Assembly: GCF_044647545.1 (NCBI RefSeq) | Contig: NZ_CP172818.1 | Length of the DNA stretch: 64,000 nucleotides | Origin: Escherichia coli | Lineage (GTDB): Bacteria; Pseudomonadota; Gammaproteobacteria; Enterobacterales; Enterobacteriaceae | Strand: one strand, 5' to 3' | Part shown: piece after piece, positions 1-64,000 of the stretch | How positions within the stretch are numbered: position 1 is the stretch's first letter | Layout: every line of letters begins with the position of its first letter | Translations under genes and position numbers: made by a program | Notes under the pieces: generated by a model | What the model saw: only the letters and a program-made list of their open reading frames with translations | Databases searched by the model: none | What the model was told of the DNA's origin: nothing

Positions 1-579
1 TGCGCCAACCGCCTGTATGTGCAGAACGGCGTGTATGACCGCTTTGCCGAAAAATTGCAGCAGGCGGTGAGCAAACTGCACATCGGCAACGGGCTGGAGA
101 AAGGCGTCACCATCGGGCCGCTGATCGATGAAAAAGCGGTAGCAAAAGTGGAAGAGCATATTGCCGATGCGCTGGAGAAAGGTGCGCGTGTGGTTTGCGG
201 CGGTAAAGCGGATGAACGCGGCGGCAACTTCTTCCAGCCGACCATTCTGGTGGACGTTCCAGCCAACGCCAAAGTGTCGAAAGAAGAGACGTTCGGCCCC
301 CTCGCCCCACTGTTCCGTTTTAAAGATGAAGCCGATGTGATTGCGCAAGCCAATGACACCGAGTTTGGCCTTGCCGCCTATTTCTACGCCCGTGATTTAA
401 GCCGCGTCTTCCGCGTGGGCGAAGCGCTGGAGTACGGCATCGTCGGCATCAATACCGGCATTATTTCCAATGAAGTGGCCCCGTTCGGCGGCATTAAAGC
501 CTCGGGTCTGGGTCGTGAAGGTTCGAAGTATGGCATCGAAGATTACTTAGAAATCAAATATATGTGCATCGGTCTTTAA
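1..579 (+). CDS. gabD: succinate-semialdehyde dehydrogenase, C-terminal part (5' end lies outside the window)
   Basis: Open frame runs from window edge to stop at 577-579; translation is the aldehyde dehydrogenase C-terminus; immediately upstream of gabT as in the gab operon. Confidence 0.9.
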   Translation, partial: CANRLYVQNGVYDRFAEKLQQAVSKLHIGNGLEKGVTIGPLIDEKAVAKVEEHIADALEKGARVVCGGKADERGGNFFQPTILVDVPANAKVSKEETFGPLAPLFRFKDEADVIAQANDTEFGLAAYFYARDLSRVFRVGEALEYGIVGINTGIISNEVAPFGGIKASGLGREGSKYGIEDYLEIKYMCIGL

Positions 580-592
580 CTGGAGAACGCGA

Positions 593-1873
593 ATGAGCAG
601 CAATAAAGAGTTAATGCAGCGCCGCAGTCAGGCGATTCCCCGTGGCGTTGGGCAAATTCACCCGATTTTCGCTGACCGCGCGGAAAACTGCCGGGTGTGG
701 GACGTTGAAGGCCGTGAGTATCTTGATTTCGCGGGCGGGATTGCGGTGCTCAATACCGGGCACCTGCATCCGAAGGTGGTGGTCGCGGTGGAAGCGCAGT
801 TGAAAAAACTGTCGCACACCTGCTTCCAGGTGCTGGCTTACGAACCGTATCTGGAGCTGTGCGAGATTATGAATCAGAAGGTGCCGGGCGATTTCGCCAA
901 GAAAACGCTGCTGGTTACGACCGGTTCCGAAGCGGTGGAAAATGCGGTGAAAATCGCCCGCGCCGCCACCAAACGTAGCGGTACTATCGCCTTTAGCGGT
1001 GCGTATCACGGGCGCACGCATTACACGCTGGCGCTGACCGGTAAGGTGAACCCATACTCTGCGGGCATGGGGCTGATGCCGGGTCATGTTTATCGCGCGC
1101 TTTATCCTTGCCCGCTGCACGGCATAAGCGAGGATGACGCTATCGCCAGCATCCACCGGATCTTCAAAAATGACGCCGCGCCGGAAGATATCGCCGCCAT
1201 CGTGATTGAGCCCGTTCAGGGCGAAGGCGGTTTCTACGCCGCGACGCCAGCCTTTATGCAGCGTTTACGCGCGCTGTGTGACGAGCACGGGATCATGCTG
1301 ATTGCCGATGAAGTGCAGAGCGGCGCAGGGCGTACCGGCACGCTGTTTGCGATGGAGCAGATGGGCGTTGCGCCGGATCTTACCACCTTTGCGAAATCGA
1401 TCGCGGGCGGCTTCCCGCTGGCGGGCGTCACCGGGCGCGCGGAAGTGATGGATGCCGTCGCACCGGGCGGACTGGGTGGCACCTATGCCGGTAACCCGAT
1501 TGCCTGCGTAGCGGCGCTGGAAGTGTTGAAGGTGTTCGAGCAGGAAAATCTGCTGCAAAAAGCCAACGTTCTGGGGCAGAAGCTGAAAGACGGATTGCTG
1601 GCGATCGCCGAAAAACACCCGGAGATCGGCGACGTACGCGGGCTGGGGGCGATGATCGCCATCGAGCTGTTTGAAGATGGCGATCCCAGCAAACCGGACG
1701 CAAAACTCACCGCCGAGATCGTGGCACGCGCCCGCGATAAGGGTCTGATTCTTCTCTCCTGCGGCCCGTATTACAACGTGCTGCGCATCCTTGTACCGCT
1801 CACCATTGAAGACGCTCAGATCCGTCAGGGTCTGGAGATCATCAGCCAGTGTTTTGCTGAGGCGAAGCTGTAG
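593..1873 (+). CDS. gabT: 4-aminobutyrate aminotransferase (PLP-dependent)
   Basis: ORF track 593..1873, 426 aa; recognised as GabT; position between gabD and gabP. Confidence 0.96.
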   Translation: MSSNKELMQRRSQAIPRGVGQIHPIFADRAENCRVWDVEGREYLDFAGGIAVLNTGHLHPKVVVAVEAQLKKLSHTCFQVLAYEPYLELCEIMNQKVPGDFAKKTLLVTTGSEAVENAVKIARAATKRSGTIAFSGAYHGRTHYTLALTGKVNPYSAGMGLMPGHVYRALYPCPLHGISEDDAIASIHRIFKNDAAPEDIAAIVIEPVQGEGGFYAATPAFMQRLRALCDEHGIMLIADEVQSGAGRTGTLFAMEQMGVAPDLTTFAKSIAGGFPLAGVTGRAEVMDAVAPGGLGGTYAGNPIACVAALEVLKVFEQENLLQKANVLGQKLKDGLLAIAEKHPEIGDVRGLGAMIAIELFEDGDPSKPDAKLTAEIVARARDKGLILLSCGPYYNVLRILVPLTIEDAQIRQGLEIISQCFAEAKL

Positions 1874-1884
1874 CACCGCACCAT

Positions 1885-2020
1885 GCCGGAGGCGACGCTT
1901 TGCGGCTTGTCCGGCCTACGAGAATCCAGGTCGGATAAGGCGTTTACGCCGCATCCGACAATCTGTACGTGAACAGGAATAAATCTATGTCGGCCGGATA
2001 AGGCGGAGCCGCTCTCCGGC
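1885..2020. repeat. REP/BIME cluster (about three REP-like palindromic units)
   Basis: Imperfect palindromes of the GCCGGATAAGGCG...CGCATCCGAC type between gabT and gabP, read directly from sequence. Confidence 0.6.
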
Positions 2021-2109
2021 AAAAAGAACCAATAACAATTAAACGCGTGACCCGACGCGGGAAATGTCGGGGCGCTCTCCCAAGTGACACACTTTCGAGA
2101 GGATTCAGG

Positions 2110-3510
2110 ATGGGGCAATCATCGCAACCACATGAGTTAGGCGGCGGGCTGAAGTCACGCCACGTCACCATGTTGTCTATTGCCGGTGTTATCGGCGCAA
2201 GTCTGTTTGTCGGTTCCAGCGTCGCCATCGCCGAAGCGGGCCCGGCGGTATTACTGGCCTATCTGTTCGCCGGATTACTGGTGGTTATGATTATGCGGAT
2301 GTTGGCGGAAATGGCGGTTGCCACGCCCGATACCGGTTCGTTTTCCACCTATGCCGATAAAGCCATTGGCCGTTGGGCGGGCTATACCATCGGCTGGTTG
2401 TACTGGTGGTTTTGGGTACTGGTTATCCCACTGGAAGCCAACATCGCCGCCATGATCCTGCACTCGTGGGTTCCAGGCATTCCCATCTGGTTATTTTCCC
2501 TGGTCATTACCCTCGCCTTGACTGGCAGTAATTTATTAAGCGTTAAAAACTACGGCGAATTTGAGTTCTGGCTGGCGCTGTGCAAAGTCATCGCTATCCT
2601 GGCCTTTATTTTCCTTGGTGCAGTCGCAATTAGCGGTTTTTACCCTTATGCCGAAGTGAGCGGGATCTCAAGATTGTGGGATAGCGGCGGCTTTATGCCC
2701 AACGGCTTCGGTGCGGTATTAAGCGCGATGTTGATCACCATGTTCTCGTTTATGGGCGCAGAAATTGTCACTATTGCCGCCGCGGAATCTGACACGCCGG
2801 AAAAACATATTGTCCGCGCCACCAACTCGGTTATCTGGCGTATTTCTATCTTCTATTTGTGCTCTATTTTTGTCGTCGTGGCATTAATACCGTGGAATAT
2901 GCCGGGGCTGAAAGCCGTTGGATCTTATCGCTCGGTTCTGGAGTTGCTCAATATTCCCCATGCGAAATTAATCATGGACTGCGTGATATTACTTTCCGTA
3001 ACCAGTTGCCTGAACTCGGCGCTGTATACCGCTTCCAGAATGCTCTACTCCTTAAGCCGTCGCGGTGATGCGCCCGCGGTAATGGGTAAAATCAACCGCA
3101 GTAAAACCCCGTATGTGGCGGTATTACTCTCCACCGGCGCGGCATTTTTAACGGTGGTGGTGAATTATTACGCGCCTGCGAAAGTGTTTAAATTTCTGAT
3201 CGACAGCTCCGGTGCTATCGCCCTGCTGGTTTATTTAGTCATCGCCGTTTCACAATTGCGGATGCGCAAAATTCTGCGAGCAGAAGGAAGCGAAATTCGC
3301 CTGCGGATGTGGCTTTATCCGTGGCTCACCTGGCTGGTCATCGGCTTTATTACCTTTGTGTTGGTAGTGATGCTATTCCGCCCGGCGCAACAGTTAGAAG
3401 TGATCTCCACCGGCTTATTAGCGATAGGGATTATCTGTACCGTGCCAATTATGGCTCGCTGGAAAAAGCTGATAATGTGGCAAAAAACACCCATTCATAA
3501 TACGCGCTGA
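2110..3510 (+). CDS. gabP: GABA permease (APC family)
   Basis: ORF track frame 2047..3510; start placed at ATG 2110 (protein MGQSSQPHELGG..., GAGG-like RBS just upstream); 466 aa. Confidence 0.93.
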   Translation: MGQSSQPHELGGGLKSRHVTMLSIAGVIGASLFVGSSVAIAEAGPAVLLAYLFAGLLVVMIMRMLAEMAVATPDTGSFSTYADKAIGRWAGYTIGWLYWWFWVLVIPLEANIAAMILHSWVPGIPIWLFSLVITLALTGSNLLSVKNYGEFEFWLALCKVIAILAFIFLGAVAISGFYPYAEVSGISRLWDSGGFMPNGFGAVLSAMLITMFSFMGAEIVTIAAAESDTPEKHIVRATNSVIWRISIFYLCSIFVVVALIPWNMPGLKAVGSYRSVLELLNIPHAKLIMDCVILLSVTSCLNSALYTASRMLYSLSRRGDAPAVMGKINRSKTPYVAVLLSTGAAFLTVVVNYYAPAKVFKFLIDSSGAIALLVYLVIAVSQLRMRKILRAEGSEIRLRMWLYPWLTWLVIGFITFVLVVMLFRPAQQLEVISTGLLAIGIICTVPIMARWKKLIMWQKTPIHNTR

Positions 3511-3530
3511 TAATGATCAGGAGTCACACC

Positions 3531-4193
3531 ATGACCATTACCTCTCTGGATGGCTATCGCTGGCTGAAGAACGATATTATTCGCGGTAATTTTCAACCGG
3601 ATGAAAAATTACGGATGAGTTTGCTGACATCGCGTTATGCACTTGGCGTTGGGCCGTTACGGGAAGCTCTTTCGCAACTGGTGGCGGAACGGCTGGTCAC
3701 GGTGGTGAATCAAAAAGGGTATCGGGTGGCGTCTATGTCAGAGCAGGAGCTGCTCGATATTTTCGACGCCCGCGCCAATATGGAAGCGATGCTGGTGAGT
3801 CTGGCGATTGCCCGCGGTGGCGATGAATGGGAGGCAGACGTTCTCGCAAAAGCGCATCTGCTCAGTAAGCTTGAGGCCTGTGACGCCAGTGAGAAAATGC
3901 TTGATGAGTGGGATCTGCGTCATCAGGCGTTTCATACTGCAATTGTGGCGGGCTGTGGTTCTTACTATTTGCTGCAAATGCGTGAACGGTTGTTTGATCT
4001 GGCAGCGCGTTATCGCTTTATCTGGCTGCGGCGAACAGTGCTTTCGGTGGAAATGCTGGAAGATAAACACGATCAGCACCAGACCCTGACTGCGGCGGTA
4101 CTGGCGCGAGATACCGCGCGCGCCAGTGAGTTAATGCGCCAGCATTTACTGACGCCAATTCCCATTATCCAGCAGGCGATGGCTGGCAATTAA
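3531..4193 (+). CDS. csiR: GntR-family transcriptional repressor CsiR
   Basis: ORF track frame 3513..4193; start placed at ATG 3531 with AGGAG RBS at 3519-3523; 220 aa. Confidence 0.9.
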   Translation: MTITSLDGYRWLKNDIIRGNFQPDEKLRMSLLTSRYALGVGPLREALSQLVAERLVTVVNQKGYRVASMSEQELLDIFDARANMEAMLVSLAIARGGDEWEADVLAKAHLLSKLEACDASEKMLDEWDLRHQAFHTAIVAGCGSYYLLQMRERLFDLAARYRFIWLRRTVLSVEMLEDKHDQHQTLTAAVLARDTARASELMRQHLLTPIPIIQQAMAGN

Positions 4194-4643
4194 CTACTCT
4201 TCAGGAATACGCAACACTTGCCCCGGGTAAATTTTATCCGGGCTTTTTAGCATCGGTTTATTCGCTTCGAAGATTTTATTGTACAGATTAGCGTTACCGT
4301 AGACCTGTTTGGAAATGGCACTCAGAGTGTCGCCAGACTTAACGGTATAAAACTGGCTGGCAGTGGCTGGTGTCGCCGTTTTCACCTGATCATCGACACT
4401 GGCAATACCGGAAATATTCCCCACCGCAACAAGGATTTTCTCCTTCGCCTCCTGACTTAAGCCGTCACCCGTGACCGTCGCTTTGCCGTCGGCAATTTGA
4501 ATGTTCACTTTATCGGCATCAGGTATACCGGTTTTGTTCAGATGCTCCTGCACCTTCTTCGCCTGATCGTCTTTATCGTGCTGACCTGTAACCGCGTCCC
4601 AGAGTTTTTCTCCGGCATCTTTCACAAAATTGAACAGACCCAT
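4194..4643 (-). CDS. kbp: potassium-binding protein Kbp (BON + LysM domains)
   Basis: ORF track 4194..4670 minus strand; start placed at internal ATG (4643) with GAGG RBS; LysM-like C-terminus ...[11 protein letters not shown]. Confidence 0.9.
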
Positions 4644-4726
4644 AGCTACCTCATTCGTTAACGGAAACACTCAGAAAGTGTAGCAGAGGAACGCGGCGCG
4701 TTAACGCCGCGGGGGTGAGCACAGGT

Positions 4727-4885
4727 TTAATCGCGGGTTTGCACCCAAAACGCGTGAATCAAACCGGGGATATACCCAAGCAGTGTCAGCAGAATATTAA
4801 TAATGAACGCCCAACCGAACCCTTTACCGAGCAGCACGCCGAGCGGCGGCAGAATGATGGTGATGACGATTCTCCAGAAACCCAT
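4727..4885 (-). CDS. yqaE: small membrane protein YqaE (Pmp3/UPF0057 family), 52 aa
   Basis: Not in ORF track (below 60 aa); hand-translated minus strand: MGFWRIVITIILPPLGVLLGKGFGWAFIINILLTLLGYIPGLIHAFWVQTRD, stop TAA at 4727-4729. Confidence 0.85.
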   Translation of the reverse strand: MGFWRIVITIILPPLGVLLGKGFGWAFIINILLTLLGYIPGLIHAFWVQTRD

Positions 4886-5067
4886 ATGTACTCCCTATAA
4901 GAAAATTACTCATTGTTTAAAAAGAGATTTTATCTCTTAAGCGTAGTAATTTTAGCGGAGCCTGCCAGTTTCAGCTTACGCTTTTACTCTCATTTACGCT
5001 GCTGAGGCTGGTATATGTTGCATTTTTAGTTTAGAGTTTGCTTAATTTAGAAAATACTTAAATAACT

Positions 5068-5367
5068 ATGACTGAACTCGCGCAATTACAGGCCAGTGCC
5101 GAACAGGCAGCGGCCTTATTGAAAGCAATGAGCCACCCTAAACGATTGCTGATTCTGTGCATGCTTAGCGGTTCCCCCGGCACCAGCGCGGGAGAGCTGA
5201 CTCGCATTACCGGACTGAGTGCCTCTGCGACATCACAGCATCTCGCTCGTATGCGGGACGAAGGGCTTATCGACAGCCAACGGGATGCCCAACGCATTCT
5301 ATATTCCATTAAAAATGAGGCGGTAAATGCCATTATCGCCACCCTGAAAAATGTCTATTGTCCGTAA
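5068..5367 (+). CDS. ygaV: ArsR-family transcriptional regulator
   Basis: ORF track 5068..5367, 99 aa; helix-turn-helix ArsR-like sequence; precedes ygaP. Confidence 0.9.
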   Translation: MTELAQLQASAEQAAALLKAMSHPKRLLILCMLSGSPGTSAGELTRITGLSASATSQHLARMRDEGLIDSQRDAQRILYSIKNEAVNAIIATLKNVYCP

Positions 5368-5376
5368 GGAGTCACT

Positions 5377-5901
5377 ATGGCTTTGACAACCATTTCGCCG
5401 CATGATGCACAAGAATTAATCGCACGCGGCGCAAAGTTAATCGATATTCGTGACGCTGATGAATATCTTCGTGAACATATTCCTGAAGCAGATCTGGCTC
5501 CATTATCCGTGCTGGAACAGTCAGGTCTTCCGGCTAAATTATGTCGCGAGCAAATTATATTCCACTGCCAGGCAGGTAAACGCACCAGTAATAACGCCGA
5601 TAAATTAGCAGCGATTGCCGCCCCCGCAGAAATCTTTTTACTCGAAGATGGGATTGATGGCTGGAAAAAAGCAGGATTACCAGTAACGGTAAATAAATCT
5701 CAACCCTTGCCGTTAATGCGCCAGGTGCAGATCGCTGCGGGTGGTTTAATATTAATCGGCGTTATACTGGGTTATACCGTAAATAGCGGTTTCTTCTTAT
5801 TAAGCGGCTTTGTTGGTGCCGGGTTACTGTTTGCAGGAATTAGCGGTTTTTGTGGGATGGCAAGGTTGTTAGATAAGATGCCGTGGAACCAACGAGCTTG
5901 A
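5377..5901 (+). CDS. ygaP: membrane-anchored rhodanese (thiosulfate sulfurtransferase)
   Basis: ORF track 5377..5901, 174 aa; rhodanese domain followed by hydrophobic C-terminal segments. Confidence 0.9.
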
Positions 5902-5906
5902 GAAGC

Positions 5907-5944
5907 GACGCCGGACGCGCCATAGCGGCGGCATCCGGCCTCAG
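5907..5944. repeat. REP-like GC-rich palindrome between convergent ygaP and stpA
   Basis: gacgccggacgcgccatagcggcggcatccggcctcag read from sequence. Confidence 0.4.
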
Positions 5945-5947
5945 TAA

Positions 5948-6352
5948 TTAGATCAGGAAATCGTCGAGAGATTTACCTTCTGCCAGCGCCTGAGCGATTG
6001 GCTTCGGTGTACGGCCCTGACCGGTCCAGGTTTTAGTTTCACCGTTAACATCGGTGAATTTATATTTCGCCGGACGCGGCTGGCGTTTTTTACCAGCGCG
6101 TGGGGCGGCCGCGGAGCTATTACCCAATAACTCTTCCGGGTTAATTCCGTCAGCTTTCATCAGCTCCAGCCAGGTGCTAATTTTTTCCTGGCGCTCTGCC
6201 AGTTCACGCTGCTGCTGTTCTTCTTCTTCACGTCTTTCTTTAGTGACAACCCTGAATTTTTCGAGCATTTCTTCAAGAACGTCAATGGAGAATTCGCGAG
6301 CCATCGCACGGAGGGTGCGAATGTTATTTAAACTTTGTAACATTACGGACAT
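5948..6352 (-). CDS. stpA: H-NS paralogue, nucleoid-associated DNA-binding protein StpA
   Basis: ORF track 5948..6352, 134 aa; recognised StpA sequence ([33 protein letters not shown]...). Confidence 0.96.
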
Positions 6353-7019
6353 AATAAAGAAAACCTTTTAACGCCAAAACAAAAAAGTATTTCGTCGCGT
6401 AGTGTAAGCGATCACTTATTATATTTCCACAAAATTTAATCTATTTACAGTCCTGCGCGAGATTATTTCAGCTGTTATTTTCTGAAACTCTCAGAATAAT
6501 TTCAAGATTATATATTAGCCATTTTGATGAGTAATTTCGGTTATTTGTGAGCAGAGCGGCGCTCTCTGCTCGCTAATTCCGCAAGCCTGACAAAACAAAA
6601 ATGAATAAAAATGCAATTTAACCGAATAAATGGAAACACCCCTCACTGGTGCTTTCTGCTGTCAATGTACATTTTCTGGCATAAAAAATGCTGAAAATGA
6701 CCCGGTCACGACATACACCGAATTCTCTACGCTTATAGCGTTACCTCACCCCCAAACCTTCATGAGTGATAATAAAGGTAAACACATATCCAATTGATTT
6801 AATTAAAAATAAATTATATCGGCATGTAAAAATCCACAATGTACAAAAAACGCGCCGTTACGGAATATTTTATCTACAAAAACAGATTAAATAAAAATTT
6901 TTCACTAATTGATTAGTCATAGCCAGCGATATACGCTATGCGAAAATGCAGATGGCAATGAGATCCACTGCTTTCACCTCCATTAACATCCCATTACGCT
7001 TTTATTAAGGAGCATTAGC

Positions 7020-7469
7020 ATGTTCTCACCGCAGTCACGCTTGCGTCATGCAGTTGCAGATACGTTCGCGATGGTTGTTTACTGTTCTGTCGTGAACATG
7101 TGTATTGAAGTTTTCCTCTCCGGAATGAGCTTCGAACAGTCTTTTTATTCCAGATTGGTAGCGATTCCGGTGAACATCTTAATTGCATGGCCATACGGTA
7201 TGTACCGCGATCTGTTTATGCGCGCAGCACGCAAAGTTAGCCCGTCGGGCTGGATAAAAAATCTGGCGGATATCATGGCTTATGTGACGTTCCAGTCACC
7301 GGTGTATGTGGCGATCTTGTTAGTGGTGGGCGCAGACTGGCATCAGATTATGGCGGCAGTCAGTTCAAACATCGTTGTTTCGATGTTGATGGGGGCGGTT
7401 TATGGCTACTTCCTCGATTATTGCCGCCGACTGTTTAAAGTCAGCCGTTACCAGCAGGTAAAAGCCTGA
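7020..7469 (+). CDS. alaE: L-alanine exporter
   Basis: ORF track 7020..7469, 149 aa; recognised AlaE (YgaW) membrane protein. Confidence 0.93.
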
Positions 7470-7480
7470 CCCTTCTTTTC

Positions 7481-7503
7481 GCGACTGGCATCGCCAGTCG
7501 CGT
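7481..7503 (+). terminator. putative rho-independent terminator after alaE
   Basis: Hairpin gcgactggc-atc-gccagtcgc followed by GTCTTTAA, read from sequence. Confidence 0.5.
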
Positions 7504-7505
7504 CT

Positions 7506-7850
7506 TTAACTGGCTTCGCCAAATAAACCATTCAAATAACGTTCAAGCGCAACACGCGAACTAAAGCCATGTGGGATACCGTAATGCTCATGACGTTCAC
7601 CCGCTAAATAGAGCGGAAATTGCTGGTAATGATCGCAAGTTTTAATATCGGAAGCGGGTTCAGCCAGTGTTGAACTACGTTCTTTTAATGTTGGATGAAT
7701 CACCAGGGCGGTACGTCCCATTCGCGCTTCGCGATTAACATAGACATAATTTTCCCCACGGCGGTAACCATACGCTTTCTGGGTTACCACATCGACAGTA
7801 AAACCGACTTTTTCAAGTACGCGCGCCACCTCGTCTGGTCGTAAATACAT
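7506..7850 (-). CDS. ygaC: DUF2002-family protein YgaC
   Basis: ORF track 7506..7850, 114 aa; conserved position between alaE and ygaM. Confidence 0.88.
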
Positions 7851-8001
7851 ATTTGATCCTCGTTATTATCAACCGCGGGCCTACCTTACCTGATTGCGCA
7901 TTCACAACGCTTTCAGAAAAGTCCATAAAGCCGCGATGAACCTCAGTTAAGAAAATTATGGTCTACACTGAAAATTACATCGAATTCTAATGGGGGATCA
8001 T

Positions 8002-8331
8002 ATGTTTAACCGACCGAACCGCAACGACGTTGATGATGGCGTGCAGGATATCCAGAATGATGTCAATCAATTAGCTGACAGTCTCGAATCTGTATTGAAG
8101 TCCTGGGGCAGCGACGCCAAAGGGGAAGCCGAAGCCGCTCGTAGTAAAGCGCAGGCTCTACTGAAAGAAACCAGGGCGCGGATGCATGGTCGTACTCGCG
8201 TCCAGCAAGCCGCGCGCGATGCCGTTGGCTGCGCGGATTCTTTTGTTCGTGAAAGACCCTGGTGTAGTGTGGGTACAGCGGCAGCGGTGGGTATTTTTAT
8301 CGGCGCACTGTTAAGCATGCGCAAATCGTAG
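8002..8331 (+). CDS. ygaM: ElaB/YgaM/YqjD-family membrane-anchored ribosome-associated protein
   Basis: ORF track frame 7990..8331; start placed at ATG 8002 with GGGGGA RBS at 7992-7997; C-terminal transmembrane anchor. Confidence 0.88.
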   Translation: MFNRPNRNDVDDGVQDIQNDVNQLADSLESVLKSWGSDAKGEAEAARSKAQALLKETRARMHGRTRVQQAARDAVGCADSFVRERPWCSVGTAAAVGIFIGALLSMRKS

Positions 8332-8362
8332 TGCAAAAATGATAATAAATACGCGTCTTTGA

Positions 8363-8390
8363 CCCCGAAGCCTGGCTTCGGGGTTTCTTC
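8363..8390 (+). terminator. rho-independent terminator after ygaM
   Basis: ccccgaagcc-tg-gcttcgggg hairpin followed by TTTCTTC. Confidence 0.65.
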
Positions 8391-8584
8391 ATTATGCCCG
8401 GCAAAAAAACACAAAAATCCCCTACCCCGTTGAGCCATTCATCGGTGGCGTAATCAATCTAAAATTCCCATATCTTGTGTGGTTGAATCTTTTTTCAACT
8501 ACATCTAGTATCTCTGTATCAACAGAGAGACAACCCGACGCGTATCATCGCGCCGTATCTTCATTTTAAACGGAAATACGAATC

Positions 8585-8830
8585 ATGCGCATTACTATTT
8601 ACACTCGTAACGATTGCGTTCAGTGCCACGCCACCAAACGGGCGATGGAAAACCGGGGCTTTGATTTTGAAATGATTAATGTCGATCGCGTTCCTGAAGC
8701 GGCAGAAGCGCTGCGTGCTCAGGGCTTTCGTCAGTTGCCGGTTGTGATTGCAGGCGATCTTAGCTGGTCTGGTTTCCGCCCGGACATGATCAATCGTCTG
8801 CATCCAGCGCCACACGCGGCCAGTGCATGA
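8585..8830 (+). CDS. nrdH: glutaredoxin-like protein NrdH
   Basis: ORF track 8585..8830, 81 aa; CVQC redox motif; first gene of nrdHIEF. Confidence 0.96.
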
Positions 8831-9237
8831 GCCAGCTCGTCTACTTTTCCAGCAGCTCCGAAAATACGCAGCGTTTTATCGAACGTTTAGGGCTGCCCGC
8901 GGTGCGCATCCCGCTCAATGAGCGGGAACGGATTCAGGTAGACGAGCCTTACATCCTGATCGTGCCCTCTTACGGCGGCGGCGGTACGACTGGCGCGGTG
9001 CCACGACAGGTCATTCGCTTTTTAAACGACGAGCATAACCGGGCGTTGCTGCGCGGCGTTATTGCTTCGGGTAATCGCAACTTTGGTGAGGCATATGGCC
9101 GCGCCGGAGATGTGATTGCCCGGAAATGCGGCGTGCCGTGGCTGTACCGCTTTGAACTCATGGGTACGCAAAGCGATATCGAAAACGTTCGTAAAGGAGT
9201 AACCGAATTTTGGCAACGACAACCGCAGAACGCCTGA
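8827..9237 (+). CDS. nrdI: flavodoxin-like ribonucleotide reductase stimulatory protein NrdI
   Basis: ORF track 8827..9237, 136 aa; 4-bp overlap with nrdH. Confidence 0.96.
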
Positions 9238-11354
9238 CGCAGGAAACGATGGATTATCACGCTCTGAATGCGATGCTTAACCTTTACGATAGCGCAGGTC
9301 GCATTCAGTTCGATAAAGATCTCCAGGCAGTAGACGCCTTTATGACGACGCATGTGCGTCCGAACAGTGTGGCCTTCAGTAGCCAGCAGCAGCGCCTGAA
9401 CTGGCTGGTTAACGAAGGTTACTATGATGAAAGTGTCCTTAATCGCTACTCTCGCGATTTTGTCATTACGCTGTTTGCCCACGCGCACGCCAGCGGTTTT
9501 CGTTTCCAGACATTCCTCGGAGCATGGAAGTTTTACACCAGCTATACGTTGAAGACATTCGACGGTAAGCGTTATCTGGAAGATTTTGCCGATCGCGTCA
9601 CGATGGTGGCGCTGACGCTGGCACAAGGCGATGAAACACTGGCGACGCAGCTCACTGATGAGATGCTGTCAGGACGCTTTCAGCCAGCCACGCCAACATT
9701 CCTCAACTGCGGTAAGCAGCAGCGCGGCGAACTGGTTTCCTGTTTTCTGCTGCGTATTGAAGACAATATGGAGTCGATTGGCCGGGCAGTAAATTCCGCA
9801 CTACAACTGTCGAAACGCGGCGGCGGCGTAGCATTTTTGCTGTCGAATCTGCGGGAAGCGGGCGCGCCAATTAAACGTATTGAAAATCAATCTTCTGGCG
9901 TGATTCCGGTGATGAAAATGCTGGAAGACGCATTTTCCTATGCTAACCAACTCGGCGCGCGTCAGGGGGCTGGGGCAGTCTATTTACATGCTCATCATCC
10001 CGATATTCTGCGTTTTCTCGATACAAAACGGGAAAATGCCGACGAAAAAATCCGCATTAAAACACTGTCGCTGGGCGTGGTGATCCCGGATATCACTTTC
10101 CATCTGGCAAAAGAGAATGCGCAGATGGCGCTGTTTTCGCCTTATGACGTAGAGCGAGTTTATGGCAAACCGTTTGCCGATGTCGCCATCAGCGAACGCT
10201 ATGACGAACTGGTTGCCGATGAACGCATTCGCAAAAAATACCTCAACGCCCGTGATTTCTTCCAGCGACTGGCAGAGATCCAGTTTGAGTCTGGCTATCC
10301 GTACATCATGTATGAAGACACGGTTAACCGTGCTAACCCTATCGCCGGGCGCATAAATATGAGCAATCTCTGCTCAGAAATTTTGCAGGTTAACAGCGCC
10401 TCAGAATATGACGAGAATCTCGACTATGCTCGTACAGGCCATGATATTTCCTGCAATCTAGGGTCGTTGAATATTGCCCACACAATGGATTCCCCCGACT
10501 TTGCCCGCACGGTAGAGACTGCCGTACGCGGTTTAACGGCGGTGTCAGATATGAGTCATATCCGCAGCGTGCCGTCCATCGAAGCCGGAAATGCCGCCTC
10601 ACACGCCATCGGTCTGGGGCAGATGAATTTACACGGTTATCTGGCGCGAGAAGGCATCGCTTATGGTTCGCCGGAAGCACTGGATTTCACCAATCTCTAT
10701 TTCTATACCATCACCTGGCACGCACTGCGTACCTCGATGTTGCTGGCGCGCGAACGCGGTGAAACCTTCGCCGGGTTCAAACAGTCACGCTATGCCAGTG
10801 GTGAATATTTCAGCCAATATCTGCAAAGTAACTGGCAGCCGAAAACGGCGAAAGTTGGCGAACTGTTTGCCCGTAGTGGTATTACGTTACCTACCCGTGA
10901 GATGTGGGCGCAGCTGCGCGACGACGTGATGCGCTATGGCATATACAACCAGAATCTCCAGGCGGTGCCGCCAACCGGTTCTATCTCTTATATCAACCAT
11001 GCCACGTCGAGTATTCATCCGATTGTGGCGAAAGTAGAGATACGCAAAGAGGGCAAAACAGGACGCGTTTACTACCCTGCCCCGTTTATGACTAACGAAA
11101 ATCTGGCGCTGTATCAGGACGCTTACGAAATCGGCGCAGAAAAGATCATCGACACCTACGCGGAAGCGACTCGCCATGTCGATCAGGGGCTGTCGCTGAC
11201 GCTGTTTTTCCCCGATACCGCCACCACTCGCGATATCAACAAAGCGCAGATTTACGCCTGGCGCAAAGGTATCAAAACGCTCTATTACATCCGCCTGCGT
11301 CAGATGGCGCTGGAAGGCACTGAAATTGAAGGCTGCGTCTCCTGTGCACTTTAA
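9210..11354 (+). CDS. nrdE: class Ib ribonucleotide reductase alpha subunit
   Basis: ORF track 9210..11354, 714 aa; recognised NrdE. Confidence 0.96.
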
Positions 11355-12323
<969 letters not shown>

Positions 12324-12582
12324 GGGGGTTATTTTCAAAAATATCACTACCCGCTGCAGGGAAATAATTCCCGCCAAATAGCTTTATATCACGCAAATAA
12401 TTTGTGGTGATCTACACTGATACTCTGTTGCATTATTCGCCTGAAACCACAATATTCAGGCGTTTTTTTGCTATCTTTGACAAAAAATATCAACTTTTCT
12501 CGATTTGCTCTCAGCCCTTATATCATGGGAAATTCCGGCGATTTGCTCACATCAATATTCATGCCACATTTGCCATCAGGGG

Positions 12583-12610
12583 TTGCCTCAGATTCTCAGT
12601 ATGTTAGGGT
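12583..12610 (+). promoter_or_regulatory. osmotically induced proU promoter (sigma70-type -35 TTGCCT / -10 TAGGGT)
   Basis: TTGCCT at 12583-12588 and TAGGGT at 12605-12610, 16-bp spacer, about 70 bp upstream of proV; matches the described proU promoter (established knowledge). Confidence 0.6.
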
Positions 12611-12678
12611 AGAAAAAAGTGACTATTTCCATTGGGTAATGTATCGACATAAACAAATAACAGGAATCTTTCTATTGC

Positions 12679-13881
12679 ATGGCAATTAAATTAGAAATTA
12701 AAAATCTTTATAAAATATTTGGTGAGCATCCACAGCGAGCTTTCAAATATATCGAACAAGGACTTTCAAAAGAACAAATTCTGGAAAAAACTGGGCTATC
12801 GCTTGGCGTAAAAGACGCCAGTCTGGCCATTGAAGAAGGCGAGATATTTGTCATCATGGGATTATCCGGTTCGGGTAAATCCACAATGGTACGCCTTCTC
12901 AATCGCCTGATTGAACCCACCCGCGGGCAAGTGCTGATTGATGGTGTGGATATTGCCAAAATATCCGACGCCGAACTCCGTGAGGTGCGCAGAAAAAAGA
13001 TTGCGATGGTCTTCCAGTCCTTTGCCTTAATGCCGCATATGACCGTGCTGGACAATACTGCGTTCGGTATGGAATTGGCCGGAATTAATGCCGAAGAACG
13101 CCGGGAAAAAGCCCTTGATGCACTGCGTCAGGTCGGGCTAGAAAATTATGCCCACAGCTACCCGGATGAACTCTCTGGCGGGATGCGTCAACGTGTGGGA
13201 TTAGCCCGCGCGTTAGCGATTAATCCGGATATATTATTAATGGACGAAGCCTTCTCGGCGCTCGATCCATTAATTCGCACTGAGATGCAGGATGAGCTGG
13301 TAAAATTACAGGCGAAACATCAGCGCACCATTGTCTTTATTTCTCACGATCTCGACGAAGCTATGCGTATTGGTGACCGAATTGCCATTATGCAAAATGG
13401 TGAAGTGGTGCAGGTTGGTACACCGGATGAAATTCTTAATAATCCGGCGAATGATTATGTCCGTACCTTCTTCCGTGGCGTCGATATTAGTCAGGTATTC
13501 AGTGCGAAAGATATTGCTCGCCGGACACCGAACGGCTTAATTCGTAAAACCCCCGGCTTCGGCCCGCGTTCGGCACTGAAATTATTGCAGGATGAAGATC
13601 GCGAATATGGCTACGTCATCGAACGTGGTAATAAGTTTGTCGGCGCAGTGTCTATCGATTCGCTTAAAACCGCGTTAACGCAGCAGCAAGGTCTTGATGC
13701 GGCGCTGATTGATGCGCCGTTAGCGGTCGATGCACAAACGCCTCTTAGCGAGTTGCTCTCTCATGTCGGACAGGCACCCTGTGCGGTGCCCGTGGTCGAC
13801 GAGGACCAACAGTATGTCGGCATCATTTCGAAAGGAATGCTGCTGCGCGCTTTAGATCGTGAGGGGGTAAATAATGGCTGA
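12679..13881 (+). CDS. proV: glycine betaine/proline ABC transporter ATPase
   Basis: ORF track 12679..13881, 400 aa; Walker [10 protein letters not shown]; C-terminal CBS domains. Confidence 0.96.
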
Positions 13882-14938
13882 TCAAAATAATCCGTGGGAT
13901 ACCACGCCAGCGGCGGACAGTGCTGCACAATCCGCAGACGCCTGGGGTACACCGGCTGCTGCACCGACTGACGGCGGTGGTGCTGACTGGCTGACCAGTA
14001 CGCCTGCGCCAAACGTCGAGCATTTTAATATTCTCGATCCGTTCCATAAAACTCTGATCCCGCTCGACAGTTGGGTCACTGAAGGGATCGACTGGGTCGT
14101 TACCCATTTCCGTCCCGTCTTCCAGGGCGTGCGCGTTCCGGTTGATTATATCCTCAACGGTTTCCAGCAATTGCTGCTGGGTATGCCCGCGCCGGTGGCG
14201 ATTATCGTTTTCGCTCTCATCGCCTGGCAGATTTCCGGGGTCGGAATGGGCGTGGCGACGCTGGTTTCGCTGATTGCCATCGGCGCAATCGGTGCCTGGT
14301 CGCAGGCCATGGTTACCCTGGCGCTGGTGTTAACCGCCCTGCTGTTCTGTATCGTCATAGGTTTGCCGTTGGGGATCTGGCTGGCGAGAAGTCCGCGAGC
14401 GGCGAAAATTATTCGTCCACTGCTTGATGCCATGCAGACCACGCCCGCGTTTGTTTATCTGGTGCCAATCGTCATGCTGTTTGGTATCGGCAACGTGCCG
14501 GGCGTGGTGGTGACGATCATCTTTGCGCTGCCGCCGATTATCCGTCTGACGATTCTGGGAATTAACCAGGTTCCGGCGGATCTGATTGAAGCCTCGCGCT
14601 CATTCGGTGCCAGCCCGCGCCAGATGCTGTTCAAAGTTCAGTTACCGCTGGCGATGCCAACCATTATGGCGGGCGTTAACCAGACGCTGATGCTGGCCCT
14701 TTCTATGGTGGTCATCGCCTCGATGATTGCCGTCGGCGGGCTGGGTCAGATGGTACTTCGCGGTATCGGTCGTCTGGATATGGGGCTTGCCACCGTTGGC
14801 GGCGTCGGGATTGTGATCCTCGCCATTATCCTCGACCGCCTGACGCAGGCCGTTGGGCGCGACTCACGCAGTCGCGGCAACCGTAGATGGTACACCACTG
14901 GCCCTGTTGGTCTGCTGACCCGCCCATTCATTAAGTAA
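13874..14938 (+). CDS. proW: glycine betaine/proline ABC transporter permease
   Basis: ORF track 13874..14938, 354 aa; overlaps proV by 8 bp. Confidence 0.96.
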
Positions 14939-14994
14939 CTCTGCACTTGCCCGGTAACGCCGGGCATATCACCCTGCCAAAAAAAGGAATAACA

Positions 14995-15987
14995 ATGCGA
15001 CATAGCGTACTTTTTGCGACAGCGTTTGCCACGCTTATCTCTACACAAACTTTTGCTGCCGACCTGCCGGGCAAAGGCATTACTGTTAATCCGGTTCAGA
15101 GCACCATCACCGAAGAAACTTTCCAGACGCTGCTGGTCAGCCGCGCGCTGGAGAAATTAGGTTATACCGTCAATAAACCCAGCGAAGTGGATTACAACGT
15201 TGGCTACACCTCGCTTGCTTCCGGCGATGCAACCTTCACCGCAGTGAACTGGACGCCACTGCATGACAACATGTACGAAGCTGCCGGTGGCGATAAGAAA
15301 TTTTATCGTGAAGGAGTATTTGTTAACGGCGCGGCACAGGGTTACCTGATCGATAAGAAAACCGCCGACCAGTATAAAATTACCAACATCGCGCAACTTA
15401 AAGATCCGAAGATCGCCAAACTGTTCGATACCAACGGCGACGGTAAAGCGGATTTAACCGGCTGTAACCCAGGCTGGGGCTGCGAAGGTGCGATCAACCA
15501 CCAGCTTGCCGCGTATGGACTGACCAATACCGTGACGCATAATCAGGGGAACTACGCAGCGATGATGGCTGACACCATCAGTCGTTACAAAGAGGGTAAG
15601 CCGGTGTTTTACTACACCTGGACGCCGTACTGGGTGAGTAACGAACTGAAACCGGGGAAAGATGTGGTCTGGTTGCAGGTGCCGTTCTCCGCACTGCCGG
15701 GCGATAAAAATGCCGATACCAAACTGCCGAATGGCGCGAATTACGGCTTCCCGGTCAGTACCATGCATATCGTTGCCAACAAAGCCTGGGCCGAGAAAAA
15801 CCCGGCAGCAGCGAAACTGTTTGCCATTATGCAGTTACCAGTGGCAGATATTAACGCCCAGAACGCCATTATGCATGACGGCAAAGCCTCAGAAGGCGAT
15901 ATTCAGGGCCACGTTGATGGCTGGATCAAAGCCCACCAGCAGCAGTTCGATGGCTGGGTGAATGAGGCGCTGGCAGCGCAGAAGTAA
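14995..15987 (+). CDS. proX: glycine betaine/proline periplasmic binding protein
   Basis: ORF track frame 14947..15987; start placed at ATG 14995 ([14 protein letters not shown]... signal peptide) with AAGGA RBS. Confidence 0.94.
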
Positions 15988-15994
15988 TTTTTAT

Positions 15995-16076
15995 TCGGGC
16001 GGATAAGGCGTTTTTGCCTCATCCGCCGCTCTGTACACAATGCCTGATGCGACGCTGGTGCGTCTTATCATACCTA
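15995..16076. repeat. REP elements (two units) downstream of proX
   Basis: ttcgggcggataaggcg...catccgccg and gcctgatgcgacgctggtgcgtcttatca palindromes. Confidence 0.6.
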
Positions 16077-16178
16077 CAAACCACACCGCACATTTCAACA
16101 ATCTATCTTTCATCCCATATTCATCAACATCCGCTATTATTGATTTCCAGCTTAATCATCACCTGATGAACAAAAATA

Positions 16179-17363
16179 ATGACTAAACCTAATCATGAGC
16201 TTAGCCCGGCGCTGATCGTGCTGATGTCTATCGCCACCGGTCTGGCGGTAGCCAGTAACTATTACGCCCAGCCATTGCTCGACACCATCGCGCGTAACTT
16301 TTCCCTTTCCGCCAGTTCGGCAGGCTTTATTGTTACCGCCGCGCAGTTGGGCTATGCCGCAGGTCTGCTGTTTCTTGTTCCCCTCGGTGATATGTTTGAA
16401 CGCCGCCGCCTGATTGTCTCGATGACCTTACTGGCGGCAGGCGGCATGTTAATCACTGCCAGCAGTCAGTCGCTGGCGATGATGATCCTCGGTACGGCAT
16501 TAACCGGTTTATTCTCAGTCGTGGCACAAATTCTGGTTCCGCTGGCAGCGACGCTGGCTTCACCGGACAAACGCGGCAAAGTGGTCGGCACCATTATGAG
16601 CGGGCTGCTGTTGGGGATCTTGCTGGCACGGACCGTTGCCGGATTGCTGGCGAGTCTCGGTGGCTGGCGAACTGTCTTTTGGGTCGCTTCGGTATTAATG
16701 GCACTGATGGCGCTGGCGTTATGGCGTGGTCTGCCACAAATGAAATCAGAAACCCACCTCAACTACCCACAGTTGTTGGGTTCCGTTTTCAGCATGTTTA
16801 TCAGCAATAAGATCCTGCGCACCCGCGCGTTGCTGGGCTGCCTGACCTTTGCCAACTTCAGCATTCTCTGGACCTCAATGGCCTTTTTGCTTGCCGCTCC
16901 ACCTTTTAACTACAGCGATGGTGTAATTGGTCTGTTTGGGCTTGCGGGAGCTGCCGGAGCGTTGGGCGCTCGTCCGGCGGGCGGTTTTGCCGATAAGGGC
17001 AAATCACACCACACCACAACTTTCGGCCTGCTGCTGCTGTTACTTTCATGGCTGGCTATCTGGTTTGGACACACTTCTGTACTGGCGCTGGTTATCGGCA
17101 TCCTGGTGCTGGACCTCACCGTGCAGGGGGTGCACATCACTAACCAGACGGTAATTTATCGAATTTACCCCGATGCGCGTAATCGCCTGACTGCAGGTTA
17201 CATGACCAGCTACTTTATTGGCGGTGCTGCCGGTTCGCTAATTTCAGCCTCAGCCTGGCAACATGGCGGTTGGGCTGGCGTTTGTCTGGCTGGCGCGACG
17301 ATTGCCCTGGTTAACTTACTGGTCTGGTGGCGAGGTTTTCATCGTCAGGAAGCCGCAAATTAA
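16179..17363 (+). CDS. ygaY: MFS-family transporter, apparently intact 394-aa reading frame
   Basis: ORF track 16179..17363; about 12 predicted hydrophobic segments; position between proX and ygaZ. Confidence 0.85.
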   Translation: MTKPNHELSPALIVLMSIATGLAVASNYYAQPLLDTIARNFSLSASSAGFIVTAAQLGYAAGLLFLVPLGDMFERRRLIVSMTLLAAGGMLITASSQSLAMMILGTALTGLFSVVAQILVPLAATLASPDKRGKVVGTIMSGLLLGILLARTVAGLLASLGGWRTVFWVASVLMALMALALWRGLPQMKSETHLNYPQLLGSVFSMFISNKILRTRALLGCLTFANFSILWTSMAFLLAAPPFNYSDGVIGLFGLAGAAGALGARPAGGFADKGKSHHTTTFGLLLLLLSWLAIWFGHTSVLALVIGILVLDLTVQGVHITNQTVIYRIYPDARNRLTAGYMTSYFIGGAAGSLISASAWQHGGWAGVCLAGATIALVNLLVWWRGFHRQEAAN

Positions 17364-17486
17364 GCAATCAGCAACCGTTTTCGTGGCTTTACACTTATAA
17401 GGGTGTTAAGAAGCCCATCAGTCTGATAAGGTTAAGATATTCATTCAGTCTATTTATAATATTAACAATCGTTAAGCGTACACTCT

Positions 17487-18224
17487 ATGGAAAGCCCTAC
17501 TCCACAGCCTGCTCCTGGTTCGGCGACCTTCATGGAAGGATGCAAAGACAGTTTACCGATTGTTATTAGTTATATTCCGGTGGCCTTTGCGTTCGGTCTG
17601 AATGCGACCCGTCTGGGATTCTCTCCTCTCGAAAGCGTTTTTTTCTCCTGCATCATTTATGCAGGCGCGAGCCAGTTCGTCATTACCGCGATGCTGGCAG
17701 CCGGGAGTAGTTTGTGGGTTGCTGCACTGACCGTCATGGCAATGGATGTTCGCCATGTTTTGTATGGCCCGTCACTGCGTAGCCGTATTATTCAGCGTCT
17801 GCAAAAATCGAAAACCGCCCTGTGGGCATTTGGCCTGACGGATGAGGTTTTTGCCGCCGCAACCGCAAAACTGGTACGCAATAATCGCCGCTGGAGCGAG
17901 AACTGGATGATCGGCATTGCCTTCAGTTCATGGTCATCGTGGGTATTTGGTACGGTAATAGGGGCATTCTCCGGCAGCGGCTTGCTGCAAGGATATCCCG
18001 CCGTTGAAGCAGCATTAGGTTTTATGCTTCCGGCACTCTTTATGAGTTTCCTGCTCGCCTCTTTCCAGCGCAAACAATCTCTTTGCGTTACCGCAGCGTT
18101 AGTTGGTGCCCTTGCAGGCGTAACGCTATTTTCTATTCCCGTCGCCATTCTGGCAGGCATTGTCTGTGGCTGCCTCACTGCGTTAATCCAGGCATTCTGG
18201 CAAGGAGCGCCCGATGAGCTATGA
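17487..18224 (+). CDS. ygaZ: AzlC-family branched-chain amino acid (valine) exporter subunit
   Basis: ORF track 17487..18224, 245 aa. Confidence 0.9.
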
Positions 18225-18549
18225 GGTTTTGCTGCTTGGGTTACTGGTTGGCACGGCGAATTATTGCTTCCGCTATTTGCCGCTGCGCCTGCGTGTGGGT
18301 AATGCCCGCCCAACCAAACGTGGCGCGATAGGCATATTGCTCGACACCATTGGCATCGCCTCGATATGCGCTCTGCTGGTTGTCTCTACCGCACCAGAAG
18401 TGATGCACGATACACGCCGTTTCGTGCCCACACTGGTCGGCTTCGCGGTACTGGGTGCCAGTTTCTATAAAACACGCAGCATTATCATCCCAACACTGCT
18501 TAGTGCGCTGGCCTACGGGCTCGCCTGGAAAGTGATGGCGATTATATAA
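18214..18549 (+). CDS. ygaH: AzlD-family exporter small subunit
   Basis: ORF track 18214..18549, 111 aa; overlaps ygaZ by 11 bp. Confidence 0.9.
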
Positions 18550-18639
18550 CCCACAAGAATCATTTTTCTAAAACAATACATTTACTTTATTTGTCACTGT
18601 CGTTACTATATCGGCTGAAATTAATGAGGTCATACCCAA

Positions 18640-19170
18640 ATGGATAGTTCGTTTACGCCCATTGAACAAATGCTAAAATTTCGCGCCAGCCGCCACGAAG
18701 ATTTTCCTTATCAGGAGATCCTTCTGACTCGTCTTTGCATGCACATGCAAAGCAAGCTGCTGGAGAACCGCAATAAAATGCTGAAGGCTCAGGGGATTAA
18801 CGAGACGTTGTTTATGGCGTTGATTACGCTGGAGTCTCAGGAAAACCACAGTATTCAGCCTTCTGAATTGAGTTGTGCTCTTGGATCATCCCGTACCAAC
18901 GCGACGCGTATTGCCGATGAACTGGAAAAACGCGGTTGGATCGAACGTCGTGAAAGCGATAACGATCGCCGCTGCCTGCATCTGCAATTAACGGAAAAAG
19001 GTCACGAGTTTTTGCGCGAGGTTTTACCACCGCAGCATAATTGCCTGCATCAACTCTGGTCCGCGCTCAGCACAACAGAAAAAGATCAGCTCGAGCAAAT
19101 CACCCGCAAATTGCTCTCCCGTCTCGACCAGATGGAACAAGACGGTGCGGTTCTCGAAGCGATGAGCTAA
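18640..19170 (+). CDS. mprA: MarR-family repressor of emrAB
   Basis: ORF track 18640..19170, 176 aa; recognised MprA/EmrR. Confidence 0.95.
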
Positions 19171-19296
19171 CGCGTCATCTCGCTCAAAAATCCAGATTTA
19201 TAAAAGAAAAAATGACTGGCCAGCATCGCAACATGCTGGCCTTTTTGGCAAGCAGGTCGGCTCAGCCGATGAGTTAAGAAGATCGTGGAGAACAAT

Positions 19297-20469
19297 ATGA
19301 GCGCAAATGCGGAGACTCAAACCCCGCAGCAACCGGTAAAGAAGAGCGGCAAACGTAAGCGTCTGCTCCTCCTTCTCACCTTGCTCTTTATAATTATTGC
19401 CGTAGCGATAGGGATTTATTGGTTTTTGGTACTGCGTCATTTCGAAGAAACCGATGACGCATACGTGGCAGGGAATCAGATTCAAATTATGTCTCAGGTG
19501 TCTGGCAGCGTGACGAAAGTCTGGGCCGATAACACCGATTTTGTAAAAGAAGGCGACGTGCTGGTCACTCTCGACCCGACAGATGCTCGCCAGGCATTTG
19601 AAAAAGCCAAAACGGCACTGGCTTCCAGCGTTCGCCAAACCCACCAGCTGATGATTAACAGCAAACAGTTGCAGGCGAATATTGAGGTGCAAAAAATCGC
19701 CCTCGCGAAAGCACAAAGCGACTACAACCGCCGTGTGCCGCTGGGCAATGCCAACCTGATTGGTCGCGAAGAGCTGCAACACGCCCGCGACGCCGTCACC
19801 AGTGCCCAGGCACAACTGGACGTCGCTATTCAACAATACAATGCCAATCAGGCGATGATTCTGGGGACGAAACTGGAAGATCAGCCTGCCGTGCAACAGG
19901 CTGCCACCGAAGTACGTAACGCCTGGCTGGCGCTGGAGCGTACCCGTATTGTCAGTCCGATGACCGGTTATGTCTCCCGCCGCGCGGTACAGCCTGGGGC
20001 GCAAATTAGCCCAACGACGCCGCTGATGGCGGTCGTTCCAGCCACCAATATGTGGGTGGATGCCAACTTTAAAGAGACGCAGATTGCCAATATGCGTATC
20101 GGTCAATCGGTCACCATCACCACCGATATTTACGGCGATGATGTGAAATACACCGGAAAAGTGGTTGGTCTGGATATGGGCACAGGTAGCGCGTTCTCAC
20201 TGCTTCCGGCGCAAAATGCGACCGGTAACTGGATCAAAGTCGTTCAGCGTCTGCCTGTGCGTATTGAACTGGACCAGAAACAGCTGGAGCAATACCCGCT
20301 GCGTATCGGTTTATCCACGCTGGTGAGCGTCAATACCACTAACCGTGACGGTCAGGTACTGGCAAATAAAGTACGTTCCACACCGGTAGCGGTAAGCACC
20401 GCGCGTGAAATCAGCCTGGCACCTGTCAATAAACTGATCGACGATATCGTAAAAGCTAACGCTGGCTAA
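19297..20469 (+). CDS. emrA: multidrug efflux membrane fusion protein
   Basis: ORF track frame 19285..20469; start placed at ATG 19297 with GGAG RBS at 19287-19290; 390 aa. Confidence 0.95.
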   Translation: MSANAETQTPQQPVKKSGKRKRLLLLLTLLFIIIAVAIGIYWFLVLRHFEETDDAYVAGNQIQIMSQVSGSVTKVWADNTDFVKEGDVLVTLDPTDARQAFEKAKTALASSVRQTHQLMINSKQLQANIEVQKIALAKAQSDYNRRVPLGNANLIGREELQHARDAVTSAQAQLDVAIQQYNANQAMILGTKLEDQPAVQQAATEVRNAWLALERTRIVSPMTGYVSRRAVQPGAQISPTTPLMAVVPATNMWVDANFKETQIANMRIGQSVTITTDIYGDDVKYTGKVVGLDMGTGSAFSLLPAQNATGNWIKVVQRLPVRIELDQKQLEQYPLRIGLSTLVSVNTTNRDGQVLANKVRSTPVAVSTAREISLAPVNKLIDDIVKANAG

Positions 20470-20485
20470 TCCAGAGGTGCGTGTG

Positions 20486-22024
20486 ATGCAACAGCAAAAA
20501 CCGCTGGAAGGCGCGCAACTGGTCATTATGACGATTGCGCTGTCACTGGCGACATTCATGCAGGTGCTGGACTCCACCATTGCTAACGTGGCGATCCCCA
20601 CTATCGCCGGGAATCTGGGCTCATCGCTCAGCCAGGGAACGTGGGTAATCACTTCTTTCGGGGTGGCGAATGCCATCTCGATCCCGCTTACCGGCTGGCT
20701 GGCAAAGCGCGTCGGGGAAGTGAAACTGTTCCTCTGGTCCACCATCGCCTTTGCTATTGCGTCGTGGGCGTGTGGTGTCTCCAGCAGCCTGAATATGCTG
20801 ATCTTCTTCCGCGTGATTCAGGGGATTGTCGCCGGGCCGTTAATTCCGCTTTCGCAAAGTCTATTGCTGAATAACTACCCGCCAGCCAAACGCTCGATCG
20901 CGCTGGCGTTGTGGTCGATGACGGTGATTGTCGCGCCAATTTGCGGCCCGATCCTCGGCGGGTATATCAGTGACAATTACCACTGGGGCTGGATATTCTT
21001 CATCAACGTACCGATTGGCGTGGCGGTGGTGTTGATGACACTGCAAACCCTGCGCGGACGCGAAACCCGCACCGAACGGCGGCGGATTGATGCCGTGGGG
21101 CTGGCACTGCTGGTTATTGGTATCGGCAGCCTGCAGATTATGCTCGACCGCGGTAAAGAGCTGGACTGGTTCTCATCACAGGAAATTATCATCCTCACCG
21201 TGGTGGCGGTGGTGGCTATCTGCTTCCTGATTGTCTGGGAGCTGACCGACGATAACCCGATAGTCGATCTGTCGTTGTTTAAGTCGCGCAACTTCACCAT
21301 CGGCTGCTTGTGTATCAGCCTCGCGTATATGCTCTACTTCGGCGCGATTGTTCTGCTGCCGCAGTTGTTGCAGGAGGTCTACGGTTACACGGCAACGTGG
21401 GCAGGTCTGGCCTCTGCGCCGGTAGGAATTATTCCGGTGATCCTGTCGCCGATTATCGGCCGCTTCGCGCATAAACTGGATATGCGGCGGCTGGTAACCT
21501 TCAGCTTTATTATGTATGCCGTCTGCTTCTACTGGCGTGCCTATACCTTTGAACCGGGTATGGATTTTGGCGCGTCGGCCTGGCCGCAGTTTATCCAGGG
21601 TTTTGCGGTGGCCTGCTTCTTTATGCCGCTAACCACCATTACGCTGTCCGGTTTGCCACCGGAACGACTGGCGGCAGCATCGAGCCTCTCCAACTTTACG
21701 CGAACGCTGGCGGGGTCTATCGGCACGTCGATAACCACGACCATGTGGACCAACCGCGAGTCGCTGCACCATGCGCAGTTGACTGAGTCGGTAAACCCGT
21801 TCAACCCGAATGCCCAGGCGATGTACAGTCAACTGGAAGGGCTTGGGATGACGCAACAGCAGGCATCAGGCTGGATTGCCCAGCAGATCACCAATCAGGG
21901 GCTGATTATTTCCGCCAATGAGATCTTCTGGATGTCAGCCGGGATATTCCTCGTCCTGCTGGGGCTGGTGTGGTTTGCTAAACCGCCATTTGGCGCAGGT
22001 GGCGGCGGAGGCGGTGCGCACTAA
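20486..22024 (+). CDS. emrB: multidrug efflux MFS transporter (14-TMS DHA2 family)
   Basis: ORF track frame 20477..22024; start placed at ATG 20486 (MQQQKPLEGAQ...); 512 aa. Confidence 0.95.
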   Translation: MQQQKPLEGAQLVIMTIALSLATFMQVLDSTIANVAIPTIAGNLGSSLSQGTWVITSFGVANAISIPLTGWLAKRVGEVKLFLWSTIAFAIASWACGVSSSLNMLIFFRVIQGIVAGPLIPLSQSLLLNNYPPAKRSIALALWSMTVIVAPICGPILGGYISDNYHWGWIFFINVPIGVAVVLMTLQTLRGRETRTERRRIDAVGLALLVIGIGSLQIMLDRGKELDWFSSQEIIILTVVAVVAICFLIVWELTDDNPIVDLSLFKSRNFTIGCLCISLAYMLYFGAIVLLPQLLQEVYGYTATWAGLASAPVGIIPVILSPIIGRFAHKLDMRRLVTFSFIMYAVCFYWRAYTFEPGMDFGASAWPQFIQGFAVACFFMPLTTITLSGLPPERLAAASSLSNFTRTLAGSIGTSITTTMWTNRESLHHAQLTESVNPFNPNAQAMYSQLEGLGMTQQQASGWIAQQITNQGLIISANEIFWMSAGIFLVLLGLVWFAKPPFGAGGGGGGAH

Positions 22025-22033
22025 GTACAACTA

Positions 22034-22060
22034 AGCCAGTTCATTTGAACTGGCTTTTTT
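22034..22060 (+). terminator. rho-independent terminator after emrB
   Basis: agccagttca-tttg-aactggct hairpin followed by TTTTTT. Confidence 0.7.
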
Positions 22061-22087
22061 CAATTAATTGTGAAGATAGTTTACTGA

Positions 22088-22603
22088 CTAGATGTGCAGT
22101 TCCTGCAACTTCTCTTTCGGCAGCGCCAGTTCTTCGTTGCTGTTGATGCGCACGTCACGTTCCAGAATGCTACGCGCAATATCCTGCGCTTCCTGCAACG
22201 AGTGCATCTGGTAAGTGCCACACTGGTAGACGTTCAGTTCCGGGATCTGATTCTGATCCTGCACTTTCAGCACGTCTTCCATTGCCGCTTTCCAGGCATC
22301 AGCGACACGCTGCTCATCTGGCGTACCAATCAGACTCATATAAAAACCGGTGCGGCAGCCCATTGGCGAGATATCGATAATCTCTACGCCATTACCGTTA
22401 AGATGGTTACGCATAAAACCAGCAAACAGGTGCTCCAGGGTATGGATCCCTCTTTCTGGCATCACTTCTTTGTTCGGCACGCAGAAGCGCAGATCGAACA
22501 CGGTGATTGCGTCGCCATGCGGGGTGTTCATTGTTTTCGCCACCCGAACTGCAGGCGCTTCCATCCGGGTATGATCGACTGTGAAGCTATCTAACAACGG
22601 CAT
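22088..22603 (-). CDS. luxS: S-ribosylhomocysteine lyase (AI-2 synthase)
   Basis: ORF track 22088..22603, 171 aa; recognised LuxS with HTLEH metal-binding motif. Confidence 0.97.
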
Positions 22604-22671
22604 TTAGCCACCTCCGGTAATTTTTTTAAAAATTTTCTGAACTCTTTCTTCCCAGGCGAGTCTGAGTATAT

Positions 22672-22744
22672 GAAAGACGCGCATTTGTTATCATCATCCC
22701 TGAATTCAGAGATGAAATTTTGGCCACTCACGAGTGGCCTTTTT
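22672..22744 (+). ncRNA. micA: MicA (SraD) Hfq-dependent small RNA
   Basis: gaaagacgcgcatttgttatcatcatccctgaattcagagatgaaattttggccactcacgagtggcctttt matches my recollection of the MicA sequence, with its own terminator hairpin ggccactc-acg-agtggcc + TTTT. Confidence 0.93.
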
Positions 22745-22752
22745 CTTTTCTG

Positions 22753-24336
<1,584 letters not shown>

Positions 24337-24381
24337 TTAATTAGCATAACTGTAATGGTGACCATATGTGCAGGCCTACAA

Positions 24382-24810
24382 TTAGTGCCACCACATCATG
24401 CCCTGAACGGTAGCTGCTGCAACTGCAACATAGCGTAACGCTTTACCAAGGCACAAAAAAAAGATTACCGGTCCCCACGAGATGCGCATCCATCCCGCTA
24501 ACAGACACAGTAAATCGCCAACCACGGGCATCCAGCTTAATAATAGCGTGACTGCACCATAGCGTTTCAGCCAGCCGGTAGCTTTCTCTTGCCAGCGCGA
24601 TGTTTTACGCAATGGAAAGAAACGCCCAAGGATAACGTTAGTTAACCCTCCAAGGCTATTACCCATTGTTGCTGTTAAAACTAAAACCCAGGGATGACTG
24701 ATCCCGGAAAGCAACATTGCCACCAGCACGACTTCGGAGTTGCCGGGTAATAGTGTAGCGCTGAGAAAACTACTGGCAAACAACGAGAAAAGCGATAACG
24801 CTTCACTCAC
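24382..24810 (-). CDS. yqaA: DedA/SNARE-associated family inner membrane protein
   Basis: ORF track 24382..24810, 142 aa. Confidence 0.9.
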   Translation of the reverse strand: MSEALSLFSLFASSFLSATLLPGNSEVVLVAMLLSGISHPWVLVLTATMGNSLGGLTNVILGRFFPLRKTSRWQEKATGWLKRYGAVTLLLSWMPVVGDLLCLLAGWMRISWGPVIFFLCLGKALRYVAVAAATVQGMMWWH

Positions 24811-25373
24811 AGCAAGCGAACATCCACAGCGTCCATGCCTGCTGCACGGGCCGCCTGAATACCGAAATCGGCATCTTCAAAGACCACACACTGCGTCGGT
24901 TGCACGCCCATACGCTGCGCGCACAACAAAAATGTGTCTGGCGCGGGTTTATGGTGTTTGACGTGATCGGCAGCAACGACGGCGTCAAAATAACGGCGTA
25001 ATCCCAGGTGTGCCAGCAATGCCTCAGCGATGGCGCTTTCACTCCCCGTTCCTACAGCCATTGGGCGACGACCATGCCAGCTTTTCACCACTTCAACAAG
25101 AGGAAGCGGCTCGACACTATCCAGCAGCATACTTCTTACTGCTTCTGTTTTTTCACGCGCTAACGCATGCGGGTCGAGATCGGCCTGATTCAGCTCAATA
25201 ATCGCCTGAGCAATACGCCAGGTGGGCGAGCCATTAAGCGCAATCATCGCCTGAACGTCGTACTGAAGACCGTAGTGCCCTAATACTTCGCGCCACGCTT
25301 TACGGTGCGTAGGCTCCGTATCCAGGATTGTGCCATCCATATCAAAAATTAAACCTGCATAACGCTCGTACAT
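24807..25373 (-). CDS. yqaB: HAD-superfamily sugar-phosphate phosphatase
   Basis: ORF track 24807..25373, 188 aa; DxDGT HAD motif near N-terminus (LIFDMDGTILDT); 4-bp overlap with yqaA. Confidence 0.9.
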   Translation of the reverse strand: MYERYAGLIFDMDGTILDTEPTHRKAWREVLGHYGLQYDVQAMIALNGSPTWRIAQAIIELNQADLDPHALAREKTEAVRSMLLDSVEPLPLVEVVKSWHGRRPMAVGTGSESAIAEALLAHLGLRRYFDAVVAADHVKHHKPAPDTFLLCAQRMGVQPTQCVVFEDADFGIQAARAAGMDAVDVRLL

Positions 25374-25512
25374 GGTCTTCTCGCAAGTCGAAAAATATGA
25401 CGCTACTTTAGCGTAATTGCTTGATTTTGTCGCTGATGGCGAAGGAGAAGAAAATTCAGGAAATGGATAAAGTAGTTATTTAGAAATGAGATATTTTTGA
25501 AGGAAATTTTTT

Positions 25513-25538
25513 GGAGAAGATGGTGCATCCGGGAGGAT
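25513..25538 (-). repeat. 26-nt direct repeat of the argQ 3' end region (truncated extra tRNA-Arg unit)
   Basis: ggagaagatggtgcatccgggaggat at 25513-25538 is identical to 25645-25670, which covers the 3' end of argQ. Confidence 0.7.
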
Positions 25539-25652
25539 GACTCACTGGCGTTCGCCCTTCGGGCCGTTGCTGGCCGGCGTTATCCTCCCTGGTGCCTGCG
25601 GTTAATACCGCTACCTCTTCGATATCTTCATTGCTGAAGGTTACGGAGAAGA

Positions 25653-25729
25653 TGGTGCATCCGGGAGGATTCGAACCTCCGACCGCTCGGTTCGTAGCCG
25701 AGTACTCTATCCAGCTGAGCTACGGATGC
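25653..25729 (-). tRNA. argQ: tRNA-Arg (anticodon ACG)
   Basis: Reverse complement is GCATCCGTAGCTCAGCTGGATAGAGTACTCGGCTACGAACCGAGCGGTCGGAGGTTCGAATCCTCCCGGATGCACCA (77 nt, CCA encoded). Confidence 0.95.
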
Positions 25730-25792
25730 ATCGGGAAAATTTATTTTATTGCTGATATTGATACCGCTACTAAAGCCATATCAAGTAAGAGA

Positions 25793-25869
25793 TGGTGCAT
25801 CCGGGAGGATTCGAACCTCCGACCGCTCGGTTCGTAGCCGAGTACTCTATCCAGCTGAGCTACGGATGC
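25793..25869 (-). tRNA. argZ: tRNA-Arg (anticodon ACG)
   Basis: Identical 77-nt tRNA-Arg copy. Confidence 0.95.
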
Positions 25870-25931
25870 ATCGGGAAATTTATTTTACTGCTGATATTGA
25901 TACCGCCACTAAAGCTATATCAAGTAAGAGA

Positions 25932-26008
25932 TGGTGCATCCGGGAGGATTCGAACCTCCGACCGCTCGGTTCGTAGCCGAGTACTCTATCCAGCTGAGCT
26001 ACGGATGC
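25932..26008 (-). tRNA. argY: tRNA-Arg (anticodon ACG)
   Basis: Identical 77-nt tRNA-Arg copy. Confidence 0.95.
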
Positions 26009-26071
26009 ATCGGGAAACTTACTTTACTGCAGATTTTTTGATACCGCCACTAAAGCCGTATCAAGTAAGAA

Positions 26072-26148
26072 TGGTGCATCCGGGAGGATTCGAACCTCCG
26101 ACCGCTCGGTTCGTAGCCGAGTACTCTATCCAGCTGAGCTACGGATGC
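26072..26148 (-). tRNA. argV: tRNA-Arg (anticodon ACG)
   Basis: Identical 77-nt tRNA-Arg copy. Confidence 0.95.
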
Positions 26149-26151
26149 AAA

Positions 26152-26244
26152 TGGCGGTGAGGCGGGGATTCGAACCCCGGATGCAGCTTTTGACCGCATA
26201 CTCCCTTAGCAGGGGAGCGCCTTCAGCCTCTCGGCCACCTCACC
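26152..26244 (-). tRNA. serV: tRNA-Ser (anticodon GCU), long variable arm
   Basis: Reverse complement is GGTGAGGTGGCCGAGAGGCTGAAGGCGCTCCCCTGCTAAGGGAGTATGCGGTCAAAAGCTGCATCCGGGGTTCGAATCCCCGCCTCACCGCCA (93 nt). Confidence 0.95.
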
Positions 26245-26559
26245 ACACGTCTCTTACGAGTGCTTCGAAGAACTTGTTTATCGCTCATCGTCGCTGCGTG
26301 GCGCACATATTACTTTCTGAGACTTATAAGTCAAACAATTTTTCCCACACTTTTATCGTTTGCACACTTCACGCTCAATTAGTCTGTAAAAACGTCAAAA
26401 AGAGTGTTTTATCAACAGAAAAACGGAGGTCTGACAGATAGCAGTAATGCAAAAAAATGGAGACTTAAGTTGAATGAACGGGAGTAAAGCGAAAAGACAA
26501 TGGAGTGAAAGAGAAATTTTGAGGGTGCGTCTCACCGATAAAGATGAGACGCGGAAAGA

Positions 26560-26745
26560 TTAGTAACTGGACTGCTGGGATTTTTCAGCCTGGATACGCT
26601 GGTAGATCTCTTCACGGTGAACAGAAACTTCCTTCGGGGCATTTACGCCAATACGTACCTGGTTGCCCTTTACCCCTAAAACTGTCACGGTGACCTCATC
26701 CCCAATCATGAGGGTCTCACCAACTCGACGAGTCAGAATCAGCAT
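26560..26745 (-). CDS. csrA: carbon storage regulator, RNA-binding global regulator
   Basis: ORF track 26560..26745, 61 aa; recognised CsrA ([48 protein letters not shown]...). Confidence 0.97.
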
Positions 26746-26979
26746 TCTTTGCTCCTTGAAAGATTAAAAGAGTCGGGTCTCTCTGTATCCCGGCATTATC
26801 CATCATATAACGCCAAAAAGTAAGCAATGACAAACACATTACATCTAAGCAGTCATGGCATTACATTCTGTTAAACCTAAGTTTAGCCGATATACACAAC
26901 TTCAACCTGACTTTATCGTTGTCGATAGCGTTAATGCGAATGCCGTGAAGCGAGTCCACGGCATTGCCTGACGCTTATA

Positions 26980-29610
26980 TTATTGCAATTTCGCGCTGAC
27001 CCAGCCTTTCACACTGGCTAACGCTGCAGGTAAGGCCGCAGCATCCGTACCACCGGCTTGCGCCATGTCAGGACGTCCACCACCCTTGCCGCCCACCTGC
27101 TGAGCGACCATACCAATCAGCTCCCCTGCTTTCACACGATCTGTGACGTCCTTAGATACGCCTGCAATCAGAGAAACCTTACCTTCGGCTACCGTTGCCA
27201 GCACGATAATTGTCGACCCCAGCTGATTTTTTAAATCGTCAACCATGGTACGCAACATTTTCGGCTCAACACCGCTAAGCTCGCTAACCAACAGCTTAAC
27301 ACCATTAACATCAATTGCCTTACTGGAAAGATTTGCGCTCTCCTGTGCGGCAGCTTGTTCTTTAAGCTGTTGTAACTCTTTTTCCAACTGACGCGTACGT
27401 TCCAGTACTGAACGCACTTTATCAGCCAGATTATTGCTATCGCCTTTCAGCAGATGCGCGACTTCGCTTAAGCGATCACTGTCTGCATGAACGGTGGCGA
27501 TAGCGCCTTCTCCGGTTACCGCTTCGATACGACGAACGCCTGCAGCAGTACCCGATTCAGAGATGATGCGGAACAGACCAATATCACCAGTGCGGCTGGC
27601 GTGAGTACCGCCACACAACTCGGTGGAGAAATCACCCATGCTCAGCACGCGTACGCGCTCATCATACTTCTCGCCAAACAGCGCCATCGCACCTTTCGCT
27701 TTCGCCGCTTCGAGATCCATGATGTTGGTTTCGATCGGCAAGTTACGGCGAATCTGTGCGTTCACCAGGTCTTCGACCGCACGAATCTCTTCTGGTTTCA
27801 TCGCTTCGTTGTGTGAGAAGTCGAAGCGCAGCACTTTGTCGTTAACCAGTGAACCTTTCTGCGATACATGAGTACCCAGAACCTGGCGCAGCGCAGCGTG
27901 CATCAGGTGCGTTGCGGAGTGATTCAGACGAATACGGGCGCGACGAGCCTCATCAACATCAGCCTGCACAGCGTCGCCCACTTTCAGAGAACCCGTAGCA
28001 AGTTTACCGATGTGACCAATCGCCTGGCCGTATTTCTGAGTATCTTCCACCGCAAAGGAGAAGTTAGCGCCTTTCAGTTCGCCTTTATCACCAACCTGAC
28101 CGCCGGATTCCGCATAGAATGGCGTTTGATCCAGCACGACCACAGCTTCCTGGCCTGCATTGACGGCATCAACCGCTTTACCATCAACAAACAGCGCGGT
28201 CACTTTGCCGTTCAGTTCCAGATGGTCATAGCCTTTAAATTCAGATGCACTGTCAACACGGATCATTGCGTTGTAATCGGCACCAAAGCCGCTGGCTTCG
28301 CGCGCACGACGACGCTGCTCTTCCATTGCTGCTTCAAATCCAGCTTCGTCAACTTTGATGTTGCGCTCACGACAAACATCAGCCGTCAGGTCAACCGGGA
28401 AGCCATAGGTGTCGTACAAACGGAAAGCAGTTTCACCATCCAGCGTATCACCAGAAAGTTTTGCCAGCTCTTCATCCAGCAACGCCAGACCGCGCTCCAG
28501 AGTACGAGCAAACTGCTCTTCTTCAGTCTTCAGCACCTGCTCAACCTGCGCCTGCTGGCGTTTCAGGTCTTCACCCGCAGAGCCCATAACGTCGATCAGC
28601 GGACCAACCAGTTTGTAGAAAAAGGTTTCTTTCGCGCCGAGCATATTACCGTGACGCACTGCGCGACGAATGATACGACGCAGTACATAACCACGGTTTT
28701 CGTTGGACGGCATTACGCCATCCGCGATCAGGAACGCACAAGAACGAATGTGGTCAGCGATTACGCGCAGCGATTTATTGCTCAGATCGGTTGCGCCAGT
28801 GACTTTCGCTACCGCCTGGATCAGCGTGCGGAACAAGTCGATGTCATAGTTAGAGTTAACGTGTTGCAGCACCGCAGCAATACGCTCCAGACCCATACCG
28901 GTATCTACAGACGGCTTCGGCAGCGGTTCCATCGTGCCATCGGCCTGGCGGTTGAACTGCATGAAGACGATGTTCCAGATCTCAATGTAGCGATCGCCGT
29001 CTTCTTCCGGACTTCCCGGAGGGCCACCCCAAATGTGGTCGCCGTGATCGTAGAAGATTTCGGTGCACGGGCCGCACGGACCAGTGTCACCCATCTGCCA
29101 GAAGTTGTCAGATGCGTATGGCGCACCTTTGTTATCGCCGATGCGAATAATACGTTCGCGCGGGATCCCTACTTCTTTTTCCCAGATTTCGTAGGCTTCG
29201 TCGTCGCTTTCATAGACGGTAACCCACAGACGCTCTTTCGGCAGGGCAAACCATTTTTCACTGGTCAGCAGTTCCCATGCAAACTGAATGGCATCGTGTT
29301 TGAAATAGTCGCCGAAGCTGAAGTTGCCCAGCATTTCGAAGAAGGTATGGTGACGCGCGGTGTAACCGACGTTTTCCAGGTCGTTGTGTTTACCACCCGC
29401 ACGCACGCAGCGTTGGGAAGTGGTAGCGCGGGAATAATTACGCTTGTCGAGCCCAAGGAACACATCCTTGAACTGGTTCATCCCGGCGTTGGTAAACAAC
29501 AAAGTTGGGTCGTTATGGGGTACCAGGGAGCTGCTGGCAACTACCTGATGTCCCTTACTATGGAAAAAGTCGAGAAACGCCTGACGGATCTCAGCGGTGC
29601 TCTTGCTCAT
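26980..29610 (-). CDS. alaS: alanine--tRNA ligase
   Basis: ORF track 26980..29610, 876 aa; recognised AlaS. Confidence 0.97.
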
Positions 29611-29738
29611 AATTATCCTGAAATCAAGCTAACGAAATATCGCTACCAGCCGTTGCGTGTCGTTAACCGCCCGGCTGGTAACTGAAAAGTGGGAATAAGA
29701 TAAGTTTTCTTGACTGGGAAGTAAAATCCCGTATGCGT

Positions 29739-30239
29739 TCAGTCGGCAAAATTTCGCCAAATATCCTGGATATCTTCCATCAGATAGCCACGATAGAGCA
29801 GAAAACGCTGGATCTTAACTTTTTCTGAAAAGGCAGTTGGCAAAGGTTCGCCATATTTTCGCGTCGCCTGATCGCGCGCCAGTTCGCACCAGTCGATGTC
29901 ACATTCACGCATCGCTTTTTCTGTCGCTTCGCGGGAAATACCTTTCTGATTCAGTTCCTGACGAATACGCGCAGGTCCATAACCTTTGCGACTACGACTG
30001 GCAATAAAGCGCGCCACAAATCGGCTGTCATCGAGATAGCCATGTTCATGGCACCAGGCGATAACCCGCTCGTAATCTTCTGCCGTAGCATCAATCTCTT
30101 CCGGGCCATTTTTGCCCATAATCGGTGCCGCGAGTTTACGCCGCAGTTCTTGCTCACTGTGATCGCGCACCGCCAGAATGCGTACCGCACGATCCAACAG
30201 GCGAGCATATGCCGGGCGACGGGATGTTGATTCTGTCAT
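29739..30239 (-). CDS. recX: RecA inhibitor RecX
   Basis: ORF track 29739..30239, 166 aa; directly downstream of recA. Confidence 0.95.
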
Positions 30240-30255
30240 GGCATATCCTTACAAC

Positions 30256-30290
30256 TTAAAAAAGCAAAAGGGCCGCAGATGCGACCCTTG
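30256..30290 (-). terminator. hairpin plus U-tract between recA and recX (attenuating terminator)
   Basis: Minus-strand agggtcgcatctgcggccct hairpin followed by TTTTGCTTTTTT; a terminator between recA and recX is described for E. coli (established knowledge). Confidence 0.55.
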
Positions 30291-30307
30291 TGTATCAAAC
30301 AAGACGA

Positions 30308-31448
<1,141 letters not shown>

Positions 31449-31946
31449 TCAAGTGTTTTGTAGAAATTGTTGCCACAAGGTCTGCAATGCATACGCAGTA
31501 GCCTGACGACGCACCGCATCACGGTCACCGCTGAAGCATTCCCGGCGGGTAATACCTTCGCCGCGGGCGGTGGCAAAAGCAAACCAGACGGTGCCGACAG
31601 GCTTCTCTTCACTGCCGCCATCCGGCCCGGCGATACCACTAATAGACACGGCATAATCAGCACGAGCCGCTTTCAGTGCGCCTATCGCCATTTCCACCAC
31701 GACAGGCTCGCTCACCGCGCCATGCTGCGCCAGCGTCTCTTCACGTACGCCGATCATTTGCGCTTTGGCTTCGTTACTGTAGGTGACAAATCCGCGTTCA
31801 AACCAGGCGGAGCTACCGGCAATATCGGTAATCACTTTCGCTACCCAACCACCGGTACAAGACTCAGCAGTTGTTACGGTTGCGCCACGGGCTTTCAGCG
31901 CCTGCCCAACCTGTTCGCTTAACTGCATCAGTTCACTGTCAGTCAT
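31449..31946 (-). CDS. pncC: NMN amidohydrolase (CinA C-terminal domain family)
   Basis: ORF track 31449..31949; start placed at second Met (MTDSELMQLSEQ...); 165 aa. Confidence 0.9.
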   Translation of the reverse strand: MTDSELMQLSEQVGQALKARGATVTTAESCTGGWVAKVITDIAGSSAWFERGFVTYSNEAKAQMIGVREETLAQHGAVSEPVVVEMAIGALKAARADYAVSISGIAGPDGGSEEKPVGTVWFAFATARGEGITRRECFSGDRDAVRRQATAYALQTLWQQFLQNT

Positions 31947-32090
31947 CACAACCTCTGTCAGTCAAAAATTTATGCCGGACAAGATAGCACTTTCGTCAGG
32001 AAGATGGTGTTGGCGTTGCAATTTTACGAGGAGGATTCAGAAAAAAGCTGATTAGCCAGAGGGAAGCTCACGCCCCCCTCTTGCAAATAG

Positions 32091-33176
32091 TTACTGCACG
32101 CGCGCCAGCGCCACGGCTTGTCCTAACTGCCAGACCGCCATTGCGTAATGGGTGCTGTGGTTATAACGGGTAATGGTGTAGAAGTTCGGCAGACCGTACC
32201 AGTACTGGTAACCTGTTCCAACATCCAGACGCAGCAGGCTGGCTTGTTGATGGTTGCCCAGCGGCTGCTGTGGCGTTAAACCTGCCGCGGCAAGTTGTGA
32301 AATGCTGTACCTGGTTTTGAAGCCATTTGGCAAGCCTGGAGCCTGACCGTTTGCCATCACCGCAACCTGATCACCTTTCACCCAGCCGTGCGCTTTGAAA
32401 TAGTTCGCCACACTACCAATGGCATCAACCGGATCCCACAGGTTGATATGCCCGTCGCCGCTGAAATCTACCGCATATTGTTTGTAAGACGACGGCATAA
32501 ACTGTCCGTAGCCCATCGCCCCGGCAAAGGAACCTTTCAGATTGAGCGGATCGTCCTGCTCGTCGCGCGCCATCAGCAGGAAGGTTTCCAGCTCGCCAGA
32601 GAAATACTCCGCGCGGCGTGGGTAGTTAAATGACAGCGTTGCCAGCGCATCGAGGATGCGAGTTTTCCCCATCACGCGTCCCCAGCGGGTTTCAACGCCG
32701 ATAATCCCGACGATAATTTCTGGCGGTACGCCATACACTTGCCATGCGCGATTCAGCGCATCTTCATACTGATTCCAGAAAACCACGCCGTTTTGCACGT
32801 TGTCCGGCGTAATAAATTTTTTGCGATAACGCAGCCATGCGCCGTTCGGACCTGATGGCGGCTTCACCGATGTGGTTGGTGCCTGGTTATCCATCAGCCG
32901 CAGTACCGAATCCAGACGTTTCGCCTGGGAGAGAATTTCCTGCAACTGCTGACGATTGAAACCGTGTTTGTTCACCATTTTGTCGATGAACTGCTGGGCA
33001 TTCGGGTTATTGGCGAAGTCACCGCCCATCTGCATCACATTGTGCTGCGGCTCAAGCAGGAAGCCGCCAGACGGCGTTCCGGTGGTCGTTTCAGTCTCAG
33101 TAGGTTTTGGCTTGCTGCTACAGGCGGCAAGCAACACAAAAAGGGGAAGCAATGTTACATAACGACGCTTGAACAT
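32091..33176 (-). CDS. mltB: membrane-bound lytic murein transglycosylase B (lipoprotein)
   Basis: ORF track frame 32091..33281; start placed at ATG 33176 (MFKRRYVTLLPLFVLLAACSS with lipobox). Confidence 0.92.
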   Translation of the reverse strand: MFKRRYVTLLPLFVLLAACSSKPKPTETETTTGTPSGGFLLEPQHNVMQMGGDFANNPNAQQFIDKMVNKHGFNRQQLQEILSQAKRLDSVLRLMDNQAPTTSVKPPSGPNGAWLRYRKKFITPDNVQNGVVFWNQYEDALNRAWQVYGVPPEIIVGIIGVETRWGRVMGKTRILDALATLSFNYPRRAEYFSGELETFLLMARDEQDDPLNLKGSFAGAMGYGQFMPSSYKQYAVDFSGDGHINLWDPVDAIGSVANYFKAHGWVKGDQVAVMANGQAPGLPNGFKTRYSISQLAAAGLTPQQPLGNHQQASLLRLDVGTGYQYWYGLPNFYTITRYNHSTHYAMAVWQLGQAVALARVQ

Positions 33177-33414
33177 GAGGGGTCCATTTAACAGATTCAA
33201 CCAGGGGCAAGTATGGTAAAGCATCCCGCCCCGCACAAGGAAGCGGTAGTCACTGCCCGATACGGACTTTACATAACTCAACTCATTCTCCTCACTACCT
33301 TCTTTATATAAACTTTCAAAATAAAATATTTATCTTTCATTTTGCGATCAAAATAACACTTTTAAATCTTTCAATCTGATTAGATTAGATTGCCGTTTGG
33401 TAATAAAACAATAA

Positions 33415-34952
<1,538 letters not shown>

Positions 34953-34962
34953 AGGCTGAAAC

Positions 34963-36117
<1,155 letters not shown>

Positions 36118-36122
36118 TTAAC

Positions 36123-36150
36123 AGCGGAGATCCGTTAAGGATCTCCGCGA
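36123..36150 (+). terminator. hairpin after srlD (weak terminator candidate, no clear U-tract)
   Basis: gcggagatcc-gttaa-ggatctccgc perfect inverted repeat. Confidence 0.35.
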
Positions 36151-36162
36151 GACTAATAGAAT

Positions 36163-36191
36163 GCCTGATGCGCTACGCTTATCAGGCCTAC
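36163..36191. repeat. REP element between srlD and gutM
   Basis: gcctgatgcgctacgcttatcaggcctac. Confidence 0.6.
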
Positions 36192-36222
36192 AGGACTTCC
36201 GCCACTACATTAAGGAGAAGTT

Positions 36223-36582
36223 ATGGTATCCGCACTCATCACCGTCGCCGTTATCGCCTGGTGTGCGCAACTGGCCTTAGGCGGCTGGCAAATTTCTCGT
36301 TTTAACCGTGCCTTCGACACACTATGCCAGCAAGGGCGGGTTGGCGTGGGCCGTTCCAGCGGGCGCTTTAAACCGCGGGTCGTGGTCGCCATCGCCCTGG
36401 ACGATCAGCAGCGCATCGTCGACACCTTGTTTATGAAAGGACTGACCGTCTTCGCCCGACCGCAAAAAATTCCCGCAATTACCGGTATGCATGCGGGTGA
36501 TTTACAGCCCGATGTGATCTTTCCCCATGATCCACTATCACAGAATGCTCTATCATTGGCGCTTAAACTGAAACGTGGATAA
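36223..36582 (+). CDS. gutM: glucitol operon activator
   Basis: ORF track 36223..36582, 119 aa. Confidence 0.93.
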   Translation: MVSALITVAVIAWCAQLALGGWQISRFNRAFDTLCQQGRVGVGRSSGRFKPRVVVAIALDDQQRIVDTLFMKGLTVFARPQKIPAITGMHAGDLQPDVIFPHDPLSQNALSLALKLKRG

Positions 36583-36648
36583 TTTCGTTGTGAATGTTAC
36601 TTGCTTGCGAAGTTATCATTTTGAAACCTAAATCAGGTAATCACGCCC

Positions 36649-37422
36649 ATGAAACCTCGTCAGCGTCAGGCCGCCATTCTGGAGTATCTGCAAAAGCAGG
36701 GTAAATGCTCGGTTGAAGAATTGGCGCAATACTTTGACACCACAGGCACAACCATTCGCAAAGATCTGGTCATTCTGGAACATGCCGGAACCGTCATTCG
36801 TACTTATGGCGGAGTGGTGTTGAATAAAGAGGAATCCGATCCGCCTATCGATCATAAAACACTCATCAACACCCACAAGAAAGAGCTGATTGCAGAAGCT
36901 GCCGTTAGTTTTATCCATGATGGCGATTCGATCATTCTTGATGCTGGCAGTACCGTTTTGCAGATGGTTCCCCTGCTCTCGCGCTTTAATAACATCACAG
37001 TGATGACCAACAGCCTGCATATCGTCAATGCGCTATCCGAACTGGATAACGAACAAACTATCCTGATGCCAGGCGGAACATTTCGTAAAAAATCGGCCTC
37101 ATTTCACGGGCAACTGGCAGAGAATGCCTTCGAGCATTTCACCTTCGATAAATTGTTTATGGGCACCGACGGCATCGATCTCAATGCGGGCGTAACCACG
37201 TTCAACGAGGTTTATACCGTCAGTAAGGCAATGTGCAATGCCGCGCGCGAAGTGATTTTGATGGCGGACTCATCAAAGTTTGGCCGTAAAAGCCCCAACG
37301 TAGTTTGCAGTCTTGAAAGCGTCGATAAGCTAATTACCGACGCAGGTATCGATCCAGCGTTTCGTCAGGCGCTGGAAAAGAAAGGGATCGACGTGATCAT
37401 AACCGGAGAGAGCAATGAGTGA
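36649..37422 (+). CDS. srlR: DeoR-family glucitol operon repressor
   Basis: ORF track 36649..37422, 257 aa. Confidence 0.95.
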
Positions 37423-38380
37423 AGCACTACTGAACGCGGGACGTCAGACGTTAATGCTGGAGTTGCAGGAAGCAAGCCGTTTACCGGAACGTCTGGGCGA
37501 TGATTTTGTTCGCGCCGCCAATATCATCCTGCACTGCGAAGGCAAAGTGGTGGTTTCGGGAATTGGCAAATCGGGCCACATTGGTAAGAAAATCGCCGCA
37601 ACGCTTGCCAGCACCGGCACTCCTGCCTTTTTTGTCCATCCGGCAGAGGCATTGCACGGCGACCTGGGGATGATCGAAAGCCGCGATGTGATGCTGTTTA
37701 TCTCTTACTCCGGTGGCGCGAAGGAACTGGATCTGATTATTCCGCGTCTGGAAGATAAATCTATCGCGCTGCTGGCGATGACCGGCAAACCGACGTCACC
37801 GCTGGGCCTGGCGGCGAAAGCGGTGCTGGATATCTCCGTAGAACGCGAAGCCTGTCCGATGCACCTTGCGCCGACCTCCAGCACCGTGAATACCCTGATG
37901 ATGGGTGACGCGCTGGCGATGGCGGTCATGCAGGCGCGCGGATTTAATGAAGAAGATTTTGCCCGCTCCCACCCTGCTGGAGCACTGGGCGCTCGCTTGC
38001 TGAATAAAGTGCATCATCTGATGCGCCGTGATGACGCTATCCCGCAGGTAGCGTTAACCGCCAGCGTGATGGATGCGATGCTGGAACTCAGCCGCACTGG
38101 TCTGGGGCTGGTGGCGGTATGTGACGCTCAACAACAGGTACAAGGCGTCTTTACCGACGGCGATTTACGTCGCTGGCTGGTTGGCGGCGGTGCACTCACC
38201 ACGCCAGTCAATGAAGCGATGACGGTCGGCGGCACCACGTTGCAATCGCAAAGCCGTGCCATCGACGCCAAAGAAATCCTGATGAAACGCAAAATCACCG
38301 CCGCACCGGTAGTGGATGAAAACGGCAAACTCACCGGCGCAATTAACCTGCAGGATTTCTATCAGGCCGGGATTATTTAA
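37415..38380 (+). CDS. gutQ: D-arabinose 5-phosphate isomerase (SIS + CBS domains)
   Basis: ORF track 37415..38380, 321 aa; overlaps srlR by 8 bp. Confidence 0.95.
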
Positions 38381-39891
38381 TCCTTCAGCCCCAGACGTTT
38401 CGCCAACCGATGCAAGTTGGCGACGTCGGTTTCCAGCATCCGTGCGCTGGCAGCCCAGTTGTGATGATTTTGTGCCAGTGCCTGACGAATGGTTTCACGC
38501 TGGAACGCTTCTGTCGCTTCACGCAGGTTTTGCTTAACGATAGGCACCGCCGCCGCTTCTGGCGGCGGCAACGTCACCTCAGGAAAAGCAAAATGTTGCG
38601 CTTCAAGAATCACTTCATCGCCGCTGCGGGTCGCTCTCGCCAGCACCACCGCCCGATGAATAGCATGTTCCAGTTCGCGCACGTTTCCCGGAAAACTGTA
38701 GTGTTGCAGTAAATTTCGCGCCCCGGCACTTAATACCACGCGGGAGAGCCCCAGCCGCAAACGACACTGCTCGCAGAAATACCCCGCCAGCAGAATGACA
38801 TCATCGCCCCGCTCACGCAGCGGCGGCACCGAAAGTGGGAACACGCTCAGGCGATGAAACAAATCGGCGCGGAATCGCCCTGCCAGCACCTCTTCGCGTA
38901 AGTCGCGGTTAGTCGCCGCCAGCACGCGCACATCGACCCGCAAACTGCGGTCATCGCCAACGCGCTGAATATCGCCATACTGCAACACCCTCAGCAGCTT
39001 GGCCTGCAATGCCAACGACAGCTCGCCGATCTCATCGAGAAACAGTGTGCCGTTATCCGCCATTTCAAACTTCCCGCTGCGGTTACTGATAGCGCCAGTA
39101 AACGCTCCTTTCACATGCCCGAACAACTCACTTTCCGCCACACTTTCCGGCAGTGCGGCACAGTTGAGATAGACCAGCGGATTCACCGCCCTTGGCGAGG
39201 TTTCATGAATCGCTTTCGCCACCAGCTCCTTACCGGTTCCCGTCTCACCGCTGATTAAGACGTTGAGATCGGACGCCGCCACAATCTCAATCTCTTTTTT
39301 CAATTGCGTCATGCCTGGCGACAAGCCAATCATCTGCGTCTGTTTCACCGCTTCAAACGGCGCGGCATCGCCCGGCAGCATATTCTGGCTTTCCAGTTGC
39401 TCAATCAGCAACGCATTGCTTAACGCTCCCGCCGCCAGCGCGGCAATCAGGCGTAACTCTTCGTCGCTGAAAACATCGAACTGATCGGGTTGCATCCCGT
39501 CGAGCGTCAATGCGCCGATCAGGTTTTGCCCGGCAAACAATGGCAGACCAACGCAGGCGTGAACCTTCAGACTCTCCTGCCCGGGAATCAAACCGTCATA
39601 GGGATCGGGCAATTCGCTGTCTGCGGGAAAGCGCACCACGTCCCCGGCGCGGGCAATCGCTTCCAGCCGTGGATGCCCTTCCAGCGCAAAGCGTCTACCG
39701 AGTACATCCTTCGCCAGCCCGTCGATGGCAAGCGGAATAAACTGCCGCGAGTCATAACGTAGCAACGCAGAGGCATCACACTCCAGCACCTGACGCAGCG
39801 TGGTGATCAGGCGCTGAAAACGATCCTGATGACCAATCCCACGCTGCAATTCGATGGCGATATTCGCCAGCACATCAACGGAAAAACTCAT
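38377..39891 (-). CDS. norR: sigma54-dependent NO-responsive activator (GAF, AAA+, HTH)
   Basis: ORF track 38377..39891, 504 aa; GAFTGA motif present (KGAFTGA). Confidence 0.96.
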
Positions 39892-39903
39892 CTTTGCCTC
39901 ACT

Positions 39904-39959
39904 GTCAATTTGACTATAGATATTGTCATATCGACCATTTTATTGATAGTCATTTTGAC
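39904..39959 (+). promoter_or_regulatory. three NorR enhancer sites (GT-N7-AC) in the norR-norV intergenic region
   Basis: gtcaatttgac (39904-39914), gtcatatcgac (39925-39935), gtcattttgac (39949-39959) read from sequence; matches the described NorR site consensus. Confidence 0.8.
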
Positions 39960-40014
39960 TACTCATTAATGAGCACAATTTTATTTATAGAGTAAAAACA
40001 ATCAGATAAAAAAC

Positions 40015-40030
40015 TGGCACGCAATCTGCA
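40015..40030 (+). promoter_or_regulatory. sigma54 (-24/-12) promoter of norVW
   Basis: TGGCAC-gcaat-cTGCA with the canonical GG-N10-GC spacing, about 48 bp upstream of the norV ATG. Confidence 0.8.
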
Positions 40031-40077
40031 ATTAGCAAGACATCTTTTTAGAACACGCTGAATAAATTGAGGTTGCT

Positions 40078-41517
40078 ATGTCTATTGTGGTGAAAAATAA
40101 CATTCATTGGGTTGGTCAACGTGACTGGGAAGTGCGTGATTTTCACGGTACAGAATATAAAACGCTGCGCGGCAGCAGCTACAACAGCTACCTCATCCGT
40201 GAAGAAAAAAACGTGCTGATCGACACCGTCGACCATAAATTCAGCCGCGAATTTGTGCAGAACCTGCGTAATGAAATCGATCTGGCAGATATCGATTACA
40301 TCGTAATTAACCATGCTGAAGAGGACCACGCCGGGGCGCTGACCGAACTGATGGCGCAAATTCCCGATACGCCGATCTACTGTACAGCCAACGCTATCGA
40401 CTCGATAAATGGTCATCACCATCATCCGGAGTGGAATTTTAATGTGGTGAAAACTGGCGACACGCTGGATATCGGCAACGGCAAACAGCTCATTTTTGTC
40501 GAAACGCCAATGCTGCACTGGCCGGACAGCATGATGACTTACCTGACAGGCGACGCGGTGCTATTCAGTAACGATGCTTTCGGTCAGCACTACTGCGACG
40601 AGCATCTGTTCAACGATGAAGTGGATCAGACGGAGCTTTTCGAGCAGTGCCAGCGTTACTACGCCAATATCCTGACGCCGTTCAGCCGCCTGGTAACGCC
40701 GAAAATTACCGAGATCCTGGGCTTTAACTTGCCAGTCGATATGATAGCGACCTCTCACGGCGTGGTATGGCGCGATAACCCGACGCAAATTGTCGAGCTG
40801 TACCTGAAATGGGCGGCGGATTATCAGGAAGACAGAATCACCATTTTCTACGACACCATGTCGAATAACACCCGCATGATGGCTGACGCTATCGCCCAGG
40901 GGATTGCGGAAACCGACCCACGCGTGGCGGTGAAAATTTTCAACGTCGCCCGAAGCGATAAAAACGAAATCCTGACCAATGTCTTCCGCTCAAAAGGCGT
41001 CCTGGTCGGCACTTCGACGATGAATAATGTGATGATGCCGAAAATCGCCGGGCTGGTGGAGGAGATGACCGGATTACGCTTCCGTAACAAACGCGCCAGT
41101 GCTTTCGGCTCTCACGGCTGGAGCGGCGGTGCGGTGGATCGTCTTTCCACGCGCCTGCAGGATGCGGGTTTCGAAATGTCGCTTAGCCTGAAAGCCAAAT
41201 GGCGACCAGACCAGGACGCTCTGGAGTTATGTCGTGAACACGGTCGCGAAATCGCCCGTCAGTGGGCGCTCGCGCCGCTGCCGCAGAGCACGGTGAATAC
41301 GGTGGTTAAAGAAGAAACCTCTGCCGCCACGACGGCTGACCTCGGCCCACGGATGCAATGCAGCGTCTGCCAGTGGATTTACGATCCGGCAAAAGGTGAG
41401 CCAATGCAGGACGTTGCGCCAGGAACGCCGTGGAGTGAAGTCCCGGATAACTTCCTGTGCCCGGAATGCTCTCTCGGCAAAGACGTCTTTGACGAACTGG
41501 CATCGGAGGCAAAATGA
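40078..41517 (+). CDS. norV: anaerobic NO reductase flavorubredoxin
   Basis: ORF track 40078..41517, 479 aa; metallo-beta-lactamase-like, flavodoxin and C-terminal rubredoxin (CxxC...CxxC) regions. Confidence 0.96.
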
Positions 41518-42647
41518 GCAACGGCATTGTGATCATTGGTTCGGGCTTCGCCGCCCGCCAACTGGTGAAAAATATTCGCAAACAGGACGCCAGTATTCCA
41601 TTAACTCTGATTGCCGCCGACAGCATGGATGAGTACAACAAACCTGACCTCAGCCATGTTATCAGTCAGGGGCAACGTGCCGATGACCTTACCCGCCAGA
41701 CGGCAGGTGAATTTGCCGAGCAGTTTAATCTGCGCTTGTTTCCGCACACCTGGGTAACGGATATCGATGCCGAAGCCCATGTGGTGAAAAGTCAGAATAA
41801 TCAGTGGCAATACGACAAGTTAGTGCTGGCAACCGGTGCCAGCGCCTTTGTCCCGCCAGTGCCCGGGCGTGAGTTAATGCTGACGTTAAATAGTCAGCAA
41901 GAGTATCGCGCCTGTGAAACGCAACTGCGGGATGCCCGACGCGTGTTGATTGTTGGCGGTGGCTTGATTGGTAGCGAGCTGGCGATGGATTTTTGTCGGG
42001 CAGGCAAAGCGGTCACGCTAATCGACAACGCTGCCAGTATTCTGGCGTCGTTAATGCCACCGGAAGTAAGCAGCCGCTTGCAGCATCGGTTGACGGAGAT
42101 GGGCGTTCATCTGCTGTTAAAATCTCAGTTGCAGGGACTGGAAAAAACAGATTCTGGCATTCTGGCAACGCTGGACCGCCAGCGCTGCATTGAAGTGGAT
42201 GCGGTAATTGCCGCCACCGGACTGCGCCCGGAAACCGCCCTGGCACGACGCGCCGGGCTGACGATTAATCGTGGCGTTTGCGTCGATAGCTATCTGCAAA
42301 CCAGTAATGCCGATATTTATGCGCTGGGCGATTGCGCGGAAATTAACGGTCAGGTATTGCCGTTCCTCCAGCCGATTCAACTTAGCGCAATGGTGCTGGC
42401 AAAAAATCTTCTCGGCAATAACACGCCGCTGAAACTACCGGCGATGCTGGTGAAAATCAAAACGCCGGAATTACCGCTGCATCTGGCAGGCGAAACCCAG
42501 CGTCAGGATTTACGCTGGCAAATTAATACCGAACGCCAGGGAATGGTTGCGCGCGGTGTTGACGATGCTGACCAGCTTCGCGCCTTTGTGGTCAGTGAGG
42601 ATCGGATGAAAGAGGCGTTTGGATTGTTGAAAACGTTGCCGATGTAG
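41514..42647 (+). CDS. norW: NADH:flavorubredoxin reductase
   Basis: ORF track 41514..42647, 377 aa; 4-bp overlap with norV. Confidence 0.96.
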
Positions 42648-42657
42648 GCATGGTTTT

Positions 42658-42682
42658 CTCCCTCGCCCAAAGGGCGAGGGGA
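42658..42682. terminator. GC-rich hairpin between convergent norW and hypF (terminator candidate, poor U-tract on both strands)
   Basis: cctcgccc-aaa-gggcgagg inverted repeat. Confidence 0.35.
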
Positions 42683-42697
42683 CTGTCCGCGCTACTT

Positions 42698-44965
42698 TTA
42701 ACGCTTAGTTACGCCACATCCGCCACTATGCAGCATGCAGGAGCGCGCCGCAGCAATAACCCCCTGCCCCAGAGACAAGCCGCCATCACCCGCCGGTAAA
42801 CTCTGCGGAAAGAGTAATGTGAAATCAGCGAGATAATGCGCCAGGCGTGTACGCAGCAATCGGTTATGAATAACCCCACCGCTAAATACCAGCGTAGTGA
42901 TACCGCGCATCGTGGCCTGCTCACGCATCAACGCGGCAAAACCCTGCGCCAGCGCATCATGAAACGCCCACGCGCGTTGATTAACCGGTGCCTGCCAGTT
43001 CAGCCACTGCTGCCAGAAGGTGGCGAGATCCAGTTGATTGTCCACCAGCGGCATCGTCACCGGATGCGTCACTCCCTGGCTCGAAGCCGCCAGCGCCTCG
43101 AGGGCGCAAGCCGCTTCACCTTCATAACTTAACGTGGCTGGCGCACAGCCCAACGCCGCCGCTACGGCATCGAACAAACGTCCACACGATGATGCCAGCG
43201 GCGCGTTAATTCCACGCTCAATGGCCCGCGCCAGCACGCTCCAGTTTTGCTGTTGCACACTTGCCGTTTCAGGGTAATTCTGCCACTCCGGCACAAAGCG
43301 CAGGCACTGCGCCAGCAGGTTACGCCACGGCTGCTTTGCAGCCAAATCGCCCCCCGGAAGCGCCACCGCAGGCAAGCCGCCCAGGTGTTCACATTCGCGA
43401 TAGTTCACCCGCAGGCACTCGCCGCCCCATAAAGCGCCGTTCTCCCCCATACCGATACCGTCGAGCGTCAACGCAATGACATCACCGCCATCCAGCGGCC
43501 AGTGATGTTCTGCCAGACACGCCGCCGCATGAGCATGATGATGCAGCACCGTTTGCGTCGGCAGATTCATTTCGCGCGCCCACTGGCTGGAGACATAGCC
43601 CGGATGCGCGTCATGCACAACGTATTGCGGAGTGAAATCGTAGATGTTTTGCATCAGGCGTAACGCTTCGCGCCACTGCATCTGGATGCCATCGTCACTT
43701 AAATCGCCCAGATGCTGACTCAACACCGCTTGTTTACCGCGCACCAGGCAGAAGGTATTTTTCAGATCCGCGCCGAGACACAGCACAGGCGGAACATTTT
43801 TAAAGCCTGGAGGCAAAGCCAGCGCATCCGGCACATACCCCCGCGAACGGCGCAGCATTTCGCCGTTTTCGCGCACCACCGAATCATCCATCCGCTGCAC
43901 GATGTCGCGGTTATGTATCAAGAATCCGTCGGCAATCCCCTGCAAATCCGCCAGCGCCTGTTCGTTGCTGATAGCTGGTGGTTTACCGCTCAGGTTGCCG
44001 GAGGTCATCACCAGCGGGCATTGCAGTTCCTGTAACAGCAAATGTTGGAGCGGGTTCGCAGGCAACATCACCCCAACTTCGTTAAGGCCAGGGGCGATAT
44101 CATCACAAAGCTCAGGAACGTATTTTTTATCCACCAGAACAATCGGCGCGGCGGGCGTGGTAAGCAACTGGCGCGCAGCGTCAGGTAAACCGTCAGCCAC
44201 TGGCAACATGACCGCCAGCGGTTTCGCCGGGCGATGTTTGCGTGCCCGTAGTGTCGCCACCGCGTTACTGTTACGCGCATCGCAGGCGAGATGAAATCCG
44301 CCAATCCCTTTGATGGCGACAATGTTGCCCATTTTTAACTGTGCGATAGCCGCCTGTAATGCCGCCTCTTGTTCTGCATGTTCACCATGACTTACCCATT
44401 CAAGATGTGGGCCACACTCCGGGCAGGCCACCGGCTGGGCGTGGAAGCGACGATCGAGCGGGTCACAGTACTCTTTGTCACAAGCCGGACACAGCGGAAA
44501 CGCCGCCATCACGGTAAACGGGCGATCGTAAGGCATGGCGCGAATAATGGTGAAACGCGGGCCACAGTGGGTACAGTTGATAAACGGATAACGATAACGC
44601 CGCTCGCCTGGGGTATTCATTTCGGCAAGGCAAGCAGGGCAAGTGGCGGCATCCGGGACAATTTGCGTATTCATAGTGCCGCCTGTGCTCTGGCGGATAG
44701 TGAACTCAGTGGGCAGTTGTGACCAGATAAACGGCTCACGCTCGACGCTATCAATACGCGCCAGCGGCGGGCAGTGCTGATGCAACTGCACAAGAAACGT
44801 TTCCGGGTCTTCCAGCAGCCGGACTTCTACGCCATCGCCGTCATTACAGACATCGCCGTGAAGATTTAATTGCTGTGCCAGTTGCCAGACAAACGGACGA
44901 AAACCGACGCCCTGCACTTTGCCACGAATACGCAGTTGGACACCGCAAGATGTGTTTTTTGCCAT
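42698..44965 (-). CDS. hypF: [NiFe]-hydrogenase maturation carbamoyltransferase HypF
   Basis: ORF track frame 42698..45037; start placed at internal ATG 44965 ([30 protein letters not shown]... acylphosphatase domain, Zn-finger CxxC pairs); exact start uncertain. Confidence 0.93.
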
Positions 44966-45117
44966 TGAGTTATTCCCGCCATCATGAATTGCGTAACCCG
45001 CCCAGCCGGACACGACAGCGTCGTATCCGGCAATCACAGGTCGGCGATACTGCCCGCTTCGTATTCTACGAATATTTCCGGGAATTCCTTTGATGCCAGA
45101 ACAGTTCTGTAAGATTT

Positions 45118-45645
45118 TTAGAACATCAGCGCCGTACGGCGACGTTTTTCTGCGCTCAGTTGTTCAAGTTTATTACGATCGACACAAATCAGCGCATGGG
45201 TCGGGCAAGCCGCCATACACGCCGGGCCGTCTTCACGATGGTTACAGAGGTCGCATTTATTGGCTTCGGCTTTGTCAGCCCGTACGTTAAGCCCTGCGCC
45301 GCTGTTGCGAATCACCGGACGTACCACCACTTCCATCGCGCCATACGGGCAAGCCACAACGCAGGTTTTGCAACCAATGCAACGTTCCTGCATCACATGA
45401 ACAAACCCTTTATCACGGCTGATAGCACCATTCGGGCAGACGTTAGCGCACGGTGCATCTTCACACTGACGGCAGACTGTTGCCGTAGAAATGTTCACAC
45501 CTTTAATGACATGGATTCGCGGTAAAAAAGTTTCCGGGGTCAGCGATGCACAGTCCTGATTCTCCTGATGAGAAACCACGCACGCCACTTCACAGGTACG
45601 GCAACCAATACATTTACTCGCGTCAGCAATGATGAAACGGTTCAT
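45118..45645 (-). CDS. hydN: 4Fe-4S ferredoxin-type electron transfer protein HydN
   Basis: ORF track frame 45118..45660; start placed at ATG 45645 ([22 protein letters not shown]...). Confidence 0.93.
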
Positions 45646-45793
45646 CAAATTCTCCAGCAATGACAGTTAATGCGCCGATACATTCACAAATCATGCCAGT
45701 TTTTAATTTACTGTTATTTAAAGAAATTAAATTCTGTAATGCAGGAAAAACGATGTCATCGACACTAGTGACGATGACATGTGTTGACAATGT

Positions 45794-46804
45794 TTATTGC
45801 GAAAGAGCAATGAGGGAGCCGCGGCGGATCAGTTTTCCGCTGAAGGTTTTCGGCGGTGAGAAATCCCCGCCATCGAGCATAAAAATCAGCCGTCCAATAA
45901 TTTCCTGAATCATCTCAGTTACCGGAATTTTTACGCTGGAGAGCGCCGGAACGGTGTAGGGGGCAATTGCGATATCATCGAATCCGATAACTGACACCTG
46001 CTCTGGCACCGCTACGCCGCGCTCGTGCAACGCTTTCATCGCACCTATCGCCATATCGTCGTTACTGGCAACTAACGCGCTAAATTTAGCCCCACGTTCG
46101 AGCAACGTTTCTACCCCTTCGGCCCCGCTGGCGGGCGTCCATTTACCGTTAGCGATAAGTTTTTCATTGAGCGCAATACCATGCTGCGCCAGCGCGTCTT
46201 TATACCCGGCAAGACGTTCAACGCTGGTGGGGGAATCCATCGAGCCGGTAAGGAAAGCAATCTCCTGATGTCCGGCGTTTATCAACTCTGCCACGGCGTT
46301 AAAGCTGGTCTGTTTATGATCGCACCAGACGCTATGGCTGCTGTTTTTGCGCAGGCGGCGATTAAGCACCATTATCGGCTGACTGTGTGCGTCAATGATG
46401 TCATCAATCTCATCCACGCTTAAAAAACGCGGGTAAATCATAATGGCGTCGCAGCGCAAATCCAGCAGATACTGAATCGCCTGGCGCTCTTCTTCGGCGC
46501 TGTGTTTACCATCTGCCAATAGCAACTGTCGCCCTTTCTCTTCAGCCATTCGCGCGGCATGAAACAGTAGTTCACTAAAATAAATGCCGTGGTAAAGCGT
46601 GTTGGTCACTACCAGCCCCAGCGTCTGAGTACTCTTCGCCGACAGATTGCGCGCCAGCAAGTTTGGGCGGTAACCGCTCTCTTCTACCGCCTGAAACACG
46701 CGATCTTTAGTCTCCTGGCTGACGTAGCCATTACCTGAAAGCACGCGGGAAACGGTCGCTTTTGAAACCCCGGCGCGCTTCGCCACTTCCAGCATCGTCG
46801 TCAT
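45794..46804 (-). CDS. ascG: LacI/GalR-family repressor of the asc operon
   Basis: ORF track frame 45794..46870; several in-frame ATGs at 46795-46813; start at 46804 (MTTMLEVAKRAGVSKATVSRVL...) chosen, ambiguous by a few codons. Confidence 0.88.
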   Translation of the reverse strand: MTTMLEVAKRAGVSKATVSRVLSGNGYVSQETKDRVFQAVEESGYRPNLLARNLSAKSTQTLGLVVTNTLYHGIYFSELLFHAARMAEEKGRQLLLADGKHSAEEERQAIQYLLDLRCDAIMIYPRFLSVDEIDDIIDAHSQPIMVLNRRLRKNSSHSVWCDHKQTSFNAVAELINAGHQEIAFLTGSMDSPTSVERLAGYKDALAQHGIALNEKLIANGKWTPASGAEGVETLLERGAKFSALVASNDDMAIGAMKALHERGVAVPEQVSVIGFDDIAIAPYTVPALSSVKIPVTEMIQEIIGRLIFMLDGGDFSPPKTFSGKLIRRGSLIALSQ

Positions 46805-46890
46805 CATTTTCATCCCTTTACACGCAATCAACGCAGTGTACTGCACCGTTTGCCGATTGTCCTTGCGCAATCGGCGGGAAAAATATTCAG

Positions 46891-46978
46891 GTGACCGGTT
46901 TCACAAATATAAAAAATGAACAATTAACTCTCTTGCTTATTTAGTGACAACTATTCATGATTTTGTGAAACCGGTTTC
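46891..46978. promoter_or_regulatory. two LacI/GalR-type operator palindromes in the ascG-ascF intergenic region
   Basis: gtgaccggtttcac (46891-46904) and gtgaaaccggtttc (46965-46978), both with a CCGG core. Confidence 0.6.
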
Positions 46979-47062
46979 CTAATTCCGTTTCAGCATCGGC
47001 ATTTTCCGTCACGTCGACTGATAACAACTACATCTACCCTACTGATAACAGGATAAAATCCG

Positions 47063-49953
<2,891 letters not shown>

Positions 49954-49980
49954 GCAACTACCGTCGCACGAACCAGGAAA

Positions 49981-50006
49981 GCCCGATAAGCGTAGCGCAT
50001 CGGGCA
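49981..50006. repeat. REP element downstream of ascB
   Basis: gcccgataagcgtagcgcatcgggca palindrome. Confidence 0.55.
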
Positions 50007-50124
50007 ATCTGGGGTTTGGCATCAGAAAAAAAAAGCTGGTGGCCTGTGCAGGCAGCACTAAGCTCAATAAAAAAGCGCACATCCCTGTTCTGATGTTCAA
50101 TTCCCTGAATTCCTTACTGAAAAA

Positions 50125-50595
50125 CTACTCTTCTTCCACCGCTAACTGCGCGAAGCCGCCGTTCCCTTCCCAGCCTTCCAGACGTTGATAAACGGTTTCC
50201 ACCGCATCTTTAATCGGCTGGGTCATCGGGTAGTAAAAGCCGACGATATCCGGCTGGATGCCGAGGAAAATCACTTCGCCAATGTCTTCTTTCAACTGGT
50301 CGATAAGGTAGTTCAGCGGCATGTTATGGGTAGTCATCATAAACATCTCGGCGATATCATCCGGGTCGATGATGCGGATTTCGCCGGGGTTTAGCCCCAT
50401 ATCCGTGGCGTCAACAATCAGCAGTCGTGTAGGGCGCAGTTCACGGATAGCGACGATGTCGTTTTCCGGTGCGCTACCGCCGTCAATCACCACCCAGTTA
50501 CCTTTCGGTGCGGCGGCGCACTTTTCCGCCAGCAGCGGACCTGCGCCATCATCGCCCATCATGCTATTGCCAACACAGAGTAAAACGTCAGTCAC
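50125..50595 (-). CDS. hycI: hydrogenase 3 maturation endopeptidase
   Basis: ORF track 50125..50595, 156 aa. Confidence 0.95.
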   Translation of the reverse strand: MTDVLLCVGNSMMGDDGAGPLLAEKCAAAPKGNWVVIDGGSAPENDIVAIRELRPTRLLIVDATDMGLNPGEIRIIDPDDIAEMFMMTTHNMPLNYLIDQLKEDIGEVIFLGIQPDIVGFYYPMTQPIKDAVETVYQRLEGWEGNGGFAQLAVEEE

Positions 50596-50998
50596 GCAGT
50601 CTCCTCACCATCAAATAGATGGCGTTTTCCTGATGAATATCATGCAGCATACTTAACAGCATTGTACTCCATTCTTTCTGCTGCGAAGTTTGCGCTGCCC
50701 GGGCTTTATCGAATGCGTTGGCCAGCATCGGCACATGGTTAATGTCGATGACGATCTCACCATATTTCGGCACGCCTTCCATTTTGCGGCGGGCTTCGCT
50801 GCCCGCCTCCAGAGTGGCAATCCATGCCAGATAGTCATCCCACGGGCAGGTAAGTGCCGCTTCCAGGCAATCGATAACCCCAAGGTGGTGACCAATCGCC
50901 AGGCTGTAATAGACCACCTGCTGCGCCTCGGCGGGCGTGGCATCGTTCTCATCAATAAATTTACGGCTCAGTTGACTGAACACCACCTTTTCAATCAT
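50588..50998 (-). CDS. hycH: formate hydrogenlyase maturation protein HycH
   Basis: ORF track 50588..50998, 136 aa. Confidence 0.95.
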
Positions 50999-51762
50999 CG
51001 GATACGCGCCTCTTCAACAACATGATTCAGATGGCTGACAATCTCGTTCAGACGCGGATCGTTTTCCGCTTCCAGCCAGCGTGCAACCTGTTCTTCGCCC
51101 TGCCCTAACTGTGTCAGGAAGTCATCGGCAATCTGACGACCGTAACGATAACCCGCCAGGCGGCGTGCTTCGCGATCCACTTTCACGCGCAGCGGCTGCA
51201 CCATATCGCCATGAAGGATTTCCGCCGGTTGTTCATCCTGCTCACCCGGGCCACGGGCGTGAATTTTCTGCTCCAGCAGGCCGAGCGCCATTGCAAAGCC
51301 GTACAGCGTGGCGGCTGGCGTTGGCGGGCACCCCGGAATGTAGACATCCACCGGGACGATTTTATCCGTACCGCCCCACACGCAGTAGAGATCGTGGAAA
51401 ATGCCACCGCTGTTACCGCAGGCACCGTAGGAGATACAGATTTTCGGGTCCGGCGCGGACTGCCACGCACGCAGCGCAGGGGATCGCATTGCACGGGTGA
51501 CCGCGCCGGTAAACAGTAAAATATCCGCATGACGCGGTGAAGGAACGACTTTAATGCCGAAGCGTTCTGCATCAAACAGCGGCGAAAGCGTGGCGAAAAT
51601 TTCGATTTCGCAGCCGTTGCAGCCGCCGCAGTCCACGCGGTAAACGTAGGCAGAACGTTTGATTTTTTTCAGTAACGACGCCTTCATGCTGGCGATGGAT
51701 TCATCCACCGTCATCGGGACCGGAATGCCGTTGGCGTCACGGGGGCCTAATAAATTGCTCAT
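50995..51762 (-). CDS. hycG: hydrogenase 3 small subunit
   Basis: ORF track 50995..51762, 255 aa. Confidence 0.95.
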
Positions 51763-52304
51763 CAGATGGCCTCTTTCATATGGCGAGTCAGTTCAATACG
51801 GTCGGACGGCACCAGGCATTTCTGGCGCTTACATTCCGGGCAAGTCTCAAAGCTTTCGCGGTGGTTTTCCGCGCGGCTGTCGCCGTTGTGCTTAAGCAGC
51901 GCAATGGCGTAGTCGATCTCTTTCTGGACGGCGAAAGGACGATTGCAGACGCGGCAGTTGCACAGCGCGAAGCGGGACTGTTGCAGGAAGTCTTCTTTCT
52001 TCCACACCGCCAGTTCGTATTCTTGCGACAGCTTAATCGCCGCCGTCGGACAGACTTCTTCACAGCGTCCACAGAAGATGCAGCGCCCGAGATTGAACTG
52101 CCACGCCAGCTCTCCTGTGGCGAGGTCAGTTTCAACCGTTAAGGCGTTTGACGGGCAGGCATTGACGCAGGCCGCACAGCCGATGCACTGCTGCGGGTTC
52201 TGCTCTGGCTTACCACGGAAGTTTTTATCAACCGCAATCGGCTCCAGCGGATAAGACGAGGTCGCCGTGCCGGTTTTGATAACTTTTTTGATAAAGGTAA
52301 ACAT
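51762..52304 (-). CDS. hycF: formate hydrogenlyase 4Fe-4S subunit
   Basis: ORF track 51762..52304, 180 aa; two CxxCxxCxxxCP motifs. Confidence 0.95.
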
Positions 52305-52313
52305 GGCGACTCC

Positions 52314-54023
52314 TTATTTCAGCGGCGAGTTTTTACGCTCAATGCTGTAGCGCTCGAGTTCTTTGTACGGCACCACTTTGCTCTTCTTCTTACGTACATC
52401 GACCACGGTCATGCGGTCGGTACAGGAGTAGCAAGGGTCCAGGCTACCGATAATCAACGGCGCATCGGAAACGGTGTTGCCGCGCAGCATGTAGCGCAGG
52501 GTCGGCCAGTTTGCGTAGGTCGCCGCACGGCAGCGCCAGCGGTACAGCTTCTGGTTGTCGCCGGTCATGCTCCAGTGGATATCGTCGCCGCGCGGCGCTT
52601 CGGCAAAGCCCAGCGCGAAACGGTGCGGAATGTAGGTAAAGCCTTCCACCATCAGCGGGCCGCCCGGCAGGTTATCCAGACCGTAATCGATCATATTCAG
52701 CGCGGTATAGACTTCGTTGATACGCACTTTCAGACGGGAAATAACGTCGCAGCCCTGCTCGCTGTGGACTTCCATTGGCAGCAGGCCATAACCAACAAAC
52801 GGGTGATCGGCACGGGTATCACGGGCGTGACCGCTGGCACGGACCATCGGGCCAACGTTACTGAAGTCGCGAGCGATTTCCGGGTCCAGACGACCAATAC
52901 CGACGGTGCGTTGTTCCATGTTCGGTGTGCTCAGCAGCACATCCACCAGCTCCTGCACTTCACGACGCATCTGTTGTGCCAGCTGGCGGGTCTGGATCAT
53001 GTCGTCTTTCAGCAGATCGCGACGAATCCCGCCGATCAGGTTCAGGCCGTAGGTTTTACGTGCACCGGTAAGGATCTCTGCCATTTTCATGGAGGTTTCA
53101 CGCACGCGGAAGAACTGCATAAAGCCGGAGTCGAAGCCGGTAAAGTGACAGGCGAGGCCGAGGTTGAGCAGATGCGAGTGCAGGCGTTCTACCTCCAGCA
53201 GAATGGCGCGGATCATCTGCGCACGTTCTGGCACCTGAATACCCATCGCGTTTTCCACCGACGTGGTGTAGGCGGTGCTGTGAGCAAAGCCGCAGATCCC
53301 GCACACACGGTCAGAGAGGAAGGTCACTTCGTTGTAACCCATGCGGGTTTCCGCCAGTTTTTCCATGCCGCGATGGACATAGAACAGGCGGTAGTCGGCG
53401 TCGATAATGTTTTCGCCATCGACGAACAGACGGAAGTGGCCCGGTTCGTCAGAAGTGACGTGCAGCGGACCAATCGGCACGACATTGTTTTTCTTGTCGC
53501 CCAGTTCGTTGATGAACTCGTAGGTTTCAGCATCGGTAGTCGGTGCCGGACGCTGACGATAATCCATGCTGTCTTTACGCAGCGGATAAAGTTCATCCGG
53601 CCAGTCATCCGGCAGCACCAGACGACGTTCATCCGGAAGCCCTACCGGAATCAAACCGTACATATCGCGCACTTCGCGCTCGCCCCACACCGCCGCCGGA
53701 ACGCGCGGTGTCACGGACGGATATTCCGGTTTGTTGGCGTCAACTTCGACGCGCACGGTTATCCAGCATTTGGTGCCCTTCTCCATCGACAGCACGTAGT
53801 AAACGGCGTAATGACCATTCAGTTTGCGTTCGTCGTTACCAAACAGCACCGACAGCCAGCCACCCTGCTTGTAATAGAGAAACTCCACCACTTCCGGCAG
53901 GTAGTTTACCTTCACGGTCACGGTCAGCTGATCTTTGGTCTGCCAGGCGTGGTCCAGCACGACGCCCGGAAATGCCTCATTCAGCGCGGCGAGATAATGT
54001 TGACCTAATTTTTCTTCAGACAT
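52314..54023 (-). CDS. hycE: hydrogenase 3 large (NiFe catalytic) subunit
   Basis: ORF track frame 52314..54044; start placed at ATG 54023 (MSEEKLGQHYLAALNEAF...). Confidence 0.95.
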   Translation of the reverse strand: MSEEKLGQHYLAALNEAFPGVVLDHAWQTKDQLTVTVKVNYLPEVVEFLYYKQGGWLSVLFGNDERKLNGHYAVYYVLSMEKGTKCWITVRVEVDANKPEYPSVTPRVPAAVWGEREVRDMYGLIPVGLPDERRLVLPDDWPDELYPLRKDSMDYRQRPAPTTDAETYEFINELGDKKNNVVPIGPLHVTSDEPGHFRLFVDGENIIDADYRLFYVHRGMEKLAETRMGYNEVTFLSDRVCGICGFAHSTAYTTSVENAMGIQVPERAQMIRAILLEVERLHSHLLNLGLACHFTGFDSGFMQFFRVRETSMKMAEILTGARKTYGLNLIGGIRRDLLKDDMIQTRQLAQQMRREVQELVDVLLSTPNMEQRTVGIGRLDPEIARDFSNVGPMVRASGHARDTRADHPFVGYGLLPMEVHSEQGCDVISRLKVRINEVYTALNMIDYGLDNLPGGPLMVEGFTYIPHRFALGFAEAPRGDDIHWSMTGDNQKLYRWRCRAATYANWPTLRYMLRGNTVSDAPLIIGSLDPCYSCTDRMTVVDVRKKKSKVVPYKELERYSIERKNSPLK

Positions 54024-54040
54024 GCTCAAACTCTCTTTAA

Positions 54041-54964
54041 TCACGCCGCCAGCAAGGAGACGAACGCTAAAAATGCAAAGCCAAACCCAGCCCAGGTAAT
54101 GCGCGGAGTAATATCAAGACGCAGACGGGCCATGCTGTTTTCGAACAGCGCGATAACCAGTACGCCGACCACCAGTTTGACGATGGCAATCACCAGTGCC
54201 AGCAGCAGCCCACCGACGGTGAAGGTTTCCATTTGTCCCCACGGAATAAACACCCCGACGAACATCTGCAACACCACCAGCTGTTTCAGGCTGATGCCCC
54301 ATTTCATGACGCCAAAACCGCTGCCGCTGTACTCAGAGAGCGGACCTTCCTGCAACTCCTGCTCGGCTTCCGCCAGGTCGAACGGCAGTTTGCCCATTTC
54401 GATAAAAGTGGCGAACGCACAGGCACAAAGCGCCAGCACCAGCGGGATGCTCTGGCTCAGTGGCCAGTGATAAACGGTGTCGGTGATGTTGCTGATGTTG
54501 GTGGAACCGGCAACCTGTGCGGCGACCCACAGACCAAGCAGCAGCATCGGTTCAACCAACACGCCAAGCATCGCTTCACGGCTCGCGCCGATAGCGGTAA
54601 ACGGGCTACCGGTATCCAGACCAGAAATGGCAAAGAAGAAACGCGCGATGGCGAAGAGATACAGTAAGGTGATCAAATCGCCCAGTTGCGGCAGCGGAGA
54701 ACCCACGGTCACCACCGGCAGCGCAGTGGCGATAGTCAGCATGACGCCCACCATCACATACGGCGTCAGGCGGAACACCCAGCCGGAGGCATCCGGGCCA
54801 ACGCTCTGGCGACCCAGCAGTTTGATAATGTCGCGATACTCCTGCAACACGCCCGGCCCGCGACGGTTATGCAAGCGGGCGCGCGCCACGCGGGTTATAC
54901 CGGAGAGCAGCGGCGCAACGGCAAATAACACCAGCGCCTGAATTAACGGATATAAAACACTCAT
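54041..54964 (-). CDS. hycD: formate hydrogenlyase membrane subunit (NuoH-like)
   Basis: ORF track 54041..54964, 307 aa. Confidence 0.95.
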   Translation of the reverse strand: MSVLYPLIQALVLFAVAPLLSGITRVARARLHNRRGPGVLQEYRDIIKLLGRQSVGPDASGWVFRLTPYVMVGVMLTIATALPVVTVGSPLPQLGDLITLLYLFAIARFFFAISGLDTGSPFTAIGASREAMLGVLVEPMLLLGLWVAAQVAGSTNISNITDTVYHWPLSQSIPLVLALCACAFATFIEMGKLPFDLAEAEQELQEGPLSEYSGSGFGVMKWGISLKQLVVLQMFVGVFIPWGQMETFTVGGLLLALVIAIVKLVVGVLVIALFENSMARLRLDITPRITWAGFGFAFLAFVSLLAA

Positions 54965-54966
54965 TC

Positions 54967-56793
54967 TCAGGCTCCTCGTGAAACAATAATCACCACCAGC
55001 ACCGCCAGTTCAACCAGCGCCATCCGGCGGAACAGCAACGCACTCCCCTCGCACTGCCAGCCCGGCACCAGCGACACCGGATTCAGCCATTTGCGTAGTT
55101 TCAGCACCGGCGCAAACGCCTGTTTCACCGGCATGGCAAAACCGTGAGCGGTAATCACCATTGATTTTTCATGATCGTAGCCGCACACCCAGGCCGCGCC
55201 GCGGGAACGCGACGGCAAACGATCGCCTTTGCAAATCGCCATAATGATGAATGGCAGCAGCGGGCAGGCAATCAGCAGCAACGTGATCATGGGTTGAGAA
55301 ACGGTGGTGTTAGCAGGCTCCAGCGGCAGAGGTACAGCAGCAGAGAGCATCGGCAGTAGCCACGGCGCAGCAACACCGCCAATTACGCAGCAAATCGCCA
55401 GTGCCACTACGCTTACGCTCATCAGGAGCGGCGCACAGGTGGCGTTTTCGGCCTCTTTGGTACGCGGCGCGCCGAGGAAAGTAACGCCATAAACTTTCGC
55501 CATACACATCACCGCCAGCGCACCGGTAATTGCCAGCCCCACGGCAAGCAGCGGCCCGAGAAGACGGGCAACAAACGCGCCACTATTGCTCAGTTTGAAG
55601 AAGGATTGATAGATAACCCATTCCCCGGCAAACCCGTTCAGCGGCGGCAGCGCAGCCATTGCCATCAGCCCGACTAACATGGCGATGGAGATAACCGGCA
55701 TTTTCTTGCCAATACCACCGAGTTTTTCGATATCGCGATGACCGGTACGGAACCAGACGCTCCCCGCCCCGAGGAAAAGCACGCTTTTGAACAGGCTATG
55801 GTTAAGCAGATGGTACAGACCACCAACCAGACCAAGGGCAATCAGCGCCGGTTGTTCGAGCGCGATACCCGTTACGCCAGCGCCCAGCCCCAGCAGGATA
55901 ATGCCGATATTTTCCAGGGTGTGGTAAGCCAGCAGGCGCTGGATGTTATGCTCCATCAGCGCATACAGACCACCGACGAACGCGGTGATCATACCGAGCA
56001 CCAGCAGCGCGATCCCCCACCACAGCGGTGCGTTACCGCCCAGCAGTGACAGGGTTAAAATGCCCAGCAGGCCAATTTTCATGACTACCGTAGAAAACAA
56101 CGCGGCAGCTGGCGCAGAGGCGTTAGCATGTGCCTGCGGCACCCAGCCGTGCAGCGGAATAATCCCTGCCAGCAGACCAAAGCCAATCACACCGAGCAGC
56201 CAGATATCGGAACCGAGCGGCAGCTGTTGCATACGCATATCCAGCAGGCGCAGATCCAGCGTGCCGTAACGCTGCCACAGCAGCCAGCAAGCAATCGCCA
56301 GCAGCAGAGTGCCAAGACGTCCCAGAGCAAACCACAGTTTGCCCTCTTTGCTGTTGCTGGTGAGGAACACCGCACACAGGGCCATGATTTCGGCCATTAC
56401 CACGAACATGCCGAGGTTGCTGGCGATGACGGCACAGACGGCGGCAGCCATCAACATATTGATCTGCAAGCCGTTGCACTTCACCTGCGCGTGGCGATGC
56501 CAGTCAATGTTGTAGAGGCTGATAAACAGACCGCACAGACCGAGCGTAATCAGCCAAATCGCGTTAAGCGGAGAGATTTGCACATCGTAGCTTACCAGCG
56601 ACAGCGCACCGCTCACGCCAACCGCGCCAGTCAGCACTGTGAAGCCCGCGGCTGCCGTATACAGGCCACCCACCGCGCCGCCAATTCCGGCTATCCAGCC
56701 GCTTAGCGCCTTTTGAAAAGAAAAGAGAAATGCCAGAACAGCGGCGGCGACAAACCACGCCACGCCGCTATTGATCAGGGAAATTGCGCTCAT
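54967..56793 (-). CDS. hycC: formate hydrogenlyase membrane subunit (NuoL-like)
   Basis: ORF track 54967..56793, 608 aa. Confidence 0.95.
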   Translation of the reverse strand: MSAISLINSGVAWFVAAAVLAFLFSFQKALSGWIAGIGGAVGGLYTAAAGFTVLTGAVGVSGALSLVSYDVQISPLNAIWLITLGLCGLFISLYNIDWHRHAQVKCNGLQINMLMAAAVCAVIASNLGMFVVMAEIMALCAVFLTSNSKEGKLWFALGRLGTLLLAIACWLLWQRYGTLDLRLLDMRMQQLPLGSDIWLLGVIGFGLLAGIIPLHGWVPQAHANASAPAAALFSTVVMKIGLLGILTLSLLGGNAPLWWGIALLVLGMITAFVGGLYALMEHNIQRLLAYHTLENIGIILLGLGAGVTGIALEQPALIALGLVGGLYHLLNHSLFKSVLFLGAGSVWFRTGHRDIEKLGGIGKKMPVISIAMLVGLMAMAALPPLNGFAGEWVIYQSFFKLSNSGAFVARLLGPLLAVGLAITGALAVMCMAKVYGVTFLGAPRTKEAENATCAPLLMSVSVVALAICCVIGGVAAPWLLPMLSAAVPLPLEPANTTVSQPMITLLLIACPLLPFIIMAICKGDRLPSRSRGAAWVCGYDHEKSMVITAHGFAMPVKQAFAPVLKLRKWLNPVSLVPGWQCEGSALLFRRMALVELAVLVVIIVSRGA

Positions 56794-57401
56794 TTAGCCT
56801 CTCCACTTTGAGCCTGCTGAAACAAGGTGAGATCGCCAAAGTCCGTGTTAAAAGTCAGCTCACGCTTACGTTTGCTGACGCGGGCGATATCGGTGTTATC
56901 CACCAGATGCAGGGCTTTAGTCGGGCACATCCGCACGCAGGCCGGACCTTGTTCATCAAAACTACAAAGGTCACATTTGACGGCGATCGCGCGAATACCT
57001 GGCACCCAGTCAAGCAATGTGCTGACACGCGCCGGAGCAGGCGGTGCCGGTGGCGCTTTCGGGGTATTGGCGTTTGCCGGAATATCCAGCGGACGGCTGC
57101 CGGAAAATTCAATTGCGCCAAACGGGCAGGCGATGCCGCACAGTTTGCAGCTTACGCACAGACTTTCATTCAACTGCACGGCCCCATCAACGCGGGTGAT
57201 GGCGTTAACCGGGCAAACCACCGCACAGGGCGCATCTTCACAGTGGTGACAGAGCTGCGGCGCAGATTCTTTTTCATTGAGCATCACTCGCAGGCGCGGC
57301 ATTGATTGCAGGCCGTGCTGGCGATGCGTCTCTGAACAGGCGGCCTCACAGGTGTGGCAGCCGATACAGAGCGTGGAGTCAGCAATTACAAAACGATTCA
57401 C
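56790..57401 (-). CDS. hycB: formate hydrogenlyase 4Fe-4S electron transfer subunit
   Basis: ORF track 56790..57401, 203 aa; initiation codon read in sequence is GTG (plus-strand cac at 57399-57401) with GAGGA RBS. Confidence 0.95.
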   Translation of the reverse strand: MNRFVIADSTLCIGCHTCEAACSETHRQHGLQSMPRLRVMLNEKESAPQLCHHCEDAPCAVVCPVNAITRVDGAVQLNESLCVSCKLCGIACPFGAIEFSGSRPLDIPANANTPKAPPAPPAPARVSTLLDWVPGIRAIAVKCDLCSFDEQGPACVRMCPTKALHLVDNTDIARVSKRKRELTFNTDFGDLTLFQQAQSGEAK

Positions 57402-57525
57402 CAGGCATTCCTCAGGTGATTGTCATTTTTGACGAAAACATGCCGATGAAATGTCATTTTCGACACTCATCGACACGCCCATCCCCAAACAGGCGTAACG
57501 CCTGCAAAACGGGCAAAGCCTCAGC

Positions 57526-57987
57526 TCATGCTGCCGGGCTTTGTCCCTTTACCAGTTGGCTTAAATTCACCGGCACATTGTTTTCAATGGCGGTGTATAA
57601 GCTGTCGTAAACGCCAGCGATTTTTTCGAGATAGTGTTCCAGAACCTGTTCGCGATCGCGGATGTTGACCTTGCCATCAATCATGCCGTCAATGCTCAGT
57701 TGCGCCTGCGCAATCCGCTGTTTGTCTTCACCCTCTTTCGTTTCGACGTAATACTCGATGGTGTGGCTGTTAAAGCCATCCGCCAGGGTGACGTAAATAC
57801 GAAAATGTTCAAAAAGGACGAAACAGAGTTCTTTGTCCGGCGCGCAGCTCATGGCGTGATGCAGGCGCGCTTTCGATAACGTGATCCCCTGAACCAGCGA
57901 ATTGCAGTAGATGTGCCACTGGTCCTGTAGGCGACGATGCCGCTGTGCGATGTAATCGGCTTTCTCGCTTATTTCCCAAATAGTCAT
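57526..57987 (-). CDS. hycA: formate hydrogenlyase regulatory protein HycA
   Basis: ORF track 57526..57987, 153 aa. Confidence 0.95.
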   Translation of the reverse strand: MTIWEISEKADYIAQRHRRLQDQWHIYCNSLVQGITLSKARLHHAMSCAPDKELCFVLFEHFRIYVTLADGFNSHTIEYYVETKEGEDKQRIAQAQLSIDGMIDGKVNIRDREQVLEHYLEKIAGVYDSLYTAIENNVPVNLSQLVKGQSPAA

Positions 57988-58022
57988 TGTCAGGTTACCC
58001 GTTTAACAGAGATGCCAGCTTT

Positions 58023-58040
58023 AAGCATTTTTTATGCCAA
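58023..58040 (-). promoter_or_regulatory. candidate sigma54 promoter of the hyc operon
   Basis: Minus strand reads TGGCAT-aaaaaa-TGCT with GG-N10-GC spacing, about 35 bp upstream of the hycA start; hyc is known to be sigma54/FhlA-dependent. Confidence 0.6.
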
Positions 58041-58152
58041 CTTTTAATTCATTGTTATTAAAACGATTTTTAAGCTAAAGATGAATTTCGTCGCCGTGTC
58101 GACGTGTCATTTCGACATCATCGACATTATTCACCGCAGGGATAATCAACAC

Positions 58153-58168
58153 TGGCACAATTATTGCT
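58153..58168 (+). promoter_or_regulatory. sigma54 promoter of the hyp operon
   Basis: TGGCAC-aatta-TTGCT, about 30 bp upstream of the hypA ATG. Confidence 0.75.
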
Positions 58169-58198
58169 TGTAGCTGGCAATAGTTAATGGGAGGCGAT

Positions 58199-58549
58199 AT
58201 GCACGAAATAACCCTCTGCCAACGGGCACTGGAATTGATCGAACAGCAGGCCGCAAAACACGGCGCAAAACGCGTAACTGGGGTCTGGCTCAAAATTGGC
58301 GCATTTTCTTGTGTCGAAACCAGCTCTCTTGCCTTTTGTTTTGATCTGGTTTGCCGCGGCAGCGTGGCGGAAGGTTGTAAACTGCACCTCGAAGAACAAG
58401 AGGCCGAATGCTGGTGTGAAACATGCCAACAGTATGTGACGCTACTGACCCAGCGCGTCCGCCGCTGTCCACAGTGTCATGGCGACATGCTACAAATTGT
58501 GGCAGACGACGGTTTACAGATTCGGCGGATAGAAATAGACCAGGAGTGA
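58199..58549 (+). CDS. hypA: hydrogenase nickel insertion protein HypA
   Basis: ORF track frame 58187..58549; start placed at ATG 58199 (MHEITLCQ...) with GGGAGG RBS; CxxC...CxxC zinc motif. Confidence 0.95.
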   Translation: MHEITLCQRALELIEQQAAKHGAKRVTGVWLKIGAFSCVETSSLAFCFDLVCRGSVAEGCKLHLEEQEAECWCETCQQYVTLLTQRVRRCPQCHGDMLQIVADDGLQIRRIEIDQE

Positions 58550-58552
58550 GCG

Positions 58553-59425
58553 ATGTGTACAACATGCGGTTGCGGTGAAGGCAACCTGTATATCGAGGGT
58601 GATGAACATAACCCTCATTCCGCGTTTCGTAGCGCGCCATTTGCCCCGGCGGCACGCCCGAAGATGAAAATCACCGGCATTAAAACGCCTGAATTTACCC
58701 CCAGCCAGACTGAAGAAGGCGACCTGCATTACGGTCATGGCGAAGCGGGCACTCACGCGCCGGGCATGAGCCAGCGTCGGATGCTGGAAGTCGAAATTGA
58801 CGTGCTGGACAAAAATAACCGTCTGGCTGAACGCAACCGCGCGCGCTTTGCTGCCCGCAAGCAACTGGTGCTCAACCTGGTTTCCAGCCCTGGTTCCGGT
58901 AAAACCACCCTGCTGACGGAAACCTTAATGCGCCTGAAAGACAGCGTTCCGTGCGCGGTTATTGAAGGCGATCAGCAAACCGTGAACGATGCCGCACGCA
59001 TTCGTGCTACCGGCACACCAGCGATTCAGGTGAATACCGGTAAAGGCTGCCATCTCGACGCTCAGATGATTGCCGACGCCGCACCGCGCCTGCCACTGGA
59101 CGATAACGGTATTCTGTTTATCGAAAACGTTGGCAACCTGGTATGCCCGGCCAGCTTCGATCTCGGTGAAAAACACAAAGTGGCGGTGCTTTCCGTTACC
59201 GAAGGTGAAGACAAACCGCTGAAATATCCGCACATGTTTGCCGCCGCCTCGCTGATGCTGCTCAACAAAGTTGACTTGCTGCCGTATCTCAATTTCGACG
59301 TTGAGAAGTGCATCGCCTGCGCCCGTGAAGTCAATCCAGAAATTGAAATCATCCTTATTTCCGCCACCAGCGGCGAAGGGATGGACCAGTGGCTGAACTG
59401 GCTGGAGACACAGCGATGTGCATAG
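58553..59425 (+). CDS. hypB: hydrogenase nickel-binding GTPase HypB
   Basis: ORF track 58553..59425, 290 aa; N-terminal CxxCGC motif; GTPase P-loop GSPGSGKTT. Confidence 0.95.
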
Positions 59426-59688
59426 GCGTTCCCGGCCAGATCCGCACCATTGACGGCAACCAGGCGAAAGTCGACGTCTGCGGCATTCAGCGCGATGTCG
59501 ATTTAACGTTAGTCGGCAGCTACGATGAAAACGGTCAGCCACGCGTAGGCCAGTGGGTACTGGTTCACGTTGGCTTTGCCATGAGCGTAATTAATGAAGC
59601 CGAAGCGCGCGACACTCTCGACGCCTTACAAAACATGTTTGACGTTGAGCCGGATGTCGGTGCGCTGTTGTATGGCGAGGAAAAATAA
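59416..59688 (+). CDS. hypC: hydrogenase maturation chaperone HypC
   Basis: ORF track frame 59389..59688; start placed at ATG 59416 (MCIGVPGQ...); 90 aa. Confidence 0.95.
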
Positions 59689-60809
59689 TGCGTTTTGTTG
59701 ATGAATATCGCGCGCCGGAACAGGTGATGCAGTTAATTGAGCATCTGCGCGAACGTGCTTCACATCTCTCTTACACCGCCGAACGCCCTCTGCGGATTAT
59801 GGAAGTGTGTGGCGGTCATACCCACGCCATTTTTAAATTCGGCCTCGACCAGTTGCTGCCGGAAAACGTTGAGTTTATCCACGGTCCCGGTTGCCCGGTG
59901 TGTGTACTGCCGATGGGTAGAATCGACACCTGCGTGGAGATTGCCAGCCATCCGGAAGTCATCTTCTGTACCTTTGGCGACGCCATGCGCGTACCAGGGA
60001 AACAGGGTTCGCTGTTACAGGCAAAAGCGCGCGGTGCCGATGTGCGCATCGTTTACTCGCCGATGGATGCGTTGAAACTGGCGCAGGAGAATCCAACCCG
60101 CAAAGTGGTGTTCTTCGGCTTAGGTTTTGAAACCACCATGCCGACCACCGCCATCACTCTGCAACAGGCAAAAGCCCGCGATGTGCAGAATTTTTACTTC
60201 TTCTGCCAGCACATTACGCTCATCCCAACACTGCGCAGTTTGCTGGAACAGCCGGATAACGGTATCGACGCGTTCCTCGCGCCCGGCCACGTCAGTATGG
60301 TGATTGGCACTGATGCCTATAATTTTATCGCCAGCGATTTTCATCGTCCGCTGGTGGTGGCTGGTTTCGAACCGCTTGATCTACTGCAAGGCGTGGTCAT
60401 GCTGGTGGAGCAGAAAATAGCGGCCCACAGCAAGGTAGAGAATCAGTATCGTCGGGTGGTGCCGGATGCCGGTAACCTGCTGGCGCAACAGGCGATTGCC
60501 GATGTGTTCTGTGTCAACGGCGACAGCGAATGGCGCGGCTTAGGCGTGATTGAATCTTCTGGTGTACACCTGACGCCGGATTATCAACGATTCGATGCCG
60601 AAGCGCATTTCCGCCCGGCACCGCAGCAGGTCTGCGATGACCCGCGCGCACGTTGTGGAGAAGTATTAACGGGCAAATGTAAGCCGCATCAATGCCCGCT
60701 GTTTGGTAACACCTGTAATCCTCAAACCGCGTTTGGTGCGCTGATGGTTTCCTCCGAAGGAGCGTGCGCCGCGTGGTATCAGTATCGTCAGCAGGAGAGT
60801 GAAGCGTGA
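59688..60809 (+). CDS. hypD: hydrogenase maturation Fe-S protein HypD
   Basis: ORF track 59688..60809, 373 aa. Confidence 0.95.
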   Translation: MRFVDEYRAPEQVMQLIEHLRERASHLSYTAERPLRIMEVCGGHTHAIFKFGLDQLLPENVEFIHGPGCPVCVLPMGRIDTCVEIASHPEVIFCTFGDAMRVPGKQGSLLQAKARGADVRIVYSPMDALKLAQENPTRKVVFFGLGFETTMPTTAITLQQAKARDVQNFYFFCQHITLIPTLRSLLEQPDNGIDAFLAPGHVSMVIGTDAYNFIASDFHRPLVVAGFEPLDLLQGVVMLVEQKIAAHSKVENQYRRVVPDAGNLLAQQAIADVFCVNGDSEWRGLGVIESSGVHLTPDYQRFDAEAHFRPAPQQVCDDPRARCGEVLTGKCKPHQCPLFGNTCNPQTAFGALMVSSEGACAAWYQYRQQESEA

Positions 60810-61816
60810 ATAATATCCAACTCGCCCACGGTAGCGGCGGCCAGGCGATGCAGCAATTAATCAACAGCCTGTTTATGGAAGCCTTTGCCAACCCATGGCT
60901 GGCAGAGCAGGAAGATCAGGCCCGTCTTGATCTGGCGCAGCTGGTAGCGGAAGGCGACCGTCTGGCGTTCTCCACCGACAGCTACGTCATCGACCCGCTG
61001 TTCTTTCCTGGTGGCAATATCGGCAAGTTGGCGATTTGCGGCACCGCGAACGACGTAGCGGTCAGTGGCGCTATTCCGCGTTATCTCTCCTGTGGATTTA
61101 TCCTTGAAGAAGGATTACCGATGGAGACGCTGAAAGCCGTTGTGACCAGCATGGCAGAAACCGCCCGCGCGGCAGGCATTGCCATCGTTACTGGCGACAC
61201 TAAAGTGGTGCAGCGCGGCGCGGCAGATAAACTGTTTATCAACACCGCTGGTATGGGCGCAATTCCGGCGAATATTCACTGGGGCGCACAGACGCTAACC
61301 GCAGGCGATGTATTGCTGGTTAGCGGTACACTCGGCGACCACGGGGCGACTATCCTTAACCTGCGTGAGCAGCTGGGGCTGGATGGCGAACTGGTCAGCG
61401 ACTGTGCGGTACTAACGCCGCTTATTCAGACGCTGCGTGACATTCCCTGCGTGAAAGCGCTGCGTGATGCCACCCGTGGTGGTGTAAACGCGGTGGTACA
61501 TGAGTTCGCGGAAGCCTGCGGTTGTGGTATTGAAATTTCAGAAGCGGCACTGCCGGTTAAACCTGCTGTGCGCGGCGTTTGCGAACTGCTGGGACTGGAC
61601 GCCCTTAACTTTGCCAACGAAGGCAAACTGGTGATCGCCGTTGAACGCAACGCGGCAGAGCAAGTGCTGGCAGCGTTACATTCCCATCCACTGGGAAAAG
61701 ACGCGGCGCTGATTGGTGAAGTGGTGGAACGTAAAGGTGTTCGTCTTGCCGGTCTATATGGCGTGAAACGAACCCTCGATTTACCACACGCCGAACCGCT
61801 TCCGCGTATATGCTAA
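60806..61816 (+). CDS. hypE: hydrogenase maturation carbamoyl dehydratase HypE
   Basis: ORF track 60806..61816, 336 aa; C-terminal ...PRIC. Confidence 0.95.
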   Translation: MNNIQLAHGSGGQAMQQLINSLFMEAFANPWLAEQEDQARLDLAQLVAEGDRLAFSTDSYVIDPLFFPGGNIGKLAICGTANDVAVSGAIPRYLSCGFILEEGLPMETLKAVVTSMAETARAAGIAIVTGDTKVVQRGAADKLFINTAGMGAIPANIHWGAQTLTAGDVLLVSGTLGDHGATILNLREQLGLDGELVSDCAVLTPLIQTLRDIPCVKALRDATRGGVNAVVHEFAEACGCGIEISEAALPVKPAVRGVCELLGLDALNFANEGKLVIAVERNAAEQVLAALHSHPLGKDAALIGEVVERKGVRLAGLYGVKRTLDLPHAEPLPRIC

Positions 61817-61889
61817 TAAAATTCTAAATCTCCTATAGTTAGTCAATGACCTTTTGCACCGCTTTGCGGTGCTTTCCTGGAAGAACAAA

Positions 61890-63968
61890 ATGTCATATAC
61901 ACCGATGAGTGATCTCGGACAACAAGGGTTGTTCGACATCACTCGGACACTATTGCAGCAGCCCGATCTGGCCTCGCTGTGTGAGGCTCTTTCGCAACTG
62001 GTAAAGCGTTCTGCGCTCGCCGACAACGCGGCTATTGTGTTGTGGCAAGCGCAGACTCAACGTGCGTCTTATTACGCGTCGCGTGAAAAAGACACCCCCA
62101 TTAAATATGAAGACGAAACTGTTCTGGCACACGGTCCGGTACGCAGCATTTTGTCGCGCCCTGATACGCTGCATTGCAGTTACGAAGAATTTTGTGAAAC
62201 CTGGCCGCAGCTGGCCGCAGGTGGGCTATACCCCAAATTTGGTCACTATTGCCTGATGCCACTGGCGGCGGAAGGGCATATTTTTGGTGGCTGTGAATTT
62301 ATTCGTTATGACGATCGCCCGTGGAGTGAAAAAGAGTTCAATCGCCTGCAAACATTTACGCAGATCGTTTCTGTCGTCACCGAACAAATCCAGAGCCGCG
62401 TCGTTAACAATGTCGACTATGAGTTGTTATGCCGGGAACGCGATAACTTCCGCATCCTGGTCGCCATCACCAACGCGGTGCTTTCCCGCCTGGATATGGA
62501 CGAACTGGTCAGCGAAGTCGCCAAAGAAATCCATTACTATTTCGACATTGACGATATCAGCATTGTCTTACGCAGCCACCGTAAAAACAAACTCAACATC
62601 TACTCCACTCACTATCTTGATAAACAGCATCCCGCCCACGAACAGAGCGAAGTCGATGAAGCCGGAACCCTCACCGAACGCGTCTTCAAAAGTAAAGAGA
62701 TGCTGTTGATTAATCTCCACGAGCGGGACGATTTAGCCCCCTATGAACGCATGTTGTTCGACACCTGGGGCAACCAGATTCAAACCTTGTGCCTGTTACC
62801 GCTGATGTCTGGCGACACCATGCTGGGCGTGCTGAAACTGGCGCAATGCGAAGAGAAAGTATTTACCACTACCAATCTGAGCTTACTGCGCCAGATTGCC
62901 GAACGTGTGGCAATCGCTGTCGATAACGCCCTCGCCTATCAGGAAATTCATCGTCTGAAAGAACGGCTGGTTGATGAAAACCTCGCCCTGACCGAGCAGC
63001 TCAACAATGTTGATAGTGAATTTGGCGAGATTATTGGCCGCAGCGAAGCCATGTACAGCGTACTTAAACAAGTTGAAATGGTGGCGCAAAGTGACAGTAC
63101 CGTGCTGATCCTCGGTGAAACTGGTACAGGTAAAGAGCTGATTGCCCGCGCGATCCATAATCTCAGTGGGCGTAATAATCGCCGCATGGTCAAAATGAAC
63201 TGCGCGGCGATGCCTGCCGGATTGCTGGAGAGCGATCTATTTGGTCATGAGCGTGGGGCTTTTACCGGTGCCAGCGCTCAGCGCATTGGTCGTTTTGAAC
63301 TGGCGGATAAAAGCTCACTATTCCTCGATGAAGTGGGCGATATGCCGCTGGAGTTACAGCCGAAGTTGCTGCGTGTATTACAGGAACAGGAGTTTGAACG
63401 TCTTGGCAGCAACAAAATCATTCAGACGGACGTACGTTTAATTGCCGCGACTAACCGCGATCTGAAAAAAATGGTCGCAGACCGAGAGTTCCGTAGCGAT
63501 CTCTATTACCGCCTGAACGTATTCCCGATCCACCTGCCGCCACTACGCGAGCGTCCGGAAGATATTCCGCTGCTGGCGAAAGCCTTTACCTTCAAAATTG
63601 CCCGTCGTCTGGGGCGCAATATCGACAGCATTCCTGCCGAGACGCTGCGCATCCTGAGCAACATGGAATGGCCGTGCAACGTGCGTGAGCTGGAAAACGT
63701 CATTGAGCGCGCGGTATTGCTAACACGCGGCAACGTGCTGCAGCTGTCATTGCCAGATATTGCTTTACCAGAACCTGAAACGCCGCCTGCCGCAACGGTT
63801 GTCGCCCAGGAGGGCGAAGATGAATATCAGTTGATTGTTCGCGTGCTGAAAGAAACCAACGGCGTGGTTGCCGGGCCTAAAGGCGCTGCGCAACGTCTGG
63901 GGCTGAAACGCACGACTCTGCTGTCACGGATGAAGCGACTGGGAATTGATAAATCGGCATTGATTTAA
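61890..63968 (+). CDS. fhlA: formate hydrogenlyase transcriptional activator (sigma54-dependent)
   Basis: ORF track frame 61854..63968; start placed at ATG 61890 (MSYTPMSDLGQQGLFD...); AAA+ sigma54-interaction domain with GAFTGA motif. Confidence 0.95.
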   Translation: MSYTPMSDLGQQGLFDITRTLLQQPDLASLCEALSQLVKRSALADNAAIVLWQAQTQRASYYASREKDTPIKYEDETVLAHGPVRSILSRPDTLHCSYEEFCETWPQLAAGGLYPKFGHYCLMPLAAEGHIFGGCEFIRYDDRPWSEKEFNRLQTFTQIVSVVTEQIQSRVVNNVDYELLCRERDNFRILVAITNAVLSRLDMDELVSEVAKEIHYYFDIDDISIVLRSHRKNKLNIYSTHYLDKQHPAHEQSEVDEAGTLTERVFKSKEMLLINLHERDDLAPYERMLFDTWGNQIQTLCLLPLMSGDTMLGVLKLAQCEEKVFTTTNLSLLRQIAERVAIAVDNALAYQEIHRLKERLVDENLALTEQLNNVDSEFGEIIGRSEAMYSVLKQVEMVAQSDSTVLILGETGTGKELIARAIHNLSGRNNRRMVKMNCAAMPAGLLESDLFGHERGAFTGASAQRIGRFELADKSSLFLDEVGDMPLELQPKLLRVLQEQEFERLGSNKIIQTDVRLIAATNRDLKKMVADREFRSDLYYRLNVFPIHLPPLRERPEDIPLLAKAFTFKIARRLGRNIDSIPAETLRILSNMEWPCNVRELENVIERAVLLTRGNVLQLSLPDIALPEPETPPAATVVAQEGEDEYQLIVRVLKETNGVVAGPKGAAQRLGLKRTTLLSRMKRLGIDKSALI

Positions 63969-64000
63969 CAGATGTGTTATACTCGATCAACATTCAATGA

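Follow-up and report, generated by a model that had tools for sequence, protein, structure and literature searches.

Two convergent genes meet in a window of 64,000 nt of Escherichia coli DNA, the whole stretch that was analysed; positions below are those of the window unless stated otherwise. CsiR represses the glaH(csiD)-lhgD-gabDTP operon. Transcription of kbp is very strongly induced in stationary phase or under osmotic stress. The two genes and their junction are as follows.

3531-4193, plus strand: csiR (glaR/gabC) coding sequence, a GntR-family repressor (ORF list; RefSeq annotation of FDAARGOS_497 and K-12; Pfam)
4194-4643, minus strand: kbp (ygaU) coding sequence, a K+-binding BON-LysM protein (ORF list; annotation; Pfam; PDB 7PVC)
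4191-4196, unstranded: stop-to-stop junction TAA/CTA, 0-bp intergenic gap (sequence; conservation across E. coli)

CsiR has 220 aa, with Pfam domains GntR at residues 10-66 and FCD at residues 76-206. Kbp has 149 aa, with BON at 24-89 and LysM at 99-147, and its residues 1-149 are matched by the solved structure 7PVC. Both CsiR and Kbp are complete products.

The initial annotation had described the two genes as abutting tail to tail with no intergenic distance, and this was confirmed. The csiR stop TAA occupies 4191-4193 and is directly followed by the kbp stop cta at 4194-4196 (...GGC AAT TAA / CTA CTC TTC... in the window sequence). Read on the minus strand, the cta triplet is TAG, which ends the kbp reading frame. 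The region 3400-4800 is 100% identical to E. coli FDAARGOS_497, and the 0-bp gap is found both in the RefSeq/PGAP annotation of that strain and in curated K-12 MG1655, where csiR/glaR ends at 2796336 and kbp begins at 2796337. The initial annotation had named re-annotation of either stop as the way in which its claim could fail. This does not apply, since stop codons are independent of start-codon choice and re-annotation cannot shift them; the curated K-12 and PGAP annotations also agree.

The locus is widespread in the species. Of 5426 complete E. coli genomes, 5412 carry the region 3400-4800, with 95-100% identity across 80% or more of it. A 60-nt query with the two stops at its centre matched 5403 of the 5426 at a threshold of at least 95% identity, in one ungapped-looking piece. 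K-12 and the window differ at 3 of 260 bases around the junction. All experimental evidence used here comes from K-12 and not from the strain of the window; a window position equals the K-12 MG1655 (NC_000913.3) position minus 2,792,143.

The 3' end of the csiR transcript

As there is no DNA between the stops, the 3'-end signal of each gene is written inside the coding sequence of its partner. On the csiR strand, the following features were identified.

4222-4248, plus strand: intrinsic-terminator-like element for the csiR transcript (terminator scan, folding, K-12 Term-seq 3' end)
4194-4248, plus strand: csiR 3' UTR, 55 nt, covering kbp codons 132-149 and the kbp stop in antisense (csiR stop and Term-seq 3' end)

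The element was found independently by the terminator scan and by folding. Its 9-bp stem and 3-nt loop occupy 4222-4242; next come C and U5, the latter at 4244-4248 (CTTTTT). Five of the nine stem pairs are G-C, and one G.U pair of the window stands as an A-U pair in K-12. The fold energy is -12 to -14 kcal/mol (-12.2 to -13.8), with z = -2.8 against shuffles. The whole element lies within kbp codons 132-141, in the LysM domain, and the csiR 3' UTR is entirely kbp coding sequence.

The end of the U-run, 4248, was converted to K-12 position 2796391 before the published Term-seq table was consulted. In that table, a plus-strand 3' end is listed at exactly 2796391 (Adams et al. 2021, PMC7815308, Supplementary file 1). 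This end is the last U of the U-run, 55 nt beyond the csiR stop, and the sequence quoted for it in the source finishes at the last T of CTTTTT. It was curated in LB at OD 2.0 alone, with 1,697 reads, and is labelled 'antisense ygaU' (PMC7815308). The Rho table of that paper has no entry for it. Thus a GC-rich stem, a short loop and a U-run directly after it are combined with an in vivo 3' end, in K-12, inside the U-run. Term-seq does not distinguish termination from processing, and on the combined evidence the csiR end looks like a canonical intrinsic terminator at which transcription probably stops.

The 3' end of the kbp transcript

The minus strand carries a different set of signals inside csiR.

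4097-4193, minus strand: kbp 3' UTR, 97 nt, covering csiR codons 189-220 and the csiR stop in antisense (Term-seq 3' end; fold)
4101-4126, minus strand: GC-rich hairpin CUGGCGCGC...GCGCCAG, about -16.7 kcal/mol, opposite csiR codons 191-199 in FCD (folds)
4136-4155, minus strand: second hairpin GCGUCAGU...GCUGGCGC, -12.6 kcal/mol, opposite csiR codons 202-209 (folds)
3668, minus strand: centre of a Rho termination region opposite csiR (Adams et al. 2021, Supplementary file 2)

In K-12, Term-seq places a minus-strand 3' end at 2796240, which is window 4097 (Adams et al. 2021, PMC7815308, Supplementary file 1). Each of the three growth conditions gave this end (23,751 reads in LB at OD 0.4; 614,566 in LB at OD 2.0), and the source table labels it 'antisense csiR' (PMC7815308). 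This end lies 97 nt beyond the kbp stop and 4 nt past the GC-rich hairpin, and it has no U-tract. The predicted fold of the 3' UTR has three stem-loops and an energy of -39.8 kcal/mol. The hairpin at 4136-4155 contains a U.G pair whose plus-strand equivalent would be an A.C mismatch.

A bicyclomycin (BCM)-sensitive Rho region was reported further downstream, at 2795811 on the minus strand, which is window 3668 (Rho score 6.6, p = 1.3e-18; PMC7815308). It lies about 525 nt past the kbp stop. The minus-strand RNA from 4096 to 3668 is C-rich and G-poor, with a C/G ratio of 1.37-1.57. The kbp strand therefore combines BCM-sensitive read-through downstream, known from the K-12 literature, with an untranslated, C-rich and G-poor RNA, as expected of a Rho-terminated transcript. 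According to Adams et al. 2021 (PMC7815308), 3'-to-5' exonucleases usually trim RNAs that Rho has terminated. The kbp end most likely arises in this way, through Rho termination followed by a trimming step that we infer. The evidence that connects the 3' end at 4097 with the Rho region at 3668 is circumstantial.

An alternative is that the end at 4097 is made in place, with the GC-rich hairpin pausing or destabilising the polymerase in spite of the missing U-tract, possibly helped by head-on collision with polymerases coming from csiR, a mechanism put forward for overlapping bidirectional terminators between convergent genes of E. coli. The end is sharp and dominant in all three conditions and stands directly after the hairpin of about -16.7 kcal/mol. 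Moreover, hairpin-dependent, Rho-independent termination without a U-tract has been described between convergent genes (Ju et al.; Wang et al.; bioRxiv 10.1101/2022.10.23.513370). However, the two 3' ends at this locus flank different hairpins 152 nt apart and share no single palindrome. With csiR-strand transcription so much weaker than that of kbp, few collisions would be expected, and the BCM-sensitive region further downstream shows that some polymerases pass 4097. We consider termination in place unlikely, and keep Rho termination with trimming as the reading for the kbp end.

Overlap of the two transcripts

The two 3' ends define an overlap, and two further published features fall on it.

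4097-4248, unstranded: 152 nt of perfect complementarity between the mature RNAs (difference of the two Term-seq 3' ends)
3943-4226, unstranded: p19-captured, RNase III-cut dsRNA cluster S-217 (Huang et al. 2020, Table S1e)
4197, minus strand: published RNA 5' end, the last base of kbp codon 149 right before the stop (Dornenburg et al. via Huang et al.)

The initial annotation had argued from the positions of the stops that the 3' ends of the two transcripts must overlap, and had proposed Term-seq as the check. Strictly, the geometry alone leaves the overlap to inference, as a transcript could stop exactly at its stop codon. The published K-12 ends bear the claim out: 4248 on the plus strand and 4097 on the minus strand lie beyond each other, giving an overlap of 152 nt. 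K-12 and the window differ at 2 of these 152 bases.

The overlap is supported by three independent published data sets. Besides Term-seq, the operon map of Conway et al., as tabulated by Huang et al. 2020 (PMC7373196, Table S1), lists a convergent overlap of 412 nt corresponding to window 3922-4334. The third is the dsRNA cluster S-217, labelled 'csiR ygaU', 3' overlap and Convergent, at about 150 RPM in stationary phase (PMC7373196). Its source coordinates are 2794108-2794391 in U00096.2, and the offset between U00096.2 and the window was set by the quoted sequence GTAGTTAATTGCC.

The minus-strand 5' end at 4197 is tabulated in the same source from Dornenburg et al. (2794362 on the minus strand; RNA start GTAGTTAATTGCC; 11 reads; -10 match 3/6; PMC7373196). 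In that table, the column for the dRNA-seq of Thomason is blank for this end. It represents a weak antisense start or, alternatively, a site of RNA processing.

The genes thus face each other, their 3' ends run past each other and their RNAs pair in vivo, the latter two points being known from the K-12 literature. These results indicate that csiR and kbp are ordinary convergent 3'-overlapping transcription units. They are already catalogued as such.

Conservation, mechanism and comparison with known systems

To place the junction in its phylogenetic setting, 120 kbp loci were collected from species-representative genomes with a degenerate DNA pattern for the Kbp N-terminus. Among these loci, only those of Escherichia, Salmonella and Citrobacter have csiR facing kbp. 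In E. coli the gap is 0 bp. Two other Escherichia lineages have 3 and 6 bp, Salmonella, C. amalonaticus and C. sedlakii each have 6 bp, and the C. freundii group has 12 bp. Since the gap is 0-12 bp in every sampled member of the three genera, both UTRs must sit in the partner reading frame throughout this clade. The alignment indicates that a 24-nt deletion in Escherichia took away a longer CsiR C-terminus, and that within E. coli the stop also moved so as to touch the kbp stop. In Salmonella, a weak kbp hairpin and T-run lie on a segment that is absent from Escherichia. In Serratia, Enterobacter and other genera whose kbp lies away from csiR, a canonical hairpin and T-run are commonly present 15-30 nt past the kbp stop. 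These comparisons show a clade-wide compaction that preceded the zero gap; the two stops are in exact contact in E. coli alone. The exact zero gap has no evident meaning or function.

We then asked whether the embedded signals appear to be selected. A loose terminator scan of 111 kbp homologs gave too many chance hits and was replaced by a codon-anchored comparison. At the same kbp codons, a stem of -6 kcal/mol or lower is formed in 79% of 100 homologs that have no csiR beside them. The codons for PDKIYPG are intrinsically palindromic, which makes the stem nearly universal. It therefore appears to be largely a by-product of this conserved peptide, and a stem dictated by the peptide would fit co-option of a pre-existing coding sequence.

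The U-run beside the stem stems from the codons for Lys133-Ser134. A T-run of at least 4 follows the stem in 13 of 14 csiR-adjacent loci versus 7% of the remaining loci. Of the 8 closest relatives in which csiR is not adjacent, 6 have the T-run as well, and phylogeny therefore confounds its association with csiR adjacency. The hairpin with its U-run is thus not cleanly specific to genomes in which csiR abuts: the stem is near-universal and the U-run tracks phylogeny. In E. coli and two Citrobacter sequences, Leu132 is encoded by the rare codon CTA, which extends U4 to U5. As a selected terminator feature, this codon is suggestive only.

The minus-strand hairpins were compared in 14 Escherichia, Salmonella and Citrobacter sequences. 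They are paired in 99.1% of the cells (98% for 4101-4126 and 100% for 4136-4155). In the hairpin columns, 2 of 224 cells are broken on the minus strand versus 18 on the plus strand, where the U.G pairs would be A.C. One compensatory change, GC to AU, was found in the 4101-4126 hairpin. The covariation among the 14 sequences is not significant, as this is a single pair and the same was obtained in 124 of 500 shuffles. Coding constraint alone could therefore explain the conservation of the hairpins.

Taken together, we favour an account with a probability of roughly 75%, in which the 3' signals are embedded in the partner genes, csiR ends intrinsically, kbp ends by Rho release and trimming, the RNAs pair and the arrangement is a by-product of compaction. 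The gene ends, the two hairpins, the K-12 3' ends, the Rho-sensitive region and the dsRNA cluster are the established parts of this account. Transcription of the gab-csiR unit runs 55 nt into kbp and would stop at the intrinsic terminator of a 9-bp hairpin and U5, formed by the antisense of LysM codons 132-141. Transcription of kbp enters csiR, where the polymerase would proceed on an untranslated, C-rich antisense RNA until Rho frees it a few hundred nucleotides further on. Exonucleases acting 3' to 5' would then trim the kbp RNA back to the GC-rich hairpin and leave the end at 4097. Some of the mature csiR and kbp RNAs, complementary over the 152 nt, pair in vivo and are cut by RNase III. 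The overlap would be a tolerated by-product of genome compaction rather than a dedicated switch.

The overlap could instead be a regulatory device, in which kbp transcription or a stable kbp 3' UTR RNA lowers csiR expression. This would act through polymerase collision or through RNase III cutting of the 152-nt duplex, and would couple kbp induction to de-repression of glaH(csiD)-lhgD-gabDTP. The strands are strongly imbalanced in stationary phase (614,566 Term-seq reads for kbp versus 1,697 for csiR), RNase III-cut dsRNA was captured at exactly this junction in the same phase, and packing within 0-12 bp has been kept across three genera. However, convergent (3') overlaps yield on average 37.9-fold less p19-captured dsRNA than divergent ones (Huang et al. 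2020, PMC7373196), and S-217 itself is modest at about 150 RPM. The duplex is limited to the last 32 csiR codons, downstream of most csiR translation. The exact spacing is variable, a sign of drift. We regard a regulatory role of the overlap as rather improbable.

The ends at 4197 and 4097 could also be the limits of a separate small RNA, about 101 nt long and highly structured, that is released from the kbp 3' UTR. As a perfect antisense of the last 32 csiR codons, it would lower CsiR via RNase III, so that glutarate/GABA catabolism would be de-repressed when kbp is induced by K+/osmotic conditions and sigma-S. The 5' end and the 3' end were reported in different studies, and the 5' end has 11 reads, a weak -10 and a blank dRNA-seq entry. 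The candidate RNA has no 3' U-tract for Hfq, and an Rfam scan of 3400-5100 gave no real match and no family for it. Such an RNA is, in our estimate, a long shot.

Finally, an annotation artefact, in which one of the two stops would not be the real protein end, was rejected as practically impossible: no point in its favour was found, both frames close at these stops under any start codon, the domain models extend to 147 of 149 residues in Kbp and 206 of 220 in CsiR with 7PVC spanning Kbp 1-149, the curated K-12 and PGAP annotations concur, and orthologues in relatives end at homologous or slightly later positions.

The embedded-signal account was compared with known systems. In overlapping convergent operons (Conway et al. 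2014; Huang et al. 2020, for example fre/fadA, S-332), the RNAs run past each other in the same manner and are cut by RNase III, and csiR/kbp is itself among those catalogued (S-217). It differs from the others in having no intergenic DNA at all and two UTRs that are wholly coding sequence of the partner; otherwise, there is no substantial difference.

Overlapping bidirectional terminators (Ju et al. 2019; Wang et al., with ynaJ-uspE as model; bioRxiv 10.1101/2022.10.23.513370) share with csiR/kbp a convergent pair, ends linked to hairpins and one end without a U-tract, here that of kbp. They use one shared intergenic hairpin region and have a short overlap, whereas csiR/kbp has two separate hairpins in the partner reading frames, a canonical-looking intrinsic end for csiR and a Rho-sensitive region on the kbp strand. 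Assignment to this class was rejected, as the ends lie 152 nt apart after different hairpins (4222-4242 on the plus strand and 4101-4126 on the minus strand). The Term-seq table of Adams et al. lists no curated minus-strand 3' end beside the plus-strand hairpin.

Dar and Sorek 2018 (summarised by Adams et al. 2021, PMC7815308) described Rho-terminated mRNAs with hairpin-protected, trimmed ends. The kbp strand resembles them in its C-rich untranslated RNA, its BCM-sensitive region downstream and its dominant end right behind a stable stem without a U-tract. It differs from that class in that the kbp 'UTR' is the antisense of a translated gene, and trimming at kbp is a presumed step.

The csiR/kbp overlap is already known and recorded in public transcript maps. 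A literature search for ygaU together with csiR or sRNA found no study dedicated to this junction. The locus is a clean, well-documented case of a compact genome placing 3'-end signals inside the coding sequence of a neighbour, and it has little significance beyond careful annotation. The two Term-seq peaks that are tabulated as 'antisense' are where the mRNAs of the neighbouring genes end. Any deletion or synonymous recoding at the 3' end of either gene will change the terminator or UTR of the other, and knock-outs of kbp or csiR that lack the last ~100 nt should be interpreted with the shared 3' signals in mind.

Eight convergent gene pairs lie in the 64-kb window, with gaps of 0 (csiR/kbp), -4 (gutQ/norR), 36, 46, 56, 63, 78 and 78 bp. 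A recent preprint counted 704 convergent pairs in E. coli, and its filters dropped at most 114 of the 704 for a zero or negative gap or an over-long one. The zero gap of csiR/kbp is at the short extreme, yet it is neither unique within 64 kb nor singular. The initial annotation had drawn a parallel to gutQ/norR (40243-40246), which is likewise convergent and without a spacer. The parallel holds for the transcripts, which must overlap there as well because the annotated coding sequences overlap by 4 bp. It does not extend to the stops, which abut in csiR/kbp and overlap in gutQ/norR.

Minus-strand 3' ends around kbp

The minus-strand features reported for K-12 by Term-seq (Adams et al. 2021, PMC7815308) and by the Conway map as tabulated in Huang et al. 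2020 (PMC7373196) were placed on the window as follows.

4097, minus strand (K-12 2796240): kbp 3' end (PMC7815308)
4688, minus strand (K-12 2796831): strong 3' end between yqaE and kbp, labelled 'primary yqaE' (PMC7815308)
about 4941, minus strand: beginning of a transcription unit, upstream of yqaE (PMC7373196)

The kbp 3' end was represented by 614,566 Term-seq reads in LB at OD 2.0, approximately 26-fold more than at OD 0.4, and among the rows listed this count was well above those of other stationary-phase 3' ends, such as 231,175 at 4640415 (PMC7815308). The source table gives it 'antisense csiR' as its sole label (PMC7815308). No more than about 45 nt separate the yqaE 3' end from the kbp start codon downstream of it. 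This end had 27,762 reads at OD 0.4 and 69,321 reads at OD 2.0 in LB, and was exceeded approximately 9-fold by the kbp end in stationary phase (PMC7815308). Either read-through of the yqaE 3' end at 4688 is regulated, or a separate promoter drives kbp.

The kbp hairpin in Salmonella

The csiR-kbp loci of Salmonella enterica subsp. arizonae and diarizonae (L048 and L063) carry a short hairpin just 3' of the kbp stop, followed by CTTCATTTTT or CAGCATTTTT, the element lying 6-21 nt past the stop. This hairpin is the opposite strand of the final codons of a longer CsiR C-terminus. The 24-nt segment that contains it has been lost in Escherichia.

Other gene arrangements in the window

The csiR/kbp pair is not the only convergent pair without a spacer in the 64 kb window. 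The second is gutQ (39281-40246, plus strand) and norR (40243-41757, minus strand); these genes were previously implied merely to abut, and the annotation instead shows a 4-bp overlap at 40243-40246.

A gene of the PLP-dependent aminotransferase family (MocR-like) and a divergent carboxymuconolactone-decarboxylase-family gene were found at 8388-10241, between ygaM and nrdH. Since nrdH follows ygaM directly in K-12, this gene pair may be a strain-variable insert. Two small minus-strand genes, encoding a helix-turn-helix domain protein and a 61-aa hypothetical protein, lie between ascB and hycI (51899-52529), and ascB and the helix-turn-helix gene form a further convergent pair with a gap of 78 bp. 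Upstream of csrA, the annotation shows a minus-strand tRNA cluster (27518-28110) made up of four genes for tRNA-Arg and one for tRNA-Ser.

Follow-up and report, generated by a model that had tools for sequence, protein, structure and literature searches.

The stpA-alaE Intergenic Region of Escherichia coli Is Probably a Known, Shared Divergent Control Region With a Chance Hairpin in Its Center

Gene Layout and Composition of the stpA-alaE Locus

In the window, which is the 64,000-nucleotide stretch of E. coli DNA analyzed in this study, a spacer of 667 bp (positions 6353–7019) separates stpA from alaE. The coding sequence of stpA, which encodes an H-NS paralogue, occupies 5948–6352 on the minus strand and was identified from its open reading frame and from the RefSeq annotation of an identical sequence. 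[quoted passage not shown] The RefSeq and MG1655 annotations agree that the ORFs flanking the spacer are stpA and alaE. The spacer was single-copy in 5419 of the 5426 complete E. coli genomes and was 100% identical to that of strain FDAARGOS_497. The K-12 stpA-alaE (stpA-ygaW) region is the same locus, with the same flanking genes, core promoters and TSS contexts; its overall identity to the spacer was 95% and the 98 bp proximal to stpA were identical.

The GC content of the spacer was 0.351, compared with 0.528 for the whole window. Only 0.09% of the 667-bp tiles of the window reached a GC content this low, and the tile with the lowest GC content began at 6321, nearly coinciding with the spacer. 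Runs of at least five A/T occurred at 15 per kb in the spacer vs. 3.3 per kb, a 4.5-fold enrichment. The strong AT-richness and the poly-A/T tracts noticed in the sequence-only reading of this DNA are therefore real. The same holds for its description of the spacer as the longest non-coding stretch of the window: the longest stretch without any open frame of at least 60 codons in the window itself was 6372–6986 (615 bp), while the runner-up was 216 bp. In the RefSeq annotation of the near-identical strain FDAARGOS_497, the second-largest intergenic gap was 355 bp. The spacer had also been called ORF-free, which is correct for long ORFs but not for short ones, as mechanical ORFs of 20–55 aa are present within it.

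Conservation Across the Enterobacteriaceae

A search with AlaE yielded 80 loci of Enterobacteriaceae, in 57 of which stpA was located divergently upstream of alaE. The spacers ranged from 475 to 789 bp in length and from 0.31 to 0.43 in GC content. Since the divergent pair and such spacers were found in 57 of 80 loci, the long AT-rich spacer is an ancestral, maintained feature.

For a conservation profile, 60 enterobacterial spacers were aligned and their identity to the window was calculated per 10-bp block. Both ends of the spacer were conserved in this alignment, at 6353–6432 on the stpA side and at 6783–7019 on the alaE side. Between the promoters lies a fast-evolving AT-rich center (6440–6780), which varies in length across genera. 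Its block identities to the 59 other sequences ranged from 0.09 to 0.41, with a single island of 0.53 and with many gaps. Within E. coli, the center was 93–96% identical and the stpA-proximal 98 bp were 100% identical. As judged from these alignments, the promoter-proximal parts appear to be under purifying selection.

Two of the loci were unusual. In E. coli P276M (NZ_CP044293.1), both stpA and alaE are annotated as frameshifted pseudogenes, and the spacer was only 67–76% identical outside the stpA-proximal 98 bp; this oddity may reflect a sequencing-quality problem or a divergent lineage. In Citrobacter amalonaticus, the alaE 5′ UTR contains an insertion of ~130 nt, which is GC-rich and partly palindromic. 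It follows the conserved leader, precedes the Shine-Dalgarno sequence and brings the spacer to 778 bp.

Transcription Start Sites and Core Promoters

SMRT-Cappable-seq of MG1655 identified an stpA transcript from 2798537 to 2798047 on the reverse strand and an alaE transcript from 2799086 to 2799651 on the forward strand (PMC6131387, supplement). Via their exact flanking sequences, these K-12 start sites were transferred to positions 6393 (minus strand) and 6942 (plus strand) of the window, respectively. That the spacer holds divergent stpA and alaE promoters, as had been surmised from its position, is thus confirmed. The two TSS positions are 549 apart, leaving 548 bp of DNA between them. From the same data (PMC6131387), the stpA 5′ UTR is a U-rich leader of 41 nt (6353–6393, minus strand). 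The alaE 5′ UTR is 78 nt long (6942–7019, plus strand) and includes the Shine-Dalgarno sequence AAGGAG at 7007–7012.

Based on TSS distance and conservation, a putative core promoter could be assigned to each gene. The putative stpA promoter (6401–6429, minus strand) would consist of a −35 hexamer TGGAAA (6429–6424), a 17-nt spacer and a −10 hexamer TACACT (6406–6401) that ends 8 nt before the mapped start. The putative alaE promoter (6909–6937, plus strand) would consist of a −35 hexamer TTGATT (6909–6914), a 17-nt spacer and a −10 hexamer TACGCT (6932–6937) that ends 5 nt before the mapped start. In the 60-sequence alignment, cTGGAAA and TAnnnT on the stpA side and a TTG-containing −35 and TAnnCT on the alaE side were kept across genera. 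The generic promoter/terminator scan returned weak consensus matches only, none of which was located at either mapped promoter. It missed the stpA and alaE promoters because their hexamers are weak, and such weak hexamers would fit activator-dependent promoters. Two divergent mapped TSSs, properly spaced conserved hexamers and AT-rich tracts, to which H-NS/StpA bind, are hallmarks of a divergent sigma-70 promoter region controlled by nucleoid-associated proteins, and all three were found in the spacer.

The gene-centered TSS table from SMRT-Cappable-seq of MG1655 contained nothing between 2798537 and 2799086. Similarly, Term-seq of MG1655, which covered three conditions (LB at two densities and minimal medium; PMC7815308), showed no 3′ end at any coordinate from 2798496 to 2799163. 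The only 2798xxx 3′ ends were 2798048, 2798243, and 2798385, each of which belongs to stpA or its terminator; no 2799xxx 3′ ends were found, and the Rho-termination region closest to the spacer, at 2799705, lies beyond the downstream end of alaE (PMC7815308). Thus, the spacer gives rise to no transcript besides the stpA and alaE leaders as far as these K-12 data go, which represent a few laboratory conditions and from which transcripts made only upon H-NS depletion or in the host would escape.

Two further observations concern the 3′ ends of stpA. A GC-rich palindromic element was found at 5905–5945, between the convergent ygaP and stpA, and the K-12 Term-seq 3′ end at 2798048 marks it as the stpA terminator. 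The 3′ ends at 2798243 and 2798385 fall within the stpA coding sequence.

Regulation by Lrp and H-NS and Candidate Binding Sites

The binding and the effects of Lrp and H-NS at the spacer are taken here from the literature on K-12 (PMC10127797; PMC3946193; PMC4668568). ChIP-seq, the resolution of which is low, revealed double peaks of Lrp at the stpA-alaE region with leucine-modulated occupancy, and this was complemented by qRT-PCR and AFM (Ziegler and Freddolino, PMC10127797). Under Lrp, alaE flips in a leucine-dependent manner between slight repression and strong activation; removal of the second Lrp peak, which lies inside ygaP, resulted in a more than 5-fold loss of the Lrp-dependent activation of stpA; and Lrp bridged the stpA-alaE fragment in AFM, with leucine abolishing the bridging (PMC10127797). 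The spacer has also been catalogued as bound by RpoD holoenzyme and flagged as an H-NS site (Shimada et al., PMC3946193), and stpA has been summarized as Lrp-dependent and H-NS-silenced (PMC4668568). Moreover, addition of valine raised alaE expression more than 300-fold (PMC7066862). The expectation that AT-rich tracts beside the gene for an H-NS paralogue would be targets of nucleoid proteins is hence well founded, given the Lrp peaks and bridging (PMC10127797), the H-NS flag (PMC3946193) and the silencing of stpA (PMC4668568).

In the window alone, sites matching the Lrp consensus at 11 or more of 15 positions were not enriched (15 vs. 16.1 in composition-matched shuffles). Among the 60 spacers, matches to YAGHAWATTWTDCTR at 13 or more of 15 positions numbered 37 vs. 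20.4 ± 4.8 in shuffles, and these matches clustered at about −96, −159, and −375 from the alaE ATG. Because there is no enrichment in the window alone, the assignment of Lrp sites rests on cross-genus position and low-resolution ChIP. The −96 cluster corresponds in the window to the Lrp-like palindrome CAGCGATATACGCTA (6924–6938, plus strand), which matches the consensus at 12 of 15 positions and overlaps the putative alaE core promoter. The −159 cluster corresponds to CGGAATATTTTATCT (6861–6875, plus strand; 11 of 15), centered ~74 bp upstream of the alaE TSS. The block of CGGAATATTTTATCT was 0.81 identical across genera, and six spacers had sites matching at least 13 of 15 positions at −158/−159. 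The distal cluster at about −375 maps by cross-genus alignment to 6645–6661 (plus strand). At this position, sites matching at least 13 of 15 were present in 12 spacers, which came from Salmonella, Klebsiella, Raoultella, Yokenella, Citrobacter, Enterobacter, and Lelliottia; the homologous position in the window is degenerate (9 of 15 by hand count). These three positions in the window are candidate Lrp contacts as judged by consensus and location. The positions at −159 and −96 are 63 bp apart, which is about six helical turns.

Additional conserved elements were found in the spacer. A conserved island, GCATAAAAAATGCTG (6679–6693, minus strand), matches the Lrp consensus at 11 of 15 positions and was almost invariant in seven Escherichia sequences. 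Two highly conserved blocks, 6861–6883 and 6890–6902, precede the alaE promoter. The conserved A/T block ATTAAATAAAAATTTTT (6886–6902, plus strand), directly upstream of the alaE −35 hexamer, was 0.88 identical across genera and may be an UP-like or NAP-binding element.

Long AT-rich upstream regions controlled by Lrp or H-NS are also present at ilvIH, pap, and fim. Similar to the upstream regions of dadAX and oppA (PMC10127797), the stpA-alaE spacer has multiple AT-rich Lrp-like sites of degenerate sequence, scattered across hundreds of bp, and it likewise shows double ChIP peaks, an occupancy that responds to leucine, and bridging over long distances. Different from dadAX, oppA, ilvIH, pap, and fim, however, a single spacer here controls two divergent genes with opposite responses, and the individual Lrp sites described here are predicted ones.

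The GC-Rich Inverted Repeat

The inverted repeat at 6543–6577 has imperfect arms of 14 nt and an 8-bp core stem, in which the arms GAGCAGAG (6549–6556) and CTCTGCTC (6564–6571) enclose a 7-nt loop, CGGCGCT (6557–6563). The sequence-only reading had correctly pointed to this GC-rich repeat but placed it at about 6550–6572, one base off the real core of 6549–6571. Perfect 8-bp hairpins with loops of 3–10 nt occurred 31 times in the window, and one arose in 14.7% of the dinucleotide shuffles of the spacer; an equally GC-rich stem arose in only 0.4% of these shuffles. The hairpin is of locally unusual composition and unremarkable at genome scale.

The hairpin block was the least conserved of the spacer, with an identity of 0.14 and ~60% gaps across genera, and its place is taken by unrelated sequence in E. 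albertii, E. whittamii, and the cryptic clades. Among 5418 E. coli genomes, the exact 55-mer around the hairpin of the window was found in 236 (~4%), while the majority differed from it at 2–5 positions. This place was single-copy in each of the 5418 genomes, by which a REP/BIME or ERIC-type repeat was ruled out. The window strain has a minority allele of the center, in which one G/A polymorphism, relative to K-12, makes the repeat perfect: K-12 and most sampled alleles have A for G at stem position 3, which creates an A-C mismatch, and the O157 allele additionally loses the innermost stem pair. Loop variants were abundant among the sampled E. coli alleles, and none of the stem changes had a compensating one in the opposite arm. 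All E. coli alleles sampled retain the repeat at least in a weaker form.

Only the allele of the window folded better than its shuffles (−19.8 kcal/mol; z −3.0). The z values were −1.3 for K-12, −0.8 for O157, and −0.9 or weaker for other Escherichia species. In an alignment of 15 sequences, three pairs with two-sided changes were observed vs. 2.0 expected, and 134 of 500 shuffles also reached three. Alignment cells that looked compensatory were rejected, as they came from one divergent lineage that folds no better than shuffles, and they inflate cell-based scores. Thus, neither the covariation nor the conservation of the hairpin exceeds chance. There was no T-run after the stem on either strand, and the hairpin lies outside both the stpA and the alaE leader.

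The hairpin might be the operator of an E. coli-specific dimeric DNA-binding protein that tunes stpA or alaE. Its dyad symmetry, with 8-bp arms around a 7-bp center and the extension to imperfect 14-nt arms, would suit such a protein, as would the locally outstanding GC-rich composition and the persistence of the repeat in some form in all sampled E. coli alleles. However, two stem positions are polymorphic within E. coli while the partner arm is unchanged, and the repeat is missing from sister species in which both genes and their promoters are retained. It is also 156 bp from the stpA TSS and ~370–390 bp from the alaE TSS, does not recur in the genome as regulon sites would, being single-copy, and by reading shows no match to the CRP consensus. 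Because its arms are polymorphic, an E. coli-specific operator is unlikely, and on all of this evidence we regard it as quite unlikely.

Similar to a Rho-independent terminator or the 3′ hairpin of an sRNA, the repeat has a GC-rich 8-bp stem and a 7-nt loop. Different from them, however, it lacks a U-tract, a mapped 3′ end and an upstream TSS, and it is not conserved. As the hairpin has no T-run, is single-copy, is not conserved and shows no significant covariation, it behaves neither as a terminator or sRNA nor as a conserved RNA structure or repeated palindrome. The proposal that it is a structured RNA element or a protein-binding site is thus not borne out, since the perfect repeat is specific to an allele and its stem is broken in K-12 and O157. 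Most likely, it is a lineage- and allele-specific inverted repeat that arose as a neutral by-product and functions neither as an RNA nor as a protein-binding site. Even a GC-rich hairpin that stands out from AT-rich surroundings can be a strain-specific accident.

Small ORFs, the alaE Leader and Candidate Small RNAs

The nine mechanical ORFs of the spacer were traced through 15 Escherichia sequences, and all nine were truncated, without a start codon or freely diverging in some lineages. The 55-aa ORF at 6630–6797, for instance, has no start codon in K-12. The ORFs that overlap the alaE promoter seem conserved only because the underlying DNA is. Similarly, no RNA or small-protein gene is annotated in the gap in MG1655 or RefSeq, and the MG1655 annotation already covers many validated small proteins.

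Two of the ORFs, a 27-aa ORF (6611–6694, plus strand) and a 20-codon uORF (6946–7008, plus strand), could be taken for small-protein genes. The ATG of the former at 6611 does not vary within Escherichia, and a frame of 22–27 codons is open in most lineages. However, this frame retains only 7 codons in O157 and 2 codons in Escherichia sp. MOD1, its peptide is not conserved between species, and it lies 248–331 nt upstream of the sole mapped plus-strand TSS. The uORF begins 4 nt after the alaE TSS, i.e., at +5 of the mRNA, and its stop codon overlaps the Shine-Dalgarno sequence of alaE. Only E. coli and E. albertii have it intact; in the cryptic Escherichia clades just 5 codons are left, and other genera lack it. 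Neither ORF is preceded by a Shine-Dalgarno sequence, and MG1655 annotates neither of them. A small protein encoded by the spacer is thus very unlikely. The length of the alaE UTR was kept at 74–86 nt, and RNAalifold predicted no consensus pairs in 21 alaE leaders from different genera and species.

Searches for known RNAs gave the same picture. With Rfam, matches in 5800–7600 at an E-value cut-off of 10 were at chance level only and far below the gathering scores, and scans at gathering level of the whole window and of 15 related loci from other species detected nothing in the spacer. No relevant sRNA named after stpA, alaE or ygaW was found in the literature. The conjecture that the hairpin is part of an unannotated sRNA or a cis-acting structured RNA transcribed inside the spacer, which could draw on the folding energy of the window allele, on a weak promoter-like match on the minus strand at 6505–6477 and on the 548 bp between the mapped TSSs, is extremely unlikely and, for K-12, largely refuted by the missing T/U run on either strand, the lack of any 3′ end in the spacer in the three Term-seq conditions and of any TSS beyond the two gene TSSs in the gene-centered table, the lack of an Rfam match and of an annotated MG1655 ncRNA, the broken stem in K-12, O157 and most E. 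coli, the unrelated sequence in other Escherichia species and the insignificant covariation. With no Rfam match, no K-12 3′ end and no conserved ORF in the spacer, the room that its length seemed to leave for an unannotated sRNA or small protein does not appear to be used, and neither of the two is supported.

A Shared Divergent Control Region

Taken together, 6353–7019 is best explained, with a probability of about 85%, as the known control region shared by the divergent stpA and alaE genes, with a chance hairpin in its drifting center. Two sigma-70-type promoters and their short leaders of 41 nt (stpA) and 78 nt (alaE) would share the spacer, and the AT-rich DNA between them would be a binding platform for nucleoid-associated regulators, such as Lrp and H-NS/StpA. 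Octamers or hexadecamers of Lrp bind the spacer and bridge it to the second site in ygaP. Lrp activates stpA and sets alaE between mild repression and strong activation according to amino-acid status, and H-NS silences stpA. The central ~340 bp would be fast-evolving, indel-prone DNA that retains a few short islands resembling protein sites.

As the region was already known, the contribution of this study is a modest one, namely anatomy: start sites placed in this strain, conserved weak hexamers and three Lrp-like sites at conserved positions. The analysis removes a candidate sRNA or small-protein locus and has little importance beyond such housekeeping. For groups working on Lrp bridging at this locus, such an anatomy could help to choose targets for footprinting or mutagenesis. 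An unlikely but more far-reaching version is that the center is more than filler: the distal site at about −375, which keeps its position in 12 spacers from seven genera and shares a spacing frame with the two proximal sites, could belong with them to a higher-order Lrp wrap, conserved across genera and coupling stpA to alaE. E. coli-specific changes, such as the GC-rich repeat or the near-leaderless uORF, could then retune this coupling or give rise to a transcript that appears only once H-NS no longer silences the region.

Other Features of the Window

Apart from the spacer, which is identical in the two strains, two indels distinguish the window from FDAARGOS_497. The window is without a 1.87-kb segment that follows ygaM in FDAARGOS_497 (at ~8387), which consists of an aminotransferase-family gene and a carboxymuconolactone-decarboxylase-family gene, and without a 568-bp segment that follows ascB (at ~50026). 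The Rfam scan of the window also identified the sRNA MicA at 22672–22743 (plus strand; 83.9 bits), naRNA4/CssrE at 15997–16074 (plus strand; 60 bits, barely over the gathering score) and five tRNAs at 25656–26244; the RefSeq record of the near-identical strain has an ncRNA annotation for none of these.

Follow-up and report, generated by a model that had tools for sequence, protein, structure and literature searches.

The window analysed here is a 64,000-nucleotide (64-kb) stretch of Escherichia coli DNA, in which the span 8391-8584 separates ygaM, its upstream neighbour, from nrdH, which encodes a glutaredoxin-like protein and is the first gene of nrdHIEF; on the 3' side of this control region the gene order is nrdH, nrdI, nrdE, nrdF and proV (Table 1). 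Of 5,426 complete E. coli genomes searched by megablast, 5,421 contain the stretch, where it is annotated as ygaM / nrdH / nrdI. The span is the already known, experimentally characterised promoter-operator of the Escherichia nrdHIEF operon, i.e. of a backup ribonucleotide reductase. No new biology of nrdHIEF control follows from the analysis. What may be of use to the specialist is the dimorphic Fur stretch together with the left half of NrdR box 1, the conserved stem at 8536-8555, and the start-codon block that is conserved at synonymous sites under a Fur peak.

Table 1. Features in and around the nrdHIEF control region (positions in the window; a dot marks features without an assigned strand)
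Feature	Position	Strand	Details
ygaM	7990-8331	+	upstream neighbour of the nrdHIEF control region
Best Fur-consensus match nearby	8335-8353	.	AAAAATGATAATAAATACG, 13/19
ygaM intrinsic terminator	8361-8385	+	11-bp G+C-rich stem, then T-run; strong
Equivalent of K-12 Fur peak P87 (iron-replete)	8433-8467	.	overlaps NrdR box 1 by 3 bp
NrdR box 1	8465-8480	.	TTCCCATATCTTGTGT (K-12: TTGCTATATATTGTGT); 6/6 conserved positions
-35 hexamer TTGAAT	8483-8488	+	inside the NrdR linker; GGTTGAA highly conserved
NrdR box 2	8496-8511	.	CAACTACATCTAGTAT; 6/6 conserved positions; overlaps the -10
-10 hexamer TAGTAT	8506-8511	+	17 bp after the -35
Palindrome TCTCTGT-ATCA-ACAGAGA	8511-8528	.	perfect 7-4-7; -7..+11 around the inferred start
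Inferred transcription start A	8518	+	7 nt after the -10; 5' UTR of 67 nt
5'-UTR stem-loop CGACGCG-TATCAT-CGCGCCG	8536-8555	+	7 pairs, one A.C mismatch; G+C-rich
Nearly invariant block	8560-8605	+	last ~25 nt of the 5' UTR, start codon, nrdH codons 2-7
Equivalents of K-12 Fur peaks P88 / P89	8583-8612 / 8593-8601		at the nrdH start codon
nrdH (glutaredoxin-like protein)	8585-8830	+	first gene of nrdHIEF

No base distinguishes the window from K-12 MG1655 between position 8470 and a point past the nrdH start, an interval that takes in NrdR box 2, the linker, the -35 and -10 hexamers, the palindrome and the whole 5' UTR, and the segment 8470-8590 is identical or nearly so in most of the 5,421 E. 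coli genomes. This near-identity within the species is compatible with constraint, and it is also expected at such divergence. The segment 8390-8470 exists in two sharply divergent E. coli haplotypes, while the DNA on either side of it is identical. The type found in the window is common to E2348/69, DLL7555 and Escherichia sp. E1V33, and K-12 carries the other type. Both the Fur peak P87 and, with three positions, the left half of box 1 fall within the dimorphic segment. Strain-to-strain differences in the Fur-dependent induction of nrdH have been reported (PMC10164565), and the dimorphism might contribute to them.

NrdR boxes and the promoter they enclose

The nrdHIEF operon is repressed by Fur and NrdR (PMC2892513, PMC12176259), and its membership in both regulons (PMC12176259, PMC2892513, PMC10164565) agrees with the earlier note, which had placed it under these two regulators. 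In K-12, a 57-bp fragment with the sequence ACTAT-TTGCTATATATTGTGT-GGTTGAATCTTTTTT-CAACTACATCTAGTAT-CTCTG is bound by ATP/dATP-loaded NrdR with a KD of about 138 nM as determined by MST (PMC12176259, Rozman Grinberg et al. 2025). We mapped this fragment onto the window to set the coordinates of the two boxes, which are separated by a linker of 15 bp (8481-8495). NrdR boxes are described as 16-bp, partially palindromic sequences with conserved C4, A6, A8, T9, T11 and G13 (bioRxiv 10.64898/2026.05.11.724285). The operator of K-12 and its counterpart in the window occupy the same locus, share the same architecture and satisfy all six of these positions; box 1 differs between the two strains at three positions, none of them among the conserved six.

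If a pair is defined by a linker of 15-16 bp (31-32 bp from start to start), the 64-kb window contains no 6/6 pair other than boxes 1 and 2, against a chance expectation of 0.011; 6/6 cores taken singly occur often (19, vs 16.4 expected). For the analysis of conservation we used 81 sequences, namely the window and 80 Enterobacteriaceae species. Among them the score of 6/6 is retained by box 1 in 77 and by box 2 in 80, the geometry of the pair is fixed, and ACTACATCTAGTAT in box 2 is nearly invariant. The pair lies in the promoter of a ribonucleotide reductase operon and is conserved among the relatives. An nrdHIEF NrdR operator of this kind, with two boxes and a 15-bp linker, was reportedly described by Rodionov and Gelfand in 2005 and by Torrents et al. 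in 2007. Judged by its sequence, the interval 8465-8511 is the NrdR operator of the window, the binding having been measured on the K-12 version only.

Two strings that the earlier note had singled out beside the palindrome, cttgtgtgg and acatctagtat, are indeed present, each one base away from where they had been placed (8474-8482 and 8501-8511, respectively). A second inverted repeat, TGTGGTTGAA-TCTTTT-TTCAACTACA (10 bp with one mismatch, 8478-8503), connects the inner halves of both boxes across the linker, with the -35 hexamer inside it; it is partly explained by the fact that NrdR boxes are themselves palindromic.

The promoter that we assign to nrdH, TTGAAT-17-TAGTAT, matches the consensus at 8 of 12 positions and is weak; our promoter scan did not list it because 8/12 lies below the threshold of 9/12. 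The -10 hexamer TAGTAT was located upstream of nrdH in 81/81 sequences, and in this set all columns of ATCTAGTAT but one, which stands at 90% or more, are invariant. A promoter with a score of 9/12, which the scan listed at 8519-8548, was rejected as the main one, since its -10 lies in the variable, non-conserved loop of the 5'-UTR stem.

From the geometry of the promoter, transcription would start at A8518, and this position receives indirect support from Salmonella. The functional Fur box of Salmonella nrdHIEF has been reported at -309 (PMC2892513, Panosa et al. 2010), and in S. enterica diarizonae the best match to the Fur consensus (14/19) stops exactly 309 bp before the position equivalent to A8518, as it should if the start lies 7 nt after the -10. 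The Kim 2012 supplement contains no entry for nrdH and no coordinate near the start site, and the promoter name "nrdHp" is absent from the searchable literature.

According to PMC8561392, IscR activates nrdHIEF via a type II site with the -35 embedded in it, and the dependence on IscR published there fits a promoter as weak as 8/12. Type II sites are characterised by symmetric CCxYA half-sites and A/T-rich flanks, with the -35 embedded in the right half. In the window, TGTGG (8478-8482, a half-site of the TRxGG form) followed by TTGAAT fits the right half, while the left half is weak by eye; the TTGAAT hexamer and the TGTGG directly upstream of it are both present and conserved. For an NrdR linker, the interval 8481-8495 shows unusual conservation, which presumably reflects the -35 and the IscR site that it carries. 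An IscR site overlapping the -35 of nrdHIEF is also said to have been described by Martin and Imlay in 2011.

Fur sites around the promoter

Regulation of nrdHIEF by Fur reportedly goes back to the work of Vassinova and Kozyrev in 2000. We scanned for Fur sites with three motif forms: the 19-bp consensus GATAATGATAATCATTATC, a 7-1-7 motif and the ChIP-exo motif. Among the matches listed, no match to the consensus of at least 10/19 falls between 8360 and 8571, and none falls on the palindrome. The best match nearby (13/19) is located outside the span 8391-8584, between the stop codon of ygaM and the terminator, at -183..-165 from the inferred start. It is one of 21 position-strands with at least 13/19 in the 64 kb, and it is identical in K-12, where it lies under no Fur ChIP-exo peak. 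Other local matches reach 11/19, at 8572-8590 and, at the edge of the span, at 8581-8599. An Rfam scan of 8250-8700, an interval that includes the palindrome, with E-values up to 10 returned only two sub-threshold chance matches, to MicA (E 0.24) and to a plant snoRNA (E 1.8); the former is a MicA-like match on the minus strand at the spot of the 13/19 Fur match and is probably due to chance.

Three Fur ChIP-exo peaks have been reported at nrdH in K-12, namely P87 at 2798593-2798627, P88 at 2798743-2798772 and P89 at 2798753-2798761 (PMC10164565 Dataset 2). These peaks stand in older MG1655 coordinates, and we shifted them by +1978 to NC_000913.3, where nrdH is at 2800723. The offset is based on what we take to be the nrdH start in the old version. 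None of the three peaks covers 8511-8528. P87 falls inside the span 8391-8584, so there is Fur occupancy in K-12 for the span, without the palindrome, and the corresponding stretch of the window has only weak similarity to the Fur consensus (8/13). Thus nrdHIEF belongs to the Fur regulon, and the occupancy observed in K-12 adjoins NrdR box 1 and the start codon. The earlier note, which had recognised no convincing Fur box by eye, had supposed that the operator may be degenerate or may overlap the neighbouring elements, and P87 at 8433-8467, with its poor consensus and its overlap with box 1, corresponds to this description. In strain E2348/69 the 8-mer CGTAATCA has been designated a Fur box (PMC3458845). 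It occurs in the window at 8449-8456, inside the equivalent of P87; over these 80 bp upstream the window carries the E2348/69-type haplotype with CGTAATCA, unlike K-12.

The Salmonella Fur box at -309 is situated in the coding sequence of ygaM (GCTGAAGATAATGTTTATC, 14/19; positions 807-825 of the S. enterica diarizonae sequence L012), whereas no comparable match is found among the top Fur-consensus matches of the K-12 upstream region. The functional Fur operator of nrdHIEF may have moved between the genera. The Escherichia codons homologous to the Salmonella box look degenerate by eye.

Taken jointly, these elements are in our opinion quite probably those of the known nrdHIEF promoter controlled by NrdR, IscR and Fur, with the palindrome lying incidentally beside the operators. 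An ATP/dATP-loaded NrdR tetramer would bind the two boxes, and as these flank and overlap the weak sigma-70 promoter, its binding would occlude RNA polymerase. IscR would activate from the type II site overlapping the -35. Fur would bind at two places, one in the degenerate sequence that immediately precedes box 1 (8433-8467) and the other at the start codon of nrdH (8583-8612), and the palindrome would lie outside all NrdR, IscR and Fur operators.

An inverted repeat confined to Escherichia

The most conspicuous element of the span is an inverted repeat that the earlier note had described as a "perfect 6-4-6" palindrome about 60 bp upstream of nrdH. The string tctctg-tatcaa-cagaga lies exactly at 8511-8528, and its right arm ends 57 bp before the ATG at 8585, in agreement with that description. 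The repeat is also perfect, but its size had been misjudged: the string as written is a 6-6-6, and the longest perfect form is 7-4-7. With one mismatch it extends to 10-4-10 (8508-8531, i.e. -10..+14). Both arms are low-complexity runs of (CT)n and (AG)n, a composition that makes complementarity easier to obtain. The window contains 54 perfect 7-bp inverted repeats with loops of 3-8 nt, which amounts to 0.16 per 194 bp, and in Markov-1 simulations of 194 bp a 6-bp repeat arose in 23%, a 7-bp repeat in 6.6% and a 10-bp repeat with one mismatch in 3.0% of cases. The palindrome is thus real but only marginally beyond chance (3-7%).

Comparison of the species reveals that the palindrome is present only in Escherichia. 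Outside the genus, the best repeat of this kind that the homologous 32 nt can form reaches a stem of only 2-4 bp in 75 of 75 Enterobacteriaceae sequences (shuffle p 0.2-1.0), column conservation falls directly after TAGTAT, and across the species only 42% of the cells of the putative helix are paired, with no covariation. The 7-4-7 form is common to E. coli and two further Escherichia species. In E. coli DLL7555 (L084, 67-90) the substitution G8529T turns it into a perfect 10-4-10; in E. albertii (L006, about 1124-1147) five differences within 8516-8531 produce a different perfect 10-4-10, TATCTCTCTG-GTAA-CAGAGAGATA, with the centre shifted by 1 bp; and in E. whittamii T8513A breaks the repeat.

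These variants could be taken to mean that the palindrome is the operator of a dimeric protein restricted to Escherichia, which from -7..+11 would block open-complex formation or promoter escape. We regard this as unlikely, although the 7-4-7 symmetry is perfect and centred on the inferred start, its centre at +2 is a classic position for a repressor, and as single-stranded DNA the sequence folds into a hairpin of -7.3 kcal/mol (z -3.7). Perfect symmetry is moreover attained in E. albertii despite five differences within 16 bp, and in DLL7555 by a single perfecting substitution. Such a site is nevertheless missing from 75/75 sequences that keep the rest of the promoter, it is broken in E. whittamii, it has no further copy in the window better than 3 mismatches, and its sequence has zero matches in the searchable literature; the low-complexity arms make a chance or templated origin easy. 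The shifted centre and changed arms of E. albertii also fit poorly to one sequence-specific protein. Of the consensuses compared with it by eye, i.e. those of LexA, FNR, CRP, MntR, NsrR, GntR-type regulators and DnaA, none is known to fit the palindrome; the LexA site, CTG-N10-CAG, differs in spacing from the CTG-N6-CAG found here. Selection for symmetry by an Escherichia-specific binder at +2 appears improbable to us, and we would give distinctly little credence to the proposal that the palindrome acts as a true operator, or as a cruciform sensitive to supercoiling, and that its perfect forms in E. albertii and DLL7555 reflect selection for symmetry. If this were true, the Mn-dependent ribonucleotide reductase would be under an additional control peculiar to the genus.

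A mutational origin of the palindrome is suggested by the close outgroups (Citrobacter relatives), which read ...TCTGTATCAAGACACACACAACCC at the homologous place. Four substitutions, one of them G>C and the others C>G, set Escherichia apart from them in and just before the (AC)n run, and through these the right arm is able to pair with the left. When templates are switched or strands slip at a quasi-palindrome, its low-complexity arms acquire clustered, symmetry-creating changes, and quasi-palindromes have reportedly been recognised as template-switch mutation hotspots in E. coli, by Ripley in 1982 and by the Lovett laboratory. Like those hotspots, the element described here is an imperfect inverted repeat with symmetry-perfecting variants (DLL7555 and E. 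albertii); unlike them, it has in E. whittamii a change that breaks the symmetry, and the comparison spans a handful of lineages. In the ancestor of Escherichia a templated or slippage-type multi-base change probably converted the ancestral (AC)n run into (AG)n. The palindrome is most likely an incidental, lineage-specific quasi-palindrome of (CT)n/(AG)n runs and probably has no function of its own.

The stability of the stem as single-stranded DNA could also suggest an RNA hairpin at or close to the 5' end of a transcript that begins farther upstream or reads through from ygaM, and whose stability or processing the hairpin would affect; E. coli mRNAs are known to gain stability from structures of this kind at their 5' ends. 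This seems very unlikely to us. The -10 ends at 8511 and the inferred start at 8518 falls in the loop, so the palindrome straddles the start, its left arm is untranscribed and an RNA hairpin is impossible from this start; from 8518 onwards the 5' UTR folds no more stably than its shuffles (z 0.18), the ygaM terminator is strong, and the low pairing across species mentioned above speaks against a conserved helix.

The remaining proposal, made in the earlier note, was that the palindrome and the strings beside it resemble halves of NrdR boxes, or that the palindrome is a degenerate Fur operator or an additional NrdR box. That nrdHIEF is repressed by both proteins and that the palindrome adjoins NrdR box 2 lent it some appeal, and with respect to the flanking strings it was right, since these are the 3' portions of boxes 1 and 2. 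For the palindrome itself it is hardly credible. All 16-mers overlapping it score 0-4 of 6 NrdR positions, and a third box with the canonical start at 8527-8528 is not among the 16-mers with at least 4/6. The fragment bound by NrdR holds only 5 nt of the palindrome, as flank (PMC12176259). As a Fur box it was rejected likewise: it contains no consensus match (of at least 10/19, among the matches listed), it lies outside the K-12 ChIP-exo peaks at 8433-8467 and 8583-8612, and it is absent beyond Escherichia, e.g. from Salmonella, where both NrdR boxes and Fur control are kept. The earlier note had proposed matrix scans as a check of its reading; in our scans the NrdR sites coincide with the half-sites that it had flagged, while the Fur sites lie at other places and the palindrome lacks conservation. 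The comparison is instructive as a calibration: the conspicuous palindrome is not the regulatory element, while the inconspicuous, degenerate boxes beside it are the validated NrdR operator.

The leader stem and the start-codon block

Downstream of the palindrome the 5' UTR contains the stem-loop 8536-8555, with a U-rich stretch directly 3' of the stem. In about 80 Enterobacteriaceae 78.9% of its cells are paired, a value that drops to 8-52% on sliding the partner columns; double changes occur in five of the seven pairs, and the covariation is above that in 500/500 shuffles. The frequent U-G variants favour a stem in the sense-strand RNA. At this place 72 of 81 species can form a hairpin with -5 kcal/mol or better, and some genera (Atlantibacter, L047/L081; L035) have unrelated sequence there that still forms a hairpin. 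RNAalifold, applied to two alignments of the 81 species, returned no consensus structure and did not call the stem. A leader attenuator and an mRNA stabiliser are possibilities for its role.

The block 8560-8605 is nearly invariant in the 81 sequences, and its invariance includes synonymous sites. It overlaps the equivalents of the Fur peaks P88/P89 and a Fur match of 11-12/19 (8581-8599 and its homologues). The block could represent a start-codon-proximal Fur operator, an sRNA target or a constraint on translation initiation. The fraction of major codons in nrdH is 0.87 for codons 2-8 vs 0.62 for codons 9-72.

Follow-up and report, generated by a model that had tools for sequence, protein, structure and literature searches.

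The nrdF–proV spacer of Escherichia coli as a proU control region: a weak but conserved promoter, H-NS silencing sites and conserved modules upstream

Introduction

What occupies the spacer between nrdF and proV in Escherichia coli, and do the two open reading frames called there by six-frame translation deserve to be treated as genes? The spacer lies in a 64-kb stretch of E. coli DNA (the window, by which we mean the whole stretch that was analysed), where nrdE, nrdF, proV, proW and proX follow one another on the plus strand, as judged from ORF order and translations. Osmotic gene control and H-NS silencing have a classic model in the proU operon (proVWX), whose control region is already known in detail. 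In the published model, a negative element (NRE) reaching about 1100 bp into proV contains an upstream and a downstream regulatory element (URE and DRE), and at low osmolarity H-NS, nucleated at two high-affinity DRE sites, forms bridges to the URE (Rashid et al., 2023, PMC10656529). Osmotic induction of the P2 promoter, through potassium glutamate and supercoiling, is known for K-12, where 60 bp separate the P2 start from proV (Rashid et al., 2023, PMC10656529). A further, sigma-S-dependent promoter, P1, has its start between map bases 1704 and 1705, which lies 190-191 bp upstream of the P2 start and 250 nt ahead of proV (PMC10656529, Suppl. Data 1A); its transcripts are ended by Rho under ordinary conditions, which makes P1 cryptic (PMC10656529).

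A first-pass annotation had described the spacer as osmoregulated, H-NS-silenced promoter DNA, a reading which coincides with the published proU model (PMC10656529). We conclude with high confidence that 12324-12678 is a non-coding nrdF–proV spacer carrying the complete textbook control region of proU. Our own evidence consists of identity with K-12, conservation, composition, folding and covariation. The transcription starts, H-NS footprints, osmotic mechanism, Rho dependence and RNA 3′ end are derived from the literature, and the starts, H-NS occupancy and osmotic induction are carried over from K-12 and Salmonella. For conservation, one genome per species was scanned for the conserved N-terminal coding sequence of proV, which yielded 120 Enterobacterales loci.

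The spacer and its composition

By direct reading, the nrdF stop codon (TGA) occupies 12321-12323 and the proV ATG begins at 12679, leaving 355 bp in between (Table 1). The proV gene is annotated at the same position in K-12 and in strain SK1144 (RefSeq). Of 5426 complete E. coli genomes, 5415 contain a match that covers 80% or more of the spacer, and in many, such as SK1144, the match is 100% identical. As the first-pass annotation had stated, these 355 bp are AT-rich: their GC content is 0.38 compared with 0.528 for the whole window, where 1.5% of all 355-bp segments are equally AT-rich. The AT-rich tract runs on into proV, with a GC content of 0.31 over 12600-12800 and 0.36 over 12679-12855. 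No Rfam family was found in 12200-13100 at gathering or permissive thresholds, the best matches having E values of at least 1.5.

Relative to K-12 MG1655, the spacer has 10 differences, two of which are 1-bp indels. It is identical base for base across 12550-12640 (-68 to +23 of P2) and also across 12387-12468 (-40 to +42 of P1), which allows the mapped P2 and P1 starts to be transferred to this strain. At both indels, 12496-12499 and 12661, K-12 is the outlier and other Escherichia species match the strain analysed here; the state at 12661 is found in Salmonella and Citrobacter as well.

Table 1. Coordinates of genes, promoter elements, H-NS sites and RNA elements at the nrdF–proV locus (window positions; a dot marks features assigned to neither strand)
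Feature	Position	Strand	Basis
nrdE	9210-11354	+	ORF list
nrdF	11364-12323	+	ORF list
URE (-229 to -47 relative to P2), curved DNA bound by H-NS	12389-12571	.	Coordinates converted from PMC10656529
Mechanical ORF, GTG start, 67 aa, judged non-coding	12404-12607	+	ORF list
Putative P1 sigma-S -10 element CTACACT (C at the -13-equivalent)	12412-12418	+	Within K-12-identical 12387-12468
P1 transcription start	between 12426/12427	+	Carried over from K-12 mapping via sequence identity
Hairpin CGCCUGAA / 9-nt loop / UUCAGGCG, then U7; intrinsic terminator-like	12438-12469	+	Folding, covariation, Term-seq
Mechanical ORF, TTG start, 73 aa, judged non-coding; overlaps proV start	12468-12689	+	ORF list
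Untranslated part of P1 transcript, rich in C and poor in G; candidate site for Rho loading	12470-12580	+	Composition
Conserved A-tract ACAAAAAATAT beside predicted bend	12481-12491	.	80-90% column conservation, 50 Enterobacteriaceae species
Conserved block GCTCAGCCCTTATATCAYGGG, ~108 bp upstream of P2 start	12508-12530	.	At least 90% conserved, 50 species
Downstream regulatory element (DRE), -40 to +177; H-NS silencer, P2 plus first 116 bp of proV	12578-12794	.	PMC10656529
P2 -35 hexamer TTGCCT	12583-12588	+	Direct reading
P2 extended -10: TG 12602-12603, T, TAGGGT 12605-12610	12602-12610	+	Direct reading
P2 (sigma-70) transcription start, A	12618	+	Carried over from K-12 mapping
H-NS high-affinity site near +25, one mismatch: TCGATACATT instead of TCGATATATT	12638-12647	-	Motif scan, K-12 alignment
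proV Shine-Dalgarno AGGA 12662-12665 and ATG 12679-12681	12662-12681	+	ACAGGAA at equal distance across genera
proV	12679-13881	+	ORF list
H-NS high-affinity site near +130, perfect TCGATATATT, proV codons 23-26	12746-12755	-	Motif scan
Long conserved mRNA hairpin in proV, published RNase III processing site	12819-12913	+	Folding, Term-seq
proW	13874-14938	+	ORF list

The P2 promoter

The hexamers TTGCCT and TAGGGT, which the first-pass annotation had placed at 12583-12610, were confirmed by direct reading; separated by a 16-nt spacer (CAGATTCTCAGTATGT), they are identical to those of the mapped K-12 P2 promoter. Comparison with the mapped proU starts carries the P2 start over to 12618. The DRE sequence, as published, opens with AGGGGTTGCC at -40, corresponding to window position 12578, which places +1 at A12618, and the published mutations at -3/-2 correspond to 12615-12616 (PMC10656529). 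The P2 leader therefore spans 12618-12678, which is 61 nt here versus 60 nt in K-12, the extra base being a C at 12661. Because K-12 is the outlier at this position, the 60-nt leader appears to be a K-12 peculiarity and 61 nt the ancestral length. The earlier description of a '355-bp leader' holds for the length and the AT-richness, but the term leader applies only to these 61 nt.

Judged against the sigma-70 consensus, P2 matches at only four of six positions in the -35 hexamer and three of six in the -10 hexamer. In the window, 494 sites match that consensus equally well or better, and 26 of them also carry a TG at -15/-14. By themselves, the P2 hexamers are statistically undistinctive, and the signal is conservation. 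P2 is a real promoter, as the first-pass annotation held, but what makes it 'recognisable' is the fame of its sequence rather than consensus strength. A generic promoter and terminator scan returned nothing in 12200-13000. This silence stems from the limits of the scan and not from an absence of elements, since P2 is too far from consensus and the loop of the upstream hairpin exceeds the 8-nt limit.

A 32-bp core, GGGTTG(T/C)C...T.TG.TAGGGTA, can be identified in 110 of the 120 species at a position of about -99 relative to the proV ATG, and its flanks are unalignable outside close relatives. The TTG of the -35 hexamer, the TG at -15/-14 and the T, G and T of the -10 hexamer are invariant in all 110, and GGGTTG is almost so. 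The -35 hexamer varies among TTGTCT (65 species), TTGTCA (34) and TTGCCT (10); the -10 hexamer is TAGGGT in 95 of the 110, and TACGGT marks the Erwinia/Pantoea group. These comparisons of sequence argue that selection keeps P2 as an extended -10 promoter with a G-rich -10 hexamer. In the published view, P2 melts poorly and depends on potassium glutamate and supercoiling (PMC10656529), and the retained TG together with the non-consensus TAGGGT is consistent with that view. Further, strong purifying selection on the G-rich -10 and the TG across Enterobacterales fits the idea that the weakness of the promoter is itself the osmosensor. The bases of the P2 spacer are unusually conserved for a spacer, and 12589-12601 form a near-palindrome, CTCAGATTCTCAG. 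As an operator, CTCAGA-N-TCTGAG was dropped, being perfect only in about one third of species and imperfect in E. coli.

H-NS sites, curvature and the silencing elements

The silencing element that had been expected inside the 5′ part of proV is supported by the DRE, which extends to +177, by the synonymous-site composition of the gene start and by a perfect TCGATATATT at 12746-12755. Third-position GC (GC3) is 0.17 in proV codons 1-40 and about 0.5 afterwards, which indicates that synonymous sites are held AT-rich. The site at 12746-12755 is the only perfect match to the H-NS motif in the window, where nine matches with at most one mismatch were found versus 2.7 expected. This +130 site, AAATATAT(C/T)GA, is kept across the aligned Enterobacteriaceae genera and is replaced in Yersinia, Photorhabdus, Proteus and Morganella.

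At the +25 site, the mismatch results from an A-to-G change at 12641, which turns AATATATCGA into AATGTATCGA. In a diagnostic 55-mer search of 5426 complete genomes, 1959 (36%) had the G allele and 3448 the A allele of K-12. The base is A in other Escherichia species and in Citrobacter, so that G is derived. Of the two H-NS nucleation sites on which mechanistic work has relied, one is altered by a substitution in about a third of sequenced E. coli.

The published in-vitro H-NS DNase I footprints, in converted coordinates, fall at about 12419-12440, 12443-12471, 12477-12507, 12514-12542, 12553-12574 and 12579-12596. Curvature prediction, named in the first-pass annotation as a check, was positive: using a wedge model with literature parameters, the predicted bend reaches its maximum of 61 degrees per 30 bp at 12474; only one peak in the window is higher, and the value is above the 99th percentile. 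The mean predicted curvature of the spacer region is in the top 2.9% of 355-bp segments. The bend at 12474 falls in DNA for which both curvature and H-NS footprints have been published. Also among the highest predicted bends of the window is one at about 26388, which adjoins five clustered minus-strand tRNA genes (25656-26244), four of them with identical Rfam scores and a regular spacing of about 140 bp.

P1, the upstream hairpin and the C-rich stretch

Two elements missed by the first-pass annotation lie upstream of P2, namely P1 (-10 element at 12412-12418) and a conserved hairpin and terminator at 12438-12469. CTACA(C/T)T is kept in 22 species at -253 to -267 from the proV ATG. The hairpin (12438-12462) has an 8-bp stem and a 9-nt loop and is followed by seven U residues up to 12469; it lies 115 nt past the nrdF stop and, with its U-tract, covers +12 to +43 of P1. 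Its folding energy is -14.5 kcal/mol (z = -5.4). Folding of the whole P1 leader (12427-12690) revealed no excess stability (z = +0.41), so that only the local hairpin is significant. Across 19 species the stem is 94.7% paired, with changes from G-C to A-U in six, and none of 500 shuffles reached its covariation score.

The U-tract is encoded by T7 here versus T6 then C in K-12. Of the three growth conditions used for Term-seq of K-12, one yielded an RNA 3′ end at 2804606(+) (Adams et al., 2021, PMC7815308 Suppl. file 1), which corresponds to window position 12468, the last U of the K-12 tract; its distance from nrdF, above 50 nt, led to the class 'orphan' (PMC7815308). With a stem-loop, a directly following U-tract and, in K-12, an RNA 3′ end in that tract, the element has the features of an intrinsic terminator. 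In Salmonella and Citrobacter (loci L068, L053, L005 and others), a strong hairpin with a T-run stands directly after the nrdF stop, e.g. GGCAGGGGAAAT...ATTTCCCCTGCCATTATTTT (aligned to 12324-12375), and at this position Escherichia has only a short GGGAA/TTCCC remnant.

Downstream of the hairpin, 12470-12580 has a C/G ratio of 1.75, in the top 2.3% of 111-nt segments, and a GC skew of -0.20 to -0.27. The C-richness of this stretch fits the reported Rho termination of P1 transcripts, and we infer from it a candidate position for the rut site. In Salmonella, P1 attenuation has reportedly been placed further downstream, at +63 to +84 of P1.

Conserved islands upstream of P2

When 50 Enterobacteriaceae loci were stacked, the block GCTCAGCCCTTATATCAYGGG stood at a fixed -167 to -170 from the proV ATG. 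Both this block and the A-tract ACAAAAAATAT are islands in otherwise diverged DNA, and both are inside published in-vitro H-NS footprints; the block has TATATC in common with the DRE nucleation sites. No assigned function was found for either island. Their position in H-NS footprints and the shared TATATC make an H-NS anchoring role in the URE the economical reading. The block was also compared by eye with the consensus sites of sigma-32, sigma-E, IHF and DnaA, and none was convincing. As a -10 element it was rejected on either strand, the T at -7 being missing or not conserved.

Alternative readings of the reading frames, the block and the hairpin

The two ORFs stand in the ORF list at 12404..12607 and 12468..12689, exactly where the first-pass annotation had given them, and its judgement that they lack ribosome-binding sites and are spurious is borne out. 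Both are present on the Rho-controlled P1 transcript, a typical setting for regulatory upstream ORFs, and one or both might encode a small protein, for instance a leader peptide read from the P1 transcript and linking Rho termination to translation. Yet neither starts with ATG, no Shine-Dalgarno sequence precedes GTG 12404 or TTG 12468, and the TTG sits inside the terminator U-tract. The frames do not persist between strains: owing to the two 1-bp indels, the GTG frame in K-12 continues into proV, giving a mechanical ORF of 491 aa, and a different ORF of 44 aa takes the place of the TTG frame. Among Escherichia species, the spacer measures 353-357 bp with length differences that are not multiples of three, and its conservation lies in short DNA or RNA islands and not along a reading frame. 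In addition, a Pfam search with both products gave nothing above threshold (the best was a sub-threshold chance match to Erv26, E = 0.043), and no gene is annotated in the spacer among the RefSeq matches listed. A small protein is hardly credible on this evidence; both ORFs are almost certainly spurious, accidents of an AT-rich spacer. The locus confirms the window as ordinary E. coli core genome, and six-frame calls in this spacer are to be ignored. For the block GCTCAGCCCTTATATCAYGGG, a sequence-specific factor other than H-NS might bind there and contribute to proU control, given that in 50 species it is at least 90% conserved and its distance from P2 is fixed, amid DNA that varies freely, and given G+C-rich flanks that are atypical for an H-NS site. 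However, the block falls inside an H-NS footprint published from in-vitro work and has TATATC in common with both nucleation sites of the DRE, and decades of proU genetics, as summarised in PMC10656529, have brought up no dedicated regulator. We therefore consider such a factor improbable and retain H-NS anchoring as the economical reading.

The hairpin is the point at which an alternative carries most weight. We infer that it is most likely the nrdHIEF terminator in Escherichia, doubling as an early block on P1 transcripts. It could instead belong mainly to P1, either as an attenuator that would turn P1 transcription into an RNA of about 42 nt or as a 5′ stem-loop that stabilises P1 transcripts. 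The distance between the hairpin and CTACACT is fixed in 22 species, the stem has undergone compensatory changes, and Salmonella and Citrobacter keep both the hairpin and its spacing despite the separate one directly after their nrdF stop. Further, the stem persists where the U-tract decays (Kosakonia, Trabulsiella), and in K-12 an RNA 3′ end falls on the U-tract. An RNA ending at 12468 could equally come from nrdF read-through, however, and Escherichia has no other terminator after nrdF. The literature ascribes the crypticity of P1 to Rho (PMC10656529), and no Rfam family matches the hairpin. A mainly P1-linked hairpin is thus a serious but doubtful alternative, and the terminator reading is preferred. 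More broadly, there are two upstream modules, the P1 -10 with the hairpin (12412-12469) and the A-tract with the block (12481-12530), and both are conserved, yet not obviously explained by the published proU model. It is conceivable, if rather unlikely, that at least one of them has a function of its own: P1 might chiefly make a short, terminated, sigma-S-dependent RNA of about 42 nt, or the block might be a sequence-specific anchor that sets the URE–DRE bridge, either for a new factor or as a third H-NS nucleation site.

Further features in the window

Within proV, the hairpin at 12819-12913 folds at -40 kcal/mol (z = -4.4) and is near-invariant in nucleotide sequence across Enterobacterales. 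A Term-seq 3′ end at K-12 2805035, detected in all three conditions and scored as not Rho-dependent (PMC7815308), corresponds to window position 12899, inside this hairpin. PMC4067347 cites processing of proU mRNA by RNase III, with which the hairpin and its 3′ end at 12899 are consistent. An H-NS bridge has been reported between the proU DRE and ygaY (Rashid et al., 2023, PMC10656529); ygaY (16179-17363) is annotated as a pseudogene in K-12 and is an intact 394-aa MFS transporter ORF here. Directly downstream of proX, at 15997-16074, there is a match to Rfam naRNA4 (RF02564) whose score barely exceeds the gathering score; the sequence resembles a REP-type repeat. The MicA sRNA gene at 22672-22743 is a full-length Rfam match (83.9 bits).

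A proposed mechanism and its implications

Carried over to this strain, the proU model would run as follows. Transcription of proVWX would start mainly at A12618 from a deliberately poor sigma-70 promoter, P2. At low osmolarity, H-NS would nucleate at the AT-rich sites near +25 and +130 and at the curved upstream element, spread, and bridge the URE (12389-12571) with the DRE (12578-12794), so that P2 would be silenced. Upon osmotic upshift, the rise in K+ would open the bridges, and P2, sensitive to potassium glutamate and supercoiling, would fire. The sigma-S promoter P1 (start at about 12426/7) would normally be unproductive, its untranslated C-rich transcript being ended before proV. The hairpin at 12438-12469 would end RNA, most likely terminating nrdHIEF and also stopping P1 transcripts early. 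The two conserved islands upstream of P2 offer cheap targets for mutagenesis in a well-instrumented system.

Comparison with known systems

The closest relative is proU of K-12, which shares the nrdF–proV locus, the hexamers, the 16-bp spacer, the curved upstream DNA, the AT-rich proV start and the +130 H-NS site. It differs at the 10 positions noted above, including the two 1-bp indels, A12641G in the +25 H-NS site and the U-tract, which is T6 then C in K-12.

The proU locus of Salmonella enterica has the same gene order, a spacer of 354-355 bp, the same P2 architecture with -10 TAGGGT and the P1 -10 CTACACT, as well as the hairpin, the A-tract, the conserved block and the ATATCGA sites. It differs in its -35 hexamer (TTGTCT), in compensatory changes in the hairpin stem, in the additional hairpin after the nrdF stop and in the sequence between the islands, which has diverged.

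Among other promoters silenced by H-NS through upstream and intragenic elements, bgl, hdeAB and rrnB P1 resemble proU in having AT-rich curved DNA around the promoter, with H-NS nucleation followed by spreading or bridging (PMC10656529). Unlike these, proU is a core, vertically inherited operon and not foreign DNA, and, compared with other H-NS-silenced promoters, its silencer includes coding sequence that is AT-rich through its synonymous sites (GC3 0.17).

Follow-up and report, generated by a model that had tools for sequence, protein, structure and literature searches.

Identity of the ygaY frame

The ygaY locus of Escherichia coli raises the question of whether the gene between proX and ygaZ is a decayed reading frame, as it appears in strain K-12, or a transporter gene that K-12 has lost. 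Both halves of this picture are already known, as ygaY is recorded as a pseudogene of K-12 in databases and papers and as an intact major facilitator superfamily (MFS) transporter elsewhere by PGAP. We analyzed a stretch of 64,000 nucleotides from E. coli (GCF_044647545.1 NZ_CP172818.1), referred to below as the window. A preliminary description of this stretch had read ygaY as a full-length, uninterrupted 394-aa MFS frame with about 12 hydrophobic segments and had taken the locus to be disrupted in MG1655, in which case the source strain would carry an allele free of the reference defect. An ORF listing returned an uninterrupted, ATG-initiated frame of 394 codons plus TAA at 16179..17363 on the plus strand, with a same-frame stop codon directly abutting the 5' side of the ATG. 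PGAP assigns the same coordinates to an intact 'MFS transporter', WP_022646012.1, in FDAARGOS_497, and its CDS is 100% identical to that of the window. The claimed full-length frame is thus borne out by the ORF, by PGAP and by the Pfam MFS_1 match described below. The gene order, proVWX-ygaY-ygaZH-emrRAB, is the canonical E. coli neighborhood, with the following genes in the window:

13874-14938: proW/proX; proX ends at 15987
16179..17363, plus strand: ygaY CDS, based on the ORF, Pfam, identity to WP_022646012.1, AlphaFold2 (AF2), Foldseek and the TCDB assignment
17487-18224: ygaZ
18214-18549: ygaH
18640-19170: mprA/emrR

Loss of one heptamer unit in K-12

The orthologous CDS of K-12 MG1655 (NZ_CP184745.1) is 1,178 nt long and is flagged in RefSeq as a pseudogene, 'frameshifted'. 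In a global alignment with the window, we counted 45 substitutions in 1,178 nt (96.2% nucleotide identity), and the sole indel was a 7-bp gap, which coincides with a short tandem repeat:

16433..16446, plus strand: tandem heptamer GGCGGCA-GGCGGCA, codons 85-90 (..L-A-A-G-G-M..), inside transmembrane helix 3 (TM3), located by alignment with the K-12 CDS

The gap can be placed on either unit (16433-16439 or 16440-16446), as the window carries two heptamers between CTTACT and TGTTA where K-12 has a single copy. The K-12 reading frame consequently shifts at codon 86 and stops after codon 88 (...LLAAC*). Since this frame ends inside TM3, no functional 12-helix transporter is possible. The K-12 gene (b2680/b2681, UniProt P76628) therefore occupies the same proX-ygaZ locus as the gene in the window but lacks one heptamer unit, whereas the window gene has both units and stays open to codon 394, and is not the K-12-type pseudogene allele. 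The statement that MG1655 ygaY is disrupted was correct, and the proposed alignment reduced the disruption to a single 7-bp indel with an immediate stop. Of the two outcomes that the preliminary description had named as speaking against it, namely an MG1655 locus that is identical and annotated intact, or a misread frameshift or stop in the window, neither was found; the source strain is a non-K-12 strain with an intact allele. Rashid et al. described K-12 ygaY as cryptic, with nine in-frame stops (bioRxiv 10.1101/2023.07.10.548347 / PMC10656529), and the Keio ygaY deletion served Price et al. as a pseudogene control (bioRxiv 10.1101/072470).

Apart from the lost heptamer, the K-12 allele is well preserved. 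Once its frame was restored, the K-12 sequence downstream of the lesion differed from the window protein at only 4 residues, and the repaired allele gave a dN/dS of 0.03 against the window, matching intact alleles. In addition, the intact allele of the clinical isolate 167 differs from the K-12 pseudogene by 1 nucleotide and the heptamer, its tandem reading GCGGCAT-GCGGCAT. This near-identical allele and the dN/dS of the repaired one indicate that the K-12 lesion is recent and that the gene is otherwise healthy. Most simply, one 7-bp tandem unit would have been lost via replication slippage. The tandem is perfect in some E. coli lineages only (GGCGGCA twice in the window, GCGGCAT twice in strains 167 and A25), while in other lineages synonymous variants, GGCAGCGGGCGGTA and GGCAGCAGGCGGCA, interrupt the repeat, so that some lineages are more prone to slippage here than others.

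Alleles across E. coli genomes

To count K-12-type alleles, we used a 47-nt junction probe, built so that a 28-mer megablast seed arises from the deletion junction alone. Matches, each of them at 100% identity, came from 353 of the 5,426 complete E. coli genomes in the collection. The matches listed were all K-12 derivatives or laboratory strains, including MG1655, W3110-type strains, BW2952, DH1, MC4100, C600, TG1, XL1-Blue, HB101 and J53 derivatives, and O16:H48 mouse-colonization isolates were also among them. The corresponding probe for the intact junction matched 2,110 genomes, which is a lower bound because the 28-mer seed fails where synonymous SNPs lie nearby (variants GGCAGCGGGCGGTA and GGCGGCATGCGGCA); length and annotation sampling were used instead. 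An unflagged ygaY CDS of 1,185 nt was present in 13/13 annotated non-K-12 genomes taken at evenly spaced ranks. In a second sample, restricted to the CDS, 55 of 60 evenly spaced genomes had exactly 1,185 nt, and four had 1,178 nt (K-12 C3026, ATCC BAA-196, JB41 and HB101), all of them K-12 lineage or hybrids; the remaining genome, PCP06021, had a deletion in ygaY. Such sampling picks up net length changes and annotated pseudogenes, the 60-genome sample being blind to nonsense mutations. On these counts, the 7-bp deletion is private to the K-12 lineage and, as judged from the sequences compared, a derived state.

Some sequencing chemistries make errors at short tandem repeats, and the difference between K-12 and the window could in principle be artefactual, caused by faulty sequencing or assembly of either the MG1655 reference or the window. 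We consider the chance of this negligible, as the same deletion junction occurs in the 353 independently sequenced K-12-lineage genomes, the two-copy heptamer is present in thousands of others, and a 7-bp unit is unlike a homopolymer-type error. The junction matches and the length sample together rule out an artefact as the source of the K-12 lesion, which we treat below as a genuine deletion.

The locus itself was found in 5,418 of the 5,426 genomes, with at least 80% query coverage in 5,413. A foreign origin of ygaY was likewise ruled out, given this distribution, a GC content of 53-58% like that of the flanks, and synteny in all sampled strains. PCP06021 (NZ_CM129877.1, from Galapagos seawater) represents a second, independent loss of ygaY and the sole such case in both evenly spaced samples: at 3190-3652, a deletion fuses ygaY at codon ~53 with ygaH. 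Everything in between is gone, namely the 3' part of ygaY, the whole of ygaZ and the beginning of ygaH, and with it the valine exporter.

Full-length 394-aa orthologues were also found beyond E. coli, in E. fergusonii (97% identity), E. marmotae (97%), E. albertii (94-95%), Shigella and Citrobacter (92%). When we compared the window allele with twelve other distinct E. coli alleles, dN/dS was 0.02-0.07 at a dS of 0.09-0.19. That a frame of 1,185 nt stays open with such ratios goes well past chance expectation. A deletion private to K-12, full-length orthologues and these low ratios together lead us to regard intact ygaY as ancestral and under selection; it is nearly universal and, from the pattern of substitutions, under strong purifying selection. 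The intact gene is the norm of the species and its ancestral state, rather than a special 'functional allele', and K-12 is the exception. We are accordingly highly confident that 16179-17363 is an ancestral, intact core-gene allele encoding a 394-residue, 12-helix MFS transporter of the YnfM family, and that the K-12 lesion is private to its lineage.

Flanking spacers and expression

We next considered the sequences on either side of the gene, which hold the following features:

15988..16178, plus strand: proX-ygaY spacer, 191 nt, with a REP/BIME pair in its 5' part and an AT-rich 3' part (~42% GC)
15997-16074, plus strand: REP/BIME pair, Rfam naRNA4 (RF02564), 60 bits (gathering score 59.5)
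17364..17486, plus strand: ygaY-ygaZ spacer, 123 nt
17432-17460, plus strand: promoter-like TTAAGA-17-TATAAT, 10/12 in a consensus scan, a pattern match only

The proX-ygaY spacer contains a hairpin at 15998-16027, and neither a consensus sigma-70 promoter nor a clear Shine-Dalgarno match was detected when this spacer was scanned. Its length is polymorphic (+99 bp in SRY206 and +11 bp in 2017.17.01CC), some lineages give no alignment over its first ~96 nt, and in 2017.17.01CC PGAP places on the opposite strand a 60-aa 'hypothetical protein' that is probably spurious. Within the ygaY CDS, the promoter and terminator scan gave matches at chance level, and no intrinsic terminator was detected by the scan after the gene. 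The promoter-like element at 17432-17460 suggests that ygaZH may have a promoter of its own, so that ygaY would not be obligatorily co-transcribed with it.

In K-12, ygaY transcripts are detectable at a low level and go up on hyperosmotic shock, with a strong increase in an stpA mutant, and a bridge mediated by H-NS and other nucleoid-associated proteins (NAPs) has been reported to link the ygaY region to the downstream regulatory element (DRE) of proU (PMC10656529). This bridging and the lack of an upstream promoter or Shine-Dalgarno match in the scan mean that expression of intact ygaY may be low or conditional. Carried further, the same observations could mean that ygaY is effectively silent in the source strain too, a cryptic, H-NS-covered ORF that is open by chance or recent ancestry, as the upstream spacer is AT-rich and without a recognizable promoter or ribosome-binding site, and as the K-12 locus shows both the DRE-ygaY bridge and low transcript levels (PMC10656529). 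We find this improbable: a dN/dS of 0.02-0.07 at a dS of 0.09-0.19 and 92% identity to Citrobacter over 394 aa would be impossible without selection on the protein, and even in K-12 the transcripts are detectable and raised by hyperosmotic shock. The signal of purifying selection instead argues that intact ygaY is presumably expressed somewhere, even if at a low or conditional level.

Predicted fold and conserved residues

YgaY matched Pfam MFS_1 (PF07690) in two stretches with 143.4 bits (cut-off 33.4, E 1.1e-41). Of the hydrophobic segments found in a Kyte-Doolittle scan, the N-terminal half holds six, all strong, and the C-terminal half four strong and two weaker, glycine-rich ones. We then modeled the protein with AlphaFold2, using an alignment of 66 sequences whose relatives span 33-92% identity. 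The model is of high confidence (pLDDT 94.7, pTM 0.92) and consists of two six-helix bundles with 12 TM helices:

Residues 10-40, 45-71, 75-94, 99-126, 132-161 and 163-184: helices of the N-terminal half
Residues 196-209: linker helix
Residues 211-239, 247-272, 276-298, 301-329 and 331-393: helices of the C-terminal half, the last run comprising TM11 and TM12

The estimate of about 12 hydrophobic segments agrees with both the hydropathy scan and the model, and the topology prediction that had been proposed for the 394-aa product yields six helices, a linker helix and six further long helices. A Foldseek search with the model gave 455 matches in the PDB at E <= 1e-3; MFS transporters made up all 50 of those listed.

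Three sequence features stand out in this fold:

16386..16409, plus strand: motif A, G-D-M-F-E-R-R-R, codons 70-77, in the cytoplasmic TM2-TM3 loop, read from the translation
16629..16631, plus strand: R151, membrane-embedded in TM5 (AF2), 98% conserved, aligned with an arginine of YnfM (BLASTP)
17112..17114, plus strand: D312, membrane-embedded in TM10 (AF2), 89% conserved, adjoining the conserved Q316, N322 and Q323

Motif A of MFS proteins lies in the TM2-TM3 loop and reads G-x-x-x-D-R/K-x-G-R-R/K. YgaY has this motif with slightly non-canonical spacing (G70-D71-M-F-E-R75-R76-R77), and G70 and D71 are conserved at >=90% in the 66 relatives. The antiporter motif C, G-x8-G-x3-G-P-x2-G-G, lies in TM5. 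Set against it, TM5 of YgaY (G137-TIMS-G142-LLL-G146-ILL-A150-R151-TV-A154-G155) keeps the glycine spacing but has AR in place of GP and AG in place of GG. Among the 66 relatives, the conserved polar residues in the predicted helices are Y28, Q31, Q56, Y59, Q117, R151, D312, Q316, N322, Q323 and R336.

Relatives of YgaY

In the TCDB assignment given in a paper on Bacillus cereus efflux (PMC5417439), YgaY (P76628) is 2.A.1.36.3, a member of the Acriflavin-sensitivity (YnfM) family whose function is listed there as unknown, and no functional data for it were found in the papers searched that mention YgaY by name. In BLASTP, YgaY and E. coli YnfM (b1596), the founding member of TCDB 2.A.1.36, aligned collinearly and end to end with 26% identity over 409 columns (E 3e-19). 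Both have the 12-TM MFS layout, motif A and the TM5 arginine. They differ at the position of D312, which is a serine in YnfM, and in their surroundings, as ynfM has a divergent LysR regulator gene, ynfL, as its partner whereas ygaY has no adjacent regulator.

E. coli YnfM has been reported as a CCCP-sensitive glutarate exporter, and its C. glutamicum counterpart as a glutarate exporter (PMC12622518); YnfM was also recovered in a pentose-efflux screen (PMC3429515). CuiT, the Salmonella YnfM orthologue, has in contrast been claimed to be a copper importer (PMC13101709). Given this import claim against the export reports, the direction of transport is unreadable from membership in the YnfM family.

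A sequence search of the PDB with YgaY gave weak partial matches only (GlcP at 1.4e-07, SotB at ~1e-3), which is why structure prediction and Foldseek were used instead. The best fold matches were the DHA1 proton antiporters SotB (6KKK/6KKL), MdfA (4ZP0/6EUQ) and NorA (8TTF), with best TM scores of 0.83-0.85 over ~385 aligned columns (0.79-0.85 across the top matches to these three) at a sequence identity of only 15-18%, followed by VMAT, FLVCR and SPNS2. The three antiporters and the YgaY model have the same 12-TM topology and an inward-open-like conformation, but motif C is degenerate in YgaY, with AR..AG instead of GP..GG. The fold match of the predicted model is a resemblance and no proof of DHA1 membership. 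YgaY scored below the curated-model cut-offs for the DHA1 family (TCDB 2.A.1.2), and none of the NCBIfam models searched reached its cut-off. The best NCBIfam similarities, all partial, were to efflux families (SotB-type PRK03545, Cmx/CmrA, Bcr/CflA, MxcK and EmrD), with scores, in bits against the respective cut-off, of 62/401 for PRK03545, 50/303 for Bcr/CflA PRK11102, 48/201 for TIGR00710 and 36/479 for EmrD. As all these scores are far below the family cut-offs, YgaY is without a characterized equivalog.

HMMER retrieved 8,872 clusters of relatives (50% identity) at E <= 1e-3, of which 1,136 reached E <= 1e-30; named relatives came from Burkholderiales, Gilliamella, Bacillus, Rhodococcus and Salinisphaera. 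Their names, being all generic ('MFS transporter', 'predicted MFS family arabinose efflux permease'), were set aside. The gene neighborhood was dropped as a clue to the substrate, as no conserved neighbor was found among four distant homologues, from Corticimicrobacter, Bacillus altitudinis, Rhodococcus and Salinisphaera. The only hint from these neighborhoods is a divergent TetR regulator gene adjoining the Bacillus homologue.

Possible mechanism and direction of transport

YgaY would operate by the alternating-access cycle of MFS proteins, probably powered by the proton-motive force. In such a cycle, D312 in TM10 is a candidate site of protonation and proton coupling, and R151 in TM5 a candidate contact for an anionic substrate. 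The cargo would be a small, possibly anionic metabolite.

As to direction, we lean towards YgaY being an exporter rather than an importer, at even confidence. The leaning comes from comparison with other proteins: the closest relatives by sequence and by structure are all exporters, YnfM has been reported as a glutarate exporter (PMC12622518) and was found in the pentose-efflux screen (PMC3429515), and a neighboring TetR regulator, as beside the Bacillus homologue, is a usual feature of efflux pumps. That YgaY might instead work in uptake, as a proton symporter or as a carrier of metals or nutrients into the cell, is a reading we hold to be plausible though not favored. The MFS fold is compatible with both directions, CuiT has been claimed to import Cu in Salmonella (PMC13101709), motif C is incomplete in TM5 (G146-I-L-L-A-R-T-V-A-G155), and the symporters DgoT and GlpT appear lower in the Foldseek list. 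Against import, the top structural and sequence neighbors are all efflux proteins, YnfM of both E. coli and C. glutamicum has been reported to export (PMC12622518), and the divergent TetR repressor beside the Bacillus homologue is again what is typically seen with efflux pumps.

Consequences for work in K-12 and other strains

Relative to what was known of ygaY, the present analysis makes modest additions, namely that the lesion is the loss of one 7-bp tandem unit, that a near-identical, intact, progenitor-like allele exists, that the restriction of the lesion to K-12 can be quantified, and that the strength of purifying selection can be measured. With them, ygaY becomes a sensible choice for functional study outside K-12, as a further conserved transporter left uncharacterized through reliance on a model strain that is itself a natural knockout. 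In K-12, the gene also finds wide use as a pseudogene control or integration site presumed to be 'neutral'. This presumption fails to transfer to other E. coli, among them ATCC 25922 and O157:H7, where ygaY is intact and under selection. For the window itself, intact ygaY is a clean marker of an origin outside the K-12 lineage.

More speculatively, ygaY may encode a core transporter of Escherichia and Citrobacter whose role was overlooked since K-12 lost it, such that repair of the 7 bp in K-12 or deletion of the gene in a wild strain gives a defined phenotype; we regard this as rather unlikely. If true, the phenotype could for example be that a particular carboxylate or amino-acid-like metabolite is exported, perhaps in a way tied to the functions of the flanking proVWX (osmoprotectant uptake), ygaZH (valine export) and emrRAB, and the locus would mark a point of divergence between the physiology of K-12 and that of natural E. 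coli.

Relatedness of the source strain

The ygaY allele of the window is 95-97% identical at the nucleotide level to that of more than 5,200 genomes and at least 99% identical in 63 genomes only. From this scarcity of close alleles and the high dS, the lineage of the window is comparatively uncommon in the complete-genome collection. The ygaY region of the window is 100% identical to that of FDAARGOS_497. Over its first 25 kb, the window matches some dozen genomes of clinical and environmental origin at 100% identity, among them Ecol_881, WP4-S18-ESBL-09 and DSM 101139, and only 64 genomes at >=99%.

Between ygaM and nrdH, at 8387-8413, the window is without a 1.89-kb two-gene cassette that comprises a gene for a MocR/PdxR-like PLP-dependent regulator and a carboxymuconolactone-decarboxylase-family gene. 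Every genome with 100% identity to the remainder of 1-25000 carries this cassette (for example Ecol_881, where it lies at 8387-10278), and no exact copy of the empty-site ygaM-nrdH junction was recovered at >=80% coverage from the 5,426 complete E. coli genomes. The source strain is thus either absent from this set or has an empty site that arose by a private deletion or recombination.

Follow-up and report, generated by a model that had tools for sequence, protein, structure and literature searches.

Antisense transcription across micA and the published ends of luxS and gshA messages in Escherichia coli

Introduction

To our knowledge, the sigmaS-dependent small RNA GadY has no large trans regulon. 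Encoded opposite the gap between two same-strand genes, gadX and gadW, it is said, in work attributed to Opdyke et al. (2004, 2011), to pair with their joint transcript, and the ensuing RNase III-dependent cleavage reportedly splits the gadX and gadW messages, makes the products more stable and measurably affects expression. GadY offers the closest parallel to the way in which the micA locus appears to work. A second system to be compared is RyeA/SdsR (RyeB), which is also a small-RNA locus giving rise to RNase III-cut double-stranded RNA, and the only small-RNA locus that stands above micA in the data obtained with the p19 protein (PMC7373196). In RyeA/SdsR, however, both partners are small RNAs, whereas the antisense partners of MicA are the leaders and tails of mRNAs.

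MicA itself is strictly dependent on sigmaE (PMC1804206) and acts in trans through the Hfq-dependent repression of ompA, phoP and other mRNAs (PMC2956633; 2015 review). Its antisense overlap with luxS is real and already known: Udekwu 2010 (PMC2956633) described three luxS mRNA species, P1, P2 and R3, and the subject was reviewed in 2015. Because both the arrangement and the antisense processing of luxS are thus published, finding them again matters little as such. In that study, however, the ends were determined by primer extension and RACE only, the 3′ end of gshA was left aside, and the apparent 5′ triphosphate of R3 was left without explanation. Here, we go beyond it by tying the R3 end, a listed luxS transcription start and the 3′ end of gshA to sequenced RNase III fragments.

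Results and Discussion

The locus and its agreement with K-12

The DNA that we analysed, hereafter the window, is a stretch of 64,000 nucleotides of ordinary E. coli core chromosome extending from gabP to ascB. Its positions 22560-22842 are 100% identical to MG1655, and over 22560-23000 it differs from K-12 by five single-base changes, all of them in gshA codons (22843, 22900, 22906, 22912 and 22999), so that the luxS-gshA intergenic region and the P1 region are identical and the element itself shows no differences. Because the sequence equals that of K-12, the published K-12 maps transfer directly to the window, whose coordinates are obtained by subtracting 2,792,130 from the K-12 U00096.3 position. 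The same 901-bp region is found in 5423 of 5426 complete E. coli genomes.

On the minus strand, luxS (S-ribosylhomocysteine lyase, K-12 b2687) occupies 22088-22603, with its ATG at 22603-22601; the call comes from the list of open reading frames and is backed by the RefSeq annotation of the matching region (100% identity over 901 bp). Upstream of it on the same strand, gshA (glutamate-cysteine ligase; open reading frame list and annotation) extends over 22753-24309, with a TTG start and a TGA at 22755-22753. Between the two lies micA, on the plus strand, at 22672-22743 according to Rfam and at 22672-22744 in the K-12-equivalent annotation, and its 3′ end was placed at 22747 by Term-seq in all three conditions (Adams 2021, PMC7815308). 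The match to RF00078 scores 83.9 bits against a gathering score of 41 and covers the full model (1-75), with E = 3e-12 in a 15-kb search and 1.4e-11 over the whole window; no other Rfam family was found in 21900-23100 at E ≤ 1. The K-12 record has an equal geometry (micA b4442, 2814802-2814874; luxS start 2814733; gshA end 2814883), and sequence, strand, position, spacing, sigmaE-type promoter and terminator are all the same as those of K-12 MicA (SraD, b4442, RF00078). We are thus dealing with micA (sraD) of E. coli, a locus that has been studied in depth.

The initial annotation, made from the sequence, had put MicA on the plus strand at 22672-22744, which agrees with both placements. It had also correctly placed the luxS start at 22603 on the minus strand and the MicA terminator just before the gshA stop, but its distances need adjustment. 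The luxS ATG and the MicA +1 are separated by 68 nt (22604-22671), the 69 bp that it gave being the difference between coordinates, and the interval between the annotated MicA end at 22744 and the gshA stop, given as 9 bp, contains 8 nt (22745-22752), or 13 when counted from the end of the stem at 22739 and 5 from 22747. Its three-gene overlap is indeed known in E. coli, although it is the transcripts that overlap and not the annotated genes. Its ranking of the spot as the most densely layered one in the window is a matter of subjective judgement. E. coli genomes annotated by PGAP whose sequence at this locus is 100% identical (H1-H10) carry annotations for luxS, gshA and emrB but none for micA, unlike the curated K-12 record.

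MicA and the facing promoters

The minimum free energy fold of MicA comprises a first stem-loop at 22694-22715 and a terminator stem at 22722-22739 (z = -2.98), followed on the plus strand by the tail TTTTTCTTTT, and the terminator scan gave a match on this strand. This fits the family, with its single-stranded 5′ region, internal stem-loop and Rho-independent terminator with a U tail, and a consensus structure built from 90 sequences among the matches listed is the same. Both stems and nt 1-28 are almost invariant among these matches, which renders covariation uninformative.

The sigmaE-type promoter of micA (22638-22665, plus strand) is composed of a -35 block TGAACTCTT at 22638-22646 and a -10 GTCTGA at 22660-22665, six nt before the +1 at 22672. 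The two blocks are 13 nt apart, with 16 nt between GAACTC (22639-22644) and TCTGA (22661-22665), to be compared with the sigmaE consensus GGAACTTTT / ~16 nt / GTCAAA (PMC1804206). Both blocks are conserved in 97-99 unique species sequences among the matches listed. Directly upstream of the -35, and inside the luxS 5′ leader, we noticed a block composed only of A and T, AATTTTTTTAAAAATTTT (22619-22636), which is partly conserved across species; it could be a UP element of micA, or an AU-rich Hfq site or ribosome-binding enhancer of the luxS mRNA.

Facing this promoter is the proximal luxS promoter (22657-22694, minus strand), the sole sigma70-like match in a consensus scan of 21900-23300, with a -35 ATGATA at 22694-22689 and a -10 TATACT at 22670-22665. 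A luxS transcription start at K-12 2814787, which corresponds to window 22657, is given in Table S1 of PMC7967276, compiled from global dRNA-seq and Cappable-seq data, and lies 7-8 nt downstream of this -10. The resulting leader of 54 nt begins 15 nt downstream of the MicA +1 on the opposite strand and does not overlap MicA. The -35 of the luxS promoter is located inside the invariant 5′ region of MicA, its -10 shares base pairs with the segment between the micA -10 and +1, and 87 of 99 unique species sequences among the matches listed have the luxS-side hexamer (a match of at least 4/6, with A2 and T6).

Such an arrangement raises the question of whether the main effect in cis takes place on the DNA, the luxS proximal and micA sigmaE promoters excluding each other and the convergent gshA/P1 and micA polymerases colliding. 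The luxS -10 TATACT (22670-22665) indeed stands against the micA -10 GTCTGA (22660-22665), with starts 15 bp apart, and the retention of the luxS-side hexamer in those 87 sequences would fit this explanation, as would the steric hindrance between both transcription units raised in the 2015 review and the perturbed MicA level seen upon luxS deletion (Kint 2010). However, conservation of the hexamer may merely reflect the constraints of the sigmaE promoter, and interference between promoters leaves the RNase III-dependent species and the double-stranded RNA fragments described below without explanation. We regard it as unlikely that this is the main effect; it is compatible with RNase III cutting, to which it could add a further layer rather than being an alternative.

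Downstream in the luxS leader, the Shine-Dalgarno sequence GGAGGTGG (22608-22615, minus strand) is the perfect complement of CCACCUCC in CyaR (sequence taken from K-12 b4438), and its positions rank with the best conserved columns when 97 unique species sequences among the matches listed are compared. CyaR controls luxS translation, according to work cited in PMC2956633. The global prediction of a duplex between the luxS leader and CyaR carried no information, as 49 of 300 shuffles did equally well, and only the 8-nt Shine-Dalgarno match stands. At the other end of the gene, the Term-seq 3′ end of luxS is at 22029 (PMC7815308), on the minus strand 4 nt beyond a stem, where the tail reads AGTTGTAC; the 10-bp hairpin concerned, 22033-22056, separates the convergent emrB (plus) and luxS (minus) and has a T-run on the plus strand only.

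luxS 5′ ends and RNase III-cut RNA

The distal luxS promoter P1 (22935-22971, minus strand) is found inside gshA codons 447-459, with a -35-like TTCTCT at 22971-22966, an extended -10 TCTATGATT at 22950-22942, and a +1 at 22935, a G on the minus strand and -332 from the luxS ATG. Udekwu 2010 characterised it by 5′ RACE and reporter fusions as sigmaS-dependent (PMC2956633). The transcripts of that study, with P1 at -332 and an R3 whose 14-nt overlap depends on MicA and RNase III, are the same as those considered here, and their coordinates map unchanged. The expectation that luxS leaders begun upstream of 22672 would be antisense to MicA is borne out by the P1 leader, which spans all of MicA. 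The counter-argument considered by the initial annotation, a luxS start downstream of 22672, applies to one isoform only, the one that begins at 22657; distal transcription does overlap. Comparison with the published MicA and luxS transcript maps thus supports the overlap (PMC2956633, PMC7373196).

Several published luxS 5′ ends fall inside MicA. That of R3, with its 14-nt overlap, corresponds to window 22685 (PMC2956633), the end of De Lay and Gottesman 2009, cited in the same paper with a 15-nt overlap, to 22686, and a second listed start, K-12 2814838, to 22708 (Table S1, PMC7967276). The P2 species also ends within MicA, which was tentatively put down to cleavage by a single-strand endonuclease, and band X of Udekwu maps to MicA +4 (PMC2956633). 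R3 is absent in an rnc mutant, increases when MicA is overproduced and decreases with an anti-MicA RNA (PMC2956633).

Huang 2020 (PMC7373196) used the p19 protein to capture RNase III-cut double-stranded RNA, and micA is the second most abundant of the clusters overlapping small RNAs in these data (cluster S-220; Lybecker dsRNA MS-300). A table of that paper marks micA as positive for both the Lybecker dsRNA set and the Conway overlapping transcripts. The genome version used was U00096.2, for which we derived an offset of +1978 at the locus from its gshA and luxS coordinates, and the five micA duplexes of 21-22 nt in Table S3 were placed in the window by sequence. In the first two, plus-strand 22688-22708 and 22688-22709 are paired with minus-strand 22706->22686 and 22707->22686, respectively; in the third, plus 22689-22710 with minus 22708->22687; in the last two, plus 22710-22730 and 22711-22732 with minus 22728->22708 and 22730->22709. 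The strands of each pair are offset by 2 nt, corresponding to the 2-nt 3′ overhangs typical of RNase III, and the set resolves into two adjacent pieces (plus 22688/9-22708/10 and 22710/1-22730/2) that together cover 22686-22732. When mapped to the window, the published ends place minus-strand transcription across micA, with P1 at 22935, the gshA message ending at 22731 and 21-22-mers of this strand lying within 22686-22730.

The minus-strand fragments can be read for the ends that their excision would leave behind. Removal of fragments 22706/7->22686 and 22708->22687 would leave downstream RNA beginning at 22685 and 22686, which are the published luxS ends, and fragment 22730->22709 implies both a downstream 5′ end at 22708, the listed start 2814838, and an upstream 3′ end at 22731, the gshA 3′ end found by Term-seq. 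For the set of duplexes as a whole, the upstream minus-strand RNA would end at 22731 or 22729. From this we infer that those luxS 5′ ends which fall within MicA arise by processing.

The ends at 22685/22686 and 22708 could also be true starts, made from weak promoters inside micA and giving leaders that overlap MicA by 14-37 nt, in which case their match with the fragment junctions would be coincidental. R3 is enhanced by TAP (PMC2956633), which suggests a 5′ triphosphate, hence a primary transcript and not an RNase III product, and this counts against cutting as its origin. Moreover, De Lay and Gottesman are cited in PMC2956633 as having called the R3 end a start site, and 2814838 is listed as a start in the table based on dRNA-seq and Cappable-seq. 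The absence of R3 in the rnc mutant and its response to MicA and anti-MicA are difficult to reconcile with this explanation, as is the exact coincidence of each of the three ends with a junction of the sequenced RNase III fragments: on a rough estimate, three ends would fall on 4 of 76 positions by chance with a probability of ~6e-5, or of a few per thousand if 22685/22686 are taken as one. Furthermore, the consensus scan revealed no sigma70-like site serving these ends, and for the upstream sequence, GGGATGATGATAAC, Udekwu noted that no promoter was identified (PMC2956633). True starts at these positions seem to us improbable.

Physical overlap and RNase III cutting at micA are therefore well supported. 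Two features of the p19 data nevertheless count against the cutting model, namely the asymmetry of the micA reads (42,854 plus versus 131 minus) and the expression of a dsRNA-binding protein in the cells (PMC7373196). Gordon 2017 does not mention the micA locus, and in the RIL-seq literature we found no data on it, only reviews and one network-inference study.

The 3′ end of gshA

The gshA message has a Term-seq 'primary' 3′ end at 22731 (PMC7815308, supplementary file 1), and hence a 3′ UTR of 22 nt on the minus strand (22731-22752); we verified the Term-seq positions twice, by coordinate arithmetic and by matching the printed 61-nt contexts to the window sequence. This end falls where the complement of the MicA terminator forms its hairpin loop, and the gshA message overlaps MicA by 17 nt (counted to 22747), so that describing gshA as abutting the terminator, as the sequence had first suggested, understated the overlap.

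One candidate explanation, in which the hairpin is a bidirectional intrinsic terminator shared by micA and gshA, had to be rejected, for the minus strand lacks a U-tract and mapping puts the gshA 3′ end within the loop. The terminator scan matched the hairpin on the plus strand only, with no match for the gshA strand, and the minus strand reads AAAATTTCATCT after the stem, its tail being AAAATTTC. In 114 species loci among the matches listed, the first 8 minus-strand nt past the stem contain 0-4 T. As the hairpin has no minus-strand U-tract, gshA is without a terminator of its own at this site, and since the hairpin fails as a bidirectional terminator, transcription from gshA must continue into the region antisense to MicA.

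This lack of a gshA terminator argues for read-through. A table row of PMC7373196 gives the 'serV-luxS operon' of Conway as a micA-overlapping transcript, which also suggests read-through from gshA. Udekwu 2010, on the other hand, found no evidence for a gshA-luxS polycistronic message (PMC2956633).

From the positional match with fragment 22730->22709 we infer, as a new and modest step, that the gshA 3′ end is made by the same MicA-guided RNase III event; we did not find the gshA 3′ end stated to be an RNase III/MicA product in the literature examined. Two points count against the cutting model here: the end at 22731 was called in one of the three Term-seq conditions (PMC7815308), and a single-strand-specific nuclease could likewise produce an end located in a hairpin loop.

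A second minus-strand 3′ end, stronger than that at 22731 and called in a different condition, likewise counts against the model; it maps to 22784, inside gshA, 31 nt before the stop codon and 152 nt beyond the P1 start (PMC7815308). It appears in one condition, in the second block of the file, probably LB OD 2.0, with a score (305,886) higher than that of MicA there, and no terminator-like sequence was found at this position. The 152-nt RNA that would run from P1 (22935) to 22784 was considered as a structured RNA in which nt 1-11 pair with 137-147, but its z is only -1.08 and the helix is not conserved: 59.5% of cells keep it, against 24-53% for shifted controls, and it forms in 10 of 48 minimum free energy folds. 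We set it aside, since the data do not support a conserved element. On the plus strand, a region of Rho termination at K-12 2815245, window ~23115, is antisense to gshA and ~370 nt past the MicA terminator (PMC7815308, supplementary file 2), which suggests that some plus-strand transcription, possibly MicA read-through, enters the gshA antisense.

A model for MicA-guided cutting

We consider it highly probable that minus-strand RNAs crossing micA pair with MicA, that RNase III cuts the duplex, and that the outer cuts explain the published ends. In this process MicA, 73-76 nt long, is made from the sigmaE-type promoter opposite luxS and gshA and pairs perfectly with minus-strand RNAs, at least those from P1. 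The outer RNase III cuts in the duplex would then yield the luxS 5′ ends at 22685/22686, the 'start' at 22708 and the gshA 3′ end at 22731. A single MicA-guided cut would both separate the gshA and luxS messages and destroy the MicA molecule involved, while the luxS start at 22657, whose -10 shares base pairs with the micA promoter, would escape the overlap.

The likeness to GadY has its limits. The existence of a joint gshA-luxS transcript is disputed (PMC2956633 against PMC7373196), and dependence on both the small RNA and RNase III is published here for the luxS R3 5′ end, whereas the gshA 3′ end presents a positional match. Nor did LuxS protein change when MicA was induced (PMC2956633), which counts against the model.

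The luxS 'transcription starts' at -82/-83 and -105 found in the literature and in tables of transcription starts are probably RNase III processing sites, and reporter fusions and promoter annotations built on these ends may mislead. These cuts probably also produce the 'primary' 3′ end of the gshA mRNA; if so, gshA, which encodes the first enzyme of glutathione synthesis, gains a putative link to the sigmaE envelope-stress response. Moreover, studies of quorum sensing and biofilms widely employ deletions of luxS or micA, and such deletions can perturb each of the three genes, as seen in Salmonella (Kint 2010).

One may go further and see in MicA, besides an envelope-stress regulator acting in trans, a conserved device that sets where the gshA message stops and the luxS message begins, gshA being without its own terminator across MicA-bearing Enterobacterales and the RNase III cuts setting the ends at 22731, 22685/6 and 22708. 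If this were true, sigmaE activity would, through the amount of MicA, tune the uncoupling of glutathione synthesis from the message for LuxS and the methyl cycle, and transcription from gshA and P1 would in turn set the rate of MicA turnover. We give little credence to this extended version.

Conservation across Enterobacterales

Loci from at least 120 species were collected with an exact 23-nt pattern from the MicA core, so that the sample is biased to loci that keep the exact core; among the matches listed they come from Enterobacteriaceae, Erwiniaceae, Yersiniaceae, Hafniaceae and others. In these matches the order luxS(-)/micA(+)/gshA(-), established by tblastn with the LuxS and GshA of the window, was observed in every locus with enough flank, and MicA is opposite luxS in 117 of 117 loci with luxS in range, as well as in all those with gshA in range. 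The gap between luxS and MicA is 66-179 nt (median 71, n = 117, among the matches listed), and that between MicA and the gshA stop is 4-22 nt in 110 of the 111 loci measured among them (median 8), with 4-5 nt in such distant species as Yersinia or Pantoea, the lone outlier of 96 nt being possibly an artefact of the frame walk. On a set of diverse loci, Rfam placed MicA above threshold in 15 of 15 (71.6-92.4 bits). The overlap geometry, whose conservation the initial annotation had proposed to check across Enterobacteriaceae, is therefore kept across Enterobacterales in both order and tight spacing.

P1 behaves differently. The third positions of its -10 (S454-M455-I456) and -35 codons are no better conserved across the order than their neighbours in 98 gshA sequences among the matches listed, and P1 may exist only in E. 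coli and its near relatives.

It could be argued that the overlap is simply a by-product of a compact genome, MicA acting only in trans and cutting at the locus leaving the output of luxS and gshA unchanged. The absence of synonymous-site conservation at P1 across the order and the unconserved 5′-3′ helix of the possible short RNA derived from P1 are in line with this argument. So is the observation that LuxS protein was unchanged upon MicA induction (PMC2956633), and the 2015 review terms the effect of MicA on luxS 'unclear'. However, tight spacing is maintained in 110 of 111 species of several families among the matches listed, gshA is without its own terminator in all the species loci among these matches, and micA is among the most abundant double-stranded RNA loci of the cell (PMC7373196). 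In Salmonella, furthermore, deletion of the luxS coding region alters both the MicA level and biofilm formation (Kint 2010). We take a mere by-product to be a serious possibility without favouring it.

In Kluyvera, Pseudocitrobacter, Superficieibacter, Pluralibacter and some other Enterobacteriaceae (loci L030, L102, L117, L040, L042, L007, L070, L023, L054, L056 and L116), the spacer between luxS and MicA reaches 123-179 nt instead of ~70. The extra sequence, which varies from genus to genus, is inserted between the A/T block and the ribosome-binding site of luxS. Another particular case is 'Martelella alba' BGMRC 2031 (L072, NZ_SZPQ01000001.1), which is filed as alphaproteobacterial and yet has a luxS-micA-gshA locus of the usual Enterobacterales type, in which MicA scores 91.8 bits, LuxS is 86.6% identical to that of the window and the Arg/Ser tRNA cluster is present; this genome is probably misnamed or contaminated.

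Neighbourhood of the locus

Upstream of yqaB-yqaA-gshA-luxS, and on the same (minus) strand, four tRNA-Arg genes with identical scores and one tRNA-Ser gene are found at 25656-26244. The run from this cluster to luxS is the 'serV-luxS operon' of an operon map cited in PMC7373196, and the same tRNA cluster adjoins gshA in distant species loci.

Elsewhere in the window, a match to naRNA4 (RF02564) at 15997-16074 (plus strand), just past the proX coding sequence, scores 60.0 bits against a threshold of 59.5 and is probably a REP-type repeat element. Compared with FDAARGOS_497, the window is devoid of a 1.9-kb segment between ygaM and nrdH (~8387-8395), which in that strain carries genes of the PLP-dependent aminotransferase and carboxymuconolactone decarboxylase families.

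Follow-up and report, generated by a model that had tools for sequence, protein, structure and literature searches.

Sequence comparison places the partial tRNA-Arg copy downstream of argQ in Escherichia coli among the tRNA-linked repeats, as an ortholog of K-12 raQ

What is the partial copy of a tRNA-Arg 3' end that follows argQ in an Escherichia coli chromosome: the footprint of an integrated phage or island, a decayed tRNA gene, or an element in its own right? The question is raised by a stretch of 64,000 nt (hereafter the window, at its full length of 64 kb), in which the region at 25.3-26.4 kb corresponds to the yqaB / serV-argV-argY-argZ-argQ / csrA neighbourhood, all on the minus strand. 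ARAGORN and Rfam identify there four tRNA-Arg(ACG) genes and one tRNA-Ser(GCU), with no fifth Arg gene, in agreement with the initial annotation, which had counted only four intact Arg genes. The Arg genes are parted by plain 62-63-nt spacers, and no internal tRNA-linked repeat (TLR) is present between them in this strain. The 26-mer GGAGAAGATGGTGCATCCGGGAGGAT had been described as a direct repeat, and exact copies are indeed found in the window at 25513-25538 and 25645-25670, where chance would provide none (0 matches in 100 dinucleotide-preserving shuffles). Read on the tRNA strand, the repeat consists of the last 18 nt of tRNA-Arg(ACG), AUCCUCCCGGAUGCACCA, followed by the 8-nt trailer UCUUCUCC, and weaker copies with three mismatches are located at the ends of argZ and argY. 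The tRNA-Arg 3'-end copies are spaced by 132, 140, 139 and 140 nt, and the partial copy is therefore in register with the array; the anatomy first proposed, a truncated extra unit of the Arg array (a partial tandem unit) with the tRNA 3' end alone, holds. Between the two 26-nt copies lie 106 bp. The inverted repeat reported for this region also exists, although its right arm, ATCCTCCC, lies at 25582-25589 and not at 25593-25600, and the repeat is longer than claimed, extending over 17 nt (25525-25541 against 25579-25595) with 82% complementarity. The features of the locus are the following.

25432-25451, minus strand: trailer motif, third copy, RNA UCUUCUCCUUCGCCAUCAGC, with 80% identity to the opening 20 nt of the unit (direct repeat)
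25513-25538, minus strand: direct repeat copy 1, AUCCUCCCGGAUGCACCA plus UCUUCUCC (exact match)
25521-25652, minus strand: complete TLR unit of 132 nt, from the first base after the argQ CCA to its own ...GGAUGCACCA end (K-12 comparison and repeat register)
25521-25597, minus strand: TLR body, with closing stem, core hairpins and tRNA-Arg 3' end (covariance model R1)
25525-25541, minus strand: closing stem, 3' arm, GUCAUCCUCCCGGAUGC, with the same sequence as the 3' strands of the tRNA-Arg T-stem and acceptor stem
25579-25595, minus strand: 5' arm of the closing stem, RNA GCACCAGGGAGGAUAAC (inverted repeat; paired in the minimum free energy (MFE) and centroid structures)
25598-25651, minus strand: 5' half of the unit, with trailer-like start UCUUCUCC and hairpins A and B (whole-unit MFE)
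25598-25611, minus strand: hairpin B (whole-unit MFE; compensatory changes in all 4 pairs)
25626-25639, minus strand: hairpin A (whole-unit MFE)
25645-25670, minus strand: direct repeat copy 2, inside and just past argQ (exact match; ARAGORN tRNA coordinates)
25653-25729, minus strand: argQ, the final tRNA-Arg(ACG) gene in the operon, from which the repeated 3' end derives (ARAGORN; Rfam tRNA, 67.1 bits)
25793-25869, minus strand: argZ (ARAGORN)
25932-26008, minus strand: argY (ARAGORN)
26072-26148, minus strand: argV (ARAGORN)
26152-26244, minus strand: serV (ARAGORN)

The additional trailer motif (UCUUCUCC...) at 25432-25451 lies about 62 nt downstream of the CCA of the unit and may be what remains of the beginning of another unit. 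A weak terminator-like hairpin, ACGCUAAAGUAGCGU with CAUAUUUUUC behind it, is found at 25400-25414 on the minus strand, a short distance 5' of the yqaB start codon; a terminator scan returned no other such site between argQ and yqaB, and transcription of the tRNA operon may end here. Elsewhere in the window, Rfam models locate the MicA sRNA in the luxS-gshA spacer (22672-22743, plus strand, 83.9 bits, at gathering level) and naRNA4/CssrE at 15997-16074 (plus strand, 60.0 bits, just over the cutoff of 59.5).

TLRs were first described by Egan and Landy in 1978 and catalogued by Rudd in 1999 (as cited in PMC8144298). [quoted passage not shown] The delta-22-TLR strain is listed with the entry "(argY/Z/Q, raQ/Z/V)", for which the deletion starts ~134 nt beyond argQ; the same list contains rtT and rtV1-3 of the tyrT operon, rpK (proK), rsW' and rsX1-4, as well as five repeats in the lysT operon, rIV and rrA/B/F (PMC8144298). 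Since a strain lacking all 22 TLRs is listed, these repeats are dispensable in the laboratory; they have no known function, and the claim of a stringent-response role for RtT was retracted in 1994 (PMC8144298).

The element of the window lies directly 3' of a tRNA gene, on the minus strand like all five tRNA genes, and its last 18 nt are the 3' end of the upstream gene, with an exact match that extends 8 nt into the trailer. Comparison with K-12 gives 94.0% identity (125/133) to the unit located 3' of argQ, with an identical downstream flank, and this unit is the catalogued member raQ (raQ/Z/V are listed in PMC8144298). Moreover, its core is common to the TLRs of other operons, namely tyrT and proK, as detected with reciprocal models. 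No ARAGORN or RF00005 call was obtained at 25500-25652, and no tpr-like or meaningful ORF was found in the unit. On the basis of these sequence comparisons, the element is the ortholog of K-12 raQ, a catalogued and already known TLR, and not the scar of a phage or island integration. We regard as highly probable the whole account developed here, in which raQ is co-transcribed with the tRNAs, has its ends cut by tRNA enzymes, belongs to a set of units whose copy number is driven by recombination, and is represented in this strain by a possibly weakened allele.

The Arg-type covariance model R1, which contains Arg units only, has a sole match in the 64-kb window, at 25521-25597, with 70.9 bits (E 7e-16). 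The same model recovers all four RtT units of tyrT at 31.5-32.2 bits (E ~6e-6 to 9e-6), with hairpins H1-H3 in register, and the proK unit at 43.1 bits (E 4e-10). In the reciprocal direction, the Rfam RtT model (RF00391) aligns over its full length with the K-12 Arg units at 31, 29.2 and 22.8 bits, below the cutoff of 45, and a K-12 Arg unit reached 33.5 bits (E 2.7e-5) in a small search. None of ~50 Arg units in 19 loci attains the gathering threshold of this family (45 bits), and the window copy has no match to it even at E<=10. The Arg-type unit is a relative of RF00391 that lies outside the family as curated, and because they fall below the Rfam threshold the Arg-type TLRs are left unannotated by PGAP.

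The K-12 tyrT locus consists of tyrT, RtT, tyrV and then three RtT units (133-137 bits), and each tyrT unit ends with AAUCCUUCCCCCACCACCA, with which the 5' arm GGGGAAGGAU pairs. Similarly to the Arg units, the units of the tyrT-tyrV operon occur between and after tRNA genes, vary in copy number and carry the last 19 nt of the cognate tRNA, and the core shared with RtT RNA (rttR, RF00391), AACGUUGC..GCAACGGCCCGAAGGGCGAG..CGAGUAAUCC, is homologous as judged by reciprocal covariance-model detection. The Arg form is nevertheless short, with a body of ~78 nt against ~120 nt, as it lacks ~45 nt between GGAU and AACG; it ends in the tRNA-Arg 3' end where RtT ends in that of tRNA-Tyr; its 5' arm pairs with the whole acceptor strand, forming 13 bp instead of 10 bp; and it has no tpr-like ORF, scores below threshold in Rfam and is not annotated by PGAP. 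The proK TLR, rpK, has the same core and ends with AAUCCUCUAUCACCGACCA, the last 19 nt of tRNA-Pro, accompanied by a duplicated trailer; in contrast to the Arg form, rpK is a long form, is annotated by PGAP as RtT sRNA, and follows an intrinsic terminator that is duplicated with it. A cognate rule thus applies to the 3' ends, the Tyr and Pro units each closing with the last 19 nt of their own tRNA, and the Tyr and Pro repeats start at the same point of the T-loop as the Arg repeat. In E. coli CKJ_1000_3.1 (L127 1348-1640, eptB-proK-dppA), the proK trailer and intrinsic terminator are repeated exactly behind the proK TLR, and the duplication thus covers ~58 nt, from the T-loop through the terminator. 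Units of the tyrT type were found at 1-14 places per genome in 4741 of 5426 genomes (L126 380-1340 being one such locus), and 18 of these places are on plasmids, which is unexpected for a repeat of chromosomal tRNA operons.

The rrA, rrB and rrF repeats, which follow 5S rRNA genes, belong to the same named family and share the 18-bp repeat of the upstream gene's 3' end; they are transcribed by read-through and processed (PMC8144298). In contrast to raQ, they follow rRNA genes, and they bind Hfq and CsrA in vitro, whereas the 19 TLRs of tRNA operons have scores <0.01 in a CsrA-binder predictor (PMC8144298). A link between raQ and the neighbouring csrA through GGA motifs was considered and rejected, as the GGA is paired in the closing stem and the CsrA-binder scores are those just mentioned. 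In Actinobacillus, RtT-family RNAs encoded beside tRNA-Asn and tRNA-Lys genes have been seen on Northern blots (PMC4986893); the literature was also searched for the expression or processing of the Arg-operon units, including transcripts of the argQ/yqaB spacer, and nothing was found on these.

The structure of the Arg-type units was analysed on 99 distinct units (alignment A1) and on their bodies (alignment A2). The body is ~87% identical per column across three bacterial families, a value that refers to the core outside the tRNA-derived 19 nt, and the 5' half is highly variable. The initial annotation had described the sequence of the body as unrelated and GC-rich, which is correct relative to tRNA-Arg but not as a description of filler, since it is the conserved TLR core. 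In the tRNA sense, the sequence of the canonical body is GCACCAGGGAGGAU-AA-[CGUUGC UUUA GCAACG]-G from the 5' part of the closing stem to H1 and continues, from the G that follows H1, as G-[CCC GAA GGG]-[C GA GCC GCAA GGC GA G]-UA-AUCCUCCCGGAUGC-ACCA. In the canonical fold, which is cloverleaf-like, a 13-bp closing stem with two bulged A encloses the hairpins H1, H2 and H3, the latter carrying a tandem G.A motif. This structure was specified in advance and tested column by column against slid partners and shuffles; RNAalifold, run on a MAFFT alignment whose gaps ignore structure, had for that reason returned no more than H1 and portions of H3.

Across the 99 units 93.4% of the cells are paired, against 29-47% when the partners are slid by 1-3 columns. 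Double-sided changes are found in 112 cells, against 14-35 in the slid controls and 37.8 in shuffles, and the covariation score is 0.149, against at most 0.055, a score reached by 0 of 500 shuffles; these covariation counts are inflated by shared ancestry, the units being paralogs that evolve in concert. H1 occurs by genus as CGUUGC/GCAACG, CACUGC/GCAGUG, CAUCGC/GCGAUG or CGCUGC/GCAGCG, and the inner stem of H3 as GGC/GCC, GCC/GGC, GUC/GAC or AC/GU, with at least nine stem-loop solutions. The closing pair of H3 changes from C-G to U-A in 11 units, about a third of the H3 hairpins have a GNRA or UUCG tetraloop when read in the tRNA sense, and only then, and in hairpin B compensatory changes affect four of its four pairs. 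No covariation was detected in the closing stem across the 99 units, its 3' strand being held constant as a copy of the tRNA end. For the internal body of K-12, the MFE structure (-39.2 kcal/mol) is the proposed fold, which accounts for 50% of the ensemble (z -5.2), and the median z over 89 bodies is -3.5; the 5' halves are modestly more structured than plain spacers (z -1.7 against -1.1, p 0.013). A strand test, with 95 G.U against 74 A.C, was not significant (p 0.12), and by this measure selection on RNA as opposed to DNA is not established. The comparative analysis shows the body to be under selection for a specific fold. In the MFE structure of the whole K-12 unit, the ACC of the 3' ACCA is paired with a GGU that lies immediately 5' of hairpin B, a predicted pairing that would sequester the CCA end; the GGU (A1 columns 42-47) is common in many genera, although not in all.

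Two differences from K-12, UU-to-CC and the deletion of 1 nt, affect the 5' strand of H1 in the window allele and break this hairpin. The body of the window copy keeps 22 of the 26 pairs, including the closing stem and H2, its interior fold is ill-defined, and its z is -3.1. Judged from this predicted fold, the window copy may be a weakened allele that has lost the inner hairpin H1.

The junction varies within E. coli. A 441-nt junction probe matches 5425 of 5426 complete genomes, with a coverage of at least 80% in 4943 of them, and about 480 of the 5425 show a coverage of 76% and a span of 309 bp against 441, exactly 132 bp less; in strain 20.1 (L001), argQ is joined directly to the yqaB-proximal flank, at the repeat. 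The weakest junction match corresponds to an IS1/IS3 insertion and not to an island. In E. coli KTa005 (L003 4099-5985), an IS3-family element nested in an IS1 lies between yqaB and raQ; this is the sole insertion at this junction in the sampled genomes, and the raV unit of the same locus ends in ...GGAUGCAUCA where ...CACCA is usual. The comparison of this junction across E. coli, suggested earlier as a way to find an island or prophage between the repeats, yielded the 132-bp difference and this one IS insertion, and no integrase element.

In K-12, the tRNA-Arg genes are spaced by 275, 139 and 275 bp and each long spacer holds a further unit, which gives three units, after argV, argZ and argQ (raV, raZ and raQ); the window strain differs in having raQ alone, without raZ or raV. 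A unit-specific 116-nt probe detects 1-6 copies (median 2) in 5159 of 5426 genomes, all of them chromosomal, and no annotated feature is present at any of the sampled matches. In E. coli E700025 (L002 1862-1962), the argZ-argQ spacer is a hybrid in which ~38 nt of a TLR 5' half are fused to an ordinary spacer, with no body; from its sequence it looks like an internal deletion of raZ or a recombinant derivative. The comparison of genomes shows that units are gained and lost as whole modules, precisely at the repeated tRNA 3' ends and trailers.

Beyond E. coli, the serV-argV junction was scanned in species-representative genomes, which gave 120 loci. Outside the tRNA genes themselves, the tRNA-Arg 3' end recurs 102 times in these loci, and ~95 of these copies belong to complete units of 127-138 nt that sit between Arg genes or after the last one, always in the orientation of the tRNA genes; Salmonella houtenae, for example, has one internal and one distal unit. 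A profile of the core alone has 123 matches in 58 loci, nearly all of them followed by a tRNA-Arg 3' end, and these matches span Enterobacteriaceae, Erwiniaceae and Pectobacteriaceae. Most of the Enterobacteriaceae genera in the sample carry the unit, as do some Erwinia, Pantoea, Brenneria and Pectobacterium; it is absent from the sampled arrays of Providencia, Xenorhabdus, Moellerella, Edwardsiella, Dickeya, Tatumella, Rosenbergiella and Aeromonadales. Within genera its presence is patchy and losses are frequent. In Pantoea ananatis (L112 4996-5527) and Erwinia phyllosphaerae (L122 5897-6165), Arg-type units follow one another directly, without an intervening tRNA gene, which is also seen at tyrT. 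The tRNA-derived 3' end is missing altogether from some terminal copies, for example L112 4874-4925 and L021 3745-3796.

Several other readings of raQ have to be weighed against these data. That the partial copy is the remnant or the empty attachment site of a prophage or island targeting tRNA-Arg from the T-loop to the 3' end, and thus the displaced original 3' end, is exceedingly improbable, although the arrangement resembles one: the intact tRNA is followed, after 106 bp, by a direct repeat running from the T-loop past the CCA into the trailer, and the Tyr and Pro repeats begin at that same point. In K-12, att duplications of tRNA 3' ends presumably include the partial copies of argW and argU at prophage ends, and they share with raQ an intact tRNA followed by a direct repeat of its 3' end. 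Such duplications, however, bracket kilobases of integrase-encoding DNA, whereas the interval at raQ is a 106-bp non-coding core with no integrase near it, and this conserved, structured core is also found at other tRNA operons. Since units occur between tRNA genes and in tandem, in K-12 and many genera, and at three tRNA operons with a conserved core, a decayed island is not what they represent. In addition, a partial attP-like match was found in 0 of 50,697 phage records, the phage matches being to whole phage tRNA-Arg genes; of 73 species loci whose sequence extends far enough, 58 have a yqaB homolog 108-1588 nt (median 219) past the array and no island there, and the 15 loci without a nearby yqaB are from taxa that also lack the unit; and the low-coverage classes among the 5425 E. 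coli genomes come down to the 132-bp deletion and the one IS insertion. With a conserved unit in many genera, no attP, no island and yqaB adjacent, the att footprint or empty or ancestral att site that had been suggested is abandoned. The suggestion was to be given up if all relatives carried the same structure without insertion and the segment folded as a conserved terminator or processing element, and this is essentially what is seen, since a conserved structured element is carried by the relatives. Somewhat less remote, but still distinctly unlikely, is a neutrally decaying pseudo-tRNA, that is, a tandem Arg duplicate that lost its body and whose 3' end is kept by gene conversion without selection. 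The broken H1 of the window copy would fit such a process, as would the truncated or degenerate distal copies (for example in L040, L072, L041, L112 and L021), the frequent loss of units and the lack of a known function for TLRs (PMC8144298). A core with ~87% identity per column over three families next to a variable 5' half would not be expected from it, nor would compensatory changes that preserve H1, H3 and hairpin B, nor the persistence of the core at the Tyr and Pro operons; moreover, distal and internal full-length copies are equally conserved (no significant difference in decay, p 0.54 and 0.24). The earlier alternative of a decayed tRNA copy is too simple: the body is the conserved core of the TLR/RtT family, with a covariation-supported structure.

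The hairpin could also serve the serV-argVYZQ operon as its intrinsic terminator, or stabilise its 3' end purely in cis; it is indeed the final structured element ahead of yqaB, its GC-rich stem is strong, and the Rfam type given to RtT is 'Cis-reg'. This is very unlikely, as the stem is followed by ACCAUCUUCUCCAAAAAA with no U-tract, identical units stand between tRNA genes that must be co-transcribed, and the proK unit follows a canonical terminator and brings a second terminator copy with it; the possibility, raised earlier, that the segment is the operon terminator also finds no support in the terminator scan, which returned no site in the unit. Equally slight is the chance that the hairpins act in DNA and not in RNA, for example as a recombination or replication signal that drives the rearrangement of the array. 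The highly dynamic copy number and the non-significant asymmetry of G.U over A.C (p 0.12) would be compatible with such a signal, but the orientation is always that of the tRNA genes, R1 scores 70.9 bits in the tRNA sense against 12.6 on the other strand, the GNRA and UUCG loops of about a third of the H3 hairpins appear in the tRNA sense only, and members of the family are documented RNAs (PMC4986893, PMC8144298).

For raQ as a TLR, the following scheme is proposed. The 132-nt module directly after argQ comprises a spacer-like 5' half with two small hairpins, and then a body in which a 5' arm and the last 18-19 nt of a tRNA-Arg are paired, with a three-hairpin TLR core between the two arms. 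Co-transcription of the raQ unit with the tRNAs is inferred from the sequence, because no terminator-like site lies between argQ and the unit and because the tRNAs downstream of internal copies could not be made unless those copies were transcribed. The 5' arm GCACCAGGGAGGAUAAC resembles the acceptor 5' strand of tRNA-Arg fused to the 5' strand of its T-stem, and the closing stem thereby reproduces the acceptor/T-stem coaxial helix. Because the closing stem, the discriminator, the CCA and the trailer are those of tRNA-Arg, the ends of the unit are probably cut by tRNA-maturation enzymes: RNase E and 3' exonucleases would probably form the 3' end, and the minihelix-like stem may be cut by RNase P on its 5' side. 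Cutting would release an RNA of ~78 nt, predicted to start at the G of GCACCAGG and to end at CCA. The repeated tRNA 3' ends and trailers would allow unequal homologous recombination or slippage, through which copy number would shift, the 26-nt exact repeat being a likely substrate.

A bolder extension, which we consider unlikely, is that the Arg-type TLR body is a selected tRNA-shaped RNA of ~78 nt, excised by RNase P and the tRNA 3' machinery and acting in trans, for instance as a mimic of the tRNA-Arg acceptor end; the RNA would then be shaped, according to the predicted fold, as a 13-bp acceptor/T-like stem with three hairpins and a free ACCA-3'. If this were true, the mimic would be non-chargeable and would titrate an enzyme or sensor that reads tRNA 3' ends, each TLR would be a 'hitch-hiker' that takes the acceptor end of its host tRNA for processing and stabilisation, and a family unexplained since 1978 would at last have a function.

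The comparative structure and the identification of the Arg-type annotation gap are a modest addition to a known element. A direct repeat of a tRNA 3' end beside an enterobacterial tRNA array can be a TLR and need not be an integration scar. Annotation pipelines recognise the tyrT and proK forms only, as "RtT sRNA", and the Arg forms, present in ~95% of E. coli genomes, are unannotated; as these forms are both sub-threshold and unannotated, their rediscovery will continue. The fold, its reach over three families and the cognate 3'-end rule seen for Arg, Tyr and Pro provide testable hypotheses about these repeats and leave the classification of the locus unchanged.
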